A DNA stretch of 64,000 bases from the NCBI GenBank assembly GCA_029260795.1, contig JAJDCO010000053.1, positions 68,414 to 132,413 of the forward strand, given 5' to 3'. Position 1 is the first letter of the stretch, and each line of letters starts with the position of its first letter. The notes beneath the pieces are model-generated. The model did not search any database, was not told the DNA's origin, and worked only from the letters and a program-made list of their open reading frames with translations. Source of the stretch: Planctomycetota bacterium (GTDB lineage Bacteria; Planctomycetota; OFTM77). A program made the translations under genes and the position numbers. This document shows positions 1 through 64,000 of the stretch, in pieces.

Positions 1-52
1 GCTCGATGTCGAGTTTGCGGGAACGGCGGCTCGAGCTTCGGCCCCGGCTTCT

Positions 53-1588
53 TTGGCGGATCTCGAAGAGGTCTACGAGGTCACGCGGCGTCTCAACAGC
101 GAGGACAACCCGAAGCGGTTGATGACCTTCATCCTGGATACGGCTGTCCGGCTGACGCTGGCAGAACGGGGCTTTCTGGTCTTGCGTCGGCGGCGAGGCT
201 TGCGCTTCGTCGTGGCGCGAGACGCTCAGCAGAACGACATCATCACACCCGATCATGAGGTCAGTCACTCGATTCTGGACGACGTGCTCGAGAGCGGTCA
301 ATCGGTCGTGACCACCGACGCTGGAGGCGATGCGCGATTCCAAGCGGCGGCGAGTGTGGAGGCGCTCGACCTGACGTCCGTCGTGTGCGTCCCTTTCCGC
401 GTGGGCGACCAGGTGCTCGGCGCGCTCTACCTCGACAATCCCTATCGAAAGGGGCTGTTCTCGGAGCGCGAGCTGCGCCTGGCCGAAGCGTTCTCCGATC
501 AGTCGGCCATCGCGTATCGCAACTTGCGGGAGCGCAACCGGATCCGCCGCCTCAATCGCGAGCTTCGCGACCGGGTCGTGCAGCAGGACCGTGAGCTGCG
601 CGAAACTCGACGCGAGCTGGCTGATGGACGCGTCGATCGTTTCGGCTCTCTCATCGGGACGAGCGATGCGATGCGCCGAGTGTTCCAGCTCATCGAGCGC
701 TTGTCCCGCACGGATCTCAGCGTGTTGATCGAGGGCGAGAGCGGCACCGGCAAGGAGCTCGTCGCCCAAGAGGTTCACCGTCGAAGCCGCCGCAGCTCGG
801 GACCGTTCTTGTCCGAGAACTGCTCCGCCATTCCCCGTGAGCTGCTCGAGAGCGAGTTCTTCGGACACGTGAAGGGAGCCTTCACGGGCGCGACCGAGAA
901 CCGGGATGGGCTGTTCGTCCTCGCCTCGGGTGGCACCTTGTTCCTCGATGAGATCGGGGACATGGATCTCGAGCTTCAGAAGAAGCTGCTTCGGGTCCTG
1001 CAGGAGGGCGAAGTACGGCCGGTGGGTGGGAAGAAGACGAAGCCCATCGACGTGCGCATTCTGACGGCGACCCATCGCGATCTGCGGGCCATGATCGAGG
1101 CGGGAGAGTTTCGTGAGGACCTCTACTATCGGATCAACGTGGCCTCGATTCGCCTTCCGACCCTCCGGTCTCGCCGCGATGACATCGACCCTCTGATCGA
1201 TCACTTCCTGGCACTCCTCGCCGAGAAAGAGGGCGTCGAGAAGAAGGTGTCGCCCGCGTTGCGCGCTCGACTTCGCCAATCCGATTGGCCCGGAAACGTC
1301 CGGCAGCTGGAAAACGAGGTGGCACGCCTCCACGCCTTGAGCGATGGAGTGATCGACGACCCGTCGCTTCTCAGCGAGTCGATCGGATCGGGAGCATCGC
1401 GTGCAGCTCTCGCCGAGCAATCGGGCGAGCTGCCGTCGTTGGCCGACTTGGAGCGAGCAGCGCTCCAGGAAACGCTCGACGCCACTCGCTGGGACAAGGA
1501 GGAAGCGGCTCGAATCCTCGGTATCTCGCGAACATCGGTTTACGCTAAGATCAAAAAGTACGAATTGAAGCCCGGTTCCGAAGGATAG
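53..1588 (+). CDS. sigma-54-dependent transcriptional activator (GAF sensor, AAA+ domain, Fis-type HTH); the 5' end may lie upstream of the window
   Basis: 511-aa ORF. It has Walker A GESGTGKE, the sigma-54 contact motif GAFTGA and a C-terminal HTH ([19 protein letters not shown]). The N-terminal ~170 aa look GAF-like. The first codon is TTG, and the frame has no stop between positions 2 and 53, so the gene may be 5'-truncated by the window edge. Confidence 0.9.
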
Positions 1589-1592
1589 ATTC

Positions 1593-3434
1593 ATGAAGCG
1601 CCACGGCCTTGGAGCCGTTCTCGGCTCCCTCCTGGTCGCGTGCGGCCTCTCGCCGCTCGCCGCACAGCCAACACCCGGACCTGCCACCTCGGGCACGTTG
1701 CCGGGCACGTCACCCCGCGGCCTGGACCAGGCCTTGGTCGGCGAGGCCGGGGCCGGAGGAAGCGACCGGCTGGCGTCGTTCGAGCTCCTGCGAGGGCGAG
1801 CGGAGAACGGAGGGCTTGCAGGAGAGGTTCAGCCGCAGCCCTTCGAGCTGTCCTTTGCCTCGGCATGTTGGCCCCTCACCCACGGTCCGCGTCTCGAGGG
1901 CTGGGCCGGAAATGCAGCTCGCCTCCTGATCCCGGGCTTCGGCGCCGTGTACCACGTGCGCCTCTCGACTTCGGGGAACTTTGCATTCTTGCGAGTGGAC
2001 GTCTGGGGCCAAGGAGAAGTCCTGATCGAGCGGCCTGCCGACGAGGGACAGTCGCCGTTCGGCGAGTTCGTGGAAGCCTCGGCACGCGGTTGGGTGGCGC
2101 TGACTTGGGATGATGGCGTTCAAGCCCACGTCTCCGTCTTCGAGCTCTCGCGCCGCGTCGAGAGCACTCAGCACTGGGACAAGACACCGGTCGGACCCTG
2201 GGATGAAGCGTCGGCCGATTCGCTGACCTTTGCCGCCGATCGCTTGTACTTCAGTGACGAGTCGGCGCCCAGGTCAGCGCGTCTCGACGGGAGCTTTCTC
2301 TATGGAGCGCCGGCACTGGGCCCGGCTCCGGCGACGGTGATCCCGCTTCCGCCGACCGCGGGTGTGACGCCGACGATGGTCGGGAGCGGCATTGCCCGAT
2401 CACTCGATGGAACGACGATCGCCTTCCTCGCGAGCAACAGCCAGCTCCGAGAAGACATGTACGCTCTGAACGCGACGACCGGGCAGGCCTACAACGCCAC
2501 GAACAACCAGCAGACCATCGCCTCGATCCTCGACGATCTCGTCCCGGGCGCAGCGCGCTTCGCCGTCTCCTCGGACCGCGTGGCCTATCTCGTCGTCTCG
2601 GACGTCTTACCGGACGAGCTCTTCGTGTCGCAGTTTGGAGGGGCTCCTCCGCCGCCGAAGCACGTCACGAGCTCGACGCAGTTCGTCGATTCGATCGATA
2701 CGCCGATCGGATTGGTGATCGAGAGCGACCGCCTCTGGTTCCATGCCGGTCAGACGCTGACCGAGATGGACGTCTACCGCGCCGATCTCGAGCCGGCCGT
2801 TTTCGTTCGGAATCTCACTCAGACCTCAGGGGACTCGATGGCGCCCTTCGACAAAGGGGCGACGCTTCATTGGCGACGCCTCTGGATCGATGCCGAGGGC
2901 TCTGCGATCGTGCACCACTCTTACGCCCCTGGCGTCGGCGAAGTCTTCACGGAGATCGATCGCGCTACCGGGCAGCTCGCCTCGGCGGCACTGTTCGCCG
3001 AGCTCGGTGAGTTTCGCTTCGTTCCGGGCACGGCATCCTATGCCTTCGTGGGACGCACCGTCGGGGGCTCGGCTCAACAGCTCTTCTATCGCGATACACG
3101 GCACGTGGGCGCACCACTGCCCGTCACCCAACACGCATCGGGCACGAAGATCCGCGGTCTCGTCATCGATCTCGATCGCCGATTCGCTGCCTGGATGGCG
3201 GGCTCCGGCCCCGGCGCCGAGCAGGTCTGTCGGATGGACTTGCCGAGCCTGAGCATCACGCCGTTGGGCACGCCGAGCTGGCTCGGAGACAATCTGGCCG
3301 TCACCGCCGAAGGCACCTTGCTCTTTGCGAAGAGCGCGACGCCGAGTGGACAGGACTTTTACTTTCAGAACGTCCGCGGCGGCGCACCTCGACTCCTGCT
3401 CGCCACACCCGGTTCCCGCATCTGGAACCCGTGA
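1593..3434 (+). CDS. hypothetical lipoprotein (beta-rich, possibly propeller-like)
   Basis: 613-aa ORF starting 5 nt after the activator stop; the ATG is preceded by GAAGGA. The N-terminus MKRHGLGAVLGSLLVAC carries a lipobox (LVAC). No catalytic motif was recognised. Confidence 0.6.
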   Translation: MKRHGLGAVLGSLLVACGLSPLAAQPTPGPATSGTLPGTSPRGLDQALVGEAGAGGSDRLASFELLRGRAENGGLAGEVQPQPFELSFASACWPLTHGPRLEGWAGNAARLLIPGFGAVYHVRLSTSGNFAFLRVDVWGQGEVLIERPADEGQSPFGEFVEASARGWVALTWDDGVQAHVSVFELSRRVESTQHWDKTPVGPWDEASADSLTFAADRLYFSDESAPRSARLDGSFLYGAPALGPAPATVIPLPPTAGVTPTMVGSGIARSLDGTTIAFLASNSQLREDMYALNATTGQAYNATNNQQTIASILDDLVPGAARFAVSSDRVAYLVVSDVLPDELFVSQFGGAPPPPKHVTSSTQFVDSIDTPIGLVIESDRLWFHAGQTLTEMDVYRADLEPAVFVRNLTQTSGDSMAPFDKGATLHWRRLWIDAEGSAIVHHSYAPGVGEVFTEIDRATGQLASAALFAELGEFRFVPGTASYAFVGRTVGGSAQQLFYRDTRHVGAPLPVTQHASGTKIRGLVIDLDRRFAAWMAGSGPGAEQVCRMDLPSLSITPLGTPSWLGDNLAVTAEGTLLFAKSATPSGQDFYFQNVRGGAPRLLLATPGSRIWNP

Positions 3435-3437
3435 GGA

Positions 3438-4991
3438 TCACTCCTCGAGGTAGGCGGCCACCAGTGCCGGGATCGGAGCGCCGGTCGGTCGACCGTGCTG
3501 CCAGTCACTCCCTTCGAGCGCACTGCCACCGATGTCGAGATGCGTGAAGGGCAGCGGCTGATCGCTGTCCCCACCGTGCCGGTCGAGCCCCGATGCCAGG
3601 GCGAGGAATGCAGCGGGGAACTGGTGACCGCGATTAGTCGCGGTCGAGGGAAGATTGTTGCAGCTGAGGACGTCGTCGGCGCGCGAGCGAGGCGCAATGA
3701 ACTGCCAGTCTTCGCGCCGCAGCCGAGAAGGATCGAACGGGTCGCCCCAGGCGTCGCCGACCTCCTCGAGTCGTCGAGCTGTCTGAAGTCCACGCGCGGG
3801 TCCGTTCTCGACGGCGATCGAGTATTGTCCGACCGCGCGCATCGAATGGCCGGTCAACGTCGCGACCGAGAAGAGGGAGGGGCAGTTCGCTTCGATCGCG
3901 GTCTCCCGGAGGTGCGACAGGAGATCGGCCAGCACCAAGCGACCCTCGGCGTCCGTGTTGCCGACGCGCACTCGCTGACCGGCATGCGAAACCAGGATCT
4001 CGTCCGAAACGTACGACTCGGCGCCGATGCTGTTGCGGACCGCCCCGATCTCGGCACAGACGCGGAGCCCCTTTGGCTGGAGAGCCGCCACCGTCTCGAG
4101 GAATCCGACGACTGCAGCGGCACCGCACTTGTCGCGGCTCATCCCGGCCATGTGTCCGCCCGCCTTGATGTCGGCGCCGCCGGTGTCATAGGTCAGTCCC
4201 TTGCCGGCGAAGAGCAGTGTCCGCTCGACCTTTCCCGATGGAGCGTACTCGAGGCGGATCACGCACGGCCGATGCCGCTCGACGGGCAACGACGCTCGAG
4301 CGACCGCGTGCAGCAGCGGGTACTCCTTCATCAGGATGGCAATCTCCGAGACGACCTCGACCGAGACCGGGCTGCCCACGAACAAGGCTCGGCAGGCTTC
4401 TGCGACCCGGGGAGGCGCCATCCGCTCCGGATCGGTGCCTCCGATGTCTCGTGCGACGCGTCGTCCGCGCTCGATCGCGCGGATGCGCGGAAGCCACCGC
4501 TTGGCACCCGGGGCGCTGATGCCGATCACCTCGACCGGCTCGAGCTCGCCCTCGCCCAAGGCCTCCCTTGCCTCGAGTGGCTGCCACAGGCTGCCGAGTG
4601 CTCCGAGCACGGCGACCGGACCGGCCTCACGATGGCGAGGCGCTTCGTCGGTCTCGATCCAGAGAAGCGGTCGACGCGCCCCGGCATCCCGTGCCCTCCG
4701 CATCGCCTGGCCCGCCGCGTCCGCGAAGCGACGGACATCGTCGTGGTCGCGATCGATGCGACCGGTGGGAGCGACGATCAGCCGACCCCCGGCGAGCTCC
4801 GGAGCCGCGAGGAAAGAGACGGACTCGGAGAGGCGGGCGTCGACGGCCGCTCGAGCCTGGAGGTATCGTTGGATGACCGGATGCTCGTGGCGCGAGACGT
4901 CCGACGAGACGATGAGAACGGCATCGAATGACCCGTTCGCCGAAGCCGCCGTCGTCGTGTCGGTGACGATCTCGAGTCGTGGCGTCGCCAT
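3438..4991 (-). CDS. pepA: leucyl aminopeptidase, peptidase family M17
   Basis: Carries the M17 signature NTDAEGRLVLADLL and a conserved C-terminal catalytic domain. The track ORF runs to 5288, but its first 99 aa are Arg/Ala-rich junk. I place the start at the ATG at 4989-4991 (MATPRLEIV), which is preceded by a GGAG-like element. Confidence 0.9.
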   Translation of the reverse strand: MATPRLEIVTDTTTAASANGSFDAVLIVSSDVSRHEHPVIQRYLQARAAVDARLSESVSFLAAPELAGGRLIVAPTGRIDRDHDDVRRFADAAGQAMRRARDAGARRPLLWIETDEAPRHREAGPVAVLGALGSLWQPLEAREALGEGELEPVEVIGISAPGAKRWLPRIRAIERGRRVARDIGGTDPERMAPPRVAEACRALFVGSPVSVEVVSEIAILMKEYPLLHAVARASLPVERHRPCVIRLEYAPSGKVERTLLFAGKGLTYDTGGADIKAGGHMAGMSRDKCGAAAVVGFLETVAALQPKGLRVCAEIGAVRNSIGAESYVSDEILVSHAGQRVRVGNTDAEGRLVLADLLSHLRETAIEANCPSLFSVATLTGHSMRAVGQYSIAVENGPARGLQTARRLEEVGDAWGDPFDPSRLRREDWQFIAPRSRADDVLSCNNLPSTATNRGHQFPAAFLALASGLDRHGGDSDQPLPFTHLDIGGSALEGSDWQHGRPTGAPIPALVAAYLEE

Positions 4992-5220
4992 GGAGGCTCC
5001 TTGTTCTTCGAAGAGGCGTACGATCGCGGACTCGCCTTCCGGTTCGACATCCGAGGCTGCACATCCCCGACATCCTTCCGGACCCGCCCAAGCGAGCCCG
5101 CTCCGCGAGTCGGCAAGTTTCCCCACTGGAGGTTCGAGTCTCAAGTCCGCTCTCAGGTGGAGACGATTGAACCGCCAGGCGAAGTCTCGGCAGAGGGAGC
5201 CGGCCTGAAAGGACGGGGCG

Positions 5221-5718
5221 ATGCAGAGCAAGATACTGGACGCGGCACTCCAGCCACTGCTGGCGATGTGTGCCCGCGCTCTGGACATCAGCGATCAGGC
5301 CTACGACATCCGCCCATCGAGCGGTGGTTGGAAGTCGGGGCGCCAGGTTGTGGTCTCCTTCTCGGGAGACCTGCAGGGCCAGCTCGCCGTGACCTTCTGC
5401 GGATCGGTGGCCGATCAGATCGTGCGCTGGGTGGTTGATGTCGTCGGCGATCCGGAGCTCGCGACCGATCCTGTCTCGAAGAGTGCCTTGCGCCTCAGCG
5501 GGATGGCCGAGTTCACCAATCAGCTCTTCGAGCAAGCGGCTGCACACTTTGCTGACCAAGGCGTGAAGATCAGCGCTCAGCAGCCCGAGGTACATGACGG
5601 CAACGAGTTCCATCCGACGCCGACCAACCTGGTCGCCCGTCGACATCTTCCCGCTGGGGAGGGGGAAGTGATCCTCGAGCTCTCGGCGAATCGCCTCGAC
5701 GACGACGTGCAGCTTTGA
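5221..5718 (+). CDS. CheX/CheC-like chemotaxis phosphatase family protein (tentative)
   Basis: 165-aa ORF; the ATG is preceded by GAAAGGA. The layout resembles CheX: VVSFSGDLQGQLAVTF, then SGMAEFTNQLFEQAA, then ISAQQPEV. The assignment is by motif recollection only. Confidence 0.5.
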   Translation: MQSKILDAALQPLLAMCARALDISDQAYDIRPSSGGWKSGRQVVVSFSGDLQGQLAVTFCGSVADQIVRWVVDVVGDPELATDPVSKSALRLSGMAEFTNQLFEQAAAHFADQGVKISAQQPEVHDGNEFHPTPTNLVARRHLPAGEGEVILELSANRLDDDVQL

Positions 5719-6442
5719 GGGGATCTCGACGATCGCCCGCCAGCTGGAAAGGAACGGCGCAAGGGGTGACGCTCGGGAAAAGGGGAAGAAGGAGAGAGTA
5801 GGTGCGTTTTACGCCCCTGGGGCAGGGACAACCCTTGGCCGTTGGTTCTTGGGACTAGCCCAAGAGCCCCGCAAACCGCGTCGACCTGGCGAATACCGAG
5901 CGGTCTCGAAGCCGCTCCGGGATCGCACGGAGGGCCCGGTTTGTTACTTCGATTCCCGATTAAATCGGGTCCGAAAGTCGGACAGATCGAACGCGCTAAT
6001 GGACCGGTGCTTAGGACGACGTGAACGTCCTTTTGAGATTCTGCCGACGCGCGATCTTTGTCACCCCGACATCCGGAGAGGCGAGGGGCCGCGAGCCCGA
6101 ATCGCCAGCGGCCGCCTGCTCGGGCAGAAAGGCTCGTGGCCTCGAGGGCACGCGAGGCAGGGGCCTGAGTCCGACTTGTCGGCAAGTCGAGCGCAGAAGC
6201 TGGCACCGAAGTCACGGCGTCGTGCGCAGCGTCACGGCGCGTCGTACCTCTCATGGAGAGCGGTCCTCGCGGTGCCCGTTGACTCAGCGCCTGTCGGTGC
6301 GGACGCACCGCGATGGCGCTCGCGTGCACGCATGGCCTGACGTTGAGCTTGCGGTGCTCGACGAGGGGAATGAGGGCGTGACGCCGGTTGGCCTGTCTGG
6401 CCGTGTGTCCGCTCGGCTCGGTGCGGACGCACTCTGTCGTCC

Positions 6443-6700
6443 TCAGACGACGCCGCGACGGATCGTGACGGTCTCGTGATTGCCCGAATCCCCGGCCTCG
6501 ATCAGGATCTTGAGAACCTTACCTTGAGCGCTGGCCGGGATGAACACCGAGCCGCCGCAGGGGCTGGTCTCGCAATCGAAGGAACCGATCTCTTCACCTT
6601 CGACCGTGACCGTGACTGAGACTGGAGGGGTGCCGATTGCCGTGACGTTGAGGTATTCGTCATGTTGTACGGGACTCGGGAGCATCGTCACGACGATCAT
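6443..6700 (-). CDS. small hypothetical protein (85 aa, beta-rich)
   Basis: The ATG at 6700 is preceded by GGAGG 6 nt upstream. It lies 25 nt downstream of the 6726-8579 gene on the same strand. Third-position GC is high. No family was recognised. Confidence 0.55.
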   Translation of the reverse strand: MIVVTMLPSPVQHDEYLNVTAIGTPPVSVTVTVEGEEIGSFDCETSPCGGSVFIPASAQGKVLKILIEAGDSGNHETVTIRRGVV

Positions 6701-6725
6701 GCAGACCTCCGCTCATAGGGCAGCA

Positions 6726-8579
6726 TCAACGCAACTGGTAGTGGTCGATCAACGCCCCAGCAAGCTCTGCAGCACGAGCACCCAGCGGCTCCTGGTCGGC
6801 GATCTCGAACAGACGATCGAGATACGGGGCTGCTGAGAGCAACTCACCCATCTCATCTGGTGTGTCGTCCGATTCGGTCGCAAGACTGAGGTACAACTGC
6901 AAAAGGGATCGTCCCGCCTGCTCGTCGGATTCAAAAAGGCATTGGGCCAGCGCAACTCGGGCGATCTGACGGGCTGATTCGCGGCGGGTGAGGCGCCGGA
7001 GCTGATTGGCGAATTGCACTCGTTCGACGGGCGGAAGAGTCGTCGGGCGGCTTGCTTCCAAGAGATCGAGGCAGAGTGCGTCCGTGGCGCCATCCAAGCG
7101 GACGAGTGCCGTAGCGGCGAGGGCTCGAAAGCCACTCGGACCCGTCGTCGTGAGCGCGATCTCCTCGAGAGCCTGAAGGGCGCGGGAATCACCTTGGCCG
7201 GCGAAGTGACGGGCCGCCGAGAGGCGGCGAGAGATGTCCACGGAGTCCAGATCACGGGCAAAGAGGTCGTCGGCGGAATGATCATTCCACCTGGCAAACA
7301 GTGCCATTGCGATCCCGATCAGCTCGGAGTCCTCGGGGAAGCTCTCGATCGCATGGCGGTAGGTCGGAGCCAAGTCCGGTGAGGTGATCCGGCTCAAGGA
7401 CAGCACGTTGGCCGCTGCCCGACGGACCAGGGGCGGAGCCTCGAGCAGGAGGGGGCGGATGCTCAGTCGAACTCCGTCGACCGCTTCGGCCACGAAGGCC
7501 GCTGCCCAGATTGCCTCGGCGATCGAGCTCTCGTCCTCGCTGGCGAGGTTGGCAGCCAAGAGGGCTTCGGCGTCCGCCGAGGAGAGAATCGGAAAGCGCT
7601 CGGCGAGGTTGGCGATCATGGCGGTGAGCAGCCGCCGCTCAGCCCGGCTCCGCGCCGGCCTCTGAACGGAGGAGGGTGCGTCGTCTGTCAGCCAGCCGAT
7701 CGTGCGGTTCAAGAACCCAGAGGCGCTCGACTCGTCATTGACGCGCCCGAACTGCCGCCGGAGCCAGTCCAAGACCGGGCTCCCGAGCTCCTGGATCTCC
7801 GGAGTCGACTCGACTCGCTCGAAGGCCCTCTCCGCTTCGATCGGCACCGGAGTCTGCTCGGGCGTCTTGGCCGCGGCCAGCGCCAGCAGCTCAACAACCA
7901 TGGGCACGGCGCGGCGGACGTCTTCGGGCACCTCGAGCTCGGCGATCGGGCTCCGGTCGGGCTCGGTCGGAGTGGTGCTGACGAGGCTCTTCACCCACCA
8001 GATCGCGGCGGGAACCGCGAGAGCGATCCCGATACTGAGCAGCAGAAGAAACCGTCGGCCGTTCGAGTGGCGCGAGTGACTGCCCGGAGTGATCCGGTGT
8101 ACCCGCGGCTCGGGCCGACGAGGCAGGCGGGCTCGAATGCGTGCCAGGGCGCGCTTGCGCTCCGCGGGCGTGAGAGTCGCCTCGGGAGCGTCGGCGAGCT
8201 CGACTTGGGCCTCCGCCAGCTCGTCGGGCTCGATCGGTCGTTCTCGATAAGTGGTCAGCAGCTGCTGCGCGACGCGTTCGGCCTGGATCTCGCCCTGCAA
8301 TGCCTGGAGTTCTTGCGAGAGCTTCGCCGGTGCGACGACCTGGTCGACGGGCGAATCCGTCCACCGAGACGCGGGCTCGAGGGCGAGCAGTTGAGCCTGG
8401 GGGACTGCCCGGCGCAGAGTCTGTAGATCGTGCAGAGAGGAACCGATACCCAGCACCACCACATCAGCGGTGTGTGACCGGGGATGAGCGATCGCCTTCT
8501 CGACAGTCGAAACGTGATCGATCAAGAACTGTTCATCGGTGCATCGAATCGCGACTCCTACGCTCAGGATTCGCAGCAT
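6726..8579 (-). CDS. single-pass membrane protein with C-terminal HEAT/ARM-like helical repeats
   Basis: The track ORF reaches 8651. The ATG at 8579 (MLRILSVGV) has GAAGGGG upstream and is preferred. One hydrophobic span (FLLLLSIGIALAVPAAIWWV) is followed by ~400 aa of Ala/Leu-rich helical repeats. Confidence 0.6.
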   Translation of the reverse strand: MLRILSVGVAIRCTDEQFLIDHVSTVEKAIAHPRSHTADVVVLGIGSSLHDLQTLRRAVPQAQLLALEPASRWTDSPVDQVVAPAKLSQELQALQGEIQAERVAQQLLTTYRERPIEPDELAEAQVELADAPEATLTPAERKRALARIRARLPRRPEPRVHRITPGSHSRHSNGRRFLLLLSIGIALAVPAAIWWVKSLVSTTPTEPDRSPIAELEVPEDVRRAVPMVVELLALAAAKTPEQTPVPIEAERAFERVESTPEIQELGSPVLDWLRRQFGRVNDESSASGFLNRTIGWLTDDAPSSVQRPARSRAERRLLTAMIANLAERFPILSSADAEALLAANLASEDESSIAEAIWAAAFVAEAVDGVRLSIRPLLLEAPPLVRRAAANVLSLSRITSPDLAPTYRHAIESFPEDSELIGIAMALFARWNDHSADDLFARDLDSVDISRRLSAARHFAGQGDSRALQALEEIALTTTGPSGFRALAATALVRLDGATDALCLDLLEASRPTTLPPVERVQFANQLRRLTRRESARQIARVALAQCLFESDEQAGRSLLQLYLSLATESDDTPDEMGELLSAAPYLDRLFEIADQEPLGARAAELAGALIDHYQLR

Positions 8580-8842
8580 CTTAGACCCCTTCAGCTTGGT
8601 TGGAGTCTCTCTCCTTCGACCCGTGGCCCTCGCATCACGGAGAGATCGCACGGCCCCTTGGTTTTGTTACCAGAAATACTCAGGGAATCTGCAATGGCAG
8701 ACAACGACCGATTCGCAAGCTTCTCGGAGCAGCGTCGGTGCAAATATCCCGGATTTAGTCAAAAATGGTGTAACAGATTCGCTGTTGCGGGCGATCCCAA
8801 CAGGGCACAGGTGGGTTACCCAAACGGAGAGAGGACGACTTC

Positions 8843-9373
8843 ATGCCGAGGTCGGTCCGGGGCATTTCGGACAGAGAGCTCGATCCCGGGCTCGCGCCGA
8901 ACGCCGGTCCGTGGTTGGAGCAATTCCACGAGCGCATCTGTGGGCGGGTCGTCGGAGCTCTCGTCCGACGAGGTTGGTCGAGTGATGCTGCGTGGGATGC
9001 CGTCGGCGACCTGCTGGTCGACATCCTCAGCGGCAAGCTGATCCCACCCGGTGACGGACCTCTTGGTGCCTGGGTCTACGTCATCGTCAAGCGCCGACTC
9101 ATCAGCGCGGCTCGCCGTCGAGTGCCGGTCTCCCTCACGACTCAGGTGTCGGATCCCGAGGAGGAGCCGATCGACGCCCTGCTCCAGCGAGAGCAGGCAG
9201 AGGCGCTTCATGCGGCCATCGAGACGCTGAGCGAGAAGGAGCACGCCGCTCTGATCGGCCGCTTCGTGGATGGGCTCAGCTACGTCGAGCTCGCCAAACG
9301 CCTCTCGGTCTCGGAAGGGGCCGTCCGCAAGCGCATCTATGAGGCGCGTCGCAAGCTCGAGCGCCTTCTCTGA
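8843..9373 (+). CDS. ECF-type RNA polymerase sigma-70 family factor
   Basis: 176 aa; the ATG is preceded by GGAGAGAGG. It has a region-4 HTH (LSYVELAKRLSVSEGAVRKRIYEARRKL) and a region-2-like N-terminal half. Confidence 0.8.
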   Translation: MPRSVRGISDRELDPGLAPNAGPWLEQFHERICGRVVGALVRRGWSSDAAWDAVGDLLVDILSGKLIPPGDGPLGAWVYVIVKRRLISAARRRVPVSLTTQVSDPEEEPIDALLQREQAEALHAAIETLSEKEHAALIGRFVDGLSYVELAKRLSVSEGAVRKRIYEARRKLERLL

Positions 9374-9469
9374 AGCGTCGCTCGCGGGCAGCCAGTTCCG
9401 GCTGTCGAGGATCGCTTGGCTTCGCTATCCTGGTAGCAACCAACCAGAGATTCAGCGGAGGAGGGTCCG

Positions 9470-9937
9470 ATGCCCCGGATAGATGTTTCCCACTTGGCAC
9501 CCGCAGCCCCCGACCGTGTCTTCGAGATCTACTCTGACATCCGTCGAGTCGCCGATCGCGTCGATGCCATCAAGAACATCGAGATGCTGACGCCCGGTCC
9601 CGTCGGCCAGGGCACTCGCTTTCGCGAGACCCGCGTCGTCTTCAAGAAAGAGCACAACGAAGAGCTCGAGTTCGTCGAGTTCGTGCCCGGGAAGAGCTAC
9701 ACGGTCGGTTGTACATCGTGCGGCGCCGAGTATCGGACGCGCTACGACTTTCGCCCCGAAGGCTCCGGAACTCGCGTCGACGTCGTGATGCAGATCACTG
9801 CGATGACGCTCGGTGCCAAGCTCTTCGCTCCCCTCGGCTTCTTGATGTCCAAGTCGATGCGCAAGTGCCTCGAGGCCGACATGGTCGCCCTCGACAAGGT
9901 CTTTGAGAAGACAGCCGAGGCTTCGGCCGGAGCATGA
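9470..9937 (+). CDS. SRPBCC (START/polyketide cyclase-like) family protein
   Basis: 155 aa; the ATG is preceded by GGAGGAGGG. The size and the beta-grip pattern (FEIYSD...GQGTRFRETRVVF...YRTRYDFRPEG) are typical of SRPBCC proteins. Confidence 0.65.
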   Translation: MPRIDVSHLAPAAPDRVFEIYSDIRRVADRVDAIKNIEMLTPGPVGQGTRFRETRVVFKKEHNEELEFVEFVPGKSYTVGCTSCGAEYRTRYDFRPEGSGTRVDVVMQITAMTLGAKLFAPLGFLMSKSMRKCLEADMVALDKVFEKTAEASAGA

Positions 9938-9979
9938 GGGGCAGGGCGGCCGCTCGAAGGCGACCGCCCGTCTTCTGGT

Positions 9980-12823
9980 TCAGTCCCGAAGCTCCCAGCG
10001 CAGCTCACCCGAGAGCGTCCCGGAGATTCCCGGTCGGGCGGCCCGTCGAAAGCGTCGGCGAGCGGCCTCGTCGAGAGCGTGCACTTCGCCATCGGCCCGG
10101 TACTCGCTCTCCTGCTCGCCATCTCGGGAGCAGGTGAGCGTCAGAGCATGCTCGACACCACCGTCTCGGATCACGAGGTCGACTCGGGAGCCCGGCCGAG
10201 GCTCGACTCCGAACGGATGTCGCGGGTGTACTTCGGCCAAGCCCACGATCGTCATCACGGCAGAGCCCGAGAGCCGACCGGAGTCGGACCGACCCCGACG
10301 GGAGCTCGAGACGACCGGATCGGAGGCGCGGCTCTTGCCATCTGAATCCCGAACACCCGATGCGGTCGGGCTGCTCGAGAGACCGGCGATGGATCCGGCG
10401 GCGCGACCGAGCCGTGCACCGGCGGAAGGGCCCGAAGGGCTGGCGGGCCGTGATCCGATTGCACTGGCGGAGGGGCTCGAAGGCCTCGCGGGTCGTGATC
10501 CGAATGCACCGGCGGAAGGGCTCGAAGGCCTCGCAGGGTCCGGGCGGTTCGAGAGACCGGCGATGGATCCGGCTGCGCGACCGAGCCGCGCTCCGGCCGA
10601 GGACCCGGTGGGACCCGGAGGTCGTGAGCCGCGTAGACCGGCCGAGGGTCCTGAAGGTCTCGCAGGACCCGGATCGTCCGGGACGCCTGCGATGGATCCG
10701 GCCGCGGGGCCAGCCGAAGGGCCGGAGGGACCCGCGGATCGGGGGCCGGACGAAGACGAAGCAGAGCCGGAGCCACGACGAGAAGGTGCCTCCGGAGGTC
10801 GGTCCTCACTGCCGCGCGTCGAGCGTGTGCGCGGACGGGCCGACCGGCCGCGGCGTGGCTCGGGTTCCGGCTCGGCGTCGGAGCGCGGCGCCGTCGGGCG
10901 AGCTCCGGTCGCCCGGCGTCGGCTCGCCCGGCTCTCTGAAGCTCCGGTTCCTCCGCTACCCGAAGCGTCCGCGCGGGATCCCGAGTGAGGGAATCCTCCG
11001 CCGGCGCCGCCGCCCACGCCGATTCCGGACGGCTCGGGAGAGCTGTCGGAGGCTCGTGTGCGATCTCGAGGAAGTCGGGCACCACCGCCAGAAGCCGCGC
11101 CGGCGCCGCGACGGCTCGAGGAGCGGGAAGGGGCATCGGCGCGGTTTCGTCCGCGGGCTCTGGAGGGGGGCGTGTCTTCGGGTAGCGTCTCCGTCGCTCG
11201 CGCTCCTCGTCTCGAAGATCCGGATCCCGTCTCCGGGGCCACGTCGGCACCGCGTCGATTCAAGGCGCGGGGAGCGGTTTCGGTGCCGCGCACACGACGA
11301 CCGACGCTCGGTGGCAGGCCCGGCGCGTCTTCGGTGGCGAGAGCTCGACGACCGGTACTGCCCGCTTTCGCACCCGGCAATCGAGGTGCGGCAGCTCGGC
11401 CGGAACCGGAACGGGCACTTCTCTGGCCACGCGCTCCCAATGTGGAGCGTGCGGTGCCCTCGCGGCTGCTGAGGCGGAGCCCCGGCCCGTCCGCGTATCG
11501 CTCGAGCACGCTCTTCAGCCAGGCGCGCCCTCGGGGTGAGAAGGGCATGACGCGATCGTCTTCCCAATAACGAGCCGTGACGCGACCGTCGCTCCTCCGC
11601 TCGAGGCGGAGCTGACGCGACTCGTCGGGCGTCCGCATCCAGCAGACGGTTCCGGTCCCGAGAGAGAGGCGGCCACTCCGAATGGTGAGGTCGCCTTGGA
11701 CTTCGAGGTCCGTGACGTCGTCCTCCGACACTTCGGCCACGGGGAGACCGTCCTCGGGGTCTGGCTGGGTCCATCGAGCCGTGCCCACGGAGAAGATCAG
11801 AGTGGTGAGGCCCAAGAGGGGCCAAAGAGCGGCCGCACCGCGTTGTCGCGGGCGGGCCTGTCGAACGAGTGACATGAGTCTTTCCTCCAATTCGGATCGG
11901 CGGGCCATCGCCAACGTGGCGAGGCCACGGGAGTGAGACGATTGGAGTGCCACGGTCATCAGCTGCCGCGCGTAGAGCGACGCCGAGATTCCGTTTGCGA
12001 TCACGGCCTCGTCACAGGCCTTCTCGCGCTCGAGGCGTGCGCGCCGCCACGCCGCCCAGAGAAAGGGGTCGAACCAGTACACTGAGCAGAGGAATCGGGC
12101 CGCGATGAGCGCGATCCAGTCGTGTCGGCGAATGTGCGTGAGCTCGTGCATGAGGACGACGCGGCGTTGCTCTTTGGGCCACGACCGCGCATCGATCGGT
12201 AGGAGAACGAAGGGCTTCAGCCAACCGCCCGTCATGGGGGAGGAGACGCCTCCGGAGAAATGCAGCGCGGGCGTTCGCGTGAGTCCGACGGTCGAGGCGA
12301 CCGCATTCACGAGCAGCCGCCACTCTTCGGTCTGATCGGGGGAGGCCTGGCGCGTCAGGCCACGAGCTCGCCGCAGGCCGAGGCCGAGAGCCGTCAACTT
12401 CGCGAGTGCGATCACGAGCCAAATCCCGACCAATGCTTCGGACCACGAGACGGGCGTTGGCTCGGTGATCTCGATCGGGGCCGCGGTGACCGTCGGCAGA
12501 AGCTCGGCCTCCGGCACATCCGTCGGGAGCGCTCGATCTTCCGAGGCCGTGGGCGGAGTAACGAGGAGCGCTTCTGAGACGGCTTCGTTCTCGGGGATCG
12601 CCGACGAGGATTCGAGGCCGGGCAGTCGCCAGCCAGGGAGAAGGCTGAGCAGTGGAGCGAGAGCGACCCCGGAGAAGAGCAGCGACCAAAGAGCGACCCG
12701 TTGCCGGGCCGGCCGATGTCTCAGCAGCGTGGCCAGCAACCATGCTCCGATCGAGAGCGCCAGCACTCGCCCCGCGATCTCGCTCGCCGCGGGCAGGGAC
12801 TCGAGGATCGCCGGGACGGTCAT
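9980..12823 (-). CDS. BlaR1/MecR1-like M56 metallopeptidase sensor with a ~400-aa low-complexity insert between two C-terminal modules
   Basis: 947-aa ORF. It has N-terminal TM helices and HELTHIRRHDW (the HEXXH of family M56). Residues ~370-450 and ~856-947 form two similar modules (RYWEDDRVMPF..RAWL versus EYRADGEVHAL..ARRRF). Between them is an Arg/Ser/Gly/Pro/Ala-rich region. The start overlaps the blaI-like stop (ATGA). Confidence 0.75.
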   Translation of the reverse strand: MTVPAILESLPAASEIAGRVLALSIGAWLLATLLRHRPARQRVALWSLLFSGVALAPLLSLLPGWRLPGLESSSAIPENEAVSEALLVTPPTASEDRALPTDVPEAELLPTVTAAPIEITEPTPVSWSEALVGIWLVIALAKLTALGLGLRRARGLTRQASPDQTEEWRLLVNAVASTVGLTRTPALHFSGGVSSPMTGGWLKPFVLLPIDARSWPKEQRRVVLMHELTHIRRHDWIALIAARFLCSVYWFDPFLWAAWRRARLEREKACDEAVIANGISASLYARQLMTVALQSSHSRGLATLAMARRSELEERLMSLVRQARPRQRGAAALWPLLGLTTLIFSVGTARWTQPDPEDGLPVAEVSEDDVTDLEVQGDLTIRSGRLSLGTGTVCWMRTPDESRQLRLERRSDGRVTARYWEDDRVMPFSPRGRAWLKSVLERYADGPGLRLSSREGTARSTLGARGQRSARSGSGRAAAPRLPGAKAGSTGRRALATEDAPGLPPSVGRRVRGTETAPRALNRRGADVAPETGSGSSRRGARATETLPEDTPPSRARGRNRADAPSRSSSRRGAGAASGGGARLPRDRTRASDSSPEPSGIGVGGGAGGGFPHSGSRADASGSGGTGASESRASRRRATGARPTAPRSDAEPEPEPRRGRSARPRTRSTRGSEDRPPEAPSRRGSGSASSSSGPRSAGPSGPSAGPAAGSIAGVPDDPGPARPSGPSAGLRGSRPPGPTGSSAGARLGRAAGSIAGLSNRPDPARPSSPSAGAFGSRPARPSSPSASAIGSRPASPSGPSAGARLGRAAGSIAGLSSSPTASGVRDSDGKSRASDPVVSSSRRGRSDSGRLSGSAVMTIVGLAEVHPRHPFGVEPRPGSRVDLVIRDGGVEHALTLTCSRDGEQESEYRADGEVHALDEAARRRFRRAARPGISGTLSGELRWELRD
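10375..10720. repeat. in-frame tandem repeats inside the BlaR1-like CDS
   Basis: Three consecutive 45-bp units occupy 10416-10460, 10461-10505 and 10506-10550 (gcaccggcggaaggg...gtgatccg-like). A ~40-bp segment (tcgagagaccggcgatggatccggc.gcgcgaccgagccg) recurs at 10375 and 10549, a period of 174 bp, with a degenerate third copy near 10684. Confidence 0.8.
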
Positions 12824-13227
12824 CGTTCTTCCTCCGCTTCGCGCAAACGCTCGATGAGCGATTCGAGGCGAGCCACGTCGTCGGGAGAGAGCTCGGGGCG
12901 TCGCAGGTCGAGCAATGCCGCGAGCGCGCCCTCGGCCGAGCCGTCGAAGAAAGTCTCGACGACCTGCTCGAGAGCCGAGCGGCGTGCCCGGTCGCGAGAG
13001 ACGGTCGGAAGGTAGACGTAGCGCGGTCCATCCTGCCGGTGCTTGAGGTGCCCCTTCTCGACCAGGATGCGCAGGATCGAGCGAACGGCGGCGTTGCTGG
13101 TGCCGTCCGCGAGCCCGGCTTGCACCTCGGAGGCGGTGGCCTCCTCGAGGCCGTAGAGAAGGTTCATCACCTGCCGCTCTCTTCGGCTGAGCTCCGGCAG
13201 CGGTGCCTTTCGCTTCGAACGCGCCAT
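12820..13227 (-). CDS. BlaI/MecI/CopY family transcriptional repressor
   Basis: 135 aa from the ATG at 13227 (MARSKRKAPLPELSRRERQVMNLLY). It has a winged-helix core (AVRSILRILVEKGHLKHRQDGPRYVYLP). It lies directly upstream of the M56 gene and is translationally coupled to it. Confidence 0.85.
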   Translation of the reverse strand: MARSKRKAPLPELSRRERQVMNLLYGLEEATASEVQAGLADGTSNAAVRSILRILVEKGHLKHRQDGPRYVYLPTVSRDRARRSALEQVVETFFDGSAEGALAALLDLRRPELSPDDVARLESLIERLREAEEER

Positions 13228-13344
13228 GAACGATTGCTCATAAGAAGGAATGAATGAACGGTAGATTGGCGAGCGTCGCTCGACGCGCCGCCGATGACGT
13301 GAGACTCCAAACAGACTACGCACCGAGTCGTCGCTCTGCGAGCC

Positions 13345-13385
13345 TCAAGTGTAGAAAAATCTTCACTATGAAGAAAAATCAACCC
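13345..13385 (-). promoter_or_regulatory. AT-rich palindromic element upstream of the blaI-like gene (operator, promoter or weak terminator)
   Basis: This is the only AT-rich patch in the 13228-18 intergenic region. It contains the inverted repeat TCTTCA-cta-TGAAGA (13360-13374), flanked by GAAAAATC on both sides. On the minus strand the hairpin is followed by TTTTT. Confidence 0.25.
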
Positions 13386-13518
13386 CGACGTCCGCAGCGC
13401 CTCCGAGAAAGGGAGTCCCCGGAAAGGCCCGGCTTCCCCGATGCTGACGCCGAGACCGAAGCGGGTCGAACGCGATTCGTCGGCGCGGCTCGCGCGGCTC
13501 GCGCGGCCCGCTCGAGCG

Positions 13519-15672
13519 TCAGGGCGTCTTCTGCACGTTGCCGAGCCCCGAGACGTTGAGCGCCTCGACCAGCCCGATCCCGACGAAGAAGTAGTCTTGG
13601 TCCTCACCGACGGAGAGGTTCCAACCGTATCCGACCTGGAGCAGGTCGCCCAAGATCGTCAGGTGGGCACCGACTCCGATCTCGACCGCATCATCGTCGA
13701 AGTTGAGGGCGGCGACGTTGAGACCGAGACCCGGATCGAGCCCATTCCAAAAAGGCGCCCAGCCATCCGACTCTCGAGTCTCCTCCTCCTTGCGGTAGTG
13801 GAGGGTCCACGAGACGCCGGGCGCTGCTTGAAAGCTCTCATCATCGCGAGGCACGGGGGTGCCGTTGACGAACCGCCGGCGACCGCGGCCTTGACGATTC
13901 GCGAAGATGACGTGCGAGTCGAGAGTCGGATAGAGCCCGCGCCCGATCACCTCGAGCGTCTGTCGGTGCTCGGCGAGCGGCGGCTTTCCCTCTTCGCCGC
14001 TCACGAGCTGCGCCACGATCTCGACTCGCTCTCCCGGGCTGGCCAACCGGTCCAGGTTGAACGCACCCGGCAACACCTCGTCGATGGGGCGCTCGATCAC
14101 GTCGTCGGCGAGCTCCGCGCCGATGTCCTCCTTCTCGACGTTCTCGCTCAGTCCGAGCGTGAATCCGCCGGCGGCGAGCTCCTGGCCGAGGCTCGTCACG
14201 AAGTTGGAGACGGCTGGGTAGTCGTCGAACATCGGCACGGCTTCGCGCAGCGCATCGATGGCCAGGTCCTGAAGGTTGGCTCGCAGGGTCTGGGCGACGC
14301 TCTTCACGGCCGGCGTGAGTCCTTCGATGGCGGTGTCGATCAACGCTTCGACCGTCGCCAGCTCTCGAGCGACGCCCCGGATCTCCTCGACGACCGTCCC
14401 GAGCCGCGTCGGAATCGTTCCGACTCGCTTGGCCAGCGCGAAGACCTGCGAGGGATCGGTGAGCCGATCGTTGCCCAGATCGTCCAAGAGAGTCTCGACC
14501 TCGGTGCGGAGCGTATCGAAGTTACCCTTCACGCTTCGGAACCGGGTGGCGAGGTCGCGAAGGCGAGTGACGAGGTCGGCACCGGCACCGTTGTCCTCGA
14601 GCACGGTCGCCAGCTCGTCCAAGTCGGCGACGGCGAACTCTTCGAGGCGGTCGCCCAGGCTGCGCACGAAATCACCCAGCTTGGTGCGCAGCTCACGAGA
14701 GAAGTCCCGGAGCCGCTTGCGCAAATCGGAGTCGTCGTCCCGCAGGTCATTGAGGAATCGTGCCCAATCGGCCGACAGGGCGAAGCGACGCTGCACCTCC
14801 TCCCAACGCTTTTCGGGGATGCCGAGCAAGCTCTTGGGAGCGTTGCCACCGCCCGTCTCGAGTGTGTCGTAGTTCTCGATGTGGAGTCGTGAGCGCTCGC
14901 CGGCGCTGTTGACGAGGTAGGCGAGGAGCTTGAGGCGATGCGCGTCGCGCCCGCTCTCGATAGCCTCGCGATCGCGCGCGATGCGCTTCTCCAAGGTCTG
15001 TACCCGGAACTCGATCAGCTCCGTCGCGACGGCGATCGACAACGGCTCGCCGTCGGGCAAGAGGCGGTCCTCGAAGTCGAAGATGAACTCCTCGGTGGCG
15101 GAGTTCAGGAAGTCGCCGGTCTCGGGATCGGTATCCAGACGCAGCCCTTCGGAGCGCGCGTAGTCCTCGAGCGCGCTGCTCAGAACCCGTATCAAGCGCT
15201 CGGTCACCTCGGCGCGCTGACGGACGGCGTCCTTCAACGCTTCGATCTCTCGGCGGGAGGCCTCGAGGCCTTGGGACCGCATCGCCTGCACGTCGGCATC
15301 GACGCGGCGAGACAGTCGAACGTAGTCCTGGAGCGAATCGATCAGCCGTCGCGTCTCGACGAGCTCTTGCGCTTCCTGGTCCGACTCGGCCGCGATGGCA
15401 TCGCTCTGCGTCGAGCCGGCGGCCAGCTGGCGCAGCTTCTCGCGGTCAGGATCGATCCGCACGCGGCTGCGATAGTCGAGCGGGCCGAGATGGCGCTGGC
15501 TGTCGATCGCGTTCTGCTCACCGTCGTGCGTGCGCTCCTCGACGGAGAGGGTCTGAGCGAGGCCAGTGTCCGATTGGTCGGGAGGCGAAGGGGGAGAAAC
15601 CGTGCGACAGGCGGCGATCGTGAGGAGTGGCAAAAGAAGGACGAGGCGTCTTGCCCTGCTGCTCGGGATCAC
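13519..15672 (-). CDS. large hypothetical lipoprotein, coiled-coil-rich with a beta-rich C-terminus
   Basis: 717 aa, GTG start. The N-terminus MIPSSRARRLVLLLPLLTIAAC carries a lipobox. A long Glu/Leu/Arg/Asp-rich helical region ends in a Gly/aromatic beta-like segment (GYGWNLSVGEDQDYFFVGIGLVEAL). Confidence 0.6.
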   Translation of the reverse strand: MIPSSRARRLVLLLPLLTIAACRTVSPPSPPDQSDTGLAQTLSVEERTHDGEQNAIDSQRHLGPLDYRSRVRIDPDREKLRQLAAGSTQSDAIAAESDQEAQELVETRRLIDSLQDYVRLSRRVDADVQAMRSQGLEASRREIEALKDAVRQRAEVTERLIRVLSSALEDYARSEGLRLDTDPETGDFLNSATEEFIFDFEDRLLPDGEPLSIAVATELIEFRVQTLEKRIARDREAIESGRDAHRLKLLAYLVNSAGERSRLHIENYDTLETGGGNAPKSLLGIPEKRWEEVQRRFALSADWARFLNDLRDDDSDLRKRLRDFSRELRTKLGDFVRSLGDRLEEFAVADLDELATVLEDNGAGADLVTRLRDLATRFRSVKGNFDTLRTEVETLLDDLGNDRLTDPSQVFALAKRVGTIPTRLGTVVEEIRGVARELATVEALIDTAIEGLTPAVKSVAQTLRANLQDLAIDALREAVPMFDDYPAVSNFVTSLGQELAAGGFTLGLSENVEKEDIGAELADDVIERPIDEVLPGAFNLDRLASPGERVEIVAQLVSGEEGKPPLAEHRQTLEVIGRGLYPTLDSHVIFANRQGRGRRRFVNGTPVPRDDESFQAAPGVSWTLHYRKEEETRESDGWAPFWNGLDPGLGLNVAALNFDDDAVEIGVGAHLTILGDLLQVGYGWNLSVGEDQDYFFVGIGLVEALNVSGLGNVQKTP

Positions 15673-16070
15673 GTCAGGCCCTCCTCATCGTCTTGCTGCT
15701 CGCCGATCGCGAAGGCCAGCTCCACCTGCAGGCGGCGTTTGGCGTCGCCCGAGCGCAATGCGGCCGCGATCGTGTCCTCGAGCCCGTAGACGACAGAGAC
15801 GACCTTCGCGGAGCCCGGCAGAGCATCCTGCATCTCGTCGAGCAGGGAGGCGTCCAGCACCGACGTGTCCGGTGCATAGACGACGCGTCGCGTGCCCGGG
15901 AAGGCCTCCGCCCGCCCGATCGCGATCTCGAGCATGCGCTCGATTCCGCGCGGCTTGCCCACGATCAGATACACGACCGAGACGGGCTCGGCGATCAAGC
16001 TGCGCAGGATCGCCATGGAATCGCCGGCATTGGGGTCGGACTTCGTCGGCAAGACCGTGAAGATGGCCAT
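15669..16070 (-). CDS. hypothetical protein (133 aa) co-transcribed with the 717-aa lipoprotein
   Basis: The ATG at 16070 is preceded by GGAGGG. Its stop overlaps the downstream GTG start (GTGA). The alternating beta/alpha pattern suggests a Rossmann-like fold. No family was recognised. Confidence 0.55.
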   Translation of the reverse strand: MAIFTVLPTKSDPNAGDSMAILRSLIAEPVSVVYLIVGKPRGIERMLEIAIGRAEAFPGTRRVVYAPDTSVLDASLLDEMQDALPGSAKVVSVVYGLEDTIAAALRSGDAKRRLQVELAFAIGEQQDDEEGLT

Positions 16071-16200
16071 GTCACCCTCCAAAGCTCTCGGAACCGCGCC
16101 AGTACGAGTTGTCGGCCGTTCTCCCGATCGGCCATTTTCCCGTCGGGAGCCTACGAGGACGGGTCACTCGATGCCACGAGAATTCGAGGCCCCTTCGATC

Positions 16201-16686
16201 TCACCGGTCAGTCTTGTCCATCTGCGCGAAGGTCACGACGTGGCCGCCTGGTGTCCAGATGGCGATCTCGGTGCTGCCATAGAAGGTCTTGCGCTCTTCG
16301 AAGATGTGCCGGTCGCCGGCGAGTGCCTTTCGAAAGGGCTCGAGATCTTCGACCTCGATGAAGAGAGCGGTCGTTTTGATCGCTTCCGCGACGGCCGGGA
16401 CGTCCTTTTCGACGCTTGCCTTGGTCTGGATCATCAGCTCGATGCCGTCGCGCTCCATCATCACGAACCAGAGCCGATCGCCTTCGGGCACCTCGGCCGT
16501 CTTCTTGAATCCGAGCCGATCGACCCACAGCTCGAGGCAGGGCTCGATCGTGTCGACGACCAGGATGGGGGTCATGCGCTTGAGCTTCATGGCGGGTTTC
16601 TCCGTCGCCTGGGTTGCGTCTTGAAGTGAGAAGCCGAGCGTACCCGCCAGCAGCCCGGCGGTCGCGATCCAGTGGGACCATTTCAT
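16201..16686 (-). CDS. VOC (glyoxalase/bleomycin-resistance) family protein with signal peptide
   Basis: Only the last 161 aa of the 485-aa track ORF look real, starting at the ATG at 16686 (MKWSHWIATAGLLAGTLG...). The VOC-like core is MTPILVVDTIEPCLELWVDRLGF...GIELMIQ...TEIAIWTPGGHVVTFAQ. Confidence 0.75.
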   Translation of the reverse strand: MKWSHWIATAGLLAGTLGFSLQDATQATEKPAMKLKRMTPILVVDTIEPCLELWVDRLGFKKTAEVPEGDRLWFVMMERDGIELMIQTKASVEKDVPAVAEAIKTTALFIEVEDLEPFRKALAGDRHIFEERKTFYGSTEIAIWTPGGHVVTFAQMDKTDR

Positions 16687-16782
16687 CGAGTCGCTCCAGT
16701 GAAGGTGAAGGGATTCTCTCTGACGACTATCGATTGCAACGAATGCGGTCGCCTGCGTCTTGGAAGAATGGAACATGAAAAG

Positions 16783-17052
16783 GGAACCGCGCCGCGAAGA
16801 GAAGGCCCAGGGAACCGCGCCGCGAAGCAAGCGGCCGTGGGCAGGCGTCCGCTCATGAAGCGCTGACCGCGAGCGAAGCAAGCGGCACCGGCTCTCGAAC
16901 GGAGGAGGTCGCCCATGGCGTCCCCCAAAGCAAGGGCCCCGGAGCGGCGAAGGCCCGAAGGAACCGCGCCGCGAAGCAAGCGGCCCAAGACCGATCGCCG
17001 CCTCATCCAGCGACAACCGCGAGCGAAGCAAGCGGCACCAGACCGATCGCCT
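16783..17052. repeat. intergenic direct-repeat cluster (two ~80-bp units plus degenerate copies)
   Basis: ggaaccgcgccgcgaagcaagcggcc occurs at 16811 and 16960, with a shorter copy at 16783. accgcgagcgaagcaagcggcacc occurs at 16866 and 17016. agaccgatcgcc occurs twice. The blocks 16811-16889 and 16960-17039 align along their length. Confidence 0.8.
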
Positions 17053-17780
17053 CAGTCGCGTTCCCGCAACCACTCGGTGGGCGAGACTCCGGCGAGCTCG
17101 CGGCAGTCGAGGCAGAAGTGGGGCTGGTCGGCATAGCCGGACGCCAGCGCGACACCGACCAGATCGGTCGGTCGCTTCTCGAGCATCACGAGCGCCGCCT
17201 GCAAGCGATAGATGCGCTGGAGCTGCTTGGGGCCGAAGCCCACCTGACTCCGAAAGAGCCGGCTCAGGTGTTGACGGGTGACGTTCAGCTCCGAGGCCAC
17301 GTGGTCGATCGACACTCCGCCGCGATCCAGCCTGCGACGGGCGGCTGCCACGCGCGGGTCGACCGTTCGTTCCCGAGCGCGCTCGGCCAGCGAGGTCATC
17401 CAGCGCTCGATGCGCTGCGCCGGAGGCGCATCGACGACGGGATGCCAGGCCAGGCTCGGTGCCAGATCCGCCAGGGGCACCGTGCGATCGGTGAGCTCGT
17501 GGGCGGGGAGGCCCAGGATAGCGGCCGCACCACCGGGGCGAAATCGCACCGCCAACAGATCGATCGCACTCGAGGTCTCGATGACCTGAGCGCGCGTCAT
17601 CGCTCCGACGACGCGGGGATCGGCTTGAGCCTCGAGGTCGATGAGGATGTCGATGCATCCGTCGGGCAAGACCCGGACCCGGCTCGGGCCTTCATCGGCG
17701 GCGGCGCGATGTGTCCAAAAGCACTCGACGAAGGGCGCCAGGATCGGTGGCGGGGCGAGCTCGCGGTAGCCGCCGCTCAA
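17052..17780 (-). CDS. AraC family transcriptional regulator
   Basis: 242 aa with a C-terminal AraC-type HTH (HVASELNVTRQHLSRLFRSQVGFGPKQLQRIYRLQAAL ... GYADQPHF). The start ATG overlaps the ileS stop (ATGA at 17777-17780). Confidence 0.85.
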   Translation of the reverse strand: MSGGYRELAPPPILAPFVECFWTHRAAADEGPSRVRVLPDGCIDILIDLEAQADPRVVGAMTRAQVIETSSAIDLLAVRFRPGGAAAILGLPAHELTDRTVPLADLAPSLAWHPVVDAPPAQRIERWMTSLAERARERTVDPRVAAARRRLDRGGVSIDHVASELNVTRQHLSRLFRSQVGFGPKQLQRIYRLQAALVMLEKRPTDLVGVALASGYADQPHFCLDCRELAGVSPTEWLRERD

Positions 17781-20700
17781 TCGTCCACCTTCGTCACACC
17801 GATCGACAGTGTTCCGCTACTGAGCTTTCCTTCGCACGCGTGCGCCGCGTCGTCGACGGAGCCGAGCACGAGCTCGCTCCCCAGCGTTTGATCGAGGATG
17901 AACTCTCGCCACTCTTCGATCGCGGACTGCGCCTCGGCGGGAGCCTTCAAGTGCAGGCGGATGCGATCCGAGACATGCAGATCGGCGTCGCGGCGAGCGT
18001 TCTGGATCAAGCGCACGACGTCGCGGGCGACGCCTTCGCGCTCGAGCTCGGGGGTCATCGCGACATCGAGGGCGACGACGCCGTCGTTGGTGGGCAGGGA
18101 CGCGATCGCGAGATCCTCGAGGCCCTCTCTGGGCTGGAGCCGCAACGTGTACTCATCCTCTTGCAGCGCGTGGCCGGCCACCTCGATCTGGCCGTCAGCA
18201 TTCTGCGACCACTCGCCTTTCTTCGAGGCGACGATGACCTTCTTCATCTCCTGGCCCAGGCGCGGGCCGAGCGCCCGAGCGTTGACGGCGAGCACGAAGC
18301 TGCCGAGCGACTCGAGGTCCTCCGAGACGCGCACGTCCTTGATGTTGACCTCGTCGCGGACCAGGTCGAAGTACGGCTGGAGTCGCGCCGCACCACTTCC
18401 GGCGACCGTCAGCGAGGCAAGCGGCAAGCGCACGCGCAGGTTCTTCTCGCTGCGCAGACCGAGCGCCGTCGAGCACACGTCGCGGATGCGGTCCATGTCC
18501 TGGACCAGCTCGGGATTCGACGGCAGCTCGCTCGCCTCCGGCCACGAGGTGAGATGCACGCTGCGCTCACCGGTCAGGCCGCGATAGACCTCCTCGGTGA
18601 TGAGCGGCAGCAGCGGCGCCGCCACGCGGCAGAGCACGTGCAGCGCCGTGAAGAGCGTGTCGTAGGCGTCCTGCTTGTCCTGGTTCTTCTCGGGGCTCCA
18701 AAAGCGCGGCCGCGAGCGACGGATGTACCAGTTGTTCAGCGCGTCGAGGTAGCTGCGCACGATCTGGCAGGCCTCGGAGAGCTCGTAACGATCCAGCGCC
18801 GAGCCGGTCTGCTCGACCAGATCGCGCGTCTTGGCGAGGACGTAGCGATCGAGCTGCCCGGTCTGATCGGTTCGGAAGCTCGCCTCGACGCCGTCGGTGT
18901 TCGCGTACAGGCTGAAGAAGTACCAGGCGTTCCAGATCGGATTGATGATCAAGCGCACGACCTCGCCGATCGCCTTGCCCTCACGGTCGATGGCGAGGTC
19001 GTTGCCGCGCAGGATGGGCGAGGAGACGAGGAACCAGCGGAGCGCATCGGAGCCGATGGTCGAGAAGACCTCGTCGGGGCTCGGATAGTTGCGCAGGCGC
19101 TTGGAGAGCTTCTTGCCGTCCTCGTCGACGACGACGCCGTGGCAGATGCAGTTGCGGAAGGGCGGGCGATCGAAGAGCGCCGTGCCGAGCACCATGAGCG
19201 TGTAGAACCAGCCGCGCGTCTGTGCGACGTACTCGACGATGAAGTCGGCCGGGAAGTGGCCTTCGAACCACTCCTTGTTCTCGAACGGGTAGTGCACCTG
19301 CGCATACGGCATCGAGCCCGACTCGAACCAGCAGTCGAGCACCTCGGGGATGCGGCGCATCGTGCTCTTGCCGGTCGGGTCGTCGGGATTGGGACGCGTG
19401 AGCTGATCGATGAACGGCCGGTGCAGGTCGGTCGGGCGCACGCCGAAGTCGCGCTCGAGCTCGTCGAGGCTGCCGTAGACGTCGATGCGGGGATAGTTCG
19501 GGTCGTCGCTCTTCCAGACCGGGATCGGTGAGCCCCAGAATCGGTTGCGACTGATCGACCAATCGCGGGCGCCCTCGAGCCACTTGCCGAACTGACCGTC
19601 CTTGATGTGCTCGGGGATCCAGTTGATCTGCTGGTTGAGCTCGACCATGCGATCGCGGATCGCCGTCACCTGGACGTACCATGAGCTGAGCGCCTTGTAG
19701 ATCAGCGGCTCGTCCGTGCGCCAGCAATGCGGGTAGTTGTGGACGTAGGTCTCGTGCTTGACGAGGCGGCCTTCGTCCTTGAGGCGCCGGATGATCGGCT
19801 TGTTGGCGTCGAAGACCTGCAGACCGACGTAGTCCGTGATCTCGGCCGTGTACTTGCCGGAGTCGTCGACCGGGCACACGACCTCGATGCCGTTCTCGGC
19901 GCACACGACCTGGTCGTCCTCGCCGAAGCCCGGCGCCATGTGCACGACGCCCGTGCCTTCCTCGGTGTCGACGAACTCGGCGCCCAGCACACGGAAGGCG
20001 TTCGGCTGCTCCTTGAAGTAGGGGAAGAGCGGCTCGTAGGTGCGGCCGACGAGCTCTTGGCCCCGGATCGTGCCGACCTCGCGCGCGCCCTCGAGGAAGT
20101 CCGCGTACTTCTCGGTCACTTGCGCGCCGACGACGTACCGCGTGCCGTCCTTCTCGAACACGGCGTACTCGATCTCGGGACCGACCGCGAGCGCCAGGTT
20201 GGAGGGCAGTGTCCAGGGCGTGGTCGTCCAGACCAGGATGTCCATCGGGCCGTCGTCGCCGCTGGCGGCGGTCAAGCGGAAGAGCACGGTGACCGCCGGG
20301 TCTTGGCGTGGGCGGTAGGAGTTGTCGAGGCGCGTCTCGAAGTTGGAGACCGGTGTCTCGGCCGCCCACGAGTACGGCATGACGCGGTAGCCTTCGTAGA
20401 CGAGCCCCTTGCGGTAGAGCTCGGCGAAGGCCCACATCACGCTCTCCATGTAGGAGAGGTCCATTGTCTTGTAGTCGTTCGTGAAGTCGACCCAGCGCGC
20501 TTGGCGATGAACGAACCGCTCCCACTCGCCGGTGTAGCGGAGCACCGCTTCGCGGCATTGCGCGTTGAAGGGCTCGATGCCGAACTCGAGGATCTTTTGA
20601 CGGCCCGAGATGCCGAGCTTCTTCTCGATCTCCATCTCGGCCGGCAAGCCGTGGCAGTCCCAGCCGAAGCGTCGTTCGACGCGCTGACCCTTCATGGTCT

Positions 20701-20938
20701 GGTAGCGCGGCACCACGTCCTTCACGTAGCCCGTGAGGAGATGCCCGTAGTGGGGCAGCCCGTTGGCGAAGGGCGGTCCATCGTAGAAGACGTACTCGCT
20801 CGACTCCGGCCGACTCGTCACCGACTCCCGGAAGATGCCTTCGCCGTCCCAGTAGGCGAGGATCGCCTCTTCGATCTTCGGGAAGCTGGGCTTGGGATCG
20901 ACGATGGGATAGGGACGGGCAGTCGGTGTCTTGGACAT
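17777..20938 (-). CDS. ileS: isoleucine--tRNA ligase, type 2 (eukaryote-like) form
   Basis: HIGH region PPFANGLPHYGHLL and KMSKS region KLSKRLRNYP. It is ~1053 aa from the ATG at 20938 (MSKTPTARPYPIV). The first 35 aa of the track ORF look like non-coding extension. Confidence 0.95.
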   Translation of the reverse strand: MSKTPTARPYPIVDPKPSFPKIEEAILAYWDGEGIFRESVTSRPESSEYVFYDGPPFANGLPHYGHLLTGYVKDVVPRYQTMKGQRVERRFGWDCHGLPAEMEIEKKLGISGRQKILEFGIEPFNAQCREAVLRYTGEWERFVHRQARWVDFTNDYKTMDLSYMESVMWAFAELYRKGLVYEGYRVMPYSWAAETPVSNFETRLDNSYRPRQDPAVTVLFRLTAASGDDGPMDILVWTTTPWTLPSNLALAVGPEIEYAVFEKDGTRYVVGAQVTEKYADFLEGAREVGTIRGQELVGRTYEPLFPYFKEQPNAFRVLGAEFVDTEEGTGVVHMAPGFGEDDQVVCAENGIEVVCPVDDSGKYTAEITDYVGLQVFDANKPIIRRLKDEGRLVKHETYVHNYPHCWRTDEPLIYKALSSWYVQVTAIRDRMVELNQQINWIPEHIKDGQFGKWLEGARDWSISRNRFWGSPIPVWKSDDPNYPRIDVYGSLDELERDFGVRPTDLHRPFIDQLTRPNPDDPTGKSTMRRIPEVLDCWFESGSMPYAQVHYPFENKEWFEGHFPADFIVEYVAQTRGWFYTLMVLGTALFDRPPFRNCICHGVVVDEDGKKLSKRLRNYPSPDEVFSTIGSDALRWFLVSSPILRGNDLAIDREGKAIGEVVRLIINPIWNAWYFFSLYANTDGVEASFRTDQTGQLDRYVLAKTRDLVEQTGSALDRYELSEACQIVRSYLDALNNWYIRRSRPRFWSPEKNQDKQDAYDTLFTALHVLCRVAAPLLPLITEEVYRGLTGERSVHLTSWPEASELPSNPELVQDMDRIRDVCSTALGLRSEKNLRVRLPLASLTVAGSGAARLQPYFDLVRDEVNIKDVRVSEDLESLGSFVLAVNARALGPRLGQEMKKVIVASKKGEWSQNADGQIEVAGHALQEDEYTLRLQPREGLEDLAIASLPTNDGVVALDVAMTPELEREGVARDVVRLIQNARRDADLHVSDRIRLHLKAPAEAQSAIEEWREFILDQTLGSELVLGSVDDAAHACEGKLSSGTLSIGVTKVDD

Positions 20939-21318
20939 CGTTCTCGTGGTTCTGGCGCTCGAGGAATCCGGGCCCCAGCGTCGCGCGGCCGTCGCGCCCT
21001 CCCCCGGCCCGGGAGAAGCCGAATATCGTAAGTAATCGGTCAAGAGGAAGAAAGAACTCAGGAGGGCGGGTCGGATCGCGAATGTCGGATCGCGGTTTCC
21101 TCCGGCTTTCTGAGTGGGACGGTGATCGTCCCCTGGGAGCGCTGGACGGCCTGCGTGAAGGACGCGGCCTTCGCCGACTTCGATGCGTTCACGGCCCAGG
21201 TGAACGTCGGGATCCTCCGGAACGCCGGGCTCGGGGACCCGGCGGGTCTATTGGAAGGCGCAGGCATCTCGAAAGTGGCGAGTCGAAGGAGGGAGTCCTC
21301 GGCCGTCTCGAACCTGCT

Positions 21319-22995
21319 CTATCGGCGCCGGACAGGCACGTCCCGGATGGACATCCTGGATCCGACCCACTCGGCCTCCTCCATGAGATGCCCGAAGTGG
21401 GGCGACTGGAGATCCTCCAGGGGCCGGCCGTGTCCATCCTCCGTCCAACTCTTGGCGTCGACGAGGAAGCGGAAGGCACGGCGATAGATCAACCGCGCGC
21501 GCACGTGGAGCGTCCCGCCTCCCTTCGGGGTCTTGAAGCGGTAGTGCGTCGTGTCTGTCTTCAACGCCGGTATCCGAGTATCGAGCAGCAGCCCACGAGC
21601 TTCCGTGAAGAAGACCGGCCCCTGGCCGTCGGGCCCGTGGTTGACCTTGGCGTACAGCTTCCCCGGCAGGCCCGCCCAGTAACCTTGTTCGCGCGGGCCC
21701 ACGCCGCCGAGCTTGTGGATGATCTGCGTCGAAACGGGCTCGAGGTGTCGACCGTCCTCCTCTCGCCAAGCCTCAATGAGGAGGATCATGTTGCGAATGG
21801 TGACGCCGGTCGGGACGTGATGACCGGTGCGGTCATTCGTGATGGAGACGTCGGCGTGTAGGCGATCGGCCTTGATGACGCAGCTCAGGCGCAAAGTGAC
21901 GGCATTCTCGAGGAACTCGGGGGTGGTGCCTTCGAGACGATGGGAGCGAATCGTGGCCGGGTCGCGTCGCAGCGGAGGGAAGAGGACGTTGCAGACCTGC
22001 TCCCCGCCGAAGGAGGGCATGTGGCAATTCACGCAAGGGGAGTAGCGCGGATCCTCGGGATCTCCGTAGGGTGAGGAGCGCCATTCGAGGTACGTCGGCT
22101 CGGACACCACGCCGCCGGGCTCCTCGAAGTCGCCGTCCTCGTCGGGGTCGTTCCGGTCCTGGTGACAAGCAGAGCAGACGTCGGCGGCGAGCTGAGGCTG
22201 GTAGGAGGCTCGCATGAGAGTCGGGAAGCGGTAGGTCGCATCTCCGAGGAGACCGTACTCGACCTGAGGGAAGTCGGGTCCCGCGGGACGCGTCAGCGTA
22301 ACGACGCCCGGGTAGAGACCCGGGTAGTTGGAGCGGCTGACGTCGATGTCGGCGATCTTGTGACAAACCTCGCAGGAGACGCCGTGGACGGCCGCCGGCG
22401 AGAGCGAGTCGATGTCGTCCAGCGCCTGGAAGGGCTCGTGCATCCAAGTCTCAGGCTGATGGCAAGAGGCGCAGTCGGACTCGGGTTGATTCGGGGCGTG
22501 GATCGAGTCGCGGACGTAGACGAAGCCGTTCTGGCCGCCCGGCGTGCCCGTGCCGTCGTAGATGTCGTAGAGCCAGGTGTTGAGGCCCGCCCTCGCCATT
22601 GGGGAGTCGAGCCACTGCTCGAGCTGGTCTGGGTGGCAGCCGCCGCAGGTCCAAGGCTCGAGCGGAGTATAGGTCGGGTCGTCGTGAGCGGGCACTCTCT
22701 CGATCCGAACGATGAGGTCCTCGGCAGGAGTGTCGGTGAGGATCGAGCCGTTGAAGAACCCTTTCCGAGCGGCGACGAGGACGAGGCCGGTGCCCGTGGC
22801 CTCCAGGAGCTCGAAGCGTCCGTGCGCATCCGTGGTCGTGCGAATCGACGACGCTTGAAGCGAGACGATCGCGTCCGCGATCGGTTGAGAAGTCGAAGCG
22901 TCGAGGACGGTGCCTTCGATCTGCGAGAGAGCCACGGAGCCGGTGGCAAAGACGAAAGCGGAGGTGAGGGCCACGTGGATAAGACCGCGAGTCAT
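21319..22995 (-). CDS. secreted pentaheme c-type cytochrome with N-terminal carboxypeptidase-regulatory-like domain
   Basis: 558 aa with a signal peptide (MTRGLIHVALTSAFVFATGSVALS). It has five CXXCH motifs: CGGCH, CASCH, CEVCH, CSACH and CVNCH. The N-terminus GTVLDASTSQPIADAIVSL...TDAHGRFEL resembles a CarboxypepD_reg fold. A GHHVPTG motif lies in the C-terminal half. Confidence 0.85.
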   Translation of the reverse strand: MTRGLIHVALTSAFVFATGSVALSQIEGTVLDASTSQPIADAIVSLQASSIRTTTDAHGRFELLEATGTGLVLVAARKGFFNGSILTDTPAEDLIVRIERVPAHDDPTYTPLEPWTCGGCHPDQLEQWLDSPMARAGLNTWLYDIYDGTGTPGGQNGFVYVRDSIHAPNQPESDCASCHQPETWMHEPFQALDDIDSLSPAAVHGVSCEVCHKIADIDVSRSNYPGLYPGVVTLTRPAGPDFPQVEYGLLGDATYRFPTLMRASYQPQLAADVCSACHQDRNDPDEDGDFEEPGGVVSEPTYLEWRSSPYGDPEDPRYSPCVNCHMPSFGGEQVCNVLFPPLRRDPATIRSHRLEGTTPEFLENAVTLRLSCVIKADRLHADVSITNDRTGHHVPTGVTIRNMILLIEAWREEDGRHLEPVSTQIIHKLGGVGPREQGYWAGLPGKLYAKVNHGPDGQGPVFFTEARGLLLDTRIPALKTDTTHYRFKTPKGGGTLHVRARLIYRRAFRFLVDAKSWTEDGHGRPLEDLQSPHFGHLMEEAEWVGSRMSIRDVPVRRR

Positions 22996-23222
22996 GCTGC
23001 ATCCCGCTTTCTCGGAGAGGACGAGTTCTGTGTGACGATTTGGAGTGAGACTCTACGTACCAAAGTACACTCAATCAAGTGAGTGACCTTCTTGACTATG
23101 TTGAGAGCGAGTGCGAGAGTGCGCGTCGTTTCGGAGGGCCAAGTGTTCTCCGAGACCGGGCGGAGACTGCGAGGGTGTGCCGCCGGAATGATCCGGCGCT
23201 CCCGTGGCCAGGAGGGGCTTCC

Positions 23223-25223
23223 ATGAGACGATTCCGTGTCGTCCTGTTCGTCGTCGCGGTGGGCGGCTTCTTGTCGGTTTCGACCAGGGCCCAAGAGACC
23301 CTCTACCGGCTCAACGCTGGCGGGCCGGCGTTCACCGACGACTTGGGCCACTCCTGGAGAAGTGACGAAGGACTCGCCAACACGGGCAAGTCCATCGCGC
23401 GTCAACGGCTCGGCGGGGGCGCGATCTCCGATCCTCCCTACGACAGTCTGCGCTTCGACTCCGCGCCGGCTCCGGAGCTGAGTTATCGGTTGCCGGTCCC
23501 CGACGGCGTCTACGAAGTACGGCTGCACTTCTGCGAGATCCTGCCTCGCTACGCCGCCGTCGGTGCCCGCGTGTTCGATGTCGACATCGAGGGGCAGAGG
23601 AAGCTCACCGCCTTCGACATCTTCGCGCAGGTGGGGTTTCGGAAGTCCTGCGTCCAATCGCTCACTGGCACTCTCGTCGATGACGGGCTGCTCGAGATCG
23701 ACTTCTATCGCAACGCTGGCGACCCCGCCATCTCGGGCATCGAGGTGATCGCGACTCCACCGCCGATCGACTTCGAGGTGGACGTGCTCACGACGCTGAC
23801 AGGCCCGACGGTGGCCGCGCTTGGACCCGACGGCCGTGTCTACGTGGGAAGCGCGTTCGGCCGCATCGTGGCCTACGAGCTGGACGACGATTTCGGCATC
23901 GTTTCGACTCAGACCATCGGCACCCTCGAGAGTGCCTCGAGCAGCGCAATCCTCGGGCTGGCGATCAGTCCCTTTTCTGATTCCAACCCGGTGCGCCTCT
24001 ACGTCGCTCACAGTCAGCTCTACGCCAACGGTGGAAGCTGCTTCGAGGGGTTTTCACCTTACTCCGGGCGCGTCTCGATCCTCTCCGGTCCGAGCTTCGA
24101 CGTCATCGAGCCCTTGGTGACCGGGCTCCCGGTCTCCAACCAAGACCATGCCGTCAACGGCCTTGCCTTCGACGCGGCCGGTGACCTGATGATCCTCGTG
24201 GGGGGGACGACGAACGGCGGCGTTCTCGATTGCGCGATCGGTGGGCTCCCCGAGTCGCCGCTGTCTGGCTCGCTCGTCAAGGCCGCGATCACCCGTTCGG
24301 GCTTCAATGGCAGCCTCCTCTATCACGAAACCGCCTCGGGGCAACCCAATCAGGATCAGAGTGACGGCGACATCGTCGATTTGGATTCCGGCGTCGACGT
24401 GTCAGTGCATGCGGCCGGCCTTCGAAACCCCTTCGACCTGGTTTGGTCCACCCGCGGGCTGCTCTACGTCACCGACAACGGACCCAATCACGGCTTCGGC
24501 GACCGGTCGACCGGCGCGAGCTCTCAGGAGTCGATGAGCACCGACATTGACGAGCTCGACCTGATCGAGCCGAACGGCTACTACGGCCACGCCAACCGAA
24601 ATCGGGGCCGCTCCGACCCACGGCAGAACGTCCACCACTACACCTGGGAGTGGGCGGTTCCTGGAGTGTTCACGCCGGCCATCACGACCTTTCCGTCATC
24701 GACGAACGGTCTGATCGAGTACCGGGCCGCGACCTTCTTCGGGGCCATGCGAGGAAACCTCCTCGCCCAGCGGTGGAACTCTGAGACCTATCGAATCGAG
24801 CTCTCACCCAGCGGCCAGTCCGTTTCCTCGGTGTCGACCCTGCCGCAGCCGCTTCGGAGCCTCGACCTGATCGCACTTCCAGGAGGGGCTCTCCTCGGAG
24901 TGGACTACTCGGGCGGACGGCTCTGGCTCGCCCGACCCAGGGATCCCGCTCTCGAGGGCTTTGCCGTGCTTGACGTTTTCCCGTGGAGGGCGCCTGCGGG
25001 TGGCGGCAACAGCTTCCAGATCGGAGGAGCCGGATTCGGAGACCTGTCGAACACTCGCGTCCTCATCGACGGGCAGGCGGCGACCTTGACCTCCGTCAGC
25101 TCGACCCGGATCCGGGGGACGGTTCCATCGATCTCACTCGTGCCGGATCGGCTGGTGGACGTGGTGGTCGAGGTGGGGGCGCGAAGCAAGACGTTGCCAA
25201 GCTCGTTCCGGTACCTGGAATGA
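23223..25223 (+). CDS. secreted multidomain protein: malectin-like, sorbosone/glucose dehydrogenase-like beta-propeller, IPT/TIG
   Basis: The ATG at 23223 is preceded by GGAGGGG, and a signal peptide follows (MRRFRVVLFVVAVGGFLSVSTRAQ). The malectin-like start is LYRLNAGGPAFTDDLGHSW. The SGDH-like motifs are GLRNPFDLVW and VTDNGPNHGFGD. The C-terminal IPT-like segment is FQIGGAGFG...TRIRGTVPS. Confidence 0.7.
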   Translation: MRRFRVVLFVVAVGGFLSVSTRAQETLYRLNAGGPAFTDDLGHSWRSDEGLANTGKSIARQRLGGGAISDPPYDSLRFDSAPAPELSYRLPVPDGVYEVRLHFCEILPRYAAVGARVFDVDIEGQRKLTAFDIFAQVGFRKSCVQSLTGTLVDDGLLEIDFYRNAGDPAISGIEVIATPPPIDFEVDVLTTLTGPTVAALGPDGRVYVGSAFGRIVAYELDDDFGIVSTQTIGTLESASSSAILGLAISPFSDSNPVRLYVAHSQLYANGGSCFEGFSPYSGRVSILSGPSFDVIEPLVTGLPVSNQDHAVNGLAFDAAGDLMILVGGTTNGGVLDCAIGGLPESPLSGSLVKAAITRSGFNGSLLYHETASGQPNQDQSDGDIVDLDSGVDVSVHAAGLRNPFDLVWSTRGLLYVTDNGPNHGFGDRSTGASSQESMSTDIDELDLIEPNGYYGHANRNRGRSDPRQNVHHYTWEWAVPGVFTPAITTFPSSTNGLIEYRAATFFGAMRGNLLAQRWNSETYRIELSPSGQSVSSVSTLPQPLRSLDLIALPGGALLGVDYSGGRLWLARPRDPALEGFAVLDVFPWRAPAGGGNSFQIGGAGFGDLSNTRVLIDGQAATLTSVSSTRIRGTVPSISLVPDRLVDVVVEVGARSKTLPSSFRYLE

Positions 25224-25314
25224 CGCCGGGCACGGCCGCGGTTTCCTCTCGTCGAGCTCGTCTCACGGTCGTGTAGCAGCTGCCCGGTGAGGCTTTTGGG
25301 TCACTCGATCGTTC

Positions 25315-25791
25315 TCACCGCCACGCCGCCTGGCTCCGCTTCCAAGCCCATTCGATCGTGCTCGGATCTTTGCCGACGTCGGTGCACAGGTACTTCGGAT
25401 CCGGCCGCACACCGATGCGGCCCAAGTCCAATCGGTCGGCGTCCCAGCAAGTCTGCACGGTCGGATCGGCCTCCGTGCCGCCGCGACTGTGGTCTTGGCA
25501 GGCGACGCGCAGCAGATCGAAGCCGGAATCGTCGAGATGGATGTGCCGTCCCCGCAGCGACTCCGCGAAGCGAGCGGCTCGATCGCCGTGCTCGATGTCG
25601 GTGCCGTCGTCCTTGCGCTGAACGTCGTGGAGGAAGGCGAACAGCTCGACGACCTCGACTCGAGCGCCGGTGTGCTCGGCCAGGCGCAGGCCGTTCAGAC
25701 GAACGCGTGCCCAGTGGGTCGCGCCGTGGATGCCGAGCCAGTCGAGCCGGAACTCGGCACGGAGCAGCTTGGCCAGGGAAACTTCGATCAT
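25315..25791 (-). CDS. HD-superfamily protein (putative phosphohydrolase)
   Basis: H...HD...D pattern: HGATHWARV, FAFLHDVQR, DIEHGDRAA and CWDADRLDLGR. The preferred start is the ATG at 25791 (MIEVSLAKL); an alternative is 25854. Confidence 0.6.
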   Translation of the reverse strand: MIEVSLAKLLRAEFRLDWLGIHGATHWARVRLNGLRLAEHTGARVEVVELFAFLHDVQRKDDGTDIEHGDRAARFAESLRGRHIHLDDSGFDLLRVACQDHSRGGTEADPTVQTCWDADRLDLGRIGVRPDPKYLCTDVGKDPSTIEWAWKRSQAAWR

Positions 25792-25894
25792 CGTCTGCTC
25801 TCCAACCGCCACGTCGTTTCCCTTATCCTGCCATCTCGCGAGCCGCCCTGTCATGCGGCTCGAGCCGCGTGTCCCGACCAGGATGGGAGCCTCG

Positions 25895-26626
25895 ATGTTC
25901 GGTGAGATCCGAAACGCCTCCGGTGAGAAGCTCGACTACTCTTTCCATCCGGGCTCGCAGGGCCGAAAGGACCTCGTCGTCCTCGGACACGGCGTGACCG
26001 CCAACAAGGATCGACCGTTCCTGGTCGCGCTCGCCGAAGGACTCTCAGCCGGCGGGCGACCGGCGCTCCGCTTCTCATTCTCGGGCAACGGGGCGTCAGA
26101 GGGTGACTTCGTCGATTCCTGCATCAGCAAGGAGGTCGACGATCTGGGTGCCGTGCTCGAGGAGTTGAGCGACTATCGGATCGCCTACGCCGGTCACAGC
26201 ATGGGCGGTGCGGTGGGGGTGCTGCGTGCGAGTCGAGACGATCGCATCGGGGCCCTCGTCTCTCTGGCCGGCATGGTACATACTCGCGAGTTCGCTCAGC
26301 GCAAGTTCGGAGAGCAGGAGCCCGGGGCGAGCCTGATGTGGGACAAGCCCGAGTGCCCGCTCTCACAGCAGTTCATGGACGACATGGCGCAGATCGACAC
26401 CGTCGTGACGCTCGGCTGCGAGATCCGAGTGCCGTGGCTGCTCGTGCACGGCACGGCCGACACGGTGGTTCCCATGCAGGACGCCCTCGACATTCAGGAG
26501 GCCGCCGGTGGAAAGCCCGATCTGGTGCGCCTCGAAGGAGCCGATCATGTCTTCACCGGGGGAGCCGCGGGCAAGATGGTGCAAGCCGTGACGCACTGGC
26601 TCGATCGGAATTGGACACCTCGCTGA
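25895..26626 (+). CDS. alpha/beta hydrolase fold protein
   Basis: It has the nucleophile elbow GHSMGG plus a later HGTADTVVP and GADHVF, consistent with a Ser-Asp-His triad. The start is ambiguous (ATG at 25853, 25883 or 25895). The upstream 60 aa of the track ORF overlap the divergent HD gene and look spurious. Confidence 0.8.
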   Translation: MFGEIRNASGEKLDYSFHPGSQGRKDLVVLGHGVTANKDRPFLVALAEGLSAGGRPALRFSFSGNGASEGDFVDSCISKEVDDLGAVLEELSDYRIAYAGHSMGGAVGVLRASRDDRIGALVSLAGMVHTREFAQRKFGEQEPGASLMWDKPECPLSQQFMDDMAQIDTVVTLGCEIRVPWLLVHGTADTVVPMQDALDIQEAAGGKPDLVRLEGADHVFTGGAAGKMVQAVTHWLDRNWTPR

Positions 26627-26851
26627 GAGCTCGAGCGGCAGCTCTTCGTCATCGGCTTGGTACGTGATGCGATGGCTCAGAGGCTGCTGTTGCCAGAGCT
26701 GAAACGTCCGCTCGACGGCTTGCTTCAGCGGCTGCTCGTGGTGGTCAAGGACATCCACCCGATGCTCCCCGCCGGCACGTTCAGCGAGGAGATGAGCAGC
26801 TTCATGCGGAGCAAGCTGGAGAGCCCGGCGTGTGCTGATGCCGACTGCCGG

Positions 26852-27118
26852 TCACCGGTTGAGGATGCGGCGATGGATCTCCTTGGCGGTCAGCTCGCCA
26901 CTCTCCTGCAGGGCGTCTTGAAGCTTTTGGTGAACGGCGAGCTCGGGATAGCCGTAGATCCCGCATCCTCCGATGAACGAGACGATGCCTCGCTTCGACA
27001 GCTCGATCGACATCAGCACCAGGCCTTGGACCATCTCGTCGGTGATGAAGTCACTGTGGGAGTTGTGCTCGACTGACGAGGTCCTCGAGTTCGTGCGACC
27101 AACGGAGGACGCCGACAT
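26852..27118 (-). CDS. small hypothetical protein downstream of meaB
   Basis: Third-position GC is high across ...DFITDEMVQGLVLMSIELSKRGIVSFIGGCGIYGYPELAVHQKLQDALQESGELTAKEIHRRILNR. The start is uncertain: ATG at 27118, or GTG at 27214 as in the track. No family was recognised. Confidence 0.45.
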   Translation of the reverse strand: MSASSVGRTNSRTSSVEHNSHSDFITDEMVQGLVLMSIELSKRGIVSFIGGCGIYGYPELAVHQKLQDALQESGELTAKEIHRRILNR

Positions 27119-27260
27119 CCCCGAGGTCGTGATGGACGTCCCGATTCCCGCTTCTTCAGAATCGGCAGCCTTCCGAGAGCTGACCCGCCCAGGCGGCGGA
27201 GTCTTCGTCACCACGAAAACCTCAACGCCGGCTATCGACCGTCGGGATCGGGTGAGGCGA

Positions 27261-28250
27261 TCAGTCGGCCCTTCGGAATGCGTCGAGCAGCTCGTGCACG
27301 GCGCGCGTCGGGGGCAGACGCTGCTCTATGACGGCGGCTTCGACCTCGGCCAGGCGGCTCTTGACTCGCGGGTGCTGCCGGAATGCCGTCAAGAGTGACT
27401 GGTCGATGAGGGACCACATCCAGCTCTTGAGCTGATCGCGCCGGAGCGTCTCGAGGCCGTCGGCTGCGGTCAGAGCGGCGTGGTGCTCCTCGACCGCCTG
27501 CCAGAGCTCGTCGAGTCCGGACCCCGTTTGGGCACTGACCAGAAGCGTGCGCGGTCGCCAGGTGTCGTGACGCGGGCGCAGGTACCGCAGCGCGGCGCCA
27601 TACTCGCGCGCCGCCTCCCGCGCCAGCGGCAGCCGGTCGCCGTCGGACTTGTTGATGGCGAGGATGTCGGCGAGCTCGAGGATGCCGCGCTTGATGCCTT
27701 GGAGCTCGTCACCAGCACCGGGGAGGAGCAGCACCAGGAAGCAGTCGACCATGTCCGCGACGACGGTCTCCGACTGTCCAACACCGACCGTCTCAACGAT
27801 CACGACGTCGAAGCCGGCCGCTTCGCAGAGCAGCAGCGTCTCCCGCGTGCGCCGGGCCACGCCCCCGAGTGAAGTGGCGCTCGGAGAAGGCCGGATGAAG
27901 GCGTGGGGGTGTTGGGCGAGCTCGTGCATGCGACTCTTGTCGCCGAGGATGCTCCCGCCACTGAGCTGACTGGAGGGGTCGACGGCGAGGACAGCGACCT
28001 TCAGGTCGCGAGCGACGAGCCGGTTGCCGAGCGCCTCGATGAGCGTGCTCTTGCCAACGCCCGGAACGCCCGAGATGCCGAGGCGGCGAGAGCCGCCGGT
28101 GTGAGGCAGCAGGCGCGTCAGGACCTCCTGGGCGAGAGCCTGATCGGACGCCTGGCGGCTCTCGATCAAGGTGATGGCCCGCGCGAGCACGGTTCGATCG
28201 CCGCTGCGGACACCGTCGATGTATTGATCGATCGAGAGCCGATTCGCCAT
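27261..28250 (-). CDS. meaB: methylmalonyl-CoA mutase-associated G-protein chaperone MeaB/ArgK
   Basis: P-loop GVPGVGKSTL, Walker B/switch VIVETVGVGQSE and the NKxD motif AINKSD. At 329 aa the size is typical of MeaB. Confidence 0.92.
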   Translation of the reverse strand: MANRLSIDQYIDGVRSGDRTVLARAITLIESRQASDQALAQEVLTRLLPHTGGSRRLGISGVPGVGKSTLIEALGNRLVARDLKVAVLAVDPSSQLSGGSILGDKSRMHELAQHPHAFIRPSPSATSLGGVARRTRETLLLCEAAGFDVVIVETVGVGQSETVVADMVDCFLVLLLPGAGDELQGIKRGILELADILAINKSDGDRLPLAREAAREYGAALRYLRPRHDTWRPRTLLVSAQTGSGLDELWQAVEEHHAALTAADGLETLRRDQLKSWMWSLIDQSLLTAFRQHPRVKSRLAEVEAAVIEQRLPPTRAVHELLDAFRRAD

Positions 28251-28401
28251 GAAGTCCTCGAGTGCGAGATCGCATCACATGCCTCGAGGCCCGAAGTTAC
28301 CGGATCACGTCGCGAGCGCCTAGTCACGTCGTCCGGTCGATTCTCGGCGGGACGGACCTCGGATCCCGAATCACCCCAGCCTGACAGAACGCGCTTTCCT
28401 C

Positions 28402-28450
28402 GCCCGTCCCCTCGGAGGCCCGAACTCATTCGGGTGGGAGGTCGCGCGCC
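28402..28450. repeat. 49-bp intergenic repeat, copy 1
   Basis: gcccgtcccctcggaggcccgaaCtcattcgggtgggaggtcgcgcgcc. It contains the hairpin CCCGAA-ctca-TTCGGG and is 48/49 identical to copy 2. Confidence 0.85.
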
Positions 28451-28553
28451 CTTCCGAAGCCGTCGTGATCGCCGAGGGCGTCTCCAGCGGACTGAAGTCC
28501 GCCCTCCGGTTTTCGCCATGTGTCAGTCGGCGACAATCCAGCGGACTGAGCCA

Positions 28554-28602
28554 GCCCGTCCCCTCGGAGGCCCGAATTCATTCGGGTGGGAGGTCGCGCG
28601 CC
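28554..28602. repeat. 49-bp intergenic repeat, copy 2
   Basis: gcccgtcccctcggaggcccgaaTtcattcgggtgggaggtcgcgcgcc, 152 bp downstream of copy 1 within the mutB-meaB spacer. tccagcggactga is also duplicated, at ~28483 and ~28537. Confidence 0.85.
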
Positions 28603-28659
28603 TCGAATCGGCTCGTTGGGATGTCGGCCTGCCCACGATGTGCAGGCGCAAAAGGATCC

Positions 28660-30788
<2,129 letters not shown>

Positions 30789-30792
<4 letters not shown>

Positions 30793-32585
30793 CGGGGCAC
30801 CTTTCCGATCCGAGGCACGCCGACGGCCGCGAGGAGCTCGGTGAGCTGCTCCACGACATCGGCTCCCGCGAAGAGGAAGTCCGTCACGCCGGCCGAGCGC
30901 AGGGCCGCTTCGCGGTCAGCCGGACGCCCAGCCCAACCGAGCCTTCGCGGCGCGTTCGCCGCCAGCGCCCGCACGAGCGCTTCGCCATGGGTCGCCTGCC
31001 GCGCGTCGCTGGCACACACGACGACGAGAGCGGCTTCGCTCGCCCGCGCCGCGTCCGCCAGCGCTTCGGCAGCGGCCTCGGGTTCCAACGCGTCGCTGCC
31101 CTCGTGCTCCTCGACGTCGAATCCGCCCGCGATGAGGAGCTGTCGTGTCCACGTCGAGCGAGGCCCGTACTCGGAGCGAGGCCCCAGGTTGGCCAAGAAC
31201 GCGAGCGGCGGATTGGTCTGGGCCGCCTCCCGGAGCGCCTCGAACGGGGCCGCATCGGGTAGAAGAGTGAACGGCTCGATCGCCGGCCCGGACGCCCGAC
31301 GCTCTGTGGCCTTCGACGGCCACCTCGGCCGCGGTGGCCTCTCGAGGAGCTCTTCGCCCGCGAGCGGGTACTCGCTGACGCCGGTCAGCGGATCCTGTCG
31401 CCGCGCGATGCGCTGAGCGCGTTCCCGAGCGCTGGCGTCTACCCGTGTGCGAACCCATCCGGAGACCAGCGCTTCGGTCATGCCGCCAGCGGACTCGATC
31501 TGTTGGAATACCGCCCAGGCCTCTCGCGCCAGTTGGTCGGTCAGTGTCTCGATGGCGAACGAGCCTCGGGCCGGATCGGCAACGCGATCGACGTGTCCTT
31601 CGCGAGCCAGCACGAGCTGCGTGTTGCGGGCCAGGCGCAGTCCCAGCGTGCTCGGCTCGCCGAGGCGCTCATCGAAGGGGCGACAGACGATCGAGTCGGC
31701 GCCGCCGACGGCGGCCGCGAAGACGGCATGGCTGCTGCGCAGGACATTCACCCACGGATCGAATCGGCTGAGCATGCGGCGCGAGGTGTTTGCGTGGAGG
31801 ATCACGGCCGACTCTTGCTGCCATCCTGCGAAGAGCTTTGCGAGCAGCCAGCGCGCCGCGCGAAGCTTCGCGGCTTCGAGGAGCACGCCGGAGCTCACCT
31901 CGAGCGCGATCTCCATCGGTGCCTCGGCGATCTCGTCCGGCCGAGCGGCCAGGTAGGCGTGCGCGGTGGCGAGGCAAAATGCGAGCTCTTGAACGGCGTT
32001 GGAGCCGGCCTCGTGGTAGGGAGCGGTGTCGACGCGAAGGAGCGCGACTTTCCCGTCCGTCTCGAGCAGCGGGGCGAGCTCGCGCCACTCGGCCGTCAGC
32101 TCCTTCCACGAGCCTGGCAGTGCACCCGAGCGAGCGAAGGCGCCGAGCGGATCGGCCCCGAGGCGCAGCTCGGCCGGCGCGATCCCGGCTTCTCGCAAGG
32201 CCGCGACCCACGGCAGCGGCTCGGCGCCCGCTTGCAACGACAGTCCGACGAGGTCTCCGGGCAAGCGCCGAAGCGAGTCTGACGAGGCGCGCAGCTCTGC
32301 TGTTCGCAAGTGCAGGCGCGTCGGCTCGTCACCGAGGGCGGCGGCGATGCGAGCGGGATCGGCGAATGCGCGCTCTTCCCACAGAGCCCAGCCCGTGTCC
32401 CGCGGCAATGGTGGCGCCGAATCCGGGCGCTCGGCATACAGCGGCGCGAGGGAGACGCCTTCGACCATCGGCGTGCCGAGAGTGCGCTCGAAGTCCCAAC
32501 CCTCGAGCTCCGCCTCGACACGACTCCGCCACGACTCGAAGTCGACCGGTGGGAATCCCTCGGGCATGTGCCTATCTCGTCGCAT
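30789..32585 (-). CDS. mutA: methylmalonyl-CoA mutase small (beta) subunit
   Basis: ~598 aa, homologous in layout to the large subunit but lacking the DxHxxG His. It sits immediately upstream of mutB. Start candidates are TTG 32591, ATG 32585 and ATG 32567 ([13 protein letters not shown]). Confidence 0.85.
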
Positions 32586-33217
32586 CACCAACCCCGATCA
32601 CTCACAATCGAGCGCAATCGCGACTCGAAGTCCGAGAATGCCGACACCGCCCTGAGCGGTGAGTAGTCATCGATCAGGTCAGCTAGCCGGCGGACGCGTT
32701 GTGGAATGCGGAGTTTCTCGAGACGCCTTCCAGAGAGCTCGGATGCTCGTCGGATCAATGAATGGAGGACATCCTTTGGATCGGCGAGTTCCTCGACTCT
32801 GCTGATCTGCGGTATTTCCAAGTGAACTGCTCCGTTCGGGTTGTCAGCCGCTGTTCGAATCGCGAGCTCGTCAAACAAGAACCATGCCTCGCTCATACGG
32901 ACTGGGACAACGCCGCAGATCGGTTGAGAATCTGCAATCCGCGCGCAGGCATTCTCGACCTCGATAAGGCGTTGCTCACGATCAACTGATTCTGCGTCTC
33001 GATGGACCAGAAGGAGATCGCAAGGATACAGTCTCAGGAGCCGACTGACTCGGTCCTCAAGGCTTCGTGTCCCTGTCTTCGGGACGAGAAACGGATTCGC
33101 CCACTCTCCCACGGCAGGGCGTGAGCAGATTGACCGCAGGAGCCAATCGATTGGCTGCAACAGTATCTCGTCGGAGCTGCCGTCGGCAATAAGGGTGAAG
33201 CGGAGGGCCTCCTCCAT
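32585..33217 (-). CDS. small TOPRIM-like protein (DUF4276-like), partner of the upstream ATPase
   Basis: 210 aa. The N-terminal acidic motif is LIADGSSDEILL, which compares with the VEGxTE/VEGxSD of TOPRIM-type families. Central motif: LLLVHRDAES. Later motif: VVPVRMSEAWFLFDE, which compares with the EAL/EAW motif of DUF4276. The ATG lies 2 nt after the ATPase TAG. Its own TGA overlaps the mutA ATG by 1 nt. Local G+C is visibly lower than in the flanks. Confidence 0.55.
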   Translation of the reverse strand: MEEALRFTLIADGSSDEILLQPIDWLLRSICSRPAVGEWANPFLVPKTGTRSLEDRVSRLLRLYPCDLLLVHRDAESVDREQRLIEVENACARIADSQPICGVVPVRMSEAWFLFDELAIRTAADNPNGAVHLEIPQISRVEELADPKDVLHSLIRRASELSGRRLEKLRIPQRVRRLADLIDDYSPLRAVSAFSDFESRLRSIVSDRGW

Positions 33218-33219
33218 CC

Positions 33220-34689
33220 CTATGCCTCGTCCCTAAACAGAAGTAGTTGCTCGACTTTGTTGGCGACGGAGGGGTCGGTGCTGTTGCCAGAAGCGGGTGT
33301 CGCCTGTGTCGCTCTGAGGCGATTACCTTCGAGGTATGATCGGACTGCTCCGAGTGAGATCGTTCTCAGTGGATGCGACCGCGATCTCCAACTGTCTGGC
33401 ATGCTCGAAAAAGTGAGTCCTCGCGTCCTCTCGAGTTTTCCCGAGCTCGATTCGAGCTTTGCAAAGAGCAGGTCCTGTGCCGACACAAGGCCCGCAAGCC
33501 CAGGTGAATGCGTATTGACGATTACTTGTCGGAGTGGATTGTCCGGGCCGATTGGTGATGTCGCATCCACAGCGATGTCGTGAATCAAACTGAGCATCGC
33601 CTCCAATCGCTCAGGGTGAATCCCGTTCTCCGGCTCCTCAAGGCAAATCAGGCCTCCCTCAGTGGGATCCTGCTCCAAGACAGCCAGTGCCAGCATTCGG
33701 AGCGTTCCATCGGATAGCGCGCTGGCGGGCAGTTCGACCCCGTGCCGATCCAAGAGCATTACAGTGAGGAGCTTTCGCTCGTCGTCGCGGTCGACTCGAA
33801 TCGTCCTCACGTCGTCAACCAGCTCGGCAACACGATTTGCGATGGCGGTGTAGACATCGCCGCGGCCAGACTTGCCGCTTCCATTCTCTTGCGCCAGTCG
33901 GTGAAGAGTTGATGGGAGGTTTTTTCCAGTCGGTCCAATCCGAGCAGGCGCATCGAAGCGGTCGGGCAGGTTCAAAGCGCTTGGCTCGAGGTGAAGTTGG
34001 CGCCAACTCTGCATCTCTCGCCGGACGAGTAGGGCCGTGCGGCTCTCGGTCGCGTTCCTGGCGGATGAGAGTACTGTTCTTGGGAGATGAGCCAGCGGAA
34101 ACTCAGGAGGTCGTCCACCACGTTTGGAGTCGCCGGTCTCAGTCTTTCGGTCGAAATGAATCCTGACGATACCCTTGTCTCTTTGAGTAGATATGAATGG
34201 AGTGGTTCGCGTTGGTCGGCCCACTACCGACTCGAACCAGTCTCGTGTGAAAGCAAAGCCCAGTGATTTCTTGGCCTCGCCTTTGGGGACGTAGCTCAGT
34301 GCTTCATTCTCGATTTGAAGTGAGCCTCTCAGGGCGTCGTCGGTTGGATCTCGGTACTTGATCTCGAGTTCGTACCTGACGCAGGTGGCGCTTGCCTGAG
34401 CACGTTGACCAAAGTCATCAACGCTTTGAGCCGGGATGAGCATTTCGGCCGCAAGGCTCATTCGGCGATCGCCGCCGAATGTGAACAGATTCTGGATCTC
34501 GCTTCCCCCACGGACTCGAGCTGCCGCTTCAATTAAGGGGTGGTCGGCGAGATGGCGAAGGAGCTCGATTGCATCAAAGAGATTCGATTTGCCAACGCCG
34601 TTGGCTCCTGCAATGCAGGAGAACGGTCCGAATCTCACGTCGACGTCGACGAGATTCTTGAACCCTCTGACTGTCAATCGAGTCAACAT
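33220..34689 (-). CDS. ABC/SMC-type (AAA_15/AAA_21-like) ATPase
   Basis: 489 aa. Walker A is GANGVGKSN, the ABC signature is LSDGTLRMLAL, Walker B/D-loop is LICLEEPENGIHP and the H-loop is VNTHSP. The N-terminus MLTRLTVRGFKNL is typical of RecF/SMC-like ATPases. The start lies 9 nt after the icmF stop, with GAGGA in the spacer. Confidence 0.8.
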   Translation of the reverse strand: MLTRLTVRGFKNLVDVDVRFGPFSCIAGANGVGKSNLFDAIELLRHLADHPLIEAAARVRGGSEIQNLFTFGGDRRMSLAAEMLIPAQSVDDFGQRAQASATCVRYELEIKYRDPTDDALRGSLQIENEALSYVPKGEAKKSLGFAFTRDWFESVVGRPTRTTPFISTQRDKGIVRIHFDRKTETGDSKRGGRPPEFPLAHLPRTVLSSARNATESRTALLVRREMQSWRQLHLEPSALNLPDRFDAPARIGPTGKNLPSTLHRLAQENGSGKSGRGDVYTAIANRVAELVDDVRTIRVDRDDERKLLTVMLLDRHGVELPASALSDGTLRMLALAVLEQDPTEGGLICLEEPENGIHPERLEAMLSLIHDIAVDATSPIGPDNPLRQVIVNTHSPGLAGLVSAQDLLFAKLESSSGKLERTRGLTFSSMPDSWRSRSHPLRTISLGAVRSYLEGNRLRATQATPASGNSTDPSVANKVEQLLLFRDEA

Positions 34690-34698
34690 GCATCGTCC

Positions 34699-37600
34699 TC
34701 ACATGTTGCGGCGATACTGGCCGCCGACCTGGTAGAGCGCGTGGGAGATCTGGCCGAGCGAGCAGACCTGGCAGACTTCCATCAAGGCTTCGAAGAGGTT
34801 TCCATTCTCGACGGCGGTGCGTTGGAGCGCGGTGAGGAGATCGGCCGAGCGCTCGGCGTTGCGCTGCTGGAATGCGTTCTTGGAATCGATCGCATACTGC
34901 TTCTCCTCGGTCGTCGACCGAATGACCTCCTCGGGGACGATGGTCGGCGAGCCTTTCGGGTCGAGGAAGGTGTTCACGCCGATGATCGGCAGCTCACCGG
35001 TGTGCTTGAGCGACTCGTAGAGCAGCGACTCCTCTTGGATCTTGCTGCGCTGATACATGCGCTCCATGGCGCCGAGCACGCCGCCTCTCTCCGACAAGCT
35101 TCGGAACTCGGTGAGGACGGACTCTTCGACCAGGTCGGTGAGCTCCTCGATGATGAAGGCGCCCTGAAGCGGGTTCTCGTTCTTGGTCAGCCCATGCTCT
35201 TTGTTGATGATGAGCTGGATGGCGAGCGCGCGGCGCACGCTCTCCTCGGTGGGTGTGGTGATCGCTTCGTCGTAGGCATTCGTGTGGAGCGAGTTGCAGT
35301 TGTCGTAGAGCGCGGTCAAGGCCTGAAGCGTCGTTCGGATGTCGTTGAAGGCGATCTCTTGAGCGTGCAGGCTGCGGCCCGAGGTCTGAATGTGGTACTT
35401 GAGCTTCTGCGAGCGAGCGTTGCCGCCGTAGACGCTCCTCATCGCCTTCGCCCAGAGGCGGCGCGCGACGCGTCCGATCACCGAGTACTCGGGATCCATC
35501 CCGTTCGAGAAGAAGAACGAGAGGTTGGGTGCGAAGGCGTCGATCGGCATCCCACGCGAGAGGTAGTACTCGACGAAGGTGAAGCCGTTGGCGAGGGTGA
35601 GGGCGAGTTGGGTGATCGGGTTGGCTCCCGCCTCGGCGATGTGATAGCCCGAGATCGACACCGAGTAGAAGTTCCTCACCTCGTGCTCGATGAAGTACTG
35701 CTGAATGTCGCCCATCATCCGCAGCGCGAACTCGGTCGAGAAGATGCAGGTGTTTTGGGCCTGGTCTTCTTTGAGGATGTCGGCTTGCACCGTGCCGCGC
35801 ACGCGCTGCAGGGTCTCGGCCTTGATGTTCTCGTAGGCCTCACGGGGCAGCACCTCGTGCCCGCTGACGCCGAGTAGCAAGAGCCCCAGGCCGTCGTTGC
35901 CCTCCGGCAGATCGCCTTGGTAGCGCGGTCGCGGCAGGTCTCGCTCGCGGTAGAGCGAGTCGATCAGGCGGTCGGCCGCTTCGACTTGACCCTTCTCGTG
36001 GAGGTAGCGCTCGCACTGCTGATCGATGGCCGCGTTGAGGAAGAACCCCAGCAGCATGGGCGCCGGACCGTTGATCGTCATCGAGACCGAGGTCTTCGCA
36101 TCAGCGAGCTCGAATCCCGAGTAGAGCTTCTTGGCGTCGTCGACGGTGCAGATGCTGACGCCCGAGTTGCCGACCTTTCCATAGATGTCCGGACGCTGGT
36201 CGGGATCCTCGCCGTAGAGCGTGACCGAGTCGAACGCGGTCGAGAGACGCTTGGCCGGCAGGTTGTGTGAGAGGTAGTGGAAGCGCTTGTTCGTGCGCTC
36301 CGGTCCACCCTCGCCGGCGAACATGCGGGCCGGATCCTCGCCTTGACGCTTGAGCGGGAACACGCCGGCCGTGTAGGGGAAGTGCCCGGGCGTGTTCTCG
36401 CGCAGACGCCAGGTCAGCACGTCACCCCAGTCCTCGTAGCGCGGCAAGGCGACCTTGGGGATCGTCAAGCCCGACAGCGTGTGAGTATGGAGATCCTGCT
36501 CGATGACCTTGTCTCGCACCTCGAAGCGGTACTTGTCGGCGCGGTAACGGCGCTTGACCTCGGGCCACTCTCGGAGCAATTGGCGGCAGTCGGGGTCGAG
36601 CCGGCCCTCGAGCTCGTGGTAGAGGTCCACGAGCTCGGCGAGGTAGTCGGGCTCCCCGGCGGCGTGCTCGACGACGTGGACCAGCGAGTCGTCTTCGGAC
36701 TCGACCACCTCGATCTCGCGTCGACCGACGCGGCTGCGCAAGAGCTCGATCGTGCCGTGGAGCTGGTAGAGGCGACGCGCTAGTGTGCTTTGCTCCGTGA
36801 CGAAGCGCTCGTACTTCTCGGAGGCTTCGGCGATCTCTTCGAGGTAGCGGACACGCTGAGGCGGGATGATGCTCTGCTTGCCGCTCGCCTCGTCCGACAC
36901 CTCGAGGTTCGAGTGGAGTGGCGCGCCGGTGCGCTCGGCGATCAAGTCGATCAGGCGCCGGTAGAGGCGATGGGTGCCCGGATCGTTGAACTGGGCCGCG
37001 ATCGTGCCGTAGACGGGCAGGCTCTCGGTGTCGGTGTCGAAGAGCTGCCGGTTGCGCTGGTACTGCTTCCGGACGTCGCGCAGTGCGTCGAGTGAGCCGC
37101 GCTTGTCGAACTTGTTGATCGCGATGACGTCGGCAAAGTCGAGCATGTCGATCTTCTCGAGCTGCGTGGCGGCGCCGTACTCGGCCGTCATCACGTACAG
37201 TGACACGTCGCTGTGCTCGGTGATCTCGGTGTCCGACTGCCCGATGCCCGACGTCTCGACGATCACGAGATCGAAGCCCGCCGCCTTACAGATGTCGATG
37301 GCGCTCTGCACTTCGCGGCTCAGCGCGAGGTTGGCTTGGCGGGTCGCCAGGGAGCGCATGTAGACCCGCGGGTCGTGGATGGAGTTCATGCGGATGCGAT
37401 CGCCCAAGAGCGCACCTCCGGAGCGGCGCTTCGAAGGGTCGACCGAGATGACCGCGATCGTCTTGTCGTCGAAGTCGAGCAGGAAGCGGCGCACCAGCTC
37501 GTCGACCAACGACGACTTGCCCGAGCCGCCGGTGCCCGTGATGCCGAGCACCGGAACGACCTGACCGTTCGTCAGGTGTCGCACACGATCGAGCAGCTCG

Positions 37601-38142
37601 TCCGAGTCGTCGGGATGGTTCTCGGTCACCGACACCAAGCGCGCGATCGCCTGCGCGTCGCGCTGGCTCAGCTTTTGGACCTCGCCGTTGACCGGTGCTT
37701 CGGTCGTCGGGAAGTCGCACTGTGCAAGGAGGTCGTTGATCATGCCCTGCAGGCCCATGGCGCGGCCGTCGTCGGGCGTGTAGATACGCGAGATGCCGTA
37801 GGCGTGCAGCTCCTCGACCTCGTGCGGATGGATCGTTCCGCCGCCGCCGCCGAAGATCTTGATGTTCGCGCCACGCTCCTCGAGCAGATCGCGCATGTAC
37901 TTGAAGTACTCGACGTGACCGCCCTGGTAAGACGTGATGGCGATGCCTTGAGCGTCTTCTTGGATGGCACAGTCGACGATCTCGGCGACCGAGCGGTTGT
38001 GCCCCAAGTGAATCACCTCTGCGCCGGATGCTTGCAGGATGCGGCGCATGATGTTGATGGCAGCGTCGTGTCCGTCGAAGAGCGCTGCGGCCGTGACGAT
38101 GCGGATCGGGTTCTTCGGGGTGTAGGCTTCGGAGAGTCCCAT
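34699..38142 (-). CDS. icmF: fused isobutyryl-CoA mutase IcmF (B12 domain, MeaB-like GTPase, mutase barrel)
   Basis: 1147 aa. The N-terminal B12 domain carries [11 protein letters not shown]. The G-domain motifs are [24 protein letters not shown] and AINKFD. The C-terminal ~600 aa form the acyl-CoA mutase substrate domain. Confidence 0.9.
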
Positions 38143-38595
38143 GGTCGAGAAGTCCGGGCAGTCGGGAATGCTGGGTGGGGAAACCGGGCAGTGCCGGGAA
38201 TCGGCTTTCGAGGTCGGGCGTCTGGAGAGGACGGTGTCGAGCTCGAAGAAGCAACGGTAAATCTACCCAAGGCCAGTGGTTGGGTAGGATAGCGCCGTGA
38301 AGGCGAGATTGCCAGAATGCCTTGCGGGGGAGGCGTCACCGTGGGAGCCCGGAGGGGGTGGAACCACTGAGGGCACGGAAGGGAGGCGCCGCGCCAGCGA
38401 GGGAGCACGGAGGGTTGGGAGCCATTGAGGGGACTGCGGGTAGGCGTGAGTCGAGGCCCGAAGGTCCGTCAGTCACTCGGCCCGTGCACGAAGCGGAAGG
38501 TGGACCGATTCGCAACGACTCTCCTGGCAAGACCCGATGATCGTCGTCCGTCGGGACGCGATGCCCGGAGGGCCGTCCGTCGATCGCCTCGGGCA

Positions 38596-39552
38596 TCAGC
38601 CCGGGGGCGCGGTGTCGAAGGCATCCACGAGGCGCCGAAAGAGGCGCATGCGTGTTCGGATGCCGCGCTCGGGCTCGACGGCTTGGCCAGCCTTCGCTCG
38701 CAACAAGCCTTGATAGAAGCGGTGCAGGAGGCTCTCCATGGGGTCGGCCATGGGGATCGCGCGGTCGCCGCCGCGCAACGACATCGAGTAGTCCTCGAGC
38801 GAGACCTCGCGATCGGCTCGGGCACCATTGATTGCGTAGGCCGCTGGCTTCGGCTGCTCGGTCTGCGTGCGGCAGGTGATGGTCGATTCGACCAGCGCCA
38901 AGCCGGCACGATAGACGAACTCACAGATCAAGGTGCGATCATCGGGGCGAGAGTAGCGGATCTCGGTCAGGTCGATGTCGTCGCCGGGCAGGATCCGCTG
39001 GAGCAGGCTGATGGGGTGCGAGAAGCTGTCGACGACCATGGCGCGCCCCCCGGCGTGAGGGCTCAGCCACATCTCGAACCGCTCGGGGACCTCTTCGCCG
39101 AGAGGGGGGAACAGCTCGAGATAGGTGCCCCAGGTCTCCTGCCATTGCACGTTCTCCATGAGAAGGAGACCGCGTTCCGTGAAGCCATCGACCAGCCGTT
39201 TCGTCGAGGCGACCGGCTTCGGATCGCCGATGAGGAAGGGCTTTTCGCAGAGCGTGTGGAGCCCGAGTTTCAGGGCGGCTTCGAGGTACTGCTGATGCGT
39301 CTCGGCGGGCGAAGCGATCACGACGGCATCGAGACCTTGCCGCGTCGCGGCTTCCGCAAGGGTCGAGAAACCTTCGGTCACGATCCCGCACTGTTGACGG
39401 AGCTCGCGCACGCCTCCTTCGAGGGTCTCGGGACGATGTCCGACGATGGCCGGCAGCTCGGCCCCGAATCCGACCAAGAAGCGAGCCATGAACGGGCCGA
39501 GGCCTTGCTGGCTGCGCCGGGGACCGACCAGAGCGATGCGGGGGGCAGTCAT
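38596..39552 (-). CDS. Gfo/Idh/MocA family oxidoreductase
   Basis: 318 aa from the ATG at 39552 (MTAPRIALVGPRRSQQG). It has an N-terminal Rossmann region and the EKPF motif (LCEKPFL). The upstream 207 aa of the 525-aa track ORF are a shadow of the Nudix gene. The start overlaps the Nudix stop (ATGA). Confidence 0.75.
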   Translation of the reverse strand: MTAPRIALVGPRRSQQGLGPFMARFLVGFGAELPAIVGHRPETLEGGVRELRQQCGIVTEGFSTLAEAATRQGLDAVVIASPAETHQQYLEAALKLGLHTLCEKPFLIGDPKPVASTKRLVDGFTERGLLLMENVQWQETWGTYLELFPPLGEEVPERFEMWLSPHAGGRAMVVDSFSHPISLLQRILPGDDIDLTEIRYSRPDDRTLICEFVYRAGLALVESTITCRTQTEQPKPAAYAINGARADREVSLEDYSMSLRGGDRAIPMADPMESLLHRFYQGLLRAKAGQAVEPERGIRTRMRLFRRLVDAFDTAPPG

Positions 39553-40307
39553 GGCTTCTCGAGGGGTACGGCAGTGACTCCGAGGCGACGAAAACGCTCG
39601 CGCAGCTCGGGAGGGAGCTCGTGCTCGAAGAGGTCGAGCTGCGGCAGGTAACCGATCTGGTCGGCGAGTCGGATCAGGGAGACCTCGGTCTTGAGGTCGG
39701 GGATGCGACCATCGCGGCAGCGCTCGATCGCTTCGCTCAGATCGAGCACGACCGGCCGCGACCCTTCCTCCATCGGCGTGCCGTCCCCGGTCACCTCGCC
39801 ACCGACTAGCCGGGGCACCTCGACCGATCCGAAGTACACCTTCTCGTCGGTCGTGCCGGGGCTGGCGAAGGACTCGCCCCCGAGCAGATGCACGCGATCG
39901 CGATCGATGTCGAAGCCGACCTCCTCGCGCGCTTCCTCTCCGGCTCGCCGCTCGAGGCCGCCGGGTCCGGCGTCTTCGTCCTCGATCAGGCCGGCGACGA
40001 TCTCGACGATCGTATCGTAGGGACGCGGGTCCGGAATGACGAATGTGTCGTGGCGGCGGAGGAAGATCGGGGGCCGGATGCCTTCCTTGAGGATGACGCG
40101 CACTCGTCGTCCCTCGATATGATAGAGCACGACGGCCATGGCGTCTGACTGCGGCCGCCGCACGATGTCGCACGGGTAGGGCTCGGAGCGAGAGCCGTCG
40201 GCGTAGACGTTCTGGACGGTCAGCCGCGAGAGACGAAGGAACCCGCCGGTGCAGTTGGACTGCGCGGTGCGATCCTCGACGACGGCGATGTCTAGGAGCT
40301 CGGGCAC
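39549..40307 (-). CDS. Nudix-fold hydrolase (ADP-ribose/NDP-sugar pyrophosphatase-like, degenerate Nudix box)
   Basis: 252 aa, GTG start. The Nudix-like segment is VAGLIEDEDAGPGGLERRAGEEAREEVGF, followed by SPGTTDEKVYF as in NudF-type enzymes. Confidence 0.6.
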   Translation of the reverse strand: MPELLDIAVVEDRTAQSNCTGGFLRLSRLTVQNVYADGSRSEPYPCDIVRRPQSDAMAVVLYHIEGRRVRVILKEGIRPPIFLRRHDTFVIPDPRPYDTIVEIVAGLIEDEDAGPGGLERRAGEEAREEVGFDIDRDRVHLLGGESFASPGTTDEKVYFGSVEVPRLVGGEVTGDGTPMEEGSRPVVLDLSEAIERCRDGRIPDLKTEVSLIRLADQIGYLPQLDLFEHELPPELRERFRRLGVTAVPLEKP

Positions 40308-40361
40308 GGTGCGGCGTCTCTTCGACGGGCGCCGATCAGGAGCTCGGCGCCACAGCGGTTA

Positions 40362-41603
40362 TCAAAGGAAGAAATCCTCACGCTCGCCGAGCGGCTCGAT
40401 CGCCTCGAGCTTCTCCGGATGCTCGATCAGGTCTTCGATGAACCAGTTGGCCGGGTTGTAGAGGCAGGTCACCTCGCGGCACTCGTGGGTGGCATCGAAG
40501 CTATGAATGAGCTGGGCGACGGCCTTCTTGGTCTCGACGAAGTTCTCCTCGCCGGCATAGGCGTCCTTGTTGCCCATGCTGGCCTTGGGCACGTGCCGGT
40601 AGACGGGGCAGTTGAAGACCCCGAACGGGCTGAGCACCTGGCGAAAGAACTGCATGTGGCAGTTCTTGGGCTGCTTGGTGAAGTCGCGATACGTCTTCGA
40701 CTCGAAGACGCGCAGATTGGTCGACTCGACGACGGCGAAGCTGTCGGTGGCGAGCTCCTTGGCCTGGTCGACTTCCACCCGAATGCGGGCGATCACGTCG
40801 TCGAACCCGGACCACGAGTCGTCCATGCCGACCATCTCGGCGTTGTTCTCTTCGGCCCGCACCAGGAACGGCTTCAACGAGATGTAGTCGAACTGGTGGT
40901 CGCGGGCGAGGCGAGTGGCGCCCACGATCTCGTGGATGTTCTCGACGATCTGGGTGTCGTTCGTGAAGGCACCCTTCCACGTGATGATGAACGAGAACCC
41001 CATCCGCAGGTTGGGATTGACGGCCTTGATCTTCGGCACTCCGGCACAGATCTCTTCGAGGGAGATCGGCTGACGGGGCTTGTGCATCGCCTGGAACGTG
41101 GGATCGGTGCCGCTATCGAGGCTGAGCCGCACCCAATCGTGGGGACCAAAGAGGTGTGCCACTTCCTGGATGCGGTCGAGACGGCTACCGTTGCTGACGA
41201 CCGCGATATGCAGGTCGCGCTCCTTCAAGAAGCGCACCACCTCGGTGAACTTCGGGTGCACGGTCGGCTCGCCGCCGCCGATCAAGATGACCGAGCGCAT
41301 CCCCTTCTTCCACATCAGGTCGAGGGACTCGAGCAACTTGTCGTAGTCGTAACGGACACCCTTGTTGAGGATGTCGTAGTCGACGCAATGGTCGCAGGCG
41401 AAGTTGCAGGCCGTCGTGAGATCGAGGTTGATCGACACCGGAGCGGCATCGGGGCCGCGCTCGAAGTAGTCCTCCGGCCGCTCGCTGGAGCGGAGCTTTG
41501 CTTGCCACAGGACGTAGTCCTTGAGGCCGTCCCAAAGGGAGGGCTGGCGGAGCTTGCTTCCGAAGTCGTGGATGTTCGCGAGCTTTGTCGCCGACTCGCT
41601 CAT
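40362..41603 (-). CDS. radical SAM enzyme, unassigned subfamily, Cys-rich C-terminal extension
   Basis: 413 aa; the ATG is preceded by GAGAGG. It has CNFACDHC (CX3CX2C) at ~aa 76-83 and a GGGEPT SAM-binding motif. Additional Cys residues lie in the C-terminal 80 aa (CHMQ..NCPVY..ECREVTC). Confidence 0.8.
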   Translation of the reverse strand: MSESATKLANIHDFGSKLRQPSLWDGLKDYVLWQAKLRSSERPEDYFERGPDAAPVSINLDLTTACNFACDHCVDYDILNKGVRYDYDKLLESLDLMWKKGMRSVILIGGGEPTVHPKFTEVVRFLKERDLHIAVVSNGSRLDRIQEVAHLFGPHDWVRLSLDSGTDPTFQAMHKPRQPISLEEICAGVPKIKAVNPNLRMGFSFIITWKGAFTNDTQIVENIHEIVGATRLARDHQFDYISLKPFLVRAEENNAEMVGMDDSWSGFDDVIARIRVEVDQAKELATDSFAVVESTNLRVFESKTYRDFTKQPKNCHMQFFRQVLSPFGVFNCPVYRHVPKASMGNKDAYAGEENFVETKKAVAQLIHSFDATHECREVTCLYNPANWFIEDLIEHPEKLEAIEPLGEREDFFL

Positions 41604-41677
41604 GCGATCTACCTCTCGTCCAATGGGGAAACGAGCGACTCTAACCGTCTAACGGCTGCTTTTCCAATGGCTTCCCG

Positions 41678-42286
41678 TCATTGTCCCCAGCCGCTAGCAT
41701 CGACCAGTCGACAGATCAGATGCCCGATCAGGAGGTGGCATTCTTGGATGCGTGCCGTCTCGTCCGACGGAATGACGAAGGCCTCGTCGGCGAGCTCGGC
41801 CAGCGGTCCACCGGCTCCGCCGGCGAGAGCGATCACACGTCCGCCGATCTCCTGGGCGAGGCGGGCTGCCTTGAGAACGTTGGGCGACTTGCCGCTCGTG
41901 CTGATGGCGATGAGGAGATCGCCTGGCTTCATCAAGGCCTGGACCTGGCGCGCGAAGACGTCTTCGTAGCTGTAGTCGTTCGACACGCAAGTCAAGATGC
42001 TCGTGTCGACGGTGAGCGCGATGGCCGGCAAGCCGCGGCGTTCCACTTGATAGCGTCCGACGAACTCGGCGGCGATGTGCTGCGCGTCCGCGGCGCTACC
42101 ACCGTTGCCGCAGAGATAGAGCCTGCCGCCCGCGGCGAAGCAAGAGACGATCGCGTCGGCGACCGCGGCGATCTGCTCGCGGTACCGTTCGAGCGTCGCT
42201 TCCACGGCCGCATGATGGCGCGCCCGCGCCTCCTCGATGATCTCGAGGGCCTGGGCCACGTCCAGATGAGAAGCGGGCGTCGCCAT
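41678..42286 (-). CDS. SIS-domain sugar-phosphate isomerase (GmhA/DiaA-like)
   Basis: 202 aa from the ATG at 42286 (MATPASHLD). The motifs CGNGGSAADAQHIAAEF and AISTSGKSPNV are typical of sedoheptulose-7-phosphate isomerase-type SIS proteins. Confidence 0.8.
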   Translation of the reverse strand: MATPASHLDVAQALEIIEEARARHHAAVEATLERYREQIAAVADAIVSCFAAGGRLYLCGNGGSAADAQHIAAEFVGRYQVERRGLPAIALTVDTSILTCVSNDYSYEDVFARQVQALMKPGDLLIAISTSGKSPNVLKAARLAQEIGGRVIALAGGAGGPLAELADEAFVIPSDETARIQECHLLIGHLICRLVDASGWGQ

Positions 42287-42433
42287 GGCAATTCCGCTTT
42301 CTGTTCGGAGGGGATTCCACCGATCCATCCGACCGGCGGCCCCGGAGTCCGGGGCATTCGTGTAGAGGGGTCCAACCGCTGGCCATGAGTATGGCACGGG
42401 TTTCCGCCCAGGGAAACCCCCGGCGGACGAGGC

Positions 42434-42655
42434 GCGTCAGCTCCGCTTCGCCGCGATGAGCTGAGTGAATTCGAGAGACGTGGTCGGCTGCGCTGCGCGG
42501 ACGCACTCCCGTCCCTTTCGGGAGCGTCTTTCCCTGGGACCGCGGGCGGCCCGCCCGCTCCTGTTTGGCGAGTGCGAGCCTTCGTCTCTCCCCCTGGGAC
42601 CGCGGGGGTTTCGCCGGCTCTTGTCGGTGCGTCAGCTCCGCTTCGCCGCGATGAG
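42434..42655. repeat. intergenic repeat block bounded by a perfect 27-bp direct repeat
   Basis: gcgtcagctccgcttcgccgcgatgag occurs at 42434-42460 and 42629-42655. ccctgggaccgcggg occurs at 42532-42546 and 42592-42606. tgcgcggacgcactcc at 42494-42509 recurs at 46130-46145. Confidence 0.85.
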
Positions 42656-42682
42656 AGGCGCCTCGAACGACCGGCCCCGATC

Positions 42683-44221
42683 TCAGCGGGTCGCGAGCAG
42701 GGGCAGCTCGTACAGCACGGCTTCCTGGTCGCTGCGCACGAGGAGCAGTGCGCCGGCGAGGGCGGGTGGATTCCACACCTTGCCTTCGAGGGCTTGGAAG
42801 CGCGTGATCTCGCGCAGCTCCTCGGGGTCGGGATCGATCAGGACGATCTCACCTTCTTCGGTTTGGGCGAGGATCCGCTCGCCCACCTGGAGAAGCTGTC
42901 CGTGCCCATATCGGGCGCCGCGCCAGCGCCGGTCTCCGGTCTCGGGATCGAGACACGCGAGCACACCGTCGTTGAGCCCGTAGACGAATCCGTCGATCAG
43001 CAGGAGATTGGCAAACTTGGAGCGCAGGTGTCGACTCTTCCAGACGAGCTCGGACGACAGCCCATCGCCGTCCGCTGAGACGCGATAGAGCTTGCTGCCC
43101 ACGCCATAGCCGGACGACACGAGCAGTCGGTCGTCCCCGATCGGGATCGGCATCGAGACGTTGGGCGTCTTGGACGGGAACGGTTGAGTCCACAGCACGG
43201 CTCCGGTCTCCGGATCGTGTGCCGTGACGCTCGAGTGATTCAGCATCACGATCTGATCGCGACCGGCCAGCGTCACGCGCTTCGGCGAGCCGTAGCTGGC
43301 AAGATCCGCGCCGCCGTTCCACAGGCGCTCGCCGCTGATCGCATCGTAGGCCACCAGCAGTGCATCCTGAGCCTCGCCGCCGGCCGCGACCACGATGCGC
43401 CCGTCGTCGAAGAGCGGCGACCCGCTGAAACCCCAATCGGGAACGATCGCTCCCGTGGTCTCGATGACGTTCACCGACCACGAGCGCTCGCCGTCCTCCA
43501 GACGCCAAGCATTGAGGTCTCCTCGGGCGCCCACGGTGTAGACGTGATCGCCCACGATGGTGGGCGTCGCGCGCGGCCCGTCGCCGCCGAGCCCGCTGCG
43601 GTACTCTGCCGAGTCGCTGCCTCGCCAGAGCTCATCACCCGTGCGCAGGTCGTAGCAGACGACGCGCTCTTCGGAGCCGTGCTGCTCCTGGGTGATCGCG
43701 CGTCCGCGTGCGATCGCGAAGCCGGACCAAGCGGTGCCGACCGGTCGTCGCCAGATCATTCGGGGCGGCTCAGCCTTCCAATCGATTGCGAGACCGGGGT
43801 CGGGTAGGACGCCGTCGCGCGCGGGCCCCCGAAACTGAGGGAAGGAGTCCTTCTCGTCGAGCTCCTGTATCGGCTCGGCACCTCGAGCGAGCTCAGCCTT
43901 GGCTCCCCAGCGGAACTCGAAGACCGGGATGAGATCGCCGCTGACGCCTTGGTATCGATACAGCGAGAAGAATCCGGCGGTGCTGGCGGCGAGGAGGAGC
44001 AAGCCGGCGGCGCGCTTCTTCCACGCCAACCGTGAGGCGAACGTCCACCAGAGCAGCAGGCCGATCGAGCCGAGGATCAGCGCGCTGCCGGTCGCCATCA
44101 CTCGTCCTTGCCGAGATCCTTCAGCGCCATCGAGGCCCCATTGCCAGGCGAGGAAGGCGCCCAGGGCCAGAAGAATGATCAGGGCGGGCCAGATGCGGAT
44201 CGAGGAACGAGCAGACGACAT
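42683..44221 (-). CDS. membrane-anchored PQQ-like (BamB-type) beta-propeller repeat protein
   Basis: 512 aa. Hydrophobic N-terminal helices (WPALIILLALGAFLAW, ALILGSIGLLLWW, LLLLAASTAGFF) are followed by repeated Trp/Gly propeller blades (DG..W, G.VY.). Confidence 0.7.
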   Translation of the reverse strand: MSSARSSIRIWPALIILLALGAFLAWQWGLDGAEGSRQGRVMATGSALILGSIGLLLWWTFASRLAWKKRAAGLLLLAASTAGFFSLYRYQGVSGDLIPVFEFRWGAKAELARGAEPIQELDEKDSFPQFRGPARDGVLPDPGLAIDWKAEPPRMIWRRPVGTAWSGFAIARGRAITQEQHGSEERVVCYDLRTGDELWRGSDSAEYRSGLGGDGPRATPTIVGDHVYTVGARGDLNAWRLEDGERSWSVNVIETTGAIVPDWGFSGSPLFDDGRIVVAAGGEAQDALLVAYDAISGERLWNGGADLASYGSPKRVTLAGRDQIVMLNHSSVTAHDPETGAVLWTQPFPSKTPNVSMPIPIGDDRLLVSSGYGVGSKLYRVSADGDGLSSELVWKSRHLRSKFANLLLIDGFVYGLNDGVLACLDPETGDRRWRGARYGHGQLLQVGERILAQTEEGEIVLIDPDPEELREITRFQALEGKVWNPPALAGALLLVRSDQEAVLYELPLLATR

Positions 44222-44402
44222 CGAGATGCTCCGAGACGAGGACGCAGTGAATCTGACTTCGATTGCGACGATTCTAGCAGCACCACGCAGCTCGGCATGA
44301 AATGCGAAACCGGGCAGCCGGCTTCGAGAGCGGACACCTCGTGATCCTCAGAGGATCGAGGAGCCAGTGGGCTCCTCGTTCGCTCCGCTTGCCCCGCGTC
44401 TT

Positions 44403-45965
44403 TCAGATGGCGTGGCTCTTGGCTTCGCTCGGCGGCGATGTGACCAGGCTTCCGATCACGAGTGCCAGCACCGAGATCGGGAAGGCCGCGATGACGGCAC
44501 CGATGGACGAGTCGCCCATCTGCTCCTGGACGGCTCCCGCGATTCCGAAGTAGTTGAACTGCCAGACCGTGGCGACGACTCCACCCGAGATGATCGAGGC
44601 GACCGCGCCGCAAGAGTTGGCCCGCTTCCAGAAAAACGCGGCCAGCATCGCCGGCGTGAGGCTGGCGCCATAGAGCGTGTAGGCGAAGATCGCGACGTTG
44701 AAGAACTCGTCGCTGGTAAAGGCCAGGCCAATCGCCACGACGCCCAGGAAGACAACGATCGCACGGCCGATGAACACGAGCTGCTTGTCGCCCGCGTTGG
44801 GATTGACGAATCGCTGGTAGAGATCGCGCACGACCGAGGTCGAGGGAGCCAGCAAGTACGAGTCGGCCGTCGAGACGACGATCGCGACGATGGTCGCGAC
44901 GAGCATGGCGCCCAAGAAAGGAGGCAAGACATTGAAGGCGATCGAGACGACGATGTGACCCGTAATCTCGGGCGCTTCGAGCTTGCCTTGAGCAATGAGG
45001 GCCCGACCCAAGAGCGCGACGAAGATGATGGCACACTCGAGCAAGAGCACTCCGCCCAGCAGCGTGATCGCCGACTTGCGAGCGGCTCCCACCGAGCGGG
45101 CCGAGAAGAACCGCTGGTACATGTTGGCATCGCCGAGCAGCAGCAGCATCGAGGGAACCGTCGCTGAAAGCAGACCCAGAAACGTCCAGTGATCGGTGAC
45201 GGCCCGCATGCCTTCCGGCAGCGAGTCGACGGCTGCTTGGTATCCGCCGACCTCCGTCAGCAGGATCGGGATGGCGCACAGGATGCCGATCGTCATCAAG
45301 AGGCCGTTGACGACGTCGGTGTAGGCGACCGAGAACATGCCTGCGAGCGCGGTGTAGACGATGATGAAGGCCGCCACGATGAAGATGCCGGCCGAGCGAC
45401 CGATGATCGGGATGGTGTTGCCCTCTGCGTCCAGGGCTGGCTGGCCGGAGTCGCCGACTGTCTCGTACCCGAAGATCTCGGTGAGCACCGACTGACCGGC
45501 GCGGTACTGGTACGAGACGATGATGACGTAGGCGCTGAGGAGCGTAACCGTCGCCAAGACTCGGGCCGCGATGCCGTAGCGCGCCTCGAGGATGTCCTGG
45601 ATTGTGAACTGGCCGAACTGCCGAATCCGTCCCGCCAAGAACGAGATGAAAAGCACACCCAGGACGCCACCCAAGGGGAGAAGCAACGCTGGGACGCCAA
45701 TGTTCGACGTCTTCTCGGCATTGCCGAAGATGCTCCCGGTCCCGATCCACGTCGCCAGCAACGTTCCCACGAGCACGAAGGTCGACAGCCCTCGCCCCGC
45801 CAAAGCGAAGTCTTCTTGGGTCTTGATCTTGCGCGCCTTCATCGCCCCGACGCCAACCAAGGCGACCAGGTAGATCAACACGAAGATCCCGTGGAGCACG
45901 TGGCTCTCGGCCGCTTCTTGAATCATCATGGCGCCGATCAAATCCGAGGTGAACACGAGCGACAA
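44403..45965 (-). CDS. sodium:solute symporter (SSS) family transporter
   Basis: 520 aa and polytopic. The SSS-like N-terminus is FALAGRGLSTFVLVGTLLATWIGTGSIFG. The track start is TTG; ATG alternatives lie at 45929 and 45926. Confidence 0.85.
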   Translation of the reverse strand: MSLVFTSDLIGAMMIQEAAESHVLHGIFVLIYLVALVGVGAMKARKIKTQEDFALAGRGLSTFVLVGTLLATWIGTGSIFGNAEKTSNIGVPALLLPLGGVLGVLFISFLAGRIRQFGQFTIQDILEARYGIAARVLATVTLLSAYVIIVSYQYRAGQSVLTEIFGYETVGDSGQPALDAEGNTIPIIGRSAGIFIVAAFIIVYTALAGMFSVAYTDVVNGLLMTIGILCAIPILLTEVGGYQAAVDSLPEGMRAVTDHWTFLGLLSATVPSMLLLLGDANMYQRFFSARSVGAARKSAITLLGGVLLLECAIIFVALLGRALIAQGKLEAPEITGHIVVSIAFNVLPPFLGAMLVATIVAIVVSTADSYLLAPSTSVVRDLYQRFVNPNAGDKQLVFIGRAIVVFLGVVAIGLAFTSDEFFNVAIFAYTLYGASLTPAMLAAFFWKRANSCGAVASIISGGVVATVWQFNYFGIAGAVQEQMGDSSIGAVIAAFPISVLALVIGSLVTSPPSEAKSHAI

Positions 45966-46050
45966 GGAAAATCTCGGGAGACGGACAGCGGGAGTGCGTC
46001 CGCGCAGCTGCCGGTCGTTGATTCACGAATCGACGGATGCGGGCGAGGCA

Positions 46051-46122
46051 GCGGAGCTGACGCTTTCGTCGGGCGTCAGCTCCGCTCGCGTCGTCGGCTG
46101 ACTTCGATTCGGAAGCCGACGA
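46051..46122. other. two strong GC-rich hairpins in the intergenic region
   Basis: gcggagctgacgc (46051-63) pairs perfectly with gcgtcagctccgc (46073-85) across a 9-nt loop. tcgtcggct (46091-99) pairs with agccgacga (46114-22). No T-tract follows on either strand. Confidence 0.7.
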
Positions 46123-46208
46123 CGCTCGCTGCGCGGACGCACTCCTTTCTTTTCTCGAGGAAGTCCGACGCAACGGGAGGGCGCCCGGTTCGCACACCCG
46201 ACTTTCCT

Positions 46209-46841
46209 TCACTCCTGCCACACGATCTCGCCGCGTTCGAGAAACCGCACCACGCGCTCGAGCTGCTCGAAGCTCGGAATGTGCACGTCGACGGGGATCT
46301 TCACCAGCCGCGAATCGCGTTGCTCGAACGGCGGCTTCACGTCCACCGCAAACAGCTCGGGCCAGGTGCGCACCGGGCAGCTCGTGAAGATCTGACGAGG
46401 CTTGCCGAGCTCTTTTTGCCAGGTGATCAACTTCTCGTTGATCTCGATCAGTAAGCGCTCGGCATTCTGCAAGCGCAGCCGCGAGCCGTAGCGGGACTTC
46501 CCTTTCGTCTTCGCGTGCAAGGTCTGTGCGCGGCCCTTTCCGCGCACGACGTACTTCTTGATCACCTTGTGACGCACCAGACCGTCGGGCTGCCATACGC
46601 CGAGGCTGGCGGCGCCCGCTTGCAGGAGAATGATCCAATGCGGGCCCGGCTCGTCGTCATCTCGGGGCTCGAAGGGAGAGAGCACGAGGGGGAGGCGGCA
46701 GACGCCGACCGCCGCGTCCGACGATCGGCAAAGCTCGAAGCGCCCGGGCCGGCCCGTCGACTCGAGCTCTGCCTCTTCTCGCAGTCGTTCGAGCCGCTCG
46801 GCGGTCTTCGTCCAGAAGAAGATCTCGCGCTGGTTCGTCAT
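46209..46841 (-). CDS. VLRF1-like (Vms1/ANKZF1-type, eRF1-related) release-factor/peptidyl-tRNA hydrolase family protein
   Basis: The core ILLQAGAASLGVWQPDGLVRHKVIKKYVVRGKGRAQTLHAKTKGKSRYGSRLRLQNAERLL matches, position for position, the VLRF1 pattern recalled from Vms1/ANKZF1 (AGHFAGA.F...HK...RYTVR.K.G.AQ........S.LRRYNE..L). The conservative start is the ATG at 46841. The frame stays open with good third-position GC up to the ATG at 47048, which would add a Cys/His-rich 69 aa. Confidence 0.7.
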   Translation of the reverse strand: MTNQREIFFWTKTAERLERLREEAELESTGRPGRFELCRSSDAAVGVCRLPLVLSPFEPRDDDEPGPHWIILLQAGAASLGVWQPDGLVRHKVIKKYVVRGKGRAQTLHAKTKGKSRYGSRLRLQNAERLLIEINEKLITWQKELGKPRQIFTSCPVRTWPELFAVDVKPPFEQRDSRLVKIPVDVHIPSFEQLERVVRFLERGEIVWQE

Positions 46842-47046
46842 CGCACCGCCACACCCATCGACGTTCCGGCCGTCCTCGGTTTCGCCGAAGCTTGCCTCAG
46901 TCGAGCGGCCGTGGCAACGGGTCCAACGGCAGCTCTCCGTACCGTCGTGGCATTCGAACCGGGACACGGGGTCCGGACACTTGCGGCATACTGGAACGGT
47001 CCCGCCGAGCGGGTCCTCTGTATCTTGGGAGTCGACGGAGCCGGCC

Positions 47047-47868
47047 ATGCCTTCGAAGCTCGAGCTGTTTCGCAATCTCCACGAGTCCGGGTGCTTCGTT
47101 CTCCCCAACCCCTGGGACATCGGGAGCGCGATCTGCCTCCAGCAGCTCGGATTCCCGGCGGTCGCGACGACGTCGGCCGGCTTGTCGTTCTCGGTCGGGC
47201 GACCCGATCGTGTCCGGTCGCTGAACCTGGAGCTGGTACTCGATCACGTGCGCGCACTCGTGGAGGCGACTCGCATTCCGGTTGCCGTCGACTTTCAGAA
47301 TGGCTACGCGGAGGCGCCCGAGGGAGTCGCGTTGAATGTCGCGAGATGTCTCCGAACGGGAGCCGCCGGCCTTTCGATCGAGGACGCGACCGGAGATGAG
47401 TCTCAGCCACTCACCGATCGCGACCACGCGATCGAGCGAGTCGAGGCGGCCTGTGCGGCTCGTGACTCGACGGCTCCTTCGAGCGTGATCACGGCCCGCT
47501 GCGAGGCTTTCCTCTTCGGAGTCCCTGACCCGGCGAGAGTCGTCTTGGATCGTCTCGTCGCCTACGCCGAAGCGGGCGCGGACTGTCTGTTCGCTCCCGG
47601 AGTCTCGGACCCCAGGGTCATCGCCGACATCGTCGCGGCTGTGGCGCCCAAGCCGGTCAACGTGCTCGTCTCGGCGCCCGGTTTCACCTTCGGCCAGCTC
47701 GTCAATCTCGGAGTGCGCCGGATCTCGGTGGGCTCCGCGTTGGCTCGGGTGGCATGGGGAGCGTTTCTACAAGCCGCTCGGGATATCGTCGGCACGGGCT
47801 CCTTCGAATCGCTCGCGGGCGCGGCGAGCTTTGCCGAGCTCGATGGGTTCTTCGAAGGCGAGGGTTGA
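47047..47868 (+). CDS. isocitrate lyase/PEP mutase superfamily protein (2-methylisocitrate lyase-like)
   Basis: 273 aa from the ATG at 47047 (MPSKLELFRNLHESGCFVLPNPWDIGSA...FPAVATTSAG). It also has GLSIEDA and a TIM-barrel-sized length. Confidence 0.8.
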   Translation: MPSKLELFRNLHESGCFVLPNPWDIGSAICLQQLGFPAVATTSAGLSFSVGRPDRVRSLNLELVLDHVRALVEATRIPVAVDFQNGYAEAPEGVALNVARCLRTGAAGLSIEDATGDESQPLTDRDHAIERVEAACAARDSTAPSSVITARCEAFLFGVPDPARVVLDRLVAYAEAGADCLFAPGVSDPRVIADIVAAVAPKPVNVLVSAPGFTFGQLVNLGVRRISVGSALARVAWGAFLQAARDIVGTGSFESLAGAASFAELDGFFEGEG

Positions 47869-48648
47869 ATGTCCGTGATGCGGGTGCGACGGGATGGGGG
47901 CTTCGAGGATGTCCGTGCACGGTCGAGCTTCATGAGTGACGGTGGATTGAGGTCGGATGTCCGGAGTTGTCCGCTCTGGGCATCCTTCGCGTCGGTGATT
48001 GCCCTCTGCCTACTCGGCGGCTGCACGAGCACCTCACCAGCTCTGATCGACCAGGGGCAGGCGTTGGTTGTCGTGAAGACGCGGCGATTGACCGAGCGCT
48101 TCGGCGCATTCTTGGGGCGCGCCCATCATGCCAGCATCGACTTCCGTGAAGACGAGACGAGGCAGTGGTACCGAGTGGCTGTCGATGGTCCGGATTCCGG
48201 CGCTCGCGTGTACGCCATCACCGACCAGGAGGCCGCCGCGCGCGACTACGAGGGTCGACCGTACCGGGTGCTTCAAATGCTCGAGGGTGATCGGGCGATA
48301 GCAGCCATCCGTCGCCTTCGAGTCGAGGTCCCCGCCGTCAATCGCACCTATGCCTACGGACCCTGGCCGGGCCCCAACAGCAACACGTTCATCGATGATC
48401 TGGGCCGCTCGATCCCCGAGCTTCGGTTCGAGCAGCACCACAACGCATTCTGCAAAGACTACGCACCGACGGTGTTGGTCGGAAGCACGACGACCGGCAC
48501 CGGTGTCGAGCTCGAGACCCCGGTGCTCGGCGTGCAGGTCGGGATCCTCGACGGCCTGGAGCTCCACGTCCTGGCGTTGTCGTTCGGCGTCAATCTCTGG
48601 CCCCCGCGTCTCGAGCTTCCCTTCGTCGAGCGCGTGGGCTTCGACTGA
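47869..48648 (+). CDS. DUF3750-like lipoprotein
   Basis: The lipobox is ALCLLGGC. The motifs HHASIDFRE..WYRV and YGPWPGPNSNTFI are as recalled for DUF3750. The start is ATG 47869 (TGAATG junction with the upstream gene) or ATG 47932. Confidence 0.6.
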   Translation: MSVMRVRRDGGFEDVRARSSFMSDGGLRSDVRSCPLWASFASVIALCLLGGCTSTSPALIDQGQALVVVKTRRLTERFGAFLGRAHHASIDFREDETRQWYRVAVDGPDSGARVYAITDQEAAARDYEGRPYRVLQMLEGDRAIAAIRRLRVEVPAVNRTYAYGPWPGPNSNTFIDDLGRSIPELRFEQHHNAFCKDYAPTVLVGSTTTGTGVELETPVLGVQVGILDGLELHVLALSFGVNLWPPRLELPFVERVGFD

Positions 48649-48832
48649 AGAGGCGGTTCACCGCGTCCGCCGAGGCGAAGGCGGAGCTGCGACCGCCCTT
48701 CGTCACGAGGTCGATGTGCGGAGTCGATCGTGGTCGGGCTGAAAAGCGCACGATCAACGAAGAAGAGCGAGCGCTGTCGCGGAAATGGATCGGCGTCGGA
48801 GAGATGGCGCGGGAGCTCGACCGCAGCCGCTT

Positions 48833-49189
48833 CTACGCCCAGCCGGGCCAGGCGCGATCGTTGCGACGGTAGACGCCGTCTTCGGTGCGCTCGAAGAGGG
48901 CTTGCGTCAGCGGGTGGGCGATCGGATCTTCCGACACGTCGGCCGTCAAGTTCTCTTCGGCCGCATAGGTCACGGCCGAGGAGCCGTCGACGAGCACGTG
49001 ATACCAGGCCTGATCTCGCGTCGGTTGCGTCTGGTTCTTGTCGTACCACTCTTCATTGGCCAGGCAGCGGATGTCGAAGTCGACGATCACGCCTCGGTAT
49101 CCGTAGCGGCGGTGCCGAACGAGCTGACCCGGAGCAAAGAGGGGAAGATCGGACGGGAGATGATCGGGAATCGGTTCGCGTTCGTTCAT
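48833..49189 (-). CDS. hspQ: heat-shock protein HspQ / YccV-like hemimethylated-DNA-binding domain protein
   Basis: 118 aa. FAPGQLVRHRRYGYRGVIVDFD and WYHVLVD are hallmark YccV/HspQ motifs. Confidence 0.88.
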   Translation of the reverse strand: MNEREPIPDHLPSDLPLFAPGQLVRHRRYGYRGVIVDFDIRCLANEEWYDKNQTQPTRDQAWYHVLVDGSSAVTYAAEENLTADVSEDPIAHPLTQALFERTEDGVYRRNDRAWPGWA

Positions 49190-49295
49190 CGTGCTTGCTG
49201 GTTTTACCGACGAGTCGGGGCCCGAAGACAGGGCGCCGTCATGGCATCGTTGAGCCGAGATCGCAACGGCTTTTTCGAAGTCGAGCTCGTCCGAG

Positions 49296-51011
49296 TCACT
49301 TCCCGGAGCGTCGCAATCGATACACCGTCAGCTTCGGCCCCGCTTCCGAAAGTTCCTCCAAGCCTTTGAGTGGGATGTAGAAAGCATCCAGCTCATCGTA
49401 GCGGGGCGCCGAGCCTCCGACGCGTTTCGGATCGCGCTCCCATGCGATCTCGCCTTGACGCATGGCGAGCTTCTCGAGGACGGGTGTTGCCGCGGCCCAA
49501 GGAGTCCGATCGGCGATGATCAGGTAGACGTCGGTTCCAGACAGTGCCCGCTGGGCATCGAAGCGGAACGGCGGTGAGCCCGTCTCGATGACGTCGTATC
49601 GAGGGACCGGCGGCCAGTCGGGGAATCGCTCGCGCAGTGCGGTCAGCATCTCGCCGCGCTTCCGGAGATACTCGTGGGGAGCCGCGAGCAGATCTTCCAG
49701 CGTCGTGTGCTCGGCCGCCATCGTGCGAGGCAGCGAGCCGATCAGCCCGATCGGCACGTTGAAGATCAGCGTGGCGTCGGCGGGGATCTCGTCCTGGATC
49801 CAGGTGACGAGTCGGTTGCGCGTCTCGGGGCGAGCGGACAATCGATCGAAGTGTACCGAGTCCAGAATCGTCGGCCATGCGACCAGCAGCGCGAGCACTC
49901 CCGCGACCCACGCCCGCCCGGGTACTCGAAGGCTCCTCAACGTTCGCTCGATGACCAACCCCGCACCCAGGCAGAGGGGGGCCGCCAGAGGGAGGCTGTA
50001 TCTCGAGAAGAGCGCCCGGCCAACGCCCAGCAGCACGAAGTACGAGATCGCGAAGATCGTGATCGCTCCGCCGCCGCGGCGAGCGCACTCGAGCAATCCG
50101 AGCCCACCGAGGATCAGCAGCGGGAGCCCGAGACCATCCGACAGATAGCCGACGAGCTGAGCCCAACCAGAGGGACGTGCCGAGACGGCCGCCAGCTCTT
50201 CGGGGGCGGTGCCGTAGTAGCCGACGATGCGTGAGAAGGACTCCCAGAAGCCTCCCGGGTCCAAGACGACGAACGGTGAGGCCAATGCGAAGACGCCGAC
50301 CGAGAGCGCACCGGTGCCGAGGATCCAGCGTCCGGGTGAGCGGCCTTGGCCGCGCGCCCAGCGCGCGACGACGAAGAGCAACGGAACGACCACGATACCG
50401 CCCGTGTATTTCACCGAAGCCGTCAGACCGGCGACGATACTCGCTCGCAGCACCTCGCGAGTCCTCGCCTTGGGCTGCAGAATGCGCATCCCGAGAAGCA
50501 GTGACAGCAGGACGAAGAAAGCCTGCGGGCCGTCGACGGTGGCGAAGTGGGCCTCACGCACCGGAAGCTGGCTGACCGCGAACAGCCCGGCACCGACGAA
50601 TCCGCCGAGGGTCGTGCCGAGCCGTCGACCCAAGCGCACGATCAGCCAAACGCAGGCGACCGAGAGGGCCGCGGAGATCGATCGTGCAAAGAGCACATAG
50701 GGCGTCGGGTCGACTCGAAAGTCGTGGAGCAGATCGAGCCAGTCCCCGAAGTGCCCACCCAGGCGGCCGATCAGATAGGCGGGCGCGAGCGCGATGTGGA
50801 GCAGATACAGGTAGAAGGTCGGGTAGTTGAACAGGTGCGGGTTGTAGTCGCCGGAGAAGAAGGTCAGGGCCGGCAAGATGACCTTCTCTTCGTCAGGGCG
50901 GATGCCGAGGATCGGGAGGCCGAAGTCGAGCCCCCAGATTCGCAGACCTGCGGCCAGCATCAGGAGAAGCGCGACTCCGACGCGTCGGTGCCAGACGCGG
51001 TTCTCGCTCAC
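49296..51011 (-). CDS. GT39/ArnT-like polytopic glycosyltransferase (PMT_2 family)
   Basis: 571 aa with more than 10 predicted TM helices. The N-terminus LRIWGLDFGLP...DEEKVILPAL is typical of dolichyl/undecaprenyl-phosphate-sugar-dependent transferases. GTG start, 4 nt after the GT2 stop. Confidence 0.75.
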   Translation of the reverse strand: MSENRVWHRRVGVALLLMLAAGLRIWGLDFGLPILGIRPDEEKVILPALTFFSGDYNPHLFNYPTFYLYLLHIALAPAYLIGRLGGHFGDWLDLLHDFRVDPTPYVLFARSISAALSVACVWLIVRLGRRLGTTLGGFVGAGLFAVSQLPVREAHFATVDGPQAFFVLLSLLLGMRILQPKARTREVLRASIVAGLTASVKYTGGIVVVPLLFVVARWARGQGRSPGRWILGTGALSVGVFALASPFVVLDPGGFWESFSRIVGYYGTAPEELAAVSARPSGWAQLVGYLSDGLGLPLLILGGLGLLECARRGGGAITIFAISYFVLLGVGRALFSRYSLPLAAPLCLGAGLVIERTLRSLRVPGRAWVAGVLALLVAWPTILDSVHFDRLSARPETRNRLVTWIQDEIPADATLIFNVPIGLIGSLPRTMAAEHTTLEDLLAAPHEYLRKRGEMLTALRERFPDWPPVPRYDVIETGSPPFRFDAQRALSGTDVYLIIADRTPWAAATPVLEKLAMRQGEIAWERDPKRVGGSAPRYDELDAFYIPLKGLEELSEAGPKLTVYRLRRSGK

Positions 51012-51015
51012 GTTC

Positions 51016-51849
51016 TCAATCCGTGGAAGAGGAGGCGAGATCGCTCTGCGGCACGTCGTCGTGCTCGTCTTCGGTGGCGATCAGGTCGGTAGTGAGTCGC
51101 TGACTCCCGTCATCGGTGAAGATCGGGAACTGCTTGAGGCCCCATCGCTGGAGCCGATACCGGAGTGCCGTCCCCAGCACGCCGAACCCGTACACGGTGC
51201 TGCTCCAGAAATCGATCGACGAAGCGTCCTCGTTGTAGCGCGCCGGACATGAGATCTCGCCGATCTGGAAGCCGAAGTGGACGGCCTGGGCGATCATCTG
51301 ATTGTCGAAGACGAAGTTATCCGAGTTGGCCGAGAGCGGAAGCTTCTCGAGCACTCGGCGAGAGAACGCGCGGTAGCCGGTGTGATACTCCGACAGCTTG
51401 CGACCGAGCAGGACGTTCTCGGCCAGCGTGAGCACGCGGTTCGAGAGGTACTTGTAGAGCGGCATGCCGCCCTCGAGCGCACTGCCCACCAGGATGCGCG
51501 AGGCGAGGACCATGTCGTAGTGCCCCGACTCGACCATGGCCGCCATCGGAATGACGAGCCGCGGTGAGTACTGGTAGTCGGGGTGCAGCATCACGACGAT
51601 ATCGGCGCCCCGGGCGAGCGCCTCGCGGTAGCAGGTCTTCTGGTTGCCGCCGTAGCCCAGGTTCTGATGATGCTGAATGGCGGTGATCCCGAGCCGTTCG
51701 GCTTCGGCCAGGGTCTCGTCCTGGCTGCAGTCGTCGACGAGCAGCACTTCGTCCACGTACTCGTGAGGGATCTCACGATACGTGCGCTCGAGCGTGCGGG
51801 CGGCGTTGTAGGCCGGCAGCACGACGACGATCTTCTGATCTCGGATCAT
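51016..51849 (-). CDS. family 2 glycosyltransferase (polyprenol-phosphate sugar synthase-like)
   Basis: 277 aa from the ATG at 51849 ([20 protein letters not shown]). The DxD region is [11 protein letters not shown]. The upstream 64 aa of the track ORF look non-coding. Confidence 0.85.
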
Positions 51850-52132
51850 AGGGGCTCGGGGCTTCGGTGCGGTGGCATTCCTTGACGCAAAGATTGTGAT
51901 GCCAAAAGCTTCAGTAGTCAAGGTGCGCCTGGGCCTCGGCCATGTTTCTCTCTCGTTTTCTCGTGGGAAGGCCGATTTGCCCCCCCCGAGAGAGCAGGGT
52001 ATTCTCACCTTCGGGAAAGGGGCTCTCACAGCCCGTTGCACGTCACGAGAGATCAGACCACGCCGGTGACCCTCCGCGCCCGAGGGGAGTGTCCGTCGTT
52101 GGTTCGATCGAGTCGGGTAAAGGGGTCACACG

Positions 52133-54148
52133 ATGTCCACAGAGGTCCGTCCGCCTCGCCAACGCCAACTCGCTCGCCTTTTTGGACCGCTCTTGCTGGT
52201 CGTCGTCGCGAGCTCCTCCGCCTGGTCGCAGGTTCCCTTCGCTTCAGAGCCCCAGCTCCGCCAAGCACTGCGTCTCGAGCAAGTCGAAGTTCAGGATCTG
52301 CTGCTTCCCGAAGCCGCGGGAGGGCTCGTTCAAGCGACGATCCGACTGGCGGGCCTCGATTATTGGTTCACACTCCAGCCCCACTCCCTTCGCAGTGACG
52401 CCTTCGAGGTCCTGGTCGACACGGGGGGCGGACTCGACCCGGTCGCTCTCTCGCCGTCCAAGACATTTCGCGGCGAAGTGCGTGGCGCGCAGGCCGGTCA
52501 GATCGCCGGTCATCTCGAGGGCGGACAGCTGACGGCGACGCTACTCCTCGAGGACGGTGCCGTGTGGACGATCCAGCCGCTCCTCCCCATCGTCCCCGGC
52601 GCGGCGTCGACCCAGCACGCCGTCTTCCAGTCTGAAGACGTTCTCCCGGGGGCGGAGTCGTGCGGAAGCGAGACGCTGCCGCCTGGCCTGGGGAGCGTCG
52701 ATCTGGGAGCCGACGGTCCGAGCACCGAGGCCGCTGCGACGGGCAATCAGATCTGTCAGGTCGCCTTCGACGCCGACTACGAGTTCTATCAGATGAACGG
52801 CTCGTCGGTCTCGGCCACGGTCGACGACATCGAGATGATCATGAATGCCGTCGATCTGATCTACGAGCGCGACGCTCAGATCGTCTACGAGATCACCACG
52901 GTGATCGTGCGATCGTCGGCTTCGGATCCCTACACGTCTTCCAACTCGAGCACGCTGCTCGGCGAGTTCGTGACGACCTGGCAAGCGAACCACTCGGCGA
53001 TCCAACGCGACACGGCGCACCTGATGACCGGTAAAGACATCGATGGCGGCGTGATCGGCGTCGCGTATGTCGGAGTCATCTGCAGCGGCTCTTGGGCCTA
53101 CGGGCTGTCCGAGTCCCGCTTCTCGGCGAACCTCGACCTCCGAGTCGGGCTCACCGCACACGAGCTCGGCCACAACTGGAGCAGCGGTCACTGTGACGGC
53201 GACGTCGACTGCCACATCATGTGCTCGTACATCAACAGCTGTGCGGGGATCGGGCTCCCGGACTTCAACTCCAACTCGATCGCTTCGATTCTTTCCCACA
53301 AGGCGTCGCGATCGTGTCTGACGGCCGAGCACGATCCGATCTCGCTGGCAAACGGTCCTTTCGAGGACGACTTCGACTCCGCTTCGCTCAGCGCTGAGCG
53401 CTGGCGGCACGTCGACAGCGCGCTGGTCTCGACGGCCGCCCTGGCCGAGCCGACCGGGAGCTTCACACTCAACCTGGATTCGGCCGGCTCCGATCAAGGT
53501 GAGCAAGACGAGGTGCGCACCGTCGAGATGCTCCTCAGCGGCGAAGCCGACGTATCGGTGGGCTTCTTCAGCCAGCATCGGGGCACCGAGAATGGCGAAT
53601 CGCTCTACTGCGAGTATCTCGACTCGAGCGGTGCTTGGGCGACGCTCGTTCAGGTGACCTCTTCCGGCGTCGATCAGACCGAGTTCCTGTATCACCGAGC
53701 GGCTCTTCCGGGCAACGCCTATCACGACGGCTTCCGGCTGCGCCTTCGCAGTGACAGCGACGAGTCGAATGACGACTGGTACATCGACAGCCTGCGCGTC
53801 TTCCGGACGCCGACGCTGACCCTGACCTCTCCGCTGACGCTCGGTGCGAACGGGCAGGTGGATATCGATGACCTCTCACCGGGCCAGACGGCCCTGCTGT
53901 TCTTCTCCTTCGACGGCATCGGGAGCGGCCCTTGCTTCGTGCAAGGCACGCAGTGCATCGACCTGGTGGGCACGATCTACGTTCTCGCCTCCGGAGTGGC
54001 CGACGGCAACGGAACGCTCGCGATCCAGTCCTACATCCATCCCGCGATACCGTCCGGACTGACCTTCTACCTCCAGGCCTTCGGTATCGGGGACGTGGGC
54101 TTGGAGTCGGATCTGACCAACACGCTCACCGCGACCACTCAGAACTGA
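52133..54148 (+). CDS. secreted reprolysin-like (M12B-type metzincin) zinc metalloprotease with large C-terminal extension
   Basis: 671 aa with a signal peptide (LARLFGPLLLVVVASSSAWSQ). The zinc site is TAHELGHNWSSGHCD (HExxHxxxxxH). The C-terminal ~280 aa are beta-rich and unassigned. Confidence 0.8.
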   Translation: MSTEVRPPRQRQLARLFGPLLLVVVASSSAWSQVPFASEPQLRQALRLEQVEVQDLLLPEAAGGLVQATIRLAGLDYWFTLQPHSLRSDAFEVLVDTGGGLDPVALSPSKTFRGEVRGAQAGQIAGHLEGGQLTATLLLEDGAVWTIQPLLPIVPGAASTQHAVFQSEDVLPGAESCGSETLPPGLGSVDLGADGPSTEAAATGNQICQVAFDADYEFYQMNGSSVSATVDDIEMIMNAVDLIYERDAQIVYEITTVIVRSSASDPYTSSNSSTLLGEFVTTWQANHSAIQRDTAHLMTGKDIDGGVIGVAYVGVICSGSWAYGLSESRFSANLDLRVGLTAHELGHNWSSGHCDGDVDCHIMCSYINSCAGIGLPDFNSNSIASILSHKASRSCLTAEHDPISLANGPFEDDFDSASLSAERWRHVDSALVSTAALAEPTGSFTLNLDSAGSDQGEQDEVRTVEMLLSGEADVSVGFFSQHRGTENGESLYCEYLDSSGAWATLVQVTSSGVDQTEFLYHRAALPGNAYHDGFRLRLRSDSDESNDDWYIDSLRVFRTPTLTLTSPLTLGANGQVDIDDLSPGQTALLFFSFDGIGSGPCFVQGTQCIDLVGTIYVLASGVADGNGTLAIQSYIHPAIPSGLTFYLQAFGIGDVGLESDLTNTLTATTQN

Positions 54149-54259
54149 GTCACGCACACGGGAGGGCACTCGGCGGCCCTCCCGTGACCGGTCGCTCTTC
54201 GCTGTCGTGTCGGAAGCTTCGCTGGAATCGCCTTGAGCCGGCGAGTTGGGCGTGGTGGG

Positions 54260-55720
54260 ATGAGCCTCAGCTCCGCACCGGTCCGGGGAACGACGCCGCG
54301 AGGCGGATGCCGGGGGGGAGCTTCCTCGATCCTGAGCGTGCGGGTGGTCTCCAAGAGCGAGTTCGTCGTCGTCTCCAATCGGCTGCCGGTCCGGCGGGCC
54401 GGGCCGAAGAGCTCGCGCTGGGAGACGAGCCCGGGCGGCCTGGTGTCGGCGTTGACACCGGTGCTGCGAGATCGACCGAGCACCTGGATCGGCTGGGACG
54501 GGACGATAGGCCGAGCGCCTCGCCCCTTCGTGCACGATGGCATTCGCAACGACCCGGTGCCCCTCTCCCAGTCCGAGATCGAGACCTACTACGACGGATT
54601 CTCGAACCGGACGATCTGGCCGCTGTATCACGACGCGGTGCGCTCGCCCGAGTACCACCGGCACTGGTGGCGGCCCTACGTTGAGGTCAACCGGCGCTTC
54701 GCCGAGCGCGCCGCACAGCGAGCCGCACGCGGCGGCATCGTTTGGGTGCACGACTATCAGCTCCAGCTGGTTCCCGGCATGCTGCGACAGCTGCGACCGG
54801 ACCTTCGGATCGGCTTCTTCCTGCACATCCCGTTTCCGCCTCCTGAGCTGTTTCGTCAACTTCCGTGGCGGCGAGAGATTCTCGAAGGTCTGCTCGGTGC
54901 CGACGTGGTGGGCTTTCAGACCAAGGCCGGTATTCAGAACCTCTCTCGCCTCGCCCGTCACCTGCTCGGCTCCTCGGGGCAGAGCGGCGAGCTGATCCAC
55001 GATCGGCGGCGCGTTCAGGTGGGGGCGTTCCCGATCTCGATCGACTTCGAGCGGTACTCAAAGCGGGCGGCCGATCCCGAGTCGCATGCGCGCGCGAACG
55101 AGCTGCGCACTCGCCTGGGGCAGCGGCACGTCCTGCTGGGCGTCGATCGACTCGACTACACCAAGGGAATCGATACTCGTCTGAAGGCCTTTCGAGAGCT
55201 CTTGGTGTCGGGGCGTCTCGGACTGGACGATGCCGTCTTCGTGCAGATCGGCGTCCCGAGTCGGAAGCGGGTCGACGAGTACCAGCAGCTCACGCGGAGC
55301 ATTCACGAGATCGTGGGCGAGCTGAATGGCGAGTACGGTCAGGTGGGTCTGAATGCGGTCGAGTACTTCGGACGAAGCTTCGACTTCGAGGACTTGGTCG
55401 CCCTCTACTTGGCGGCCGACGTCATGATCGTGACGCCGCTTCGAGACGGGATGAACCTGGTGGCCAAGGAGTACATCGCCTGTCGCAACGATGACACGGG
55501 AGTGCTGGTGCTCAGCGAGTTCACGGGATCGGCGCGCGAGCTGCGACAGGCTCTCGTCGTCAACCCGCACGATATCGACGGGCTGGTCGGCGGGATCGAG
55601 ACGGCCTTGGCGATGCCGACCGTCGAGCAGAAGCGGCGCATGCGCACGCTTCGAAGGCAAGTGCGCCAGCACGACGTGTACGCCTGGGCACAAGGATTTC
55701 TGGACACTCTGGCCGAATGA
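54260..55720 (+). CDS. otsA: alpha,alpha-trehalose-phosphate synthase (GT20)
   Basis: FVVVSNRLPV, WVHDYQLQLVP, LGVDRLDYTKGI and MNLVAKEY are classical OtsA motifs. The start is uncertain: TTG 54233 in the track, ATG 54260, or GTG 54338/54344. Confidence 0.92.
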   Translation: MSLSSAPVRGTTPRGGCRGGASSILSVRVVSKSEFVVVSNRLPVRRAGPKSSRWETSPGGLVSALTPVLRDRPSTWIGWDGTIGRAPRPFVHDGIRNDPVPLSQSEIETYYDGFSNRTIWPLYHDAVRSPEYHRHWWRPYVEVNRRFAERAAQRAARGGIVWVHDYQLQLVPGMLRQLRPDLRIGFFLHIPFPPPELFRQLPWRREILEGLLGADVVGFQTKAGIQNLSRLARHLLGSSGQSGELIHDRRRVQVGAFPISIDFERYSKRAADPESHARANELRTRLGQRHVLLGVDRLDYTKGIDTRLKAFRELLVSGRLGLDDAVFVQIGVPSRKRVDEYQQLTRSIHEIVGELNGEYGQVGLNAVEYFGRSFDFEDLVALYLAADVMIVTPLRDGMNLVAKEYIACRNDDTGVLVLSEFTGSARELRQALVVNPHDIDGLVGGIETALAMPTVEQKRRMRTLRRQVRQHDVYAWAQGFLDTLAE

Positions 55721-55822
55721 CGTGTGGCCTGGCTCTGAAGGTATGGTGTACTCCTCCTCGGTCGTCCAACCCCGGCTCTCGGGGTGCCGCTCACCGAGCC
55801 GATTCCCAGGACCCGAGAACCG

Positions 55823-58417
55823 ATGAAGCGCCTGCTCGAGAAGCTCGACGCCGTCGCCCAGACACCCCTCCTCCTGGTCGCCACCGACTACGACGGGACT
55901 ATCGCGCCGATCGTGGCCGATCCGGATGCTGCGCGACCCGACCGCGAGGCTCTGCTCGCACTGCGGCGTCTCGCCGCGTTGCCGAACACCCATGTCGCCG
56001 TCGTCTCCGGCCGCTCGCTCGCCGACCTAGCGCGGCTGTCCAGCCTCACCGAGGAGGTGCACCTGGTCGGGAGCCACGGGAGCGAGTTCGAGCCGGGATT
56101 CGCCTCGTCGCTCCCGGAAGAGACGCAATCACTTCGTGAGCGCGTGGAGCGAGAGCTGCGAGCCATCGCTGCGCGTTCCCAAGGCTTCACCATCGAGACC
56201 AAGCCGGCGAGTGTCGCCTTCCACTATCGCCGCGCCGATCCCGAGCAGGCGCGCGCTGCCATCAGTGAGATTCGCGAAGGGCCGGCTCGGCTGAAGGGCG
56301 TTCAGGTCAAGCGCGGCAAGATGGTCCTCGAGCTGTCGGTCGTCATGACTCACAAGGGAGACGCGCTTCAGCGGCTGAGGCATCGAGTGAGCGCGACCGC
56401 GGTCGTGTTCTTCGGCGATGACGTCACGGATGAGGACGCCTTCGCGACACTCTCCGGTCCCGATGTCGGTGTCAAGGTCGGGGAAGGTGAGTCCCAGGCG
56501 ATTCACCGCGTCGCGAACACACGCGACGTCAGTCGATTGCTCGCACGCCTGCATGACGCGCGCGTCGACTGGCTCGAGGGCACTCAAGCGACACCGATAT
56601 CCGACTACTCCATCCTCTCTGACCAACGCACGATCGCGGTCGTCTCGCCGCGGGGTTCGGTCGATTGGATGTGCTTGCCGCGCATCGACTCCCCGGCCCT
56701 GTTCGCTGCCTTGGTAGGAGGTCCCACCGCCGGCAGCTTCGTCGTCAGAGACCCCGATCCCGAGGCCGTCTCCTCGGTGAGCTACCAGGGGGACTCGGTC
56801 GTCCTGCGGACGGATTGGCCGACGTTTCACGTCCTCGACTTCCTCGATTGCTCGGGAGGCCGACCGGCGCAACGGGCGGGACGCTCCGACCTGGTCCGCG
56901 TGATCGAGGGCCAAGGTGAAGTGGAGATCGAGTTCGCGCCGCGCCTGGACTTTGGACGCATGCCGACCTTCCTTGCGGTGCGAGAGGGCGGCATCGTGGT
57001 CGACGCGGCTCTCGATCCGATCGTGCTGCGCTCACCCGGTGTGAGCTGGACGGTCGTCGAGGTGGCGGGGCATCAGACCGCGCGAGCCCGCGTGCGGCTC
57101 GGGCCCGAGCCGCTCGTGCTCGAGCTGCGCTACGGTTCGGGAACGCTCCGCGGGTTCGCCATTCCCATTGCGGAACGGCTCGATGCGACCTCACACTACT
57201 GGACCTCATGGGCCGAGACGTTGGCCGTGCCGTCCGTGGCACCCGAGGTGGTCCGCCACAGTGCTCTGATGCTCAAGGCGCTCTACCATCGCCCGACCGG
57301 GTCCTTTGCGGCCGCCGGAACCACCAGCTTGCCGGAGGAGATCGGCGGCGTTCGCAACTGGGACTATCGATTCTGCTGGCTGCGCGACGGCGCCATGACG
57401 GCCTCGTCTCTCGTGAGGCTCGGTCGCAACGACGAAGCGATCCGCTTCTTGGACTGGATCCTGTCCGTCGTCCACTCCAGCAGCTCGCCCGAACGATTGC
57501 TGCCCCTCTACAACGTGGGAGGTGAGGCTCCCGGGCCCGAGGCCGAGATCGGCGACCTGAGTGGATATCGCGGCAGCCGGCCCGTGCGCGTCGGCAATGG
57601 TGCCGCGCAGCAGGTCCAGCTCGACGTCTTCGGATCGGTCACCGAGCTGGTCGCGATTCTCTCCGAGCGTGACGCGCCGCTCTCACCTGGGCACTTCCAC
57701 TTGGTCGAGCTCATGGTCGATGCGGTGCGACGTCGCTGGCGAGAGCCGGATCACGGCATCTGGGAGATCCGCGGTCCGCGTCGCCATCACGTACACTCCA
57801 AGGTGATGTGCTGGGTGACCGTCGACCGGGCGCTCCAGGTTGCCGACCGCCTGCTCGATCGTCAGCATCCGGAATGGGCTCAGCTGCGCGAGATGATTGC
57901 GGTCGACGTGCTCGAGCACGGCTTCAAGCCGGAGGTGGGGGCGTTCACGGCTGCCTATGAGGGAACCGACCTCGATGCCGCCACTCTGTTCGTGGGGCTG
58001 AGTGGCCTGCTGCCGCCCGACGACGAGCGATTCCGGAGCACGGTCGCGGCGATCGAGAGAGAGCTGCGCGAAGGACCGACGGTCTATCGATACCGCGGCG
58101 ACGACGGGCTTCCCGGGACCGAAGGCGGATTCCACATCTGCGCTTCGTGGCTGGTCGATGCCTTCTGCCTGATGGATCGTCTCGAGGACGCGCGAGAGCT
58201 CTTCGACTCGATCGTCGCGCTGCGAGGTCTGACGGGCCTGCTCTCCGAGCAGTACGATCCTCCCGCGGGTCTCGCCCTCGGCAACATCCCACAAGCCTAC
58301 TCGCACATCGGACTCATCGACAACGCGATCCGCTTGGCGAGAGTCGCCCGAGACCAGACGACAGGAACCATGCGAGTAAAGGGCGGGGCCGCGCGCGGAA
58401 AAAAGCGGAGCCGCTGA
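55823..58417 (+). CDS. otsB: bifunctional trehalose-6-phosphate phosphatase (HAD) / glycoside hydrolase family 15 fusion
   Basis: The N-terminal HAD motif I is LLVATDYDGTIAPIV, with motifs II-III in ~250 aa. The remaining ~600 aa are GH15-like (GVRNWDYRFCWLRDGAMT, an alpha/alpha-toroid-sized domain). The start is ATG 55823 (MKRLLEKL) or 55784. Confidence 0.85.
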   Translation: MKRLLEKLDAVAQTPLLLVATDYDGTIAPIVADPDAARPDREALLALRRLAALPNTHVAVVSGRSLADLARLSSLTEEVHLVGSHGSEFEPGFASSLPEETQSLRERVERELRAIAARSQGFTIETKPASVAFHYRRADPEQARAAISEIREGPARLKGVQVKRGKMVLELSVVMTHKGDALQRLRHRVSATAVVFFGDDVTDEDAFATLSGPDVGVKVGEGESQAIHRVANTRDVSRLLARLHDARVDWLEGTQATPISDYSILSDQRTIAVVSPRGSVDWMCLPRIDSPALFAALVGGPTAGSFVVRDPDPEAVSSVSYQGDSVVLRTDWPTFHVLDFLDCSGGRPAQRAGRSDLVRVIEGQGEVEIEFAPRLDFGRMPTFLAVREGGIVVDAALDPIVLRSPGVSWTVVEVAGHQTARARVRLGPEPLVLELRYGSGTLRGFAIPIAERLDATSHYWTSWAETLAVPSVAPEVVRHSALMLKALYHRPTGSFAAAGTTSLPEEIGGVRNWDYRFCWLRDGAMTASSLVRLGRNDEAIRFLDWILSVVHSSSSPERLLPLYNVGGEAPGPEAEIGDLSGYRGSRPVRVGNGAAQQVQLDVFGSVTELVAILSERDAPLSPGHFHLVELMVDAVRRRWREPDHGIWEIRGPRRHHVHSKVMCWVTVDRALQVADRLLDRQHPEWAQLREMIAVDVLEHGFKPEVGAFTAAYEGTDLDAATLFVGLSGLLPPDDERFRSTVAAIERELREGPTVYRYRGDDGLPGTEGGFHICASWLVDAFCLMDRLEDARELFDSIVALRGLTGLLSEQYDPPAGLALGNIPQAYSHIGLIDNAIRLARVARDQTTGTMRVKGGAARGKKRSR

Positions 58418-58782
58418 CGGTAGTACTCGTGACCCCGAGCAAGAGAACGGAGCCGCTGACGGTATTCGTGAACAAGCGCCCAGTCCGGCGTTGCCCCGTC
58501 CTCGCGCGCCAATTCGCCGAGCAGCGTTCCGCGAGTCCGCGGTGACGCCGCAACCCGTGACGCCGCACCTCGTGACTCCGACTCGCGGTGACGCTCGCTT
58601 TCGTCGAGACAATGCCAACGCGCTCGGCCAACGTCTCGCCCGGTTGCTTGTGACGCGAAGTCGTTGTCGATAGTCTGTGGCCTTGCCATTGAACCTGCCG
58701 AAGCGAGTACACATGGACGGCCCAGAACCACCCGAAGGGGCCTCAGGTGCCGCACACGATGTTTATCGAATCGGAGCGCAGG

Positions 58783-59361
58783 TCACTCGATGCGCTTGAT
58801 GATGTGGAATCCGAACTTGCTGGTCGCAGGGTCGTACTCGGCCAGCCCGACCTCCCCGACTTCGAGCTCGAATCCGATGTCACCAAAAGCCGCGACCATG
58901 CCGCCGCGGGTCTGGTACCCCGGTCGACTCGGCGCACCCGTGTTCGTCATGCCGTAGATGCCGGGCGAGCTATCGTCGGTGTATTGCTCGATGAGGGCAT
59001 CGAAGTCCTCGCCTCCTCGAACGCGATCCAGCAGCGCCAGAGCCAGCTCCCGTGCTTCCCGCTCGGACCGTTCTCGAGCGGCCTCGGGGGCGCTGCCTGC
59101 AAAGCCGGCGGCATCACGAAAGGCGATGAGGAGGTGCTGCACCTTGATGGCATCGGGTCCCGTGACCGCAGGAGGCTGCTCGGTTTCCACAGGTGGATCC
59201 GGCGTCTTCTCCGGAAGCGGGGCTTCTTTCGTTTCCGGCTTCCTCTCGGGAGCTTGGCTCTTCGACGTCGACGCGTCTGGCTTCTTCTCGGCGTCGGGGG
59301 CGCATGCCCAGCCAACGCTGAGCACGATCAGGCAAGTCGCGAGAGCTCGTCGGCTCTTCAT
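58783..59361 (-). CDS. parvulin-type peptidyl-prolyl isomerase lipoprotein (paralog 1)
   Basis: The ATG at 59361 is preceded by GGAGGG. The lipobox is LSVGWAC. The parvulin core is VQHLLIAF...GIYGMTN...FGFHIIKRIE. Confidence 0.8.
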   Translation of the reverse strand: MKSRRALATCLIVLSVGWACAPDAEKKPDASTSKSQAPERKPETKEAPLPEKTPDPPVETEQPPAVTGPDAIKVQHLLIAFRDAAGFAGSAPEAARERSEREARELALALLDRVRGGEDFDALIEQYTDDSSPGIYGMTNTGAPSRPGYQTRGGMVAAFGDIGFELEVGEVGLAEYDPATSKFGFHIIKRIE

Positions 59362-59375
59362 GGTGAGTCCCTCCA

Positions 59376-59897
59376 CTACTCGATTCTCTTGATGATGTGC
59401 CAACCGTACTTGCTCGTGGCGGGATCGTAGGTCGTCATGCCGATCTCGCCGACCGCGAGCGAGAAGCTGACGTCACCGAACGCCGTGACCATGCGGCCTC
59501 GAGGAGAATAGCCCTCGCGCTCCGCCACCTCGTGATTGGTCATGCCGTAGATGCCGGGGGCCTCGTCGTCGGTGAACTCGATCACGAGTGCCTCGAAGTC
59601 TTCCCCCGACTGTGCGCGGGCGAGCAGCGAGGCTGCGAGCTCGCGCGCTTGAGCCTCCGTTCGTCCGGCCGCACCTTCGGGGACTTGGTCCTTGAACCCG
59701 ATGGCATCCTGGAAGCCAATCAAGACGTGTTGGACTCGGACGGCATCGGGCTCGACGCGCTCGGGTGTCTCGGTGACCCGCTCGGCGGCTTCCTCCGGGC
59801 TCGATGGGTCCGCTTCCTCGGAAGGGCTCGCACAGCTCGAGCCGAGAGCGACGATGCTGGCGAGCGCCAGCGAGGCTCCGATGGACTTGATACTCAT
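59376..59897 (-). CDS. parvulin-type peptidyl-prolyl isomerase lipoprotein (paralog 2)
   Basis: 173 aa. The lipobox is ALGSSC. The core VQHVLIGF...GIYGMTN...YGWHIIKRIE is collinear with the downstream paralog. The start overlaps the sulfatase stop (ATGA). Confidence 0.8.
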   Translation of the reverse strand: MSIKSIGASLALASIVALGSSCASPSEEADPSSPEEAAERVTETPERVEPDAVRVQHVLIGFQDAIGFKDQVPEGAAGRTEAQARELAASLLARAQSGEDFEALVIEFTDDEAPGIYGMTNHEVAEREGYSPRGRMVTAFGDVSFSLAVGEIGMTTYDPATSKYGWHIIKRIE

Positions 59898-61366
59898 CGC
59901 GAATCTCCTCGAGTGTGACCTTGGTTTCGGTAGCGATCGATGAGGGCCGTCAGTCGGGACACGACCTCGGGCTCTTCTTCCCAGCGATTGATCGTCTCGC
60001 CGGGGTCTGCACCCAGGTGATACAGCTGGCCGAAAGGGCCGCCTTCGGCTTGGCGGTCGACTCGTTTCGGGGCGGAGAACCCGCCGGAGCCCCGACCTTG
60101 AATGAGCTTCCAGTCACCCTGGCGAATCGCGAACATTCCGTCCGCCGAGTGATGCACGACGGCCTCGTGAATCGGTCCTTCTCGGCGCAGGCCGCGCCAA
60201 ACGGGCAGCAGACTTGTGCTGTCCTCGCCCATCTGATCGGGGAGATTCATGCGCCAGATGTCCGCGAAGGTGGCCATCAGATCGACCAGCGTGATGGTCT
60301 CGTTCTCGGTCTTGCCTGGGTCGACCTGACCCGGCCAGCGAACGACGAACGGCACTCGGTGCCCACCCTCCCAGATGTCCGCCTTCTGGCCTCGCCACGG
60401 TCCGTTCGAGCGGTGGTCCCAACGCTCGATGTCGTCCGTGTCCCAGTGCGAGCCGTTGTCGCTCGTCACGATGACGATCGTGTCCTCGGACTTGCCCAGG
60501 CGCACCAACGTCTCGAGCAAGGCACCGATGCTCGCATCGACCTGGTGAGTGAAGTCACCGTAGTCGCCGGCTCGGCTCGCGCCTCGAAACTCCTCCGTGG
60601 GCATCCAGGGCGTGTGGGGAGCGGGCAGGGGCAAGTACAGGAAGAACGGTCGATCGGGCTCGCGGCGCGACTGTCGCTCGACGAAAGCAACGGCCTCCTC
60701 CGTCAGGCGAGGCAGCACGCCCTCGTGCCGAAACCCGGGGGCGATCTTCCCGCCGCGCCAGAAACCGCCACCGTCGACCTTGCGGCGCTGGCTGGCCGCG
60801 ACCGGGAGGCTCGGGAATGCGACCGGGTGATCGTCGCGCACGTAGAGATAGGGCTCCATGTCGAGCGAAGCCGGAATGCCGAAGAACTCCGCGAAGCCAT
60901 GGTCGAGTGGCCCGGGATGGAGTGGCTGCGTGTAGTCGGTCTGGTTTCCGACGCCGAGGCCGAGGTGCCACTTGCCGATCGCGGCCGTCGCGTAGCCGTT
61001 GGCGCGGGCGATCGTGCCCAGCGTCCATCGACCGGGCTCGATGAGATTGGTAGATCGGCCGCCCAGGACGCCTTTCTTGAGGCGACTGCGCCAGCAGTAG
61101 CGTCCGGTGAGCAGACCATACCGAGTTGGCGTGCAGACACCGGATGGGGAGTGGGCATCCGTGAACCGCATGCCTTCGGCCGCCAACCGATCGAGATGGG
61201 GCGTGGGGATCTTCGAGTCCGCGTTGTAGCAGCCCAGGTCACCGTAGCCGAGGTCGTCGGCGAGGATGAGGATGATGTTCGGGCGATCGATCTTCGAGGA
61301 ACCGAAAGCCGACGCCGCGCCCGCCCCCAAAGCGAGGGCCGCGACGACGAGTCCGAGCGTTCGCAT
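59894..61366 (-). CDS. Cys-type arylsulfatase family protein
   Basis: 490 aa with a signal peptide. Sulfatase signature 1 is SGVCTPTRYGLLTGRY (the C-x-P-x-R formylglycine motif), after ILILADDLGYGDLG. Confidence 0.9.
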   Translation of the reverse strand: MRTLGLVVAALALGAGAASAFGSSKIDRPNIILILADDLGYGDLGCYNADSKIPTPHLDRLAAEGMRFTDAHSPSGVCTPTRYGLLTGRYCWRSRLKKGVLGGRSTNLIEPGRWTLGTIARANGYATAAIGKWHLGLGVGNQTDYTQPLHPGPLDHGFAEFFGIPASLDMEPYLYVRDDHPVAFPSLPVAASQRRKVDGGGFWRGGKIAPGFRHEGVLPRLTEEAVAFVERQSRREPDRPFFLYLPLPAPHTPWMPTEEFRGASRAGDYGDFTHQVDASIGALLETLVRLGKSEDTIVIVTSDNGSHWDTDDIERWDHRSNGPWRGQKADIWEGGHRVPFVVRWPGQVDPGKTENETITLVDLMATFADIWRMNLPDQMGEDSTSLLPVWRGLRREGPIHEAVVHHSADGMFAIRQGDWKLIQGRGSGGFSAPKRVDRQAEGGPFGQLYHLGADPGETINRWEEEPEVVSRLTALIDRYRNQGHTRGDSR

Positions 61367-61621
61367 GTTTGACTGAGCCTCCCCGGTGATGGAACGGGGT
61401 CCGCCTGGGACCGACCGGTCCCGAGCCTACCTCGAACGGGGAACCTCGAACATCGAAGTTTGAGCGGAATGTCGAGCGGAGTGGGCTGAAGTCGCACCTC
61501 GGTGTGTGAGGGTCGCCAGCAGAGAGCTGAGTGCGGGGCTCAGCGGCTTCGATTCGCCGGTGTCGTTTGATAGCCTCTCGGTTTCGCTTGCCCGTCACCG
61601 TTCCCTCCGGAGCCCCTCGCG

Positions 61622-63448
61622 ATGTCGCCGCTCGCCCGTTCGATCTCTTTGGTCTTCCTACTCGCGCCGATGGCGATCGGCGAAGAGCCGGCCGTCGACT
61701 ATCAGATCGCGTTCCCGAACGCACTGCATCATGAGGCGATCGTTCGAACGACCTTCCGAGGGCTCGATTCCGATCGACCGCTCGAGATCCGGATGAGCCG
61801 CACGTCGCCCGGGCGCTACGCTCTGCACGAGTTCTCCAAGAACGTCTACGGCGTCCTCATCACCGACAGTAACGGTCGGCCCCTCGAGGCTACGCGTCCC
61901 GATCTCCACCAGTGGACGGTGGCGGGTCACGACGGAACGGTCGTCTTCGAGTACACCCTCTTCGGCGATCGCGCGGACGGAACGTACACGGGTATCGACA
62001 ACACGCACGCGCACCTCAACATGCCGGCCACCTTCGTCTGGGCGCGCGGTCTCGAGCAGGCTCCCATCACGATCGACTTCCAGCCCTTTCGCTCCGAATG
62101 GCAGGTCGCGACCCAACTCGAGCCCACCGACCATCCGTATCGCTTTCGGGCACCCGACCTCGCCTACTTCCTCGACAGCCCGACCGAGCTGAGCGACTTC
62201 GGGCTGCGCACCTTCGAGGTCCCTGCGGGGGAAGGCACGGCGACCATCCGCCTGGCGGTCCATCACGACGGCAGCGACGAGGATCTCGACGCGTTCTTCG
62301 AGATGGTTCAGCCGGTCGTGCGAGAGCAGATTGCCATCTTCGGTGAGGTGCCCGAGTACGAGTTCGGCACGTACACGTTCATCGCCTGTTACCTACCGCA
62401 CGTTGATGGCGACGGCATGGAGCATCGCAACTCGACGATCCTCACCAGCACGCGGCGCCTCGATGGCCGGGGTGCGATGGGCAACCTCGGAACGGTCTCG
62501 CACGAGTTCTTCCATCAATGGAACGTCGAGCGTCTGCGCCCGCTCGCCCTCGAGCCGTTCGATTTCGAGGCCGCGAACGTCTGCGGCGAGCTGTGGTTCG
62601 CGGAAGGGTTCACGAGCTACTACACACCGCTCGCGATTCGACGGGCCGGGCTCATCGACGACGACGAGTACGCGAAACGGATCTCAGGGGGCATCGACAC
62701 GGTGCTCAATGCTCCCGGGCGACGATACTTCTCACCGGTGGGAATGAGCCGGCAAGCCCCGTTCGTCGACGCGGCGCGCTCCGTCGACCCGACCAACCGC
62801 AGCAACACGTTCATCTCCTACTACACCTGGGGCGCGGCGCTCGGGCTGGCCTTGGATCTCGAGCTGCGCACGCGGTTCGATGGAAAGAGCCTCGACGGCT
62901 GGTTCCGGGCGCTGTGGGAGAGCCATGGTCGACCGGAGAAGCCATACACCCTCGACGACCTCGAGCGATCGTTGGGCCGCTACTCCGGTAGTCTGGAGTT
63001 CGCGACGGAGTTCTTCGCACGTCATCTGCGCGGCCGCGAGGCCCCGGACTTCGCAAGTCTTCTGGCTCAGGCCGGCTTCGTGGTCGAGCCGAAGCGTCCC
63101 GGAGAGCGCTGGCTCGGTGCTCGCCTCGTCGATGGCGACGAGTGCGTGGAGGTCACGGGCCGACCGCCGGTCGGGAGCCCGCTCTACCAGGCAGGGGTCG
63201 AGGCGGGCAGCCGGATCTCGCGAATCGGCCCTGTCGCGACCACCGAAGCGGGAGCGGCCATCGACCTGCTCGAGAAGGTGCCGTTCGGCTCACGCCTGCC
63301 GATCGAGTTCGAGCAGCGAGGCGAATGGAGATCGGGGTATCTGGTGCTGAAGCCCGACCGGAGCGTGAAGGTCCGCGCTCGGTCCGAGGAGGAGCTCGAG
63401 GCGAGTCAACGCGCGCTCCGGAGAGCCTGGTTGGGGAGTCGACTCTAG
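61622..63448 (+). CDS. M61 glycyl aminopeptidase family protein with C-terminal PDZ domain
   Basis: 608 aa with a signal peptide. HEFFHQWNVERLRP is the characteristic M61 zinc motif. The C-terminal ~100 aa are PDZ-like (GSPLYQAGVEAGSRISRIG). Confidence 0.88.
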   Translation: MSPLARSISLVFLLAPMAIGEEPAVDYQIAFPNALHHEAIVRTTFRGLDSDRPLEIRMSRTSPGRYALHEFSKNVYGVLITDSNGRPLEATRPDLHQWTVAGHDGTVVFEYTLFGDRADGTYTGIDNTHAHLNMPATFVWARGLEQAPITIDFQPFRSEWQVATQLEPTDHPYRFRAPDLAYFLDSPTELSDFGLRTFEVPAGEGTATIRLAVHHDGSDEDLDAFFEMVQPVVREQIAIFGEVPEYEFGTYTFIACYLPHVDGDGMEHRNSTILTSTRRLDGRGAMGNLGTVSHEFFHQWNVERLRPLALEPFDFEAANVCGELWFAEGFTSYYTPLAIRRAGLIDDDEYAKRISGGIDTVLNAPGRRYFSPVGMSRQAPFVDAARSVDPTNRSNTFISYYTWGAALGLALDLELRTRFDGKSLDGWFRALWESHGRPEKPYTLDDLERSLGRYSGSLEFATEFFARHLRGREAPDFASLLAQAGFVVEPKRPGERWLGARLVDGDECVEVTGRPPVGSPLYQAGVEAGSRISRIGPVATTEAGAAIDLLEKVPFGSRLPIEFEQRGEWRSGYLVLKPDRSVKVRARSEEELEASQRALRRAWLGSRL

Positions 63449-63572
63449 GGAGCCTGATTCTCGACAGCGTCCAGCGCCGAGGTGGGCATCACGGTTTCGG
63501 ACGCTTCCGCTTATCATGATCGCAGGCCCACCGCGAAAGGGCCGCCCGTACCGTGCCAGCTGGAGTCGAGTC

Positions 63573-64000
63573 TTGATCGAAGAACTCACGAGGATCCTGA
63601 GCGTGACGGTGGTCGGCCTCACGTTCCTTCTGTCGACCTCGGCTTGCTCAGAGGACGTCGGACCAAAGCCGGAACGGTGGACGGTCGAGGTCCTCCGATC
63701 CTTTCCCCACGATCGAGAGGCTTTCACTCAGGGGCTCGTCTTCTACGCGGGCAAGCTCTTCGAGAGCACCGGGCAGTACCAGAGCTCGTCGCTGCGGCGG
63801 ATCGACCCCCAGAGTGGGCGCGTCGAGAAGAACCTGGCCCTGGGCGGCGAGTACTTCGCCGAAGGCTTGGCCCGCGTCGGTGACGAGCTGATCCAGCTCA
63901 CTTGGCAGAACGGGGAAGCCTTCGTGTACAACGTCGGCACGTTCCAGAAGCAAAGGACGCTGCGGTACAAAGGCGAAGGTTGGGGGCTCTGCCACGACGG
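63573..64000 (+). CDS. glutaminyl-peptide cyclotransferase (bacterial/plant-type glutamine cyclase), 3'-truncated by the window end
   Basis: This ORF is not in the track because it has no stop in the window. My translation of the mod-3=0 frame gives ...ILSVTVVGLTFLLSTSACSEDV...FPHDREAFTQGLVFYAGKLFESTGQYQSSSLRRIDPQSGRV...EYFAEGLARVGDELIQLTWQNGEAFVYN...YKGEGWGLCHDG, which matches the beta-propeller QC family. The preferred start is TTG 63573 (GGAG 7 nt upstream); ATG 63516 is the alternative. Confidence 0.75.
   Translation, partial: MIEELTRILSVTVVGLTFLLSTSACSEDVGPKPERWTVEVLRSFPHDREAFTQGLVFYAGKLFESTGQYQSSSLRRIDPQSGRVEKNLALGGEYFAEGLARVGDELIQLTWQNGEAFVYNVGTFQKQRTLRYKGEGWGLCHD

Follow-up and report, generated by a model that had tools for sequence, protein, structure and literature searches.

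[quoted passage not shown] DUF4276, the class of some of the small partner proteins, has been placed in the Toprim superfamily (PMC12065111). HEC-01, a candidate system of PADLOC-DB v2 (Payne et al., bioRxiv 10.1101/2024.01.29.577857), consists of two adjacent co-oriented genes. The first encodes an ABC ATPase and the second a small protein, HEC-01B, which its authors call TOPRIM-like and credit with a conserved metal site (bioRxiv 10.1101/2024.01.29.577857). The original representative gave no protection in E. coli MG1655 against any phage tried (bioRxiv 10.1101/2024.01.29.577857), while with another, E. coli B was protected from one or more of the phages T4, T5 and T7 (PMC12881386). As one phage test was negative and the other positive, the experimental support for HEC-01 is mixed, and the system is poorly validated. 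In OLD and GajA the ATPase and TOPRIM parts are fused in a single polypeptide, and Gabija also has the UvrD-like GajB.

The pair studied here shares the gene order of HEC-01 and, like the original examples, is embedded within another gene cluster. The host cluster differs, being a housekeeping B12 mutase operon here and the Hma defence system in the original HEC-01.

The gene pair within the mutase operon

Both genes lie on the minus strand between icmF and mutA, where the original prediction had placed them, and all motifs quoted from their products (GANGVGKSN, LSDGTLRML, LICLEEPENGIHP, VNTHSP, ADGSSDE, HRDAES and SEAWFLF) were found in the reading frames. The window, that is, the whole stretch of 64,000 nucleotides that was analysed, contains the following features around the pair.

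34699-38142, minus strand: icmF, 1147 aa, with B12-binding, MeaB and MM_CoA_mutase domains (Pfam)
34690-34698, minus strand: 9-nt leader GGACGATGC from the icmF stop to the ATPase start (sequence read)
33220-34689, minus strand: HEC-01A-type ABC ATPase, 489 aa (PADLOC, Pfam)
33218-33219, minus strand: 2-nt spacer GG from the ATPase TAG to the small-gene ATG (sequence read)
32585-33217, minus strand: HEC-01B-type small protein, 210 aa, divergent DUF4276-like, putative TOPRIM-like nuclease (PADLOC)
32568-32584, minus strand: 17-nt spacer TGCGACGAGATAGGCAC from the small gene to the probable mutA start (junction comparison)
30789-32567, minus strand: mutA-like mutase small subunit (Pfam MM_CoA_mutase; 592-aa gene call)
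28660-30792, minus strand: mutB, downstream of mutA
27261-28250, minus strand: meaB, downstream of mutB

According to Pfam, icmF encodes a fused B12-binding protein, MeaB-like GTPase and acyl-CoA mutase. The claim of very tight junctions held for the 9-nt and 2-nt spacers but probably not for the far end of the pair. In the leader, a Shine-Dalgarno-like GAGGA begins within the TGA stop of icmF, its end lying 6 nt ahead of the ATPase ATG, and the 2-nt GG spacer implies that translation of the ATPase and the small gene would be coupled. The TGA of the small gene does occur in a TGATG context, but the supposed stop/start overlap is probably not the functional mutA start: comparison with a relative carrying the empty site, together with an independent gene call (592 aa), placed the probable start at the ATG at 32565-32567 (MPEGFPP...), 17 nt further downstream. 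A scan of the pair and its borders for promoter or terminator consensus sequences found none, and expression of the pair therefore presumably rides on transcription of the host operon.

The foreign origin proposed from hand counts was supported by computed GC, GC3 and sliding GC3, all of which set the pair apart from its flanks. The GC content is 0.57-0.58 in the pair versus 0.64-0.71 in the flanking genes, and GC3 is 0.60 in the ATPase and 0.62 in the small gene versus 0.88 in icmF, 0.81 in mutA, 0.87 in mutB and 0.85 in meaB. The sliding GC3 goes from 0.82-0.94 in icmF to 0.56-0.64 in the pair and then to 0.74-0.86 in mutA, with a sharp step exactly at both borders of the pair. By these measures the pair is compositionally foreign, and it was probably acquired horizontally. 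Joint arrival of the pair and the 3' end of icmF was ruled out, as GC3 in icmF remains at 0.88-0.90 right up to the stop codon.

Whether icmF is directly followed by mutA elsewhere was answered by the closest icmF relatives carrying the operon, in which icmF is followed by mutA-mutB(-meaB) without the pair; in L096, L097 and L174 mutA-mutB comes directly after icmF. Read against these empty sites, the pair has been inserted into an operon whose genes icmF, mutA, mutB and meaB are otherwise contiguous. In the junction comparison with L096 and L174, the 17-nt spacer TGCGACGAGATAGGCAC is similar to the spacer that L096 natively has between icmF and mutA, and TGATGCGA is common to the junctions, with a chance expectation of approximately 1 in 1000. 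The insertion point would then be exact, with the icmF stop codon on one side and the native icmF-mutA spacer on the other, which is rather probable as part of a joint reading, namely that a horizontally acquired HEC-01-type module with a probable nuclease was inserted at the icmF stop. The exact junction pattern was not found in the JGI metagenomes, and the lineage is therefore absent from that collection. Since a looser pattern found there only the L096 lineage and one unrelated icmF, the shared TGATGCGA may be due to chance. A search for close relatives with mutA gave a best match that was only ~44% identical over part of the protein.

The scans for signs of mobility agreed with the earlier observation that no integrase, tRNA or flanking direct repeats are present. 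There is no tRNA within the window, no flanking direct repeat or target duplication in the window above short chance-level matches, and no integrase or transposase domain among the ORFs scanned. In a distant Rudaea-like genome (L005/L006) the pair is likewise situated just downstream of icmF, and the icmF 3' end looks like a recurrent insertion hotspot.

Identity of the two proteins

The original prediction left open whether the pair had been catalogued. Both proteins match PADLOC models: the ATPase matches HEC-01A (PDLC04184, E = 2.7e-93), with residues 1-398 aligned to model positions 1-390 of 464, and the small protein matches HEC-01B (PDLC04210, E = 2.6e-20), with residues 5-203 aligned to positions 4-207 of 217. 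The best model spans only residues 1-398 of the ATPase, the ~90 C-terminal residues being specific to the subfamily present here. Judged by these profiles, the pair is of a known kind, HEC-01, a candidate anti-phage system already catalogued in PADLOC.

The ATPase also matches AAA_21 (4.4e-27) and AAA_15 (2.4e-16) of Pfam. Its Walker A (G28-S35), signature (L325-S-D-G328), Walker B-like (L350-E-E-P-E354) and H-loop (T393-H-S395) motifs are unvarying across 43 homologues. The AF2 model of the protein (pLDDT 86) has as its nearest solved folds in Foldseek PtuA of Septu and retrons (~4e-13), the Thermus OLD structure 6p74 (1e-11) and SMC heads.

The reading of the small protein as DUF4276/TOPRIM-like was borne out in part: a sub-threshold DUF4276 match, a compatible topology and the acidic motifs support it, but the match stays below the cut-off and no significant structural match was obtained. 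Against DUF4276 (PF14103) the protein reached E = 0.26 and 12 bits, below the 30.2-bit gathering threshold. The same family is weakly matched by 46 of the 49 relatives (best 2.3e-6), some of which are named DUF4276 by some sources, while HEC-01B is matched by all 49 family members. Because the score is below the cut-off while most relatives match weakly, the protein is best regarded as a putative divergent relative of DUF4276 and not as a formal member. In the TOPRIM fold, four parallel strands form a sheet in the order 2-1-3-4, and beta1 is followed by an acidic residue and beta3 by a DxD-like motif. The AF2 model of the small protein (pLDDT 92) has a b-a-b-a-b-a-b core with conserved acidic clusters after beta1 (D12-G13-x-x-D16), after beta3 (H72-R73-D74-A-E76) and after beta4 (E110); these acidic residues are invariant or nearly so, position 12 being D or E.

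Searches with the model in PDB and BFVD by Foldseek produced nothing significant (best E 0.06-0.1), and a DnaG TOPRIM entry was listed only at E = 0.56. A profile search of PDB sequences found only YacP/NYN (E = 0.38), and NCBIfam and PHROGs gave no matches. In an exhaustive profile search, the 150 best matches were all close family, with no bridge to canonical DUF4276. Taken from its motifs and predicted topology, the small protein is probably a TOPRIM-type metal-dependent nuclease, although a putative one.

The proposal of a PARIS/OLD-like defence candidate was right in the broader group, the ABC ATPase/TOPRIM-like defence systems, but the pair is not PARIS, OLD/Gabija or MADS by the models of those systems. 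PARIS is likewise encoded by two separate genes, one for an AAA_15/21 ABC ATPase and the other for its small nuclease partner, and is likely the mechanistic template by analogy, with an ATPase scaffold that would free the nuclease on sensing a trigger. As an identity it was ruled out, since the match to AriA models (3.9e-28, partial, residues 211-398) is weaker than that to HEC-01A and neither the small protein nor its 49 relatives match AriB or DUF4435; AriB, a DUF4435 TOPRIM tRNase, is ~35 kDa in comparison to the ~23 kDa of the small protein here. MADS Mad3-Mad4 and AbiL resemble the pair in joining an AAA_21-type ATPase to a small protein of the DUF4276/RloB class. MADS was ruled out by the sub-cut-off score against NCBIfam MAD3 (NF047739; 148.6 bits, cut-off 420), the lack of mad4 or AbiLii matches for the small protein, and the mutase genes as neighbours, there being no methyltransferase or other MADS genes near the pair. 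OLD and GajA share the ABC ATPase fold, as the Foldseek match to 6p74 indicates, and the association with a TOPRIM-class nuclease. Class 1 OLD and Gabija were ruled out, as the pair consists of two separate ORFs, the match to GajA models is partial (~1e-12) and the operon has no helicase. Among solved structures PtuA comes closest to the ATPase, but its partner in Septu and retrons is the HNH nuclease PtuB, whereas the partner here is DUF4276/TOPRIM-like; the ATPase scored 22 bits against NCBIfam PtuA (cut-off 500).

Family-wide pattern and alternative explanations

The family comprises ~2,400 clusters at 50% identity in the exhaustive profile search. In a survey of 80 homologous loci from many phyla, the ATPase is directly upstream of the small gene in every locus, and the distance from the ATPase stop to the small-gene start is at most 10 nt in 74 of 75 loci. 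The pairs are mostly solitary, co-oriented and tightly placed between differing housekeeping genes, not in defence islands; the neighbours include TsaD/KdtA, HisD, RNase HII/ThiI, ThrRS, DnaE, E2 acyltransferase and RecJ. Some insertions are flanked by copies of the 3' end of the target gene (L067, L043 and L055), while flanking duplication is absent in 65 of 75 loci.

The reading preferred here, held with somewhat better than even confidence, is that the pair is a horizontally acquired HEC-01-type module in which an ABC ATPase is coupled to a probable nuclease, residing in a B12 mutase operon. By analogy with PARIS, OLD, Gabija, AbiL and MADS3-4, an oligomer of the ATPase would hold or gate the nuclease and would sense an infection cue; ATP-dependent release or activation would then allow the nuclease to cleave tRNA or DNA, and the infection would be aborted. 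The housekeeping setting, as opposed to a defence island, is atypical for defence and equally compatible with a selfish element. It is possible, if unlikely, that the pair is such an element, a promoter-less addiction module or homing-like cassette living on host operon transcription, with any defence phenotype secondary; the nuclease could, for example, cut alleles lacking the pair, or be toxic once the ATPase is lost. The seamless insert of only two ORFs without integrase, tRNA or repeats would fit this, as would the tight, single insertions of the family between varied housekeeping genes, the target 3'-end copies around some of them, and the Pfam name of AAA_21, which ties to AbiEii and type IV TA toxins. 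Toxicity and homing are, however, putative only, and most of the surveyed loci have no flanking duplication. The two readings are also not exclusive, many bona fide defence systems being addictive as well. The phage protection by one HEC-01 representative (PMC12881386) likewise speaks against a purely selfish cassette.

An inert or decaying passenger, left from a larger mobile element and now without function, would agree with the missing mobility genes and scars and with the composition, which is not ameliorated and for that reason suggests a recent arrival. It is nevertheless very unlikely, as both ORFs are full length (489 aa versus 476-513 aa in homologues, and 210 aa versus 208-220 aa), every invariant family residue is kept in both proteins and the signals for coupled translation remain intact. 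A module for DNA repair or recombination, comparable to RecF (ABC ATPase) with RecR (TOPRIM), is suggested by the ATPase N-terminus, which matches RecF/SMC/Rad50 P-loop regions, by the SMC heads among the structural neighbours, and by relatives adjoining SbcC/Rad50 (L007) and RecJ (L033). The RecF model (TIGR00611), however, gave 31.2 bits against a cut-off of 172 and matched the P-loop region only, the best-matching models are defence candidates, and the patchy, horizontally transferred distribution, the foreign composition and neighbour genes that differ in each lineage make this explanation most improbable. A metabolic accessory of the B12 mutases, such as a factor that chaperones or repairs IcmF or MutAB, is scarcely credible and the link was rejected. 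Its appeal lies in the position within the mutase operon and in the Rudaea-like pair, also next to icmF, which prompted the survey; none of the 80 loci carries a B12 mutase within 10 kb, so the co-conservation that the original prediction had named as pointing to a metabolic role was not observed. The closest operons also lack the pair, MeaB and the IcmF G-domain already supply the chaperone function, and the Rudaea-like case is better explained by the insertion hotspot at the icmF 3' end.

Implications for annotation and spread

On this evidence the pair should be labelled HEC-01-like in annotation, and not PARIS, OLD or a mutase accessory. A poorly validated candidate such as HEC-01 can thus sit seamlessly in a core metabolic operon, beyond the reach of tools based on defence islands or mobile elements. 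A quite doubtful extension to the whole HEC-01-like subfamily would see it as a promoter-less cassette that embeds precisely between housekeeping genes and uses host operon transcription. It would often lodge where a core gene ends, in some cases with duplication of the 3' end of that gene. The nuclease and ATPase might then aid homing-like or addictive insertion and retention, and the icmF stop codon would count among several sites at which such cassettes land repeatedly. The solitary, co-oriented housekeeping insertions, with occasional duplication of the target 3' end, may be informative about the spread and expression of small defence or selfish cassettes.

The inserted gene pair and its junctions

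Between icmF and mutA of a B12 acyl-CoA mutase operon, two ORFs of 489 and 210 aa are present as the original prediction had described; they lie on the minus strand. The operon and the pair include the following genes:

34699-38142, minus strand: icmF, fused IcmF-type mutase with B12-binding, MeaB-like and MM_CoA_mutase domains, upstream of the pair
33220-34689, minus strand: ABC ATPase, 489 aa
32585-33217, minus strand: small protein, 210 aa
probable start at 32565-32567, minus strand: mutA-like subunit, 592 aa by gene call, downstream of the pair
28660-30792, minus strand: mutB, downstream of the pair
27261-28250, minus strand: meaB, downstream of the pair

The icmF TGA is followed by GGACGATGC and the ATPase ATG, the ATPase TAG by GG and the small-gene ATG, and the small-gene TGA by TGCGACGAGATAGGCAC and an ATG. 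Three start candidates of mutA, all in the same frame, lie within 32565-32591: TTG at 32591, giving the longest ORF, ATG at 32583-32585 and ATG at 32565-32567. The last of these, and neither of the other two, is probably the real start, because the N-terminus MPEGFPP resembles MAASEEGFPP of the MutA in L096, an icmF locus lacking the pair, and because an independent gene call gives 592 aa. The TGATG string, earlier taken as an overlap of the small gene with mutA, exists in the sequence, but the start of mutA probably does not fall within it.

The GC3 (G+C at third codon positions) of the pair is 0.60 in the ATPase and 0.62 in the small protein, against 0.88, 0.81, 0.87 and 0.85 in icmF, mutA, mutB and meaB, respectively. 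In a sliding profile GC3 changes as a step exactly at the gene borders of the pair, making the atypical composition sharper than the original prediction could see. The pair is of foreign origin. Also the earlier failure to see an integrase, tRNA or flanking repeats agrees with the scans, which found no recombinase among the window ORFs scanned, no tRNA within the 64 kb and no repeats above chance level around the pair. The pair is embedded in the operon without separate transcription signals, as no promoter or terminator consensus was found inside or beside it. Three other window ORFs without a Pfam match have a low GC3 (0.62-0.66): 40419-41969 (plus strand), 16201-17658 (minus) and 5577-6329 (minus). 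They may be additional foreign genes or the result of wrong ORF calls.

Identity of the two proteins

The ATPase matched Pfam AAA_21 (4.4e-27) and AAA_15, but by far its best match was HEC-01A (PDLC04184, 2.7e-93), the ABC ATPase of the PADLOC candidate defence system HEC-01. The PADLOC models AriA (3.9e-28), mad3, AbiLi and GajA were far weaker, and the NCBIfam models MAD3, RecF, PtuA and Eco8 all scored far under their cut-offs. The ATPase is intact: the Walker A, ABC signature, LEEPE Walker B and H-loop motifs, invariant across 43 aligned homologues, are all kept. Structural neighbours of its AF2 model (pLDDT 86) were led by PtuA of Septu/retron systems (about 4e-13), followed by Thermus OLD (1e-11) and SMC heads. 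The last ca. 90 residues (about 400-489, window 33223-33520) are not covered by the core models of AAA_21 and HEC-01A, but show conservation within the subfamily, with invariant G447 and Y452, and are predicted to be structured; they may form a docking region for the small protein.

The small protein matched HEC-01B (PDLC04210, 2.6e-20), as did all its 49 aligned relatives, none of which reached the Mad4, AriB or AbiLii models. It had no match in NCBIfam or PHROGs, nor in Pfam at E = 0.1 or better. At a permissive threshold DUF4276 was the only Pfam match (E = 0.26); the same weak match appeared in 46 of the 49 relatives (best 2.3e-6), and certain relatives carry the source name "DUF4276 family protein". 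The family alignment indicates a conserved acidic site that the small protein keeps, with D12-G13-x-x-D16, H72-R73-D74-A-E76 and E110-A-W112 invariant or nearly so. In the structure model (pLDDT 92), whose core has the order b-a-b-a-b-a-b, these motifs stand directly after strands beta1, beta3 and beta4, the positions of the fold at which the catalytic Glu and DxD of TOPRIM are located. Foldseek against PDB and BFVD gave generic flavodoxin-like sandwiches and no significant match; a TOPRIM entry of DnaG was listed at E = 0.56. HEC-01B has been described as TOPRIM-like (bioRxiv 10.1101/2024.01.29.577857) and DUF4276 has been assigned to the Toprim superfamily (PMC12065111). With this literature behind it, we infer a putative TOPRIM-like nuclease, keeping the word putative because of the Foldseek result. 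The sub-threshold DUF4276 match, the topology and the acidic residues partly support the DUF4276/TOPRIM-like reading proposed earlier, and the fold search did not confirm it.

Placement in the operon and across the family

In a set of 80 icmF relatives, the nearest carriers of the operon (L096, Acidobacteriota; L097, Planctomycetota; and L174) have icmF directly followed by mutA and mutB with nothing between, and L096 additionally shows meaB. After its icmF stop L096 reads TGCGAGCGG...ATG, and the same TGA-TGCGA occurs in the window at the stop of the small gene. Therefore the insert would consist of just a 9-nt leader and the two ORFs, 2,114 nt with one TGA counted, although the 5-nt identity of the junctions could be due to chance. 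An empty allele would read icmF TGA joined directly to TGCGACGAG.

A mutase-accessory role can be rejected: the closest operons lack the pair, and a B12 mutase was found within 10 kb in none of the 80 genome loci encoding small-protein relatives, so that the co-conservation with B12 mutases expected of such a role is absent. The pair is an insertion not linked to the mutase. In all 80 loci, spanning Chloroflexota, Cyanobacteria, Planctomycetota, Poribacteria, Acidobacteriota, Verrucomicrobiota and other phyla, the ATPase is immediately upstream. The pairing of the two genes is obligate, with translational coupling. The closest homologues are just 50-57% identical and scattered over taxa, and a profile search (E ≤ 0.001) gave 2,461 clusters at 50% identity. 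Family members are solitary and co-oriented, close to unrelated housekeeping genes that differ by lineage: a ComM-like gene and, at a distance of 5-100 nt in L003, L007, L017, L030, L033, L038, L056, L072, L074 and L081, DnaE, SbcC, RNase HII/ThiI, TsaD/KdtA, RecJ, oxoprolinase, ABC exporter/MFS, HisD, E2 acyltransferase and ThrRS. No defence-island setting was found for the HEC-01-like pairs at these ten loci. Tight embedding is therefore a family habit, not peculiar to the window.

The pair is downstream of icmF also in one distant, Rudaea-like genome (L005/L006), where the pair is separated from an AbiEii-like NTase insertion by 404 nt that duplicate the icmF 3' end with 91% identity (L005, 5183-6535). 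Small cassettes of toxin or nuclease type come after the icmF stop in two further loci. The one in L104 (11357-12080) encodes a PBECR2-like protein plus DUF2283 and then a DUF559/MTES_1575 protein, and a 105-nt 3'-end copy (89%) follows it; the one in L117 (11396-14211) encodes DUF6000 and a PD-(D/E)XK Rpn-like protein, and is followed by copies of 177 and 90 nt (89%). Such copies were found in two of 77 icmF-selected loci, plus L005. With cases in three phyla, the icmF 3' end appears to be a hotspot of repeated insertion, which would explain the pair beside icmF twice without a functional link. In a Bryobacterales MAG (L067, 6755-12640) the pair, downstream of a ComM/YifB-like Mg-chelatase gene, is followed by two copies of the chelatase 3' end, 151 nt (100%) and 467 nt (92.5%), making this a cassette array whose boundaries are 3'-end copies of the target. 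Also a 110-nt repeat (98%) flanks the pair in L043, and roughly 1.4-kb similar segments lie on either side of it in L055.

Classification and possible function

By its profile matches the pair belongs to the already catalogued candidate system HEC-01 and not to a new kind of system. PARIS, OLD, Gabija and MADS were rejected by the defining features of those systems; the PARIS/OLD-like assignment originally proposed gives way to the far stronger HEC-01A match over AriA and to the missing AriB match. PARIS, OLD/Gabija, AbiL and MADS3-4 (PMC11464382) serve instead as mechanistic analogues: by analogy, the ATPase would probably combine the roles of a sensor and a scaffold, and its small partner would probably be a metal-dependent nuclease that is the effector and that infection releases or activates. 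Phage tests of HEC-01 have given mixed results: no protection was seen with one representative (bioRxiv 10.1101/2024.01.29.577857), and with another E. coli B was protected from one or more of the phages T4, T5 and T7 (PMC12881386). The main rival, that the pair is a selfish addiction or homing-like cassette, is plausible and compatible with a defence role.

Read as a HEC-01 pair, the seamless position in the B12 mutase operon is a neat case of "embedded" defence genes. The most interesting leads are the family-wide embedding pattern and the cassette arrays at the icmF and comM 3' ends.
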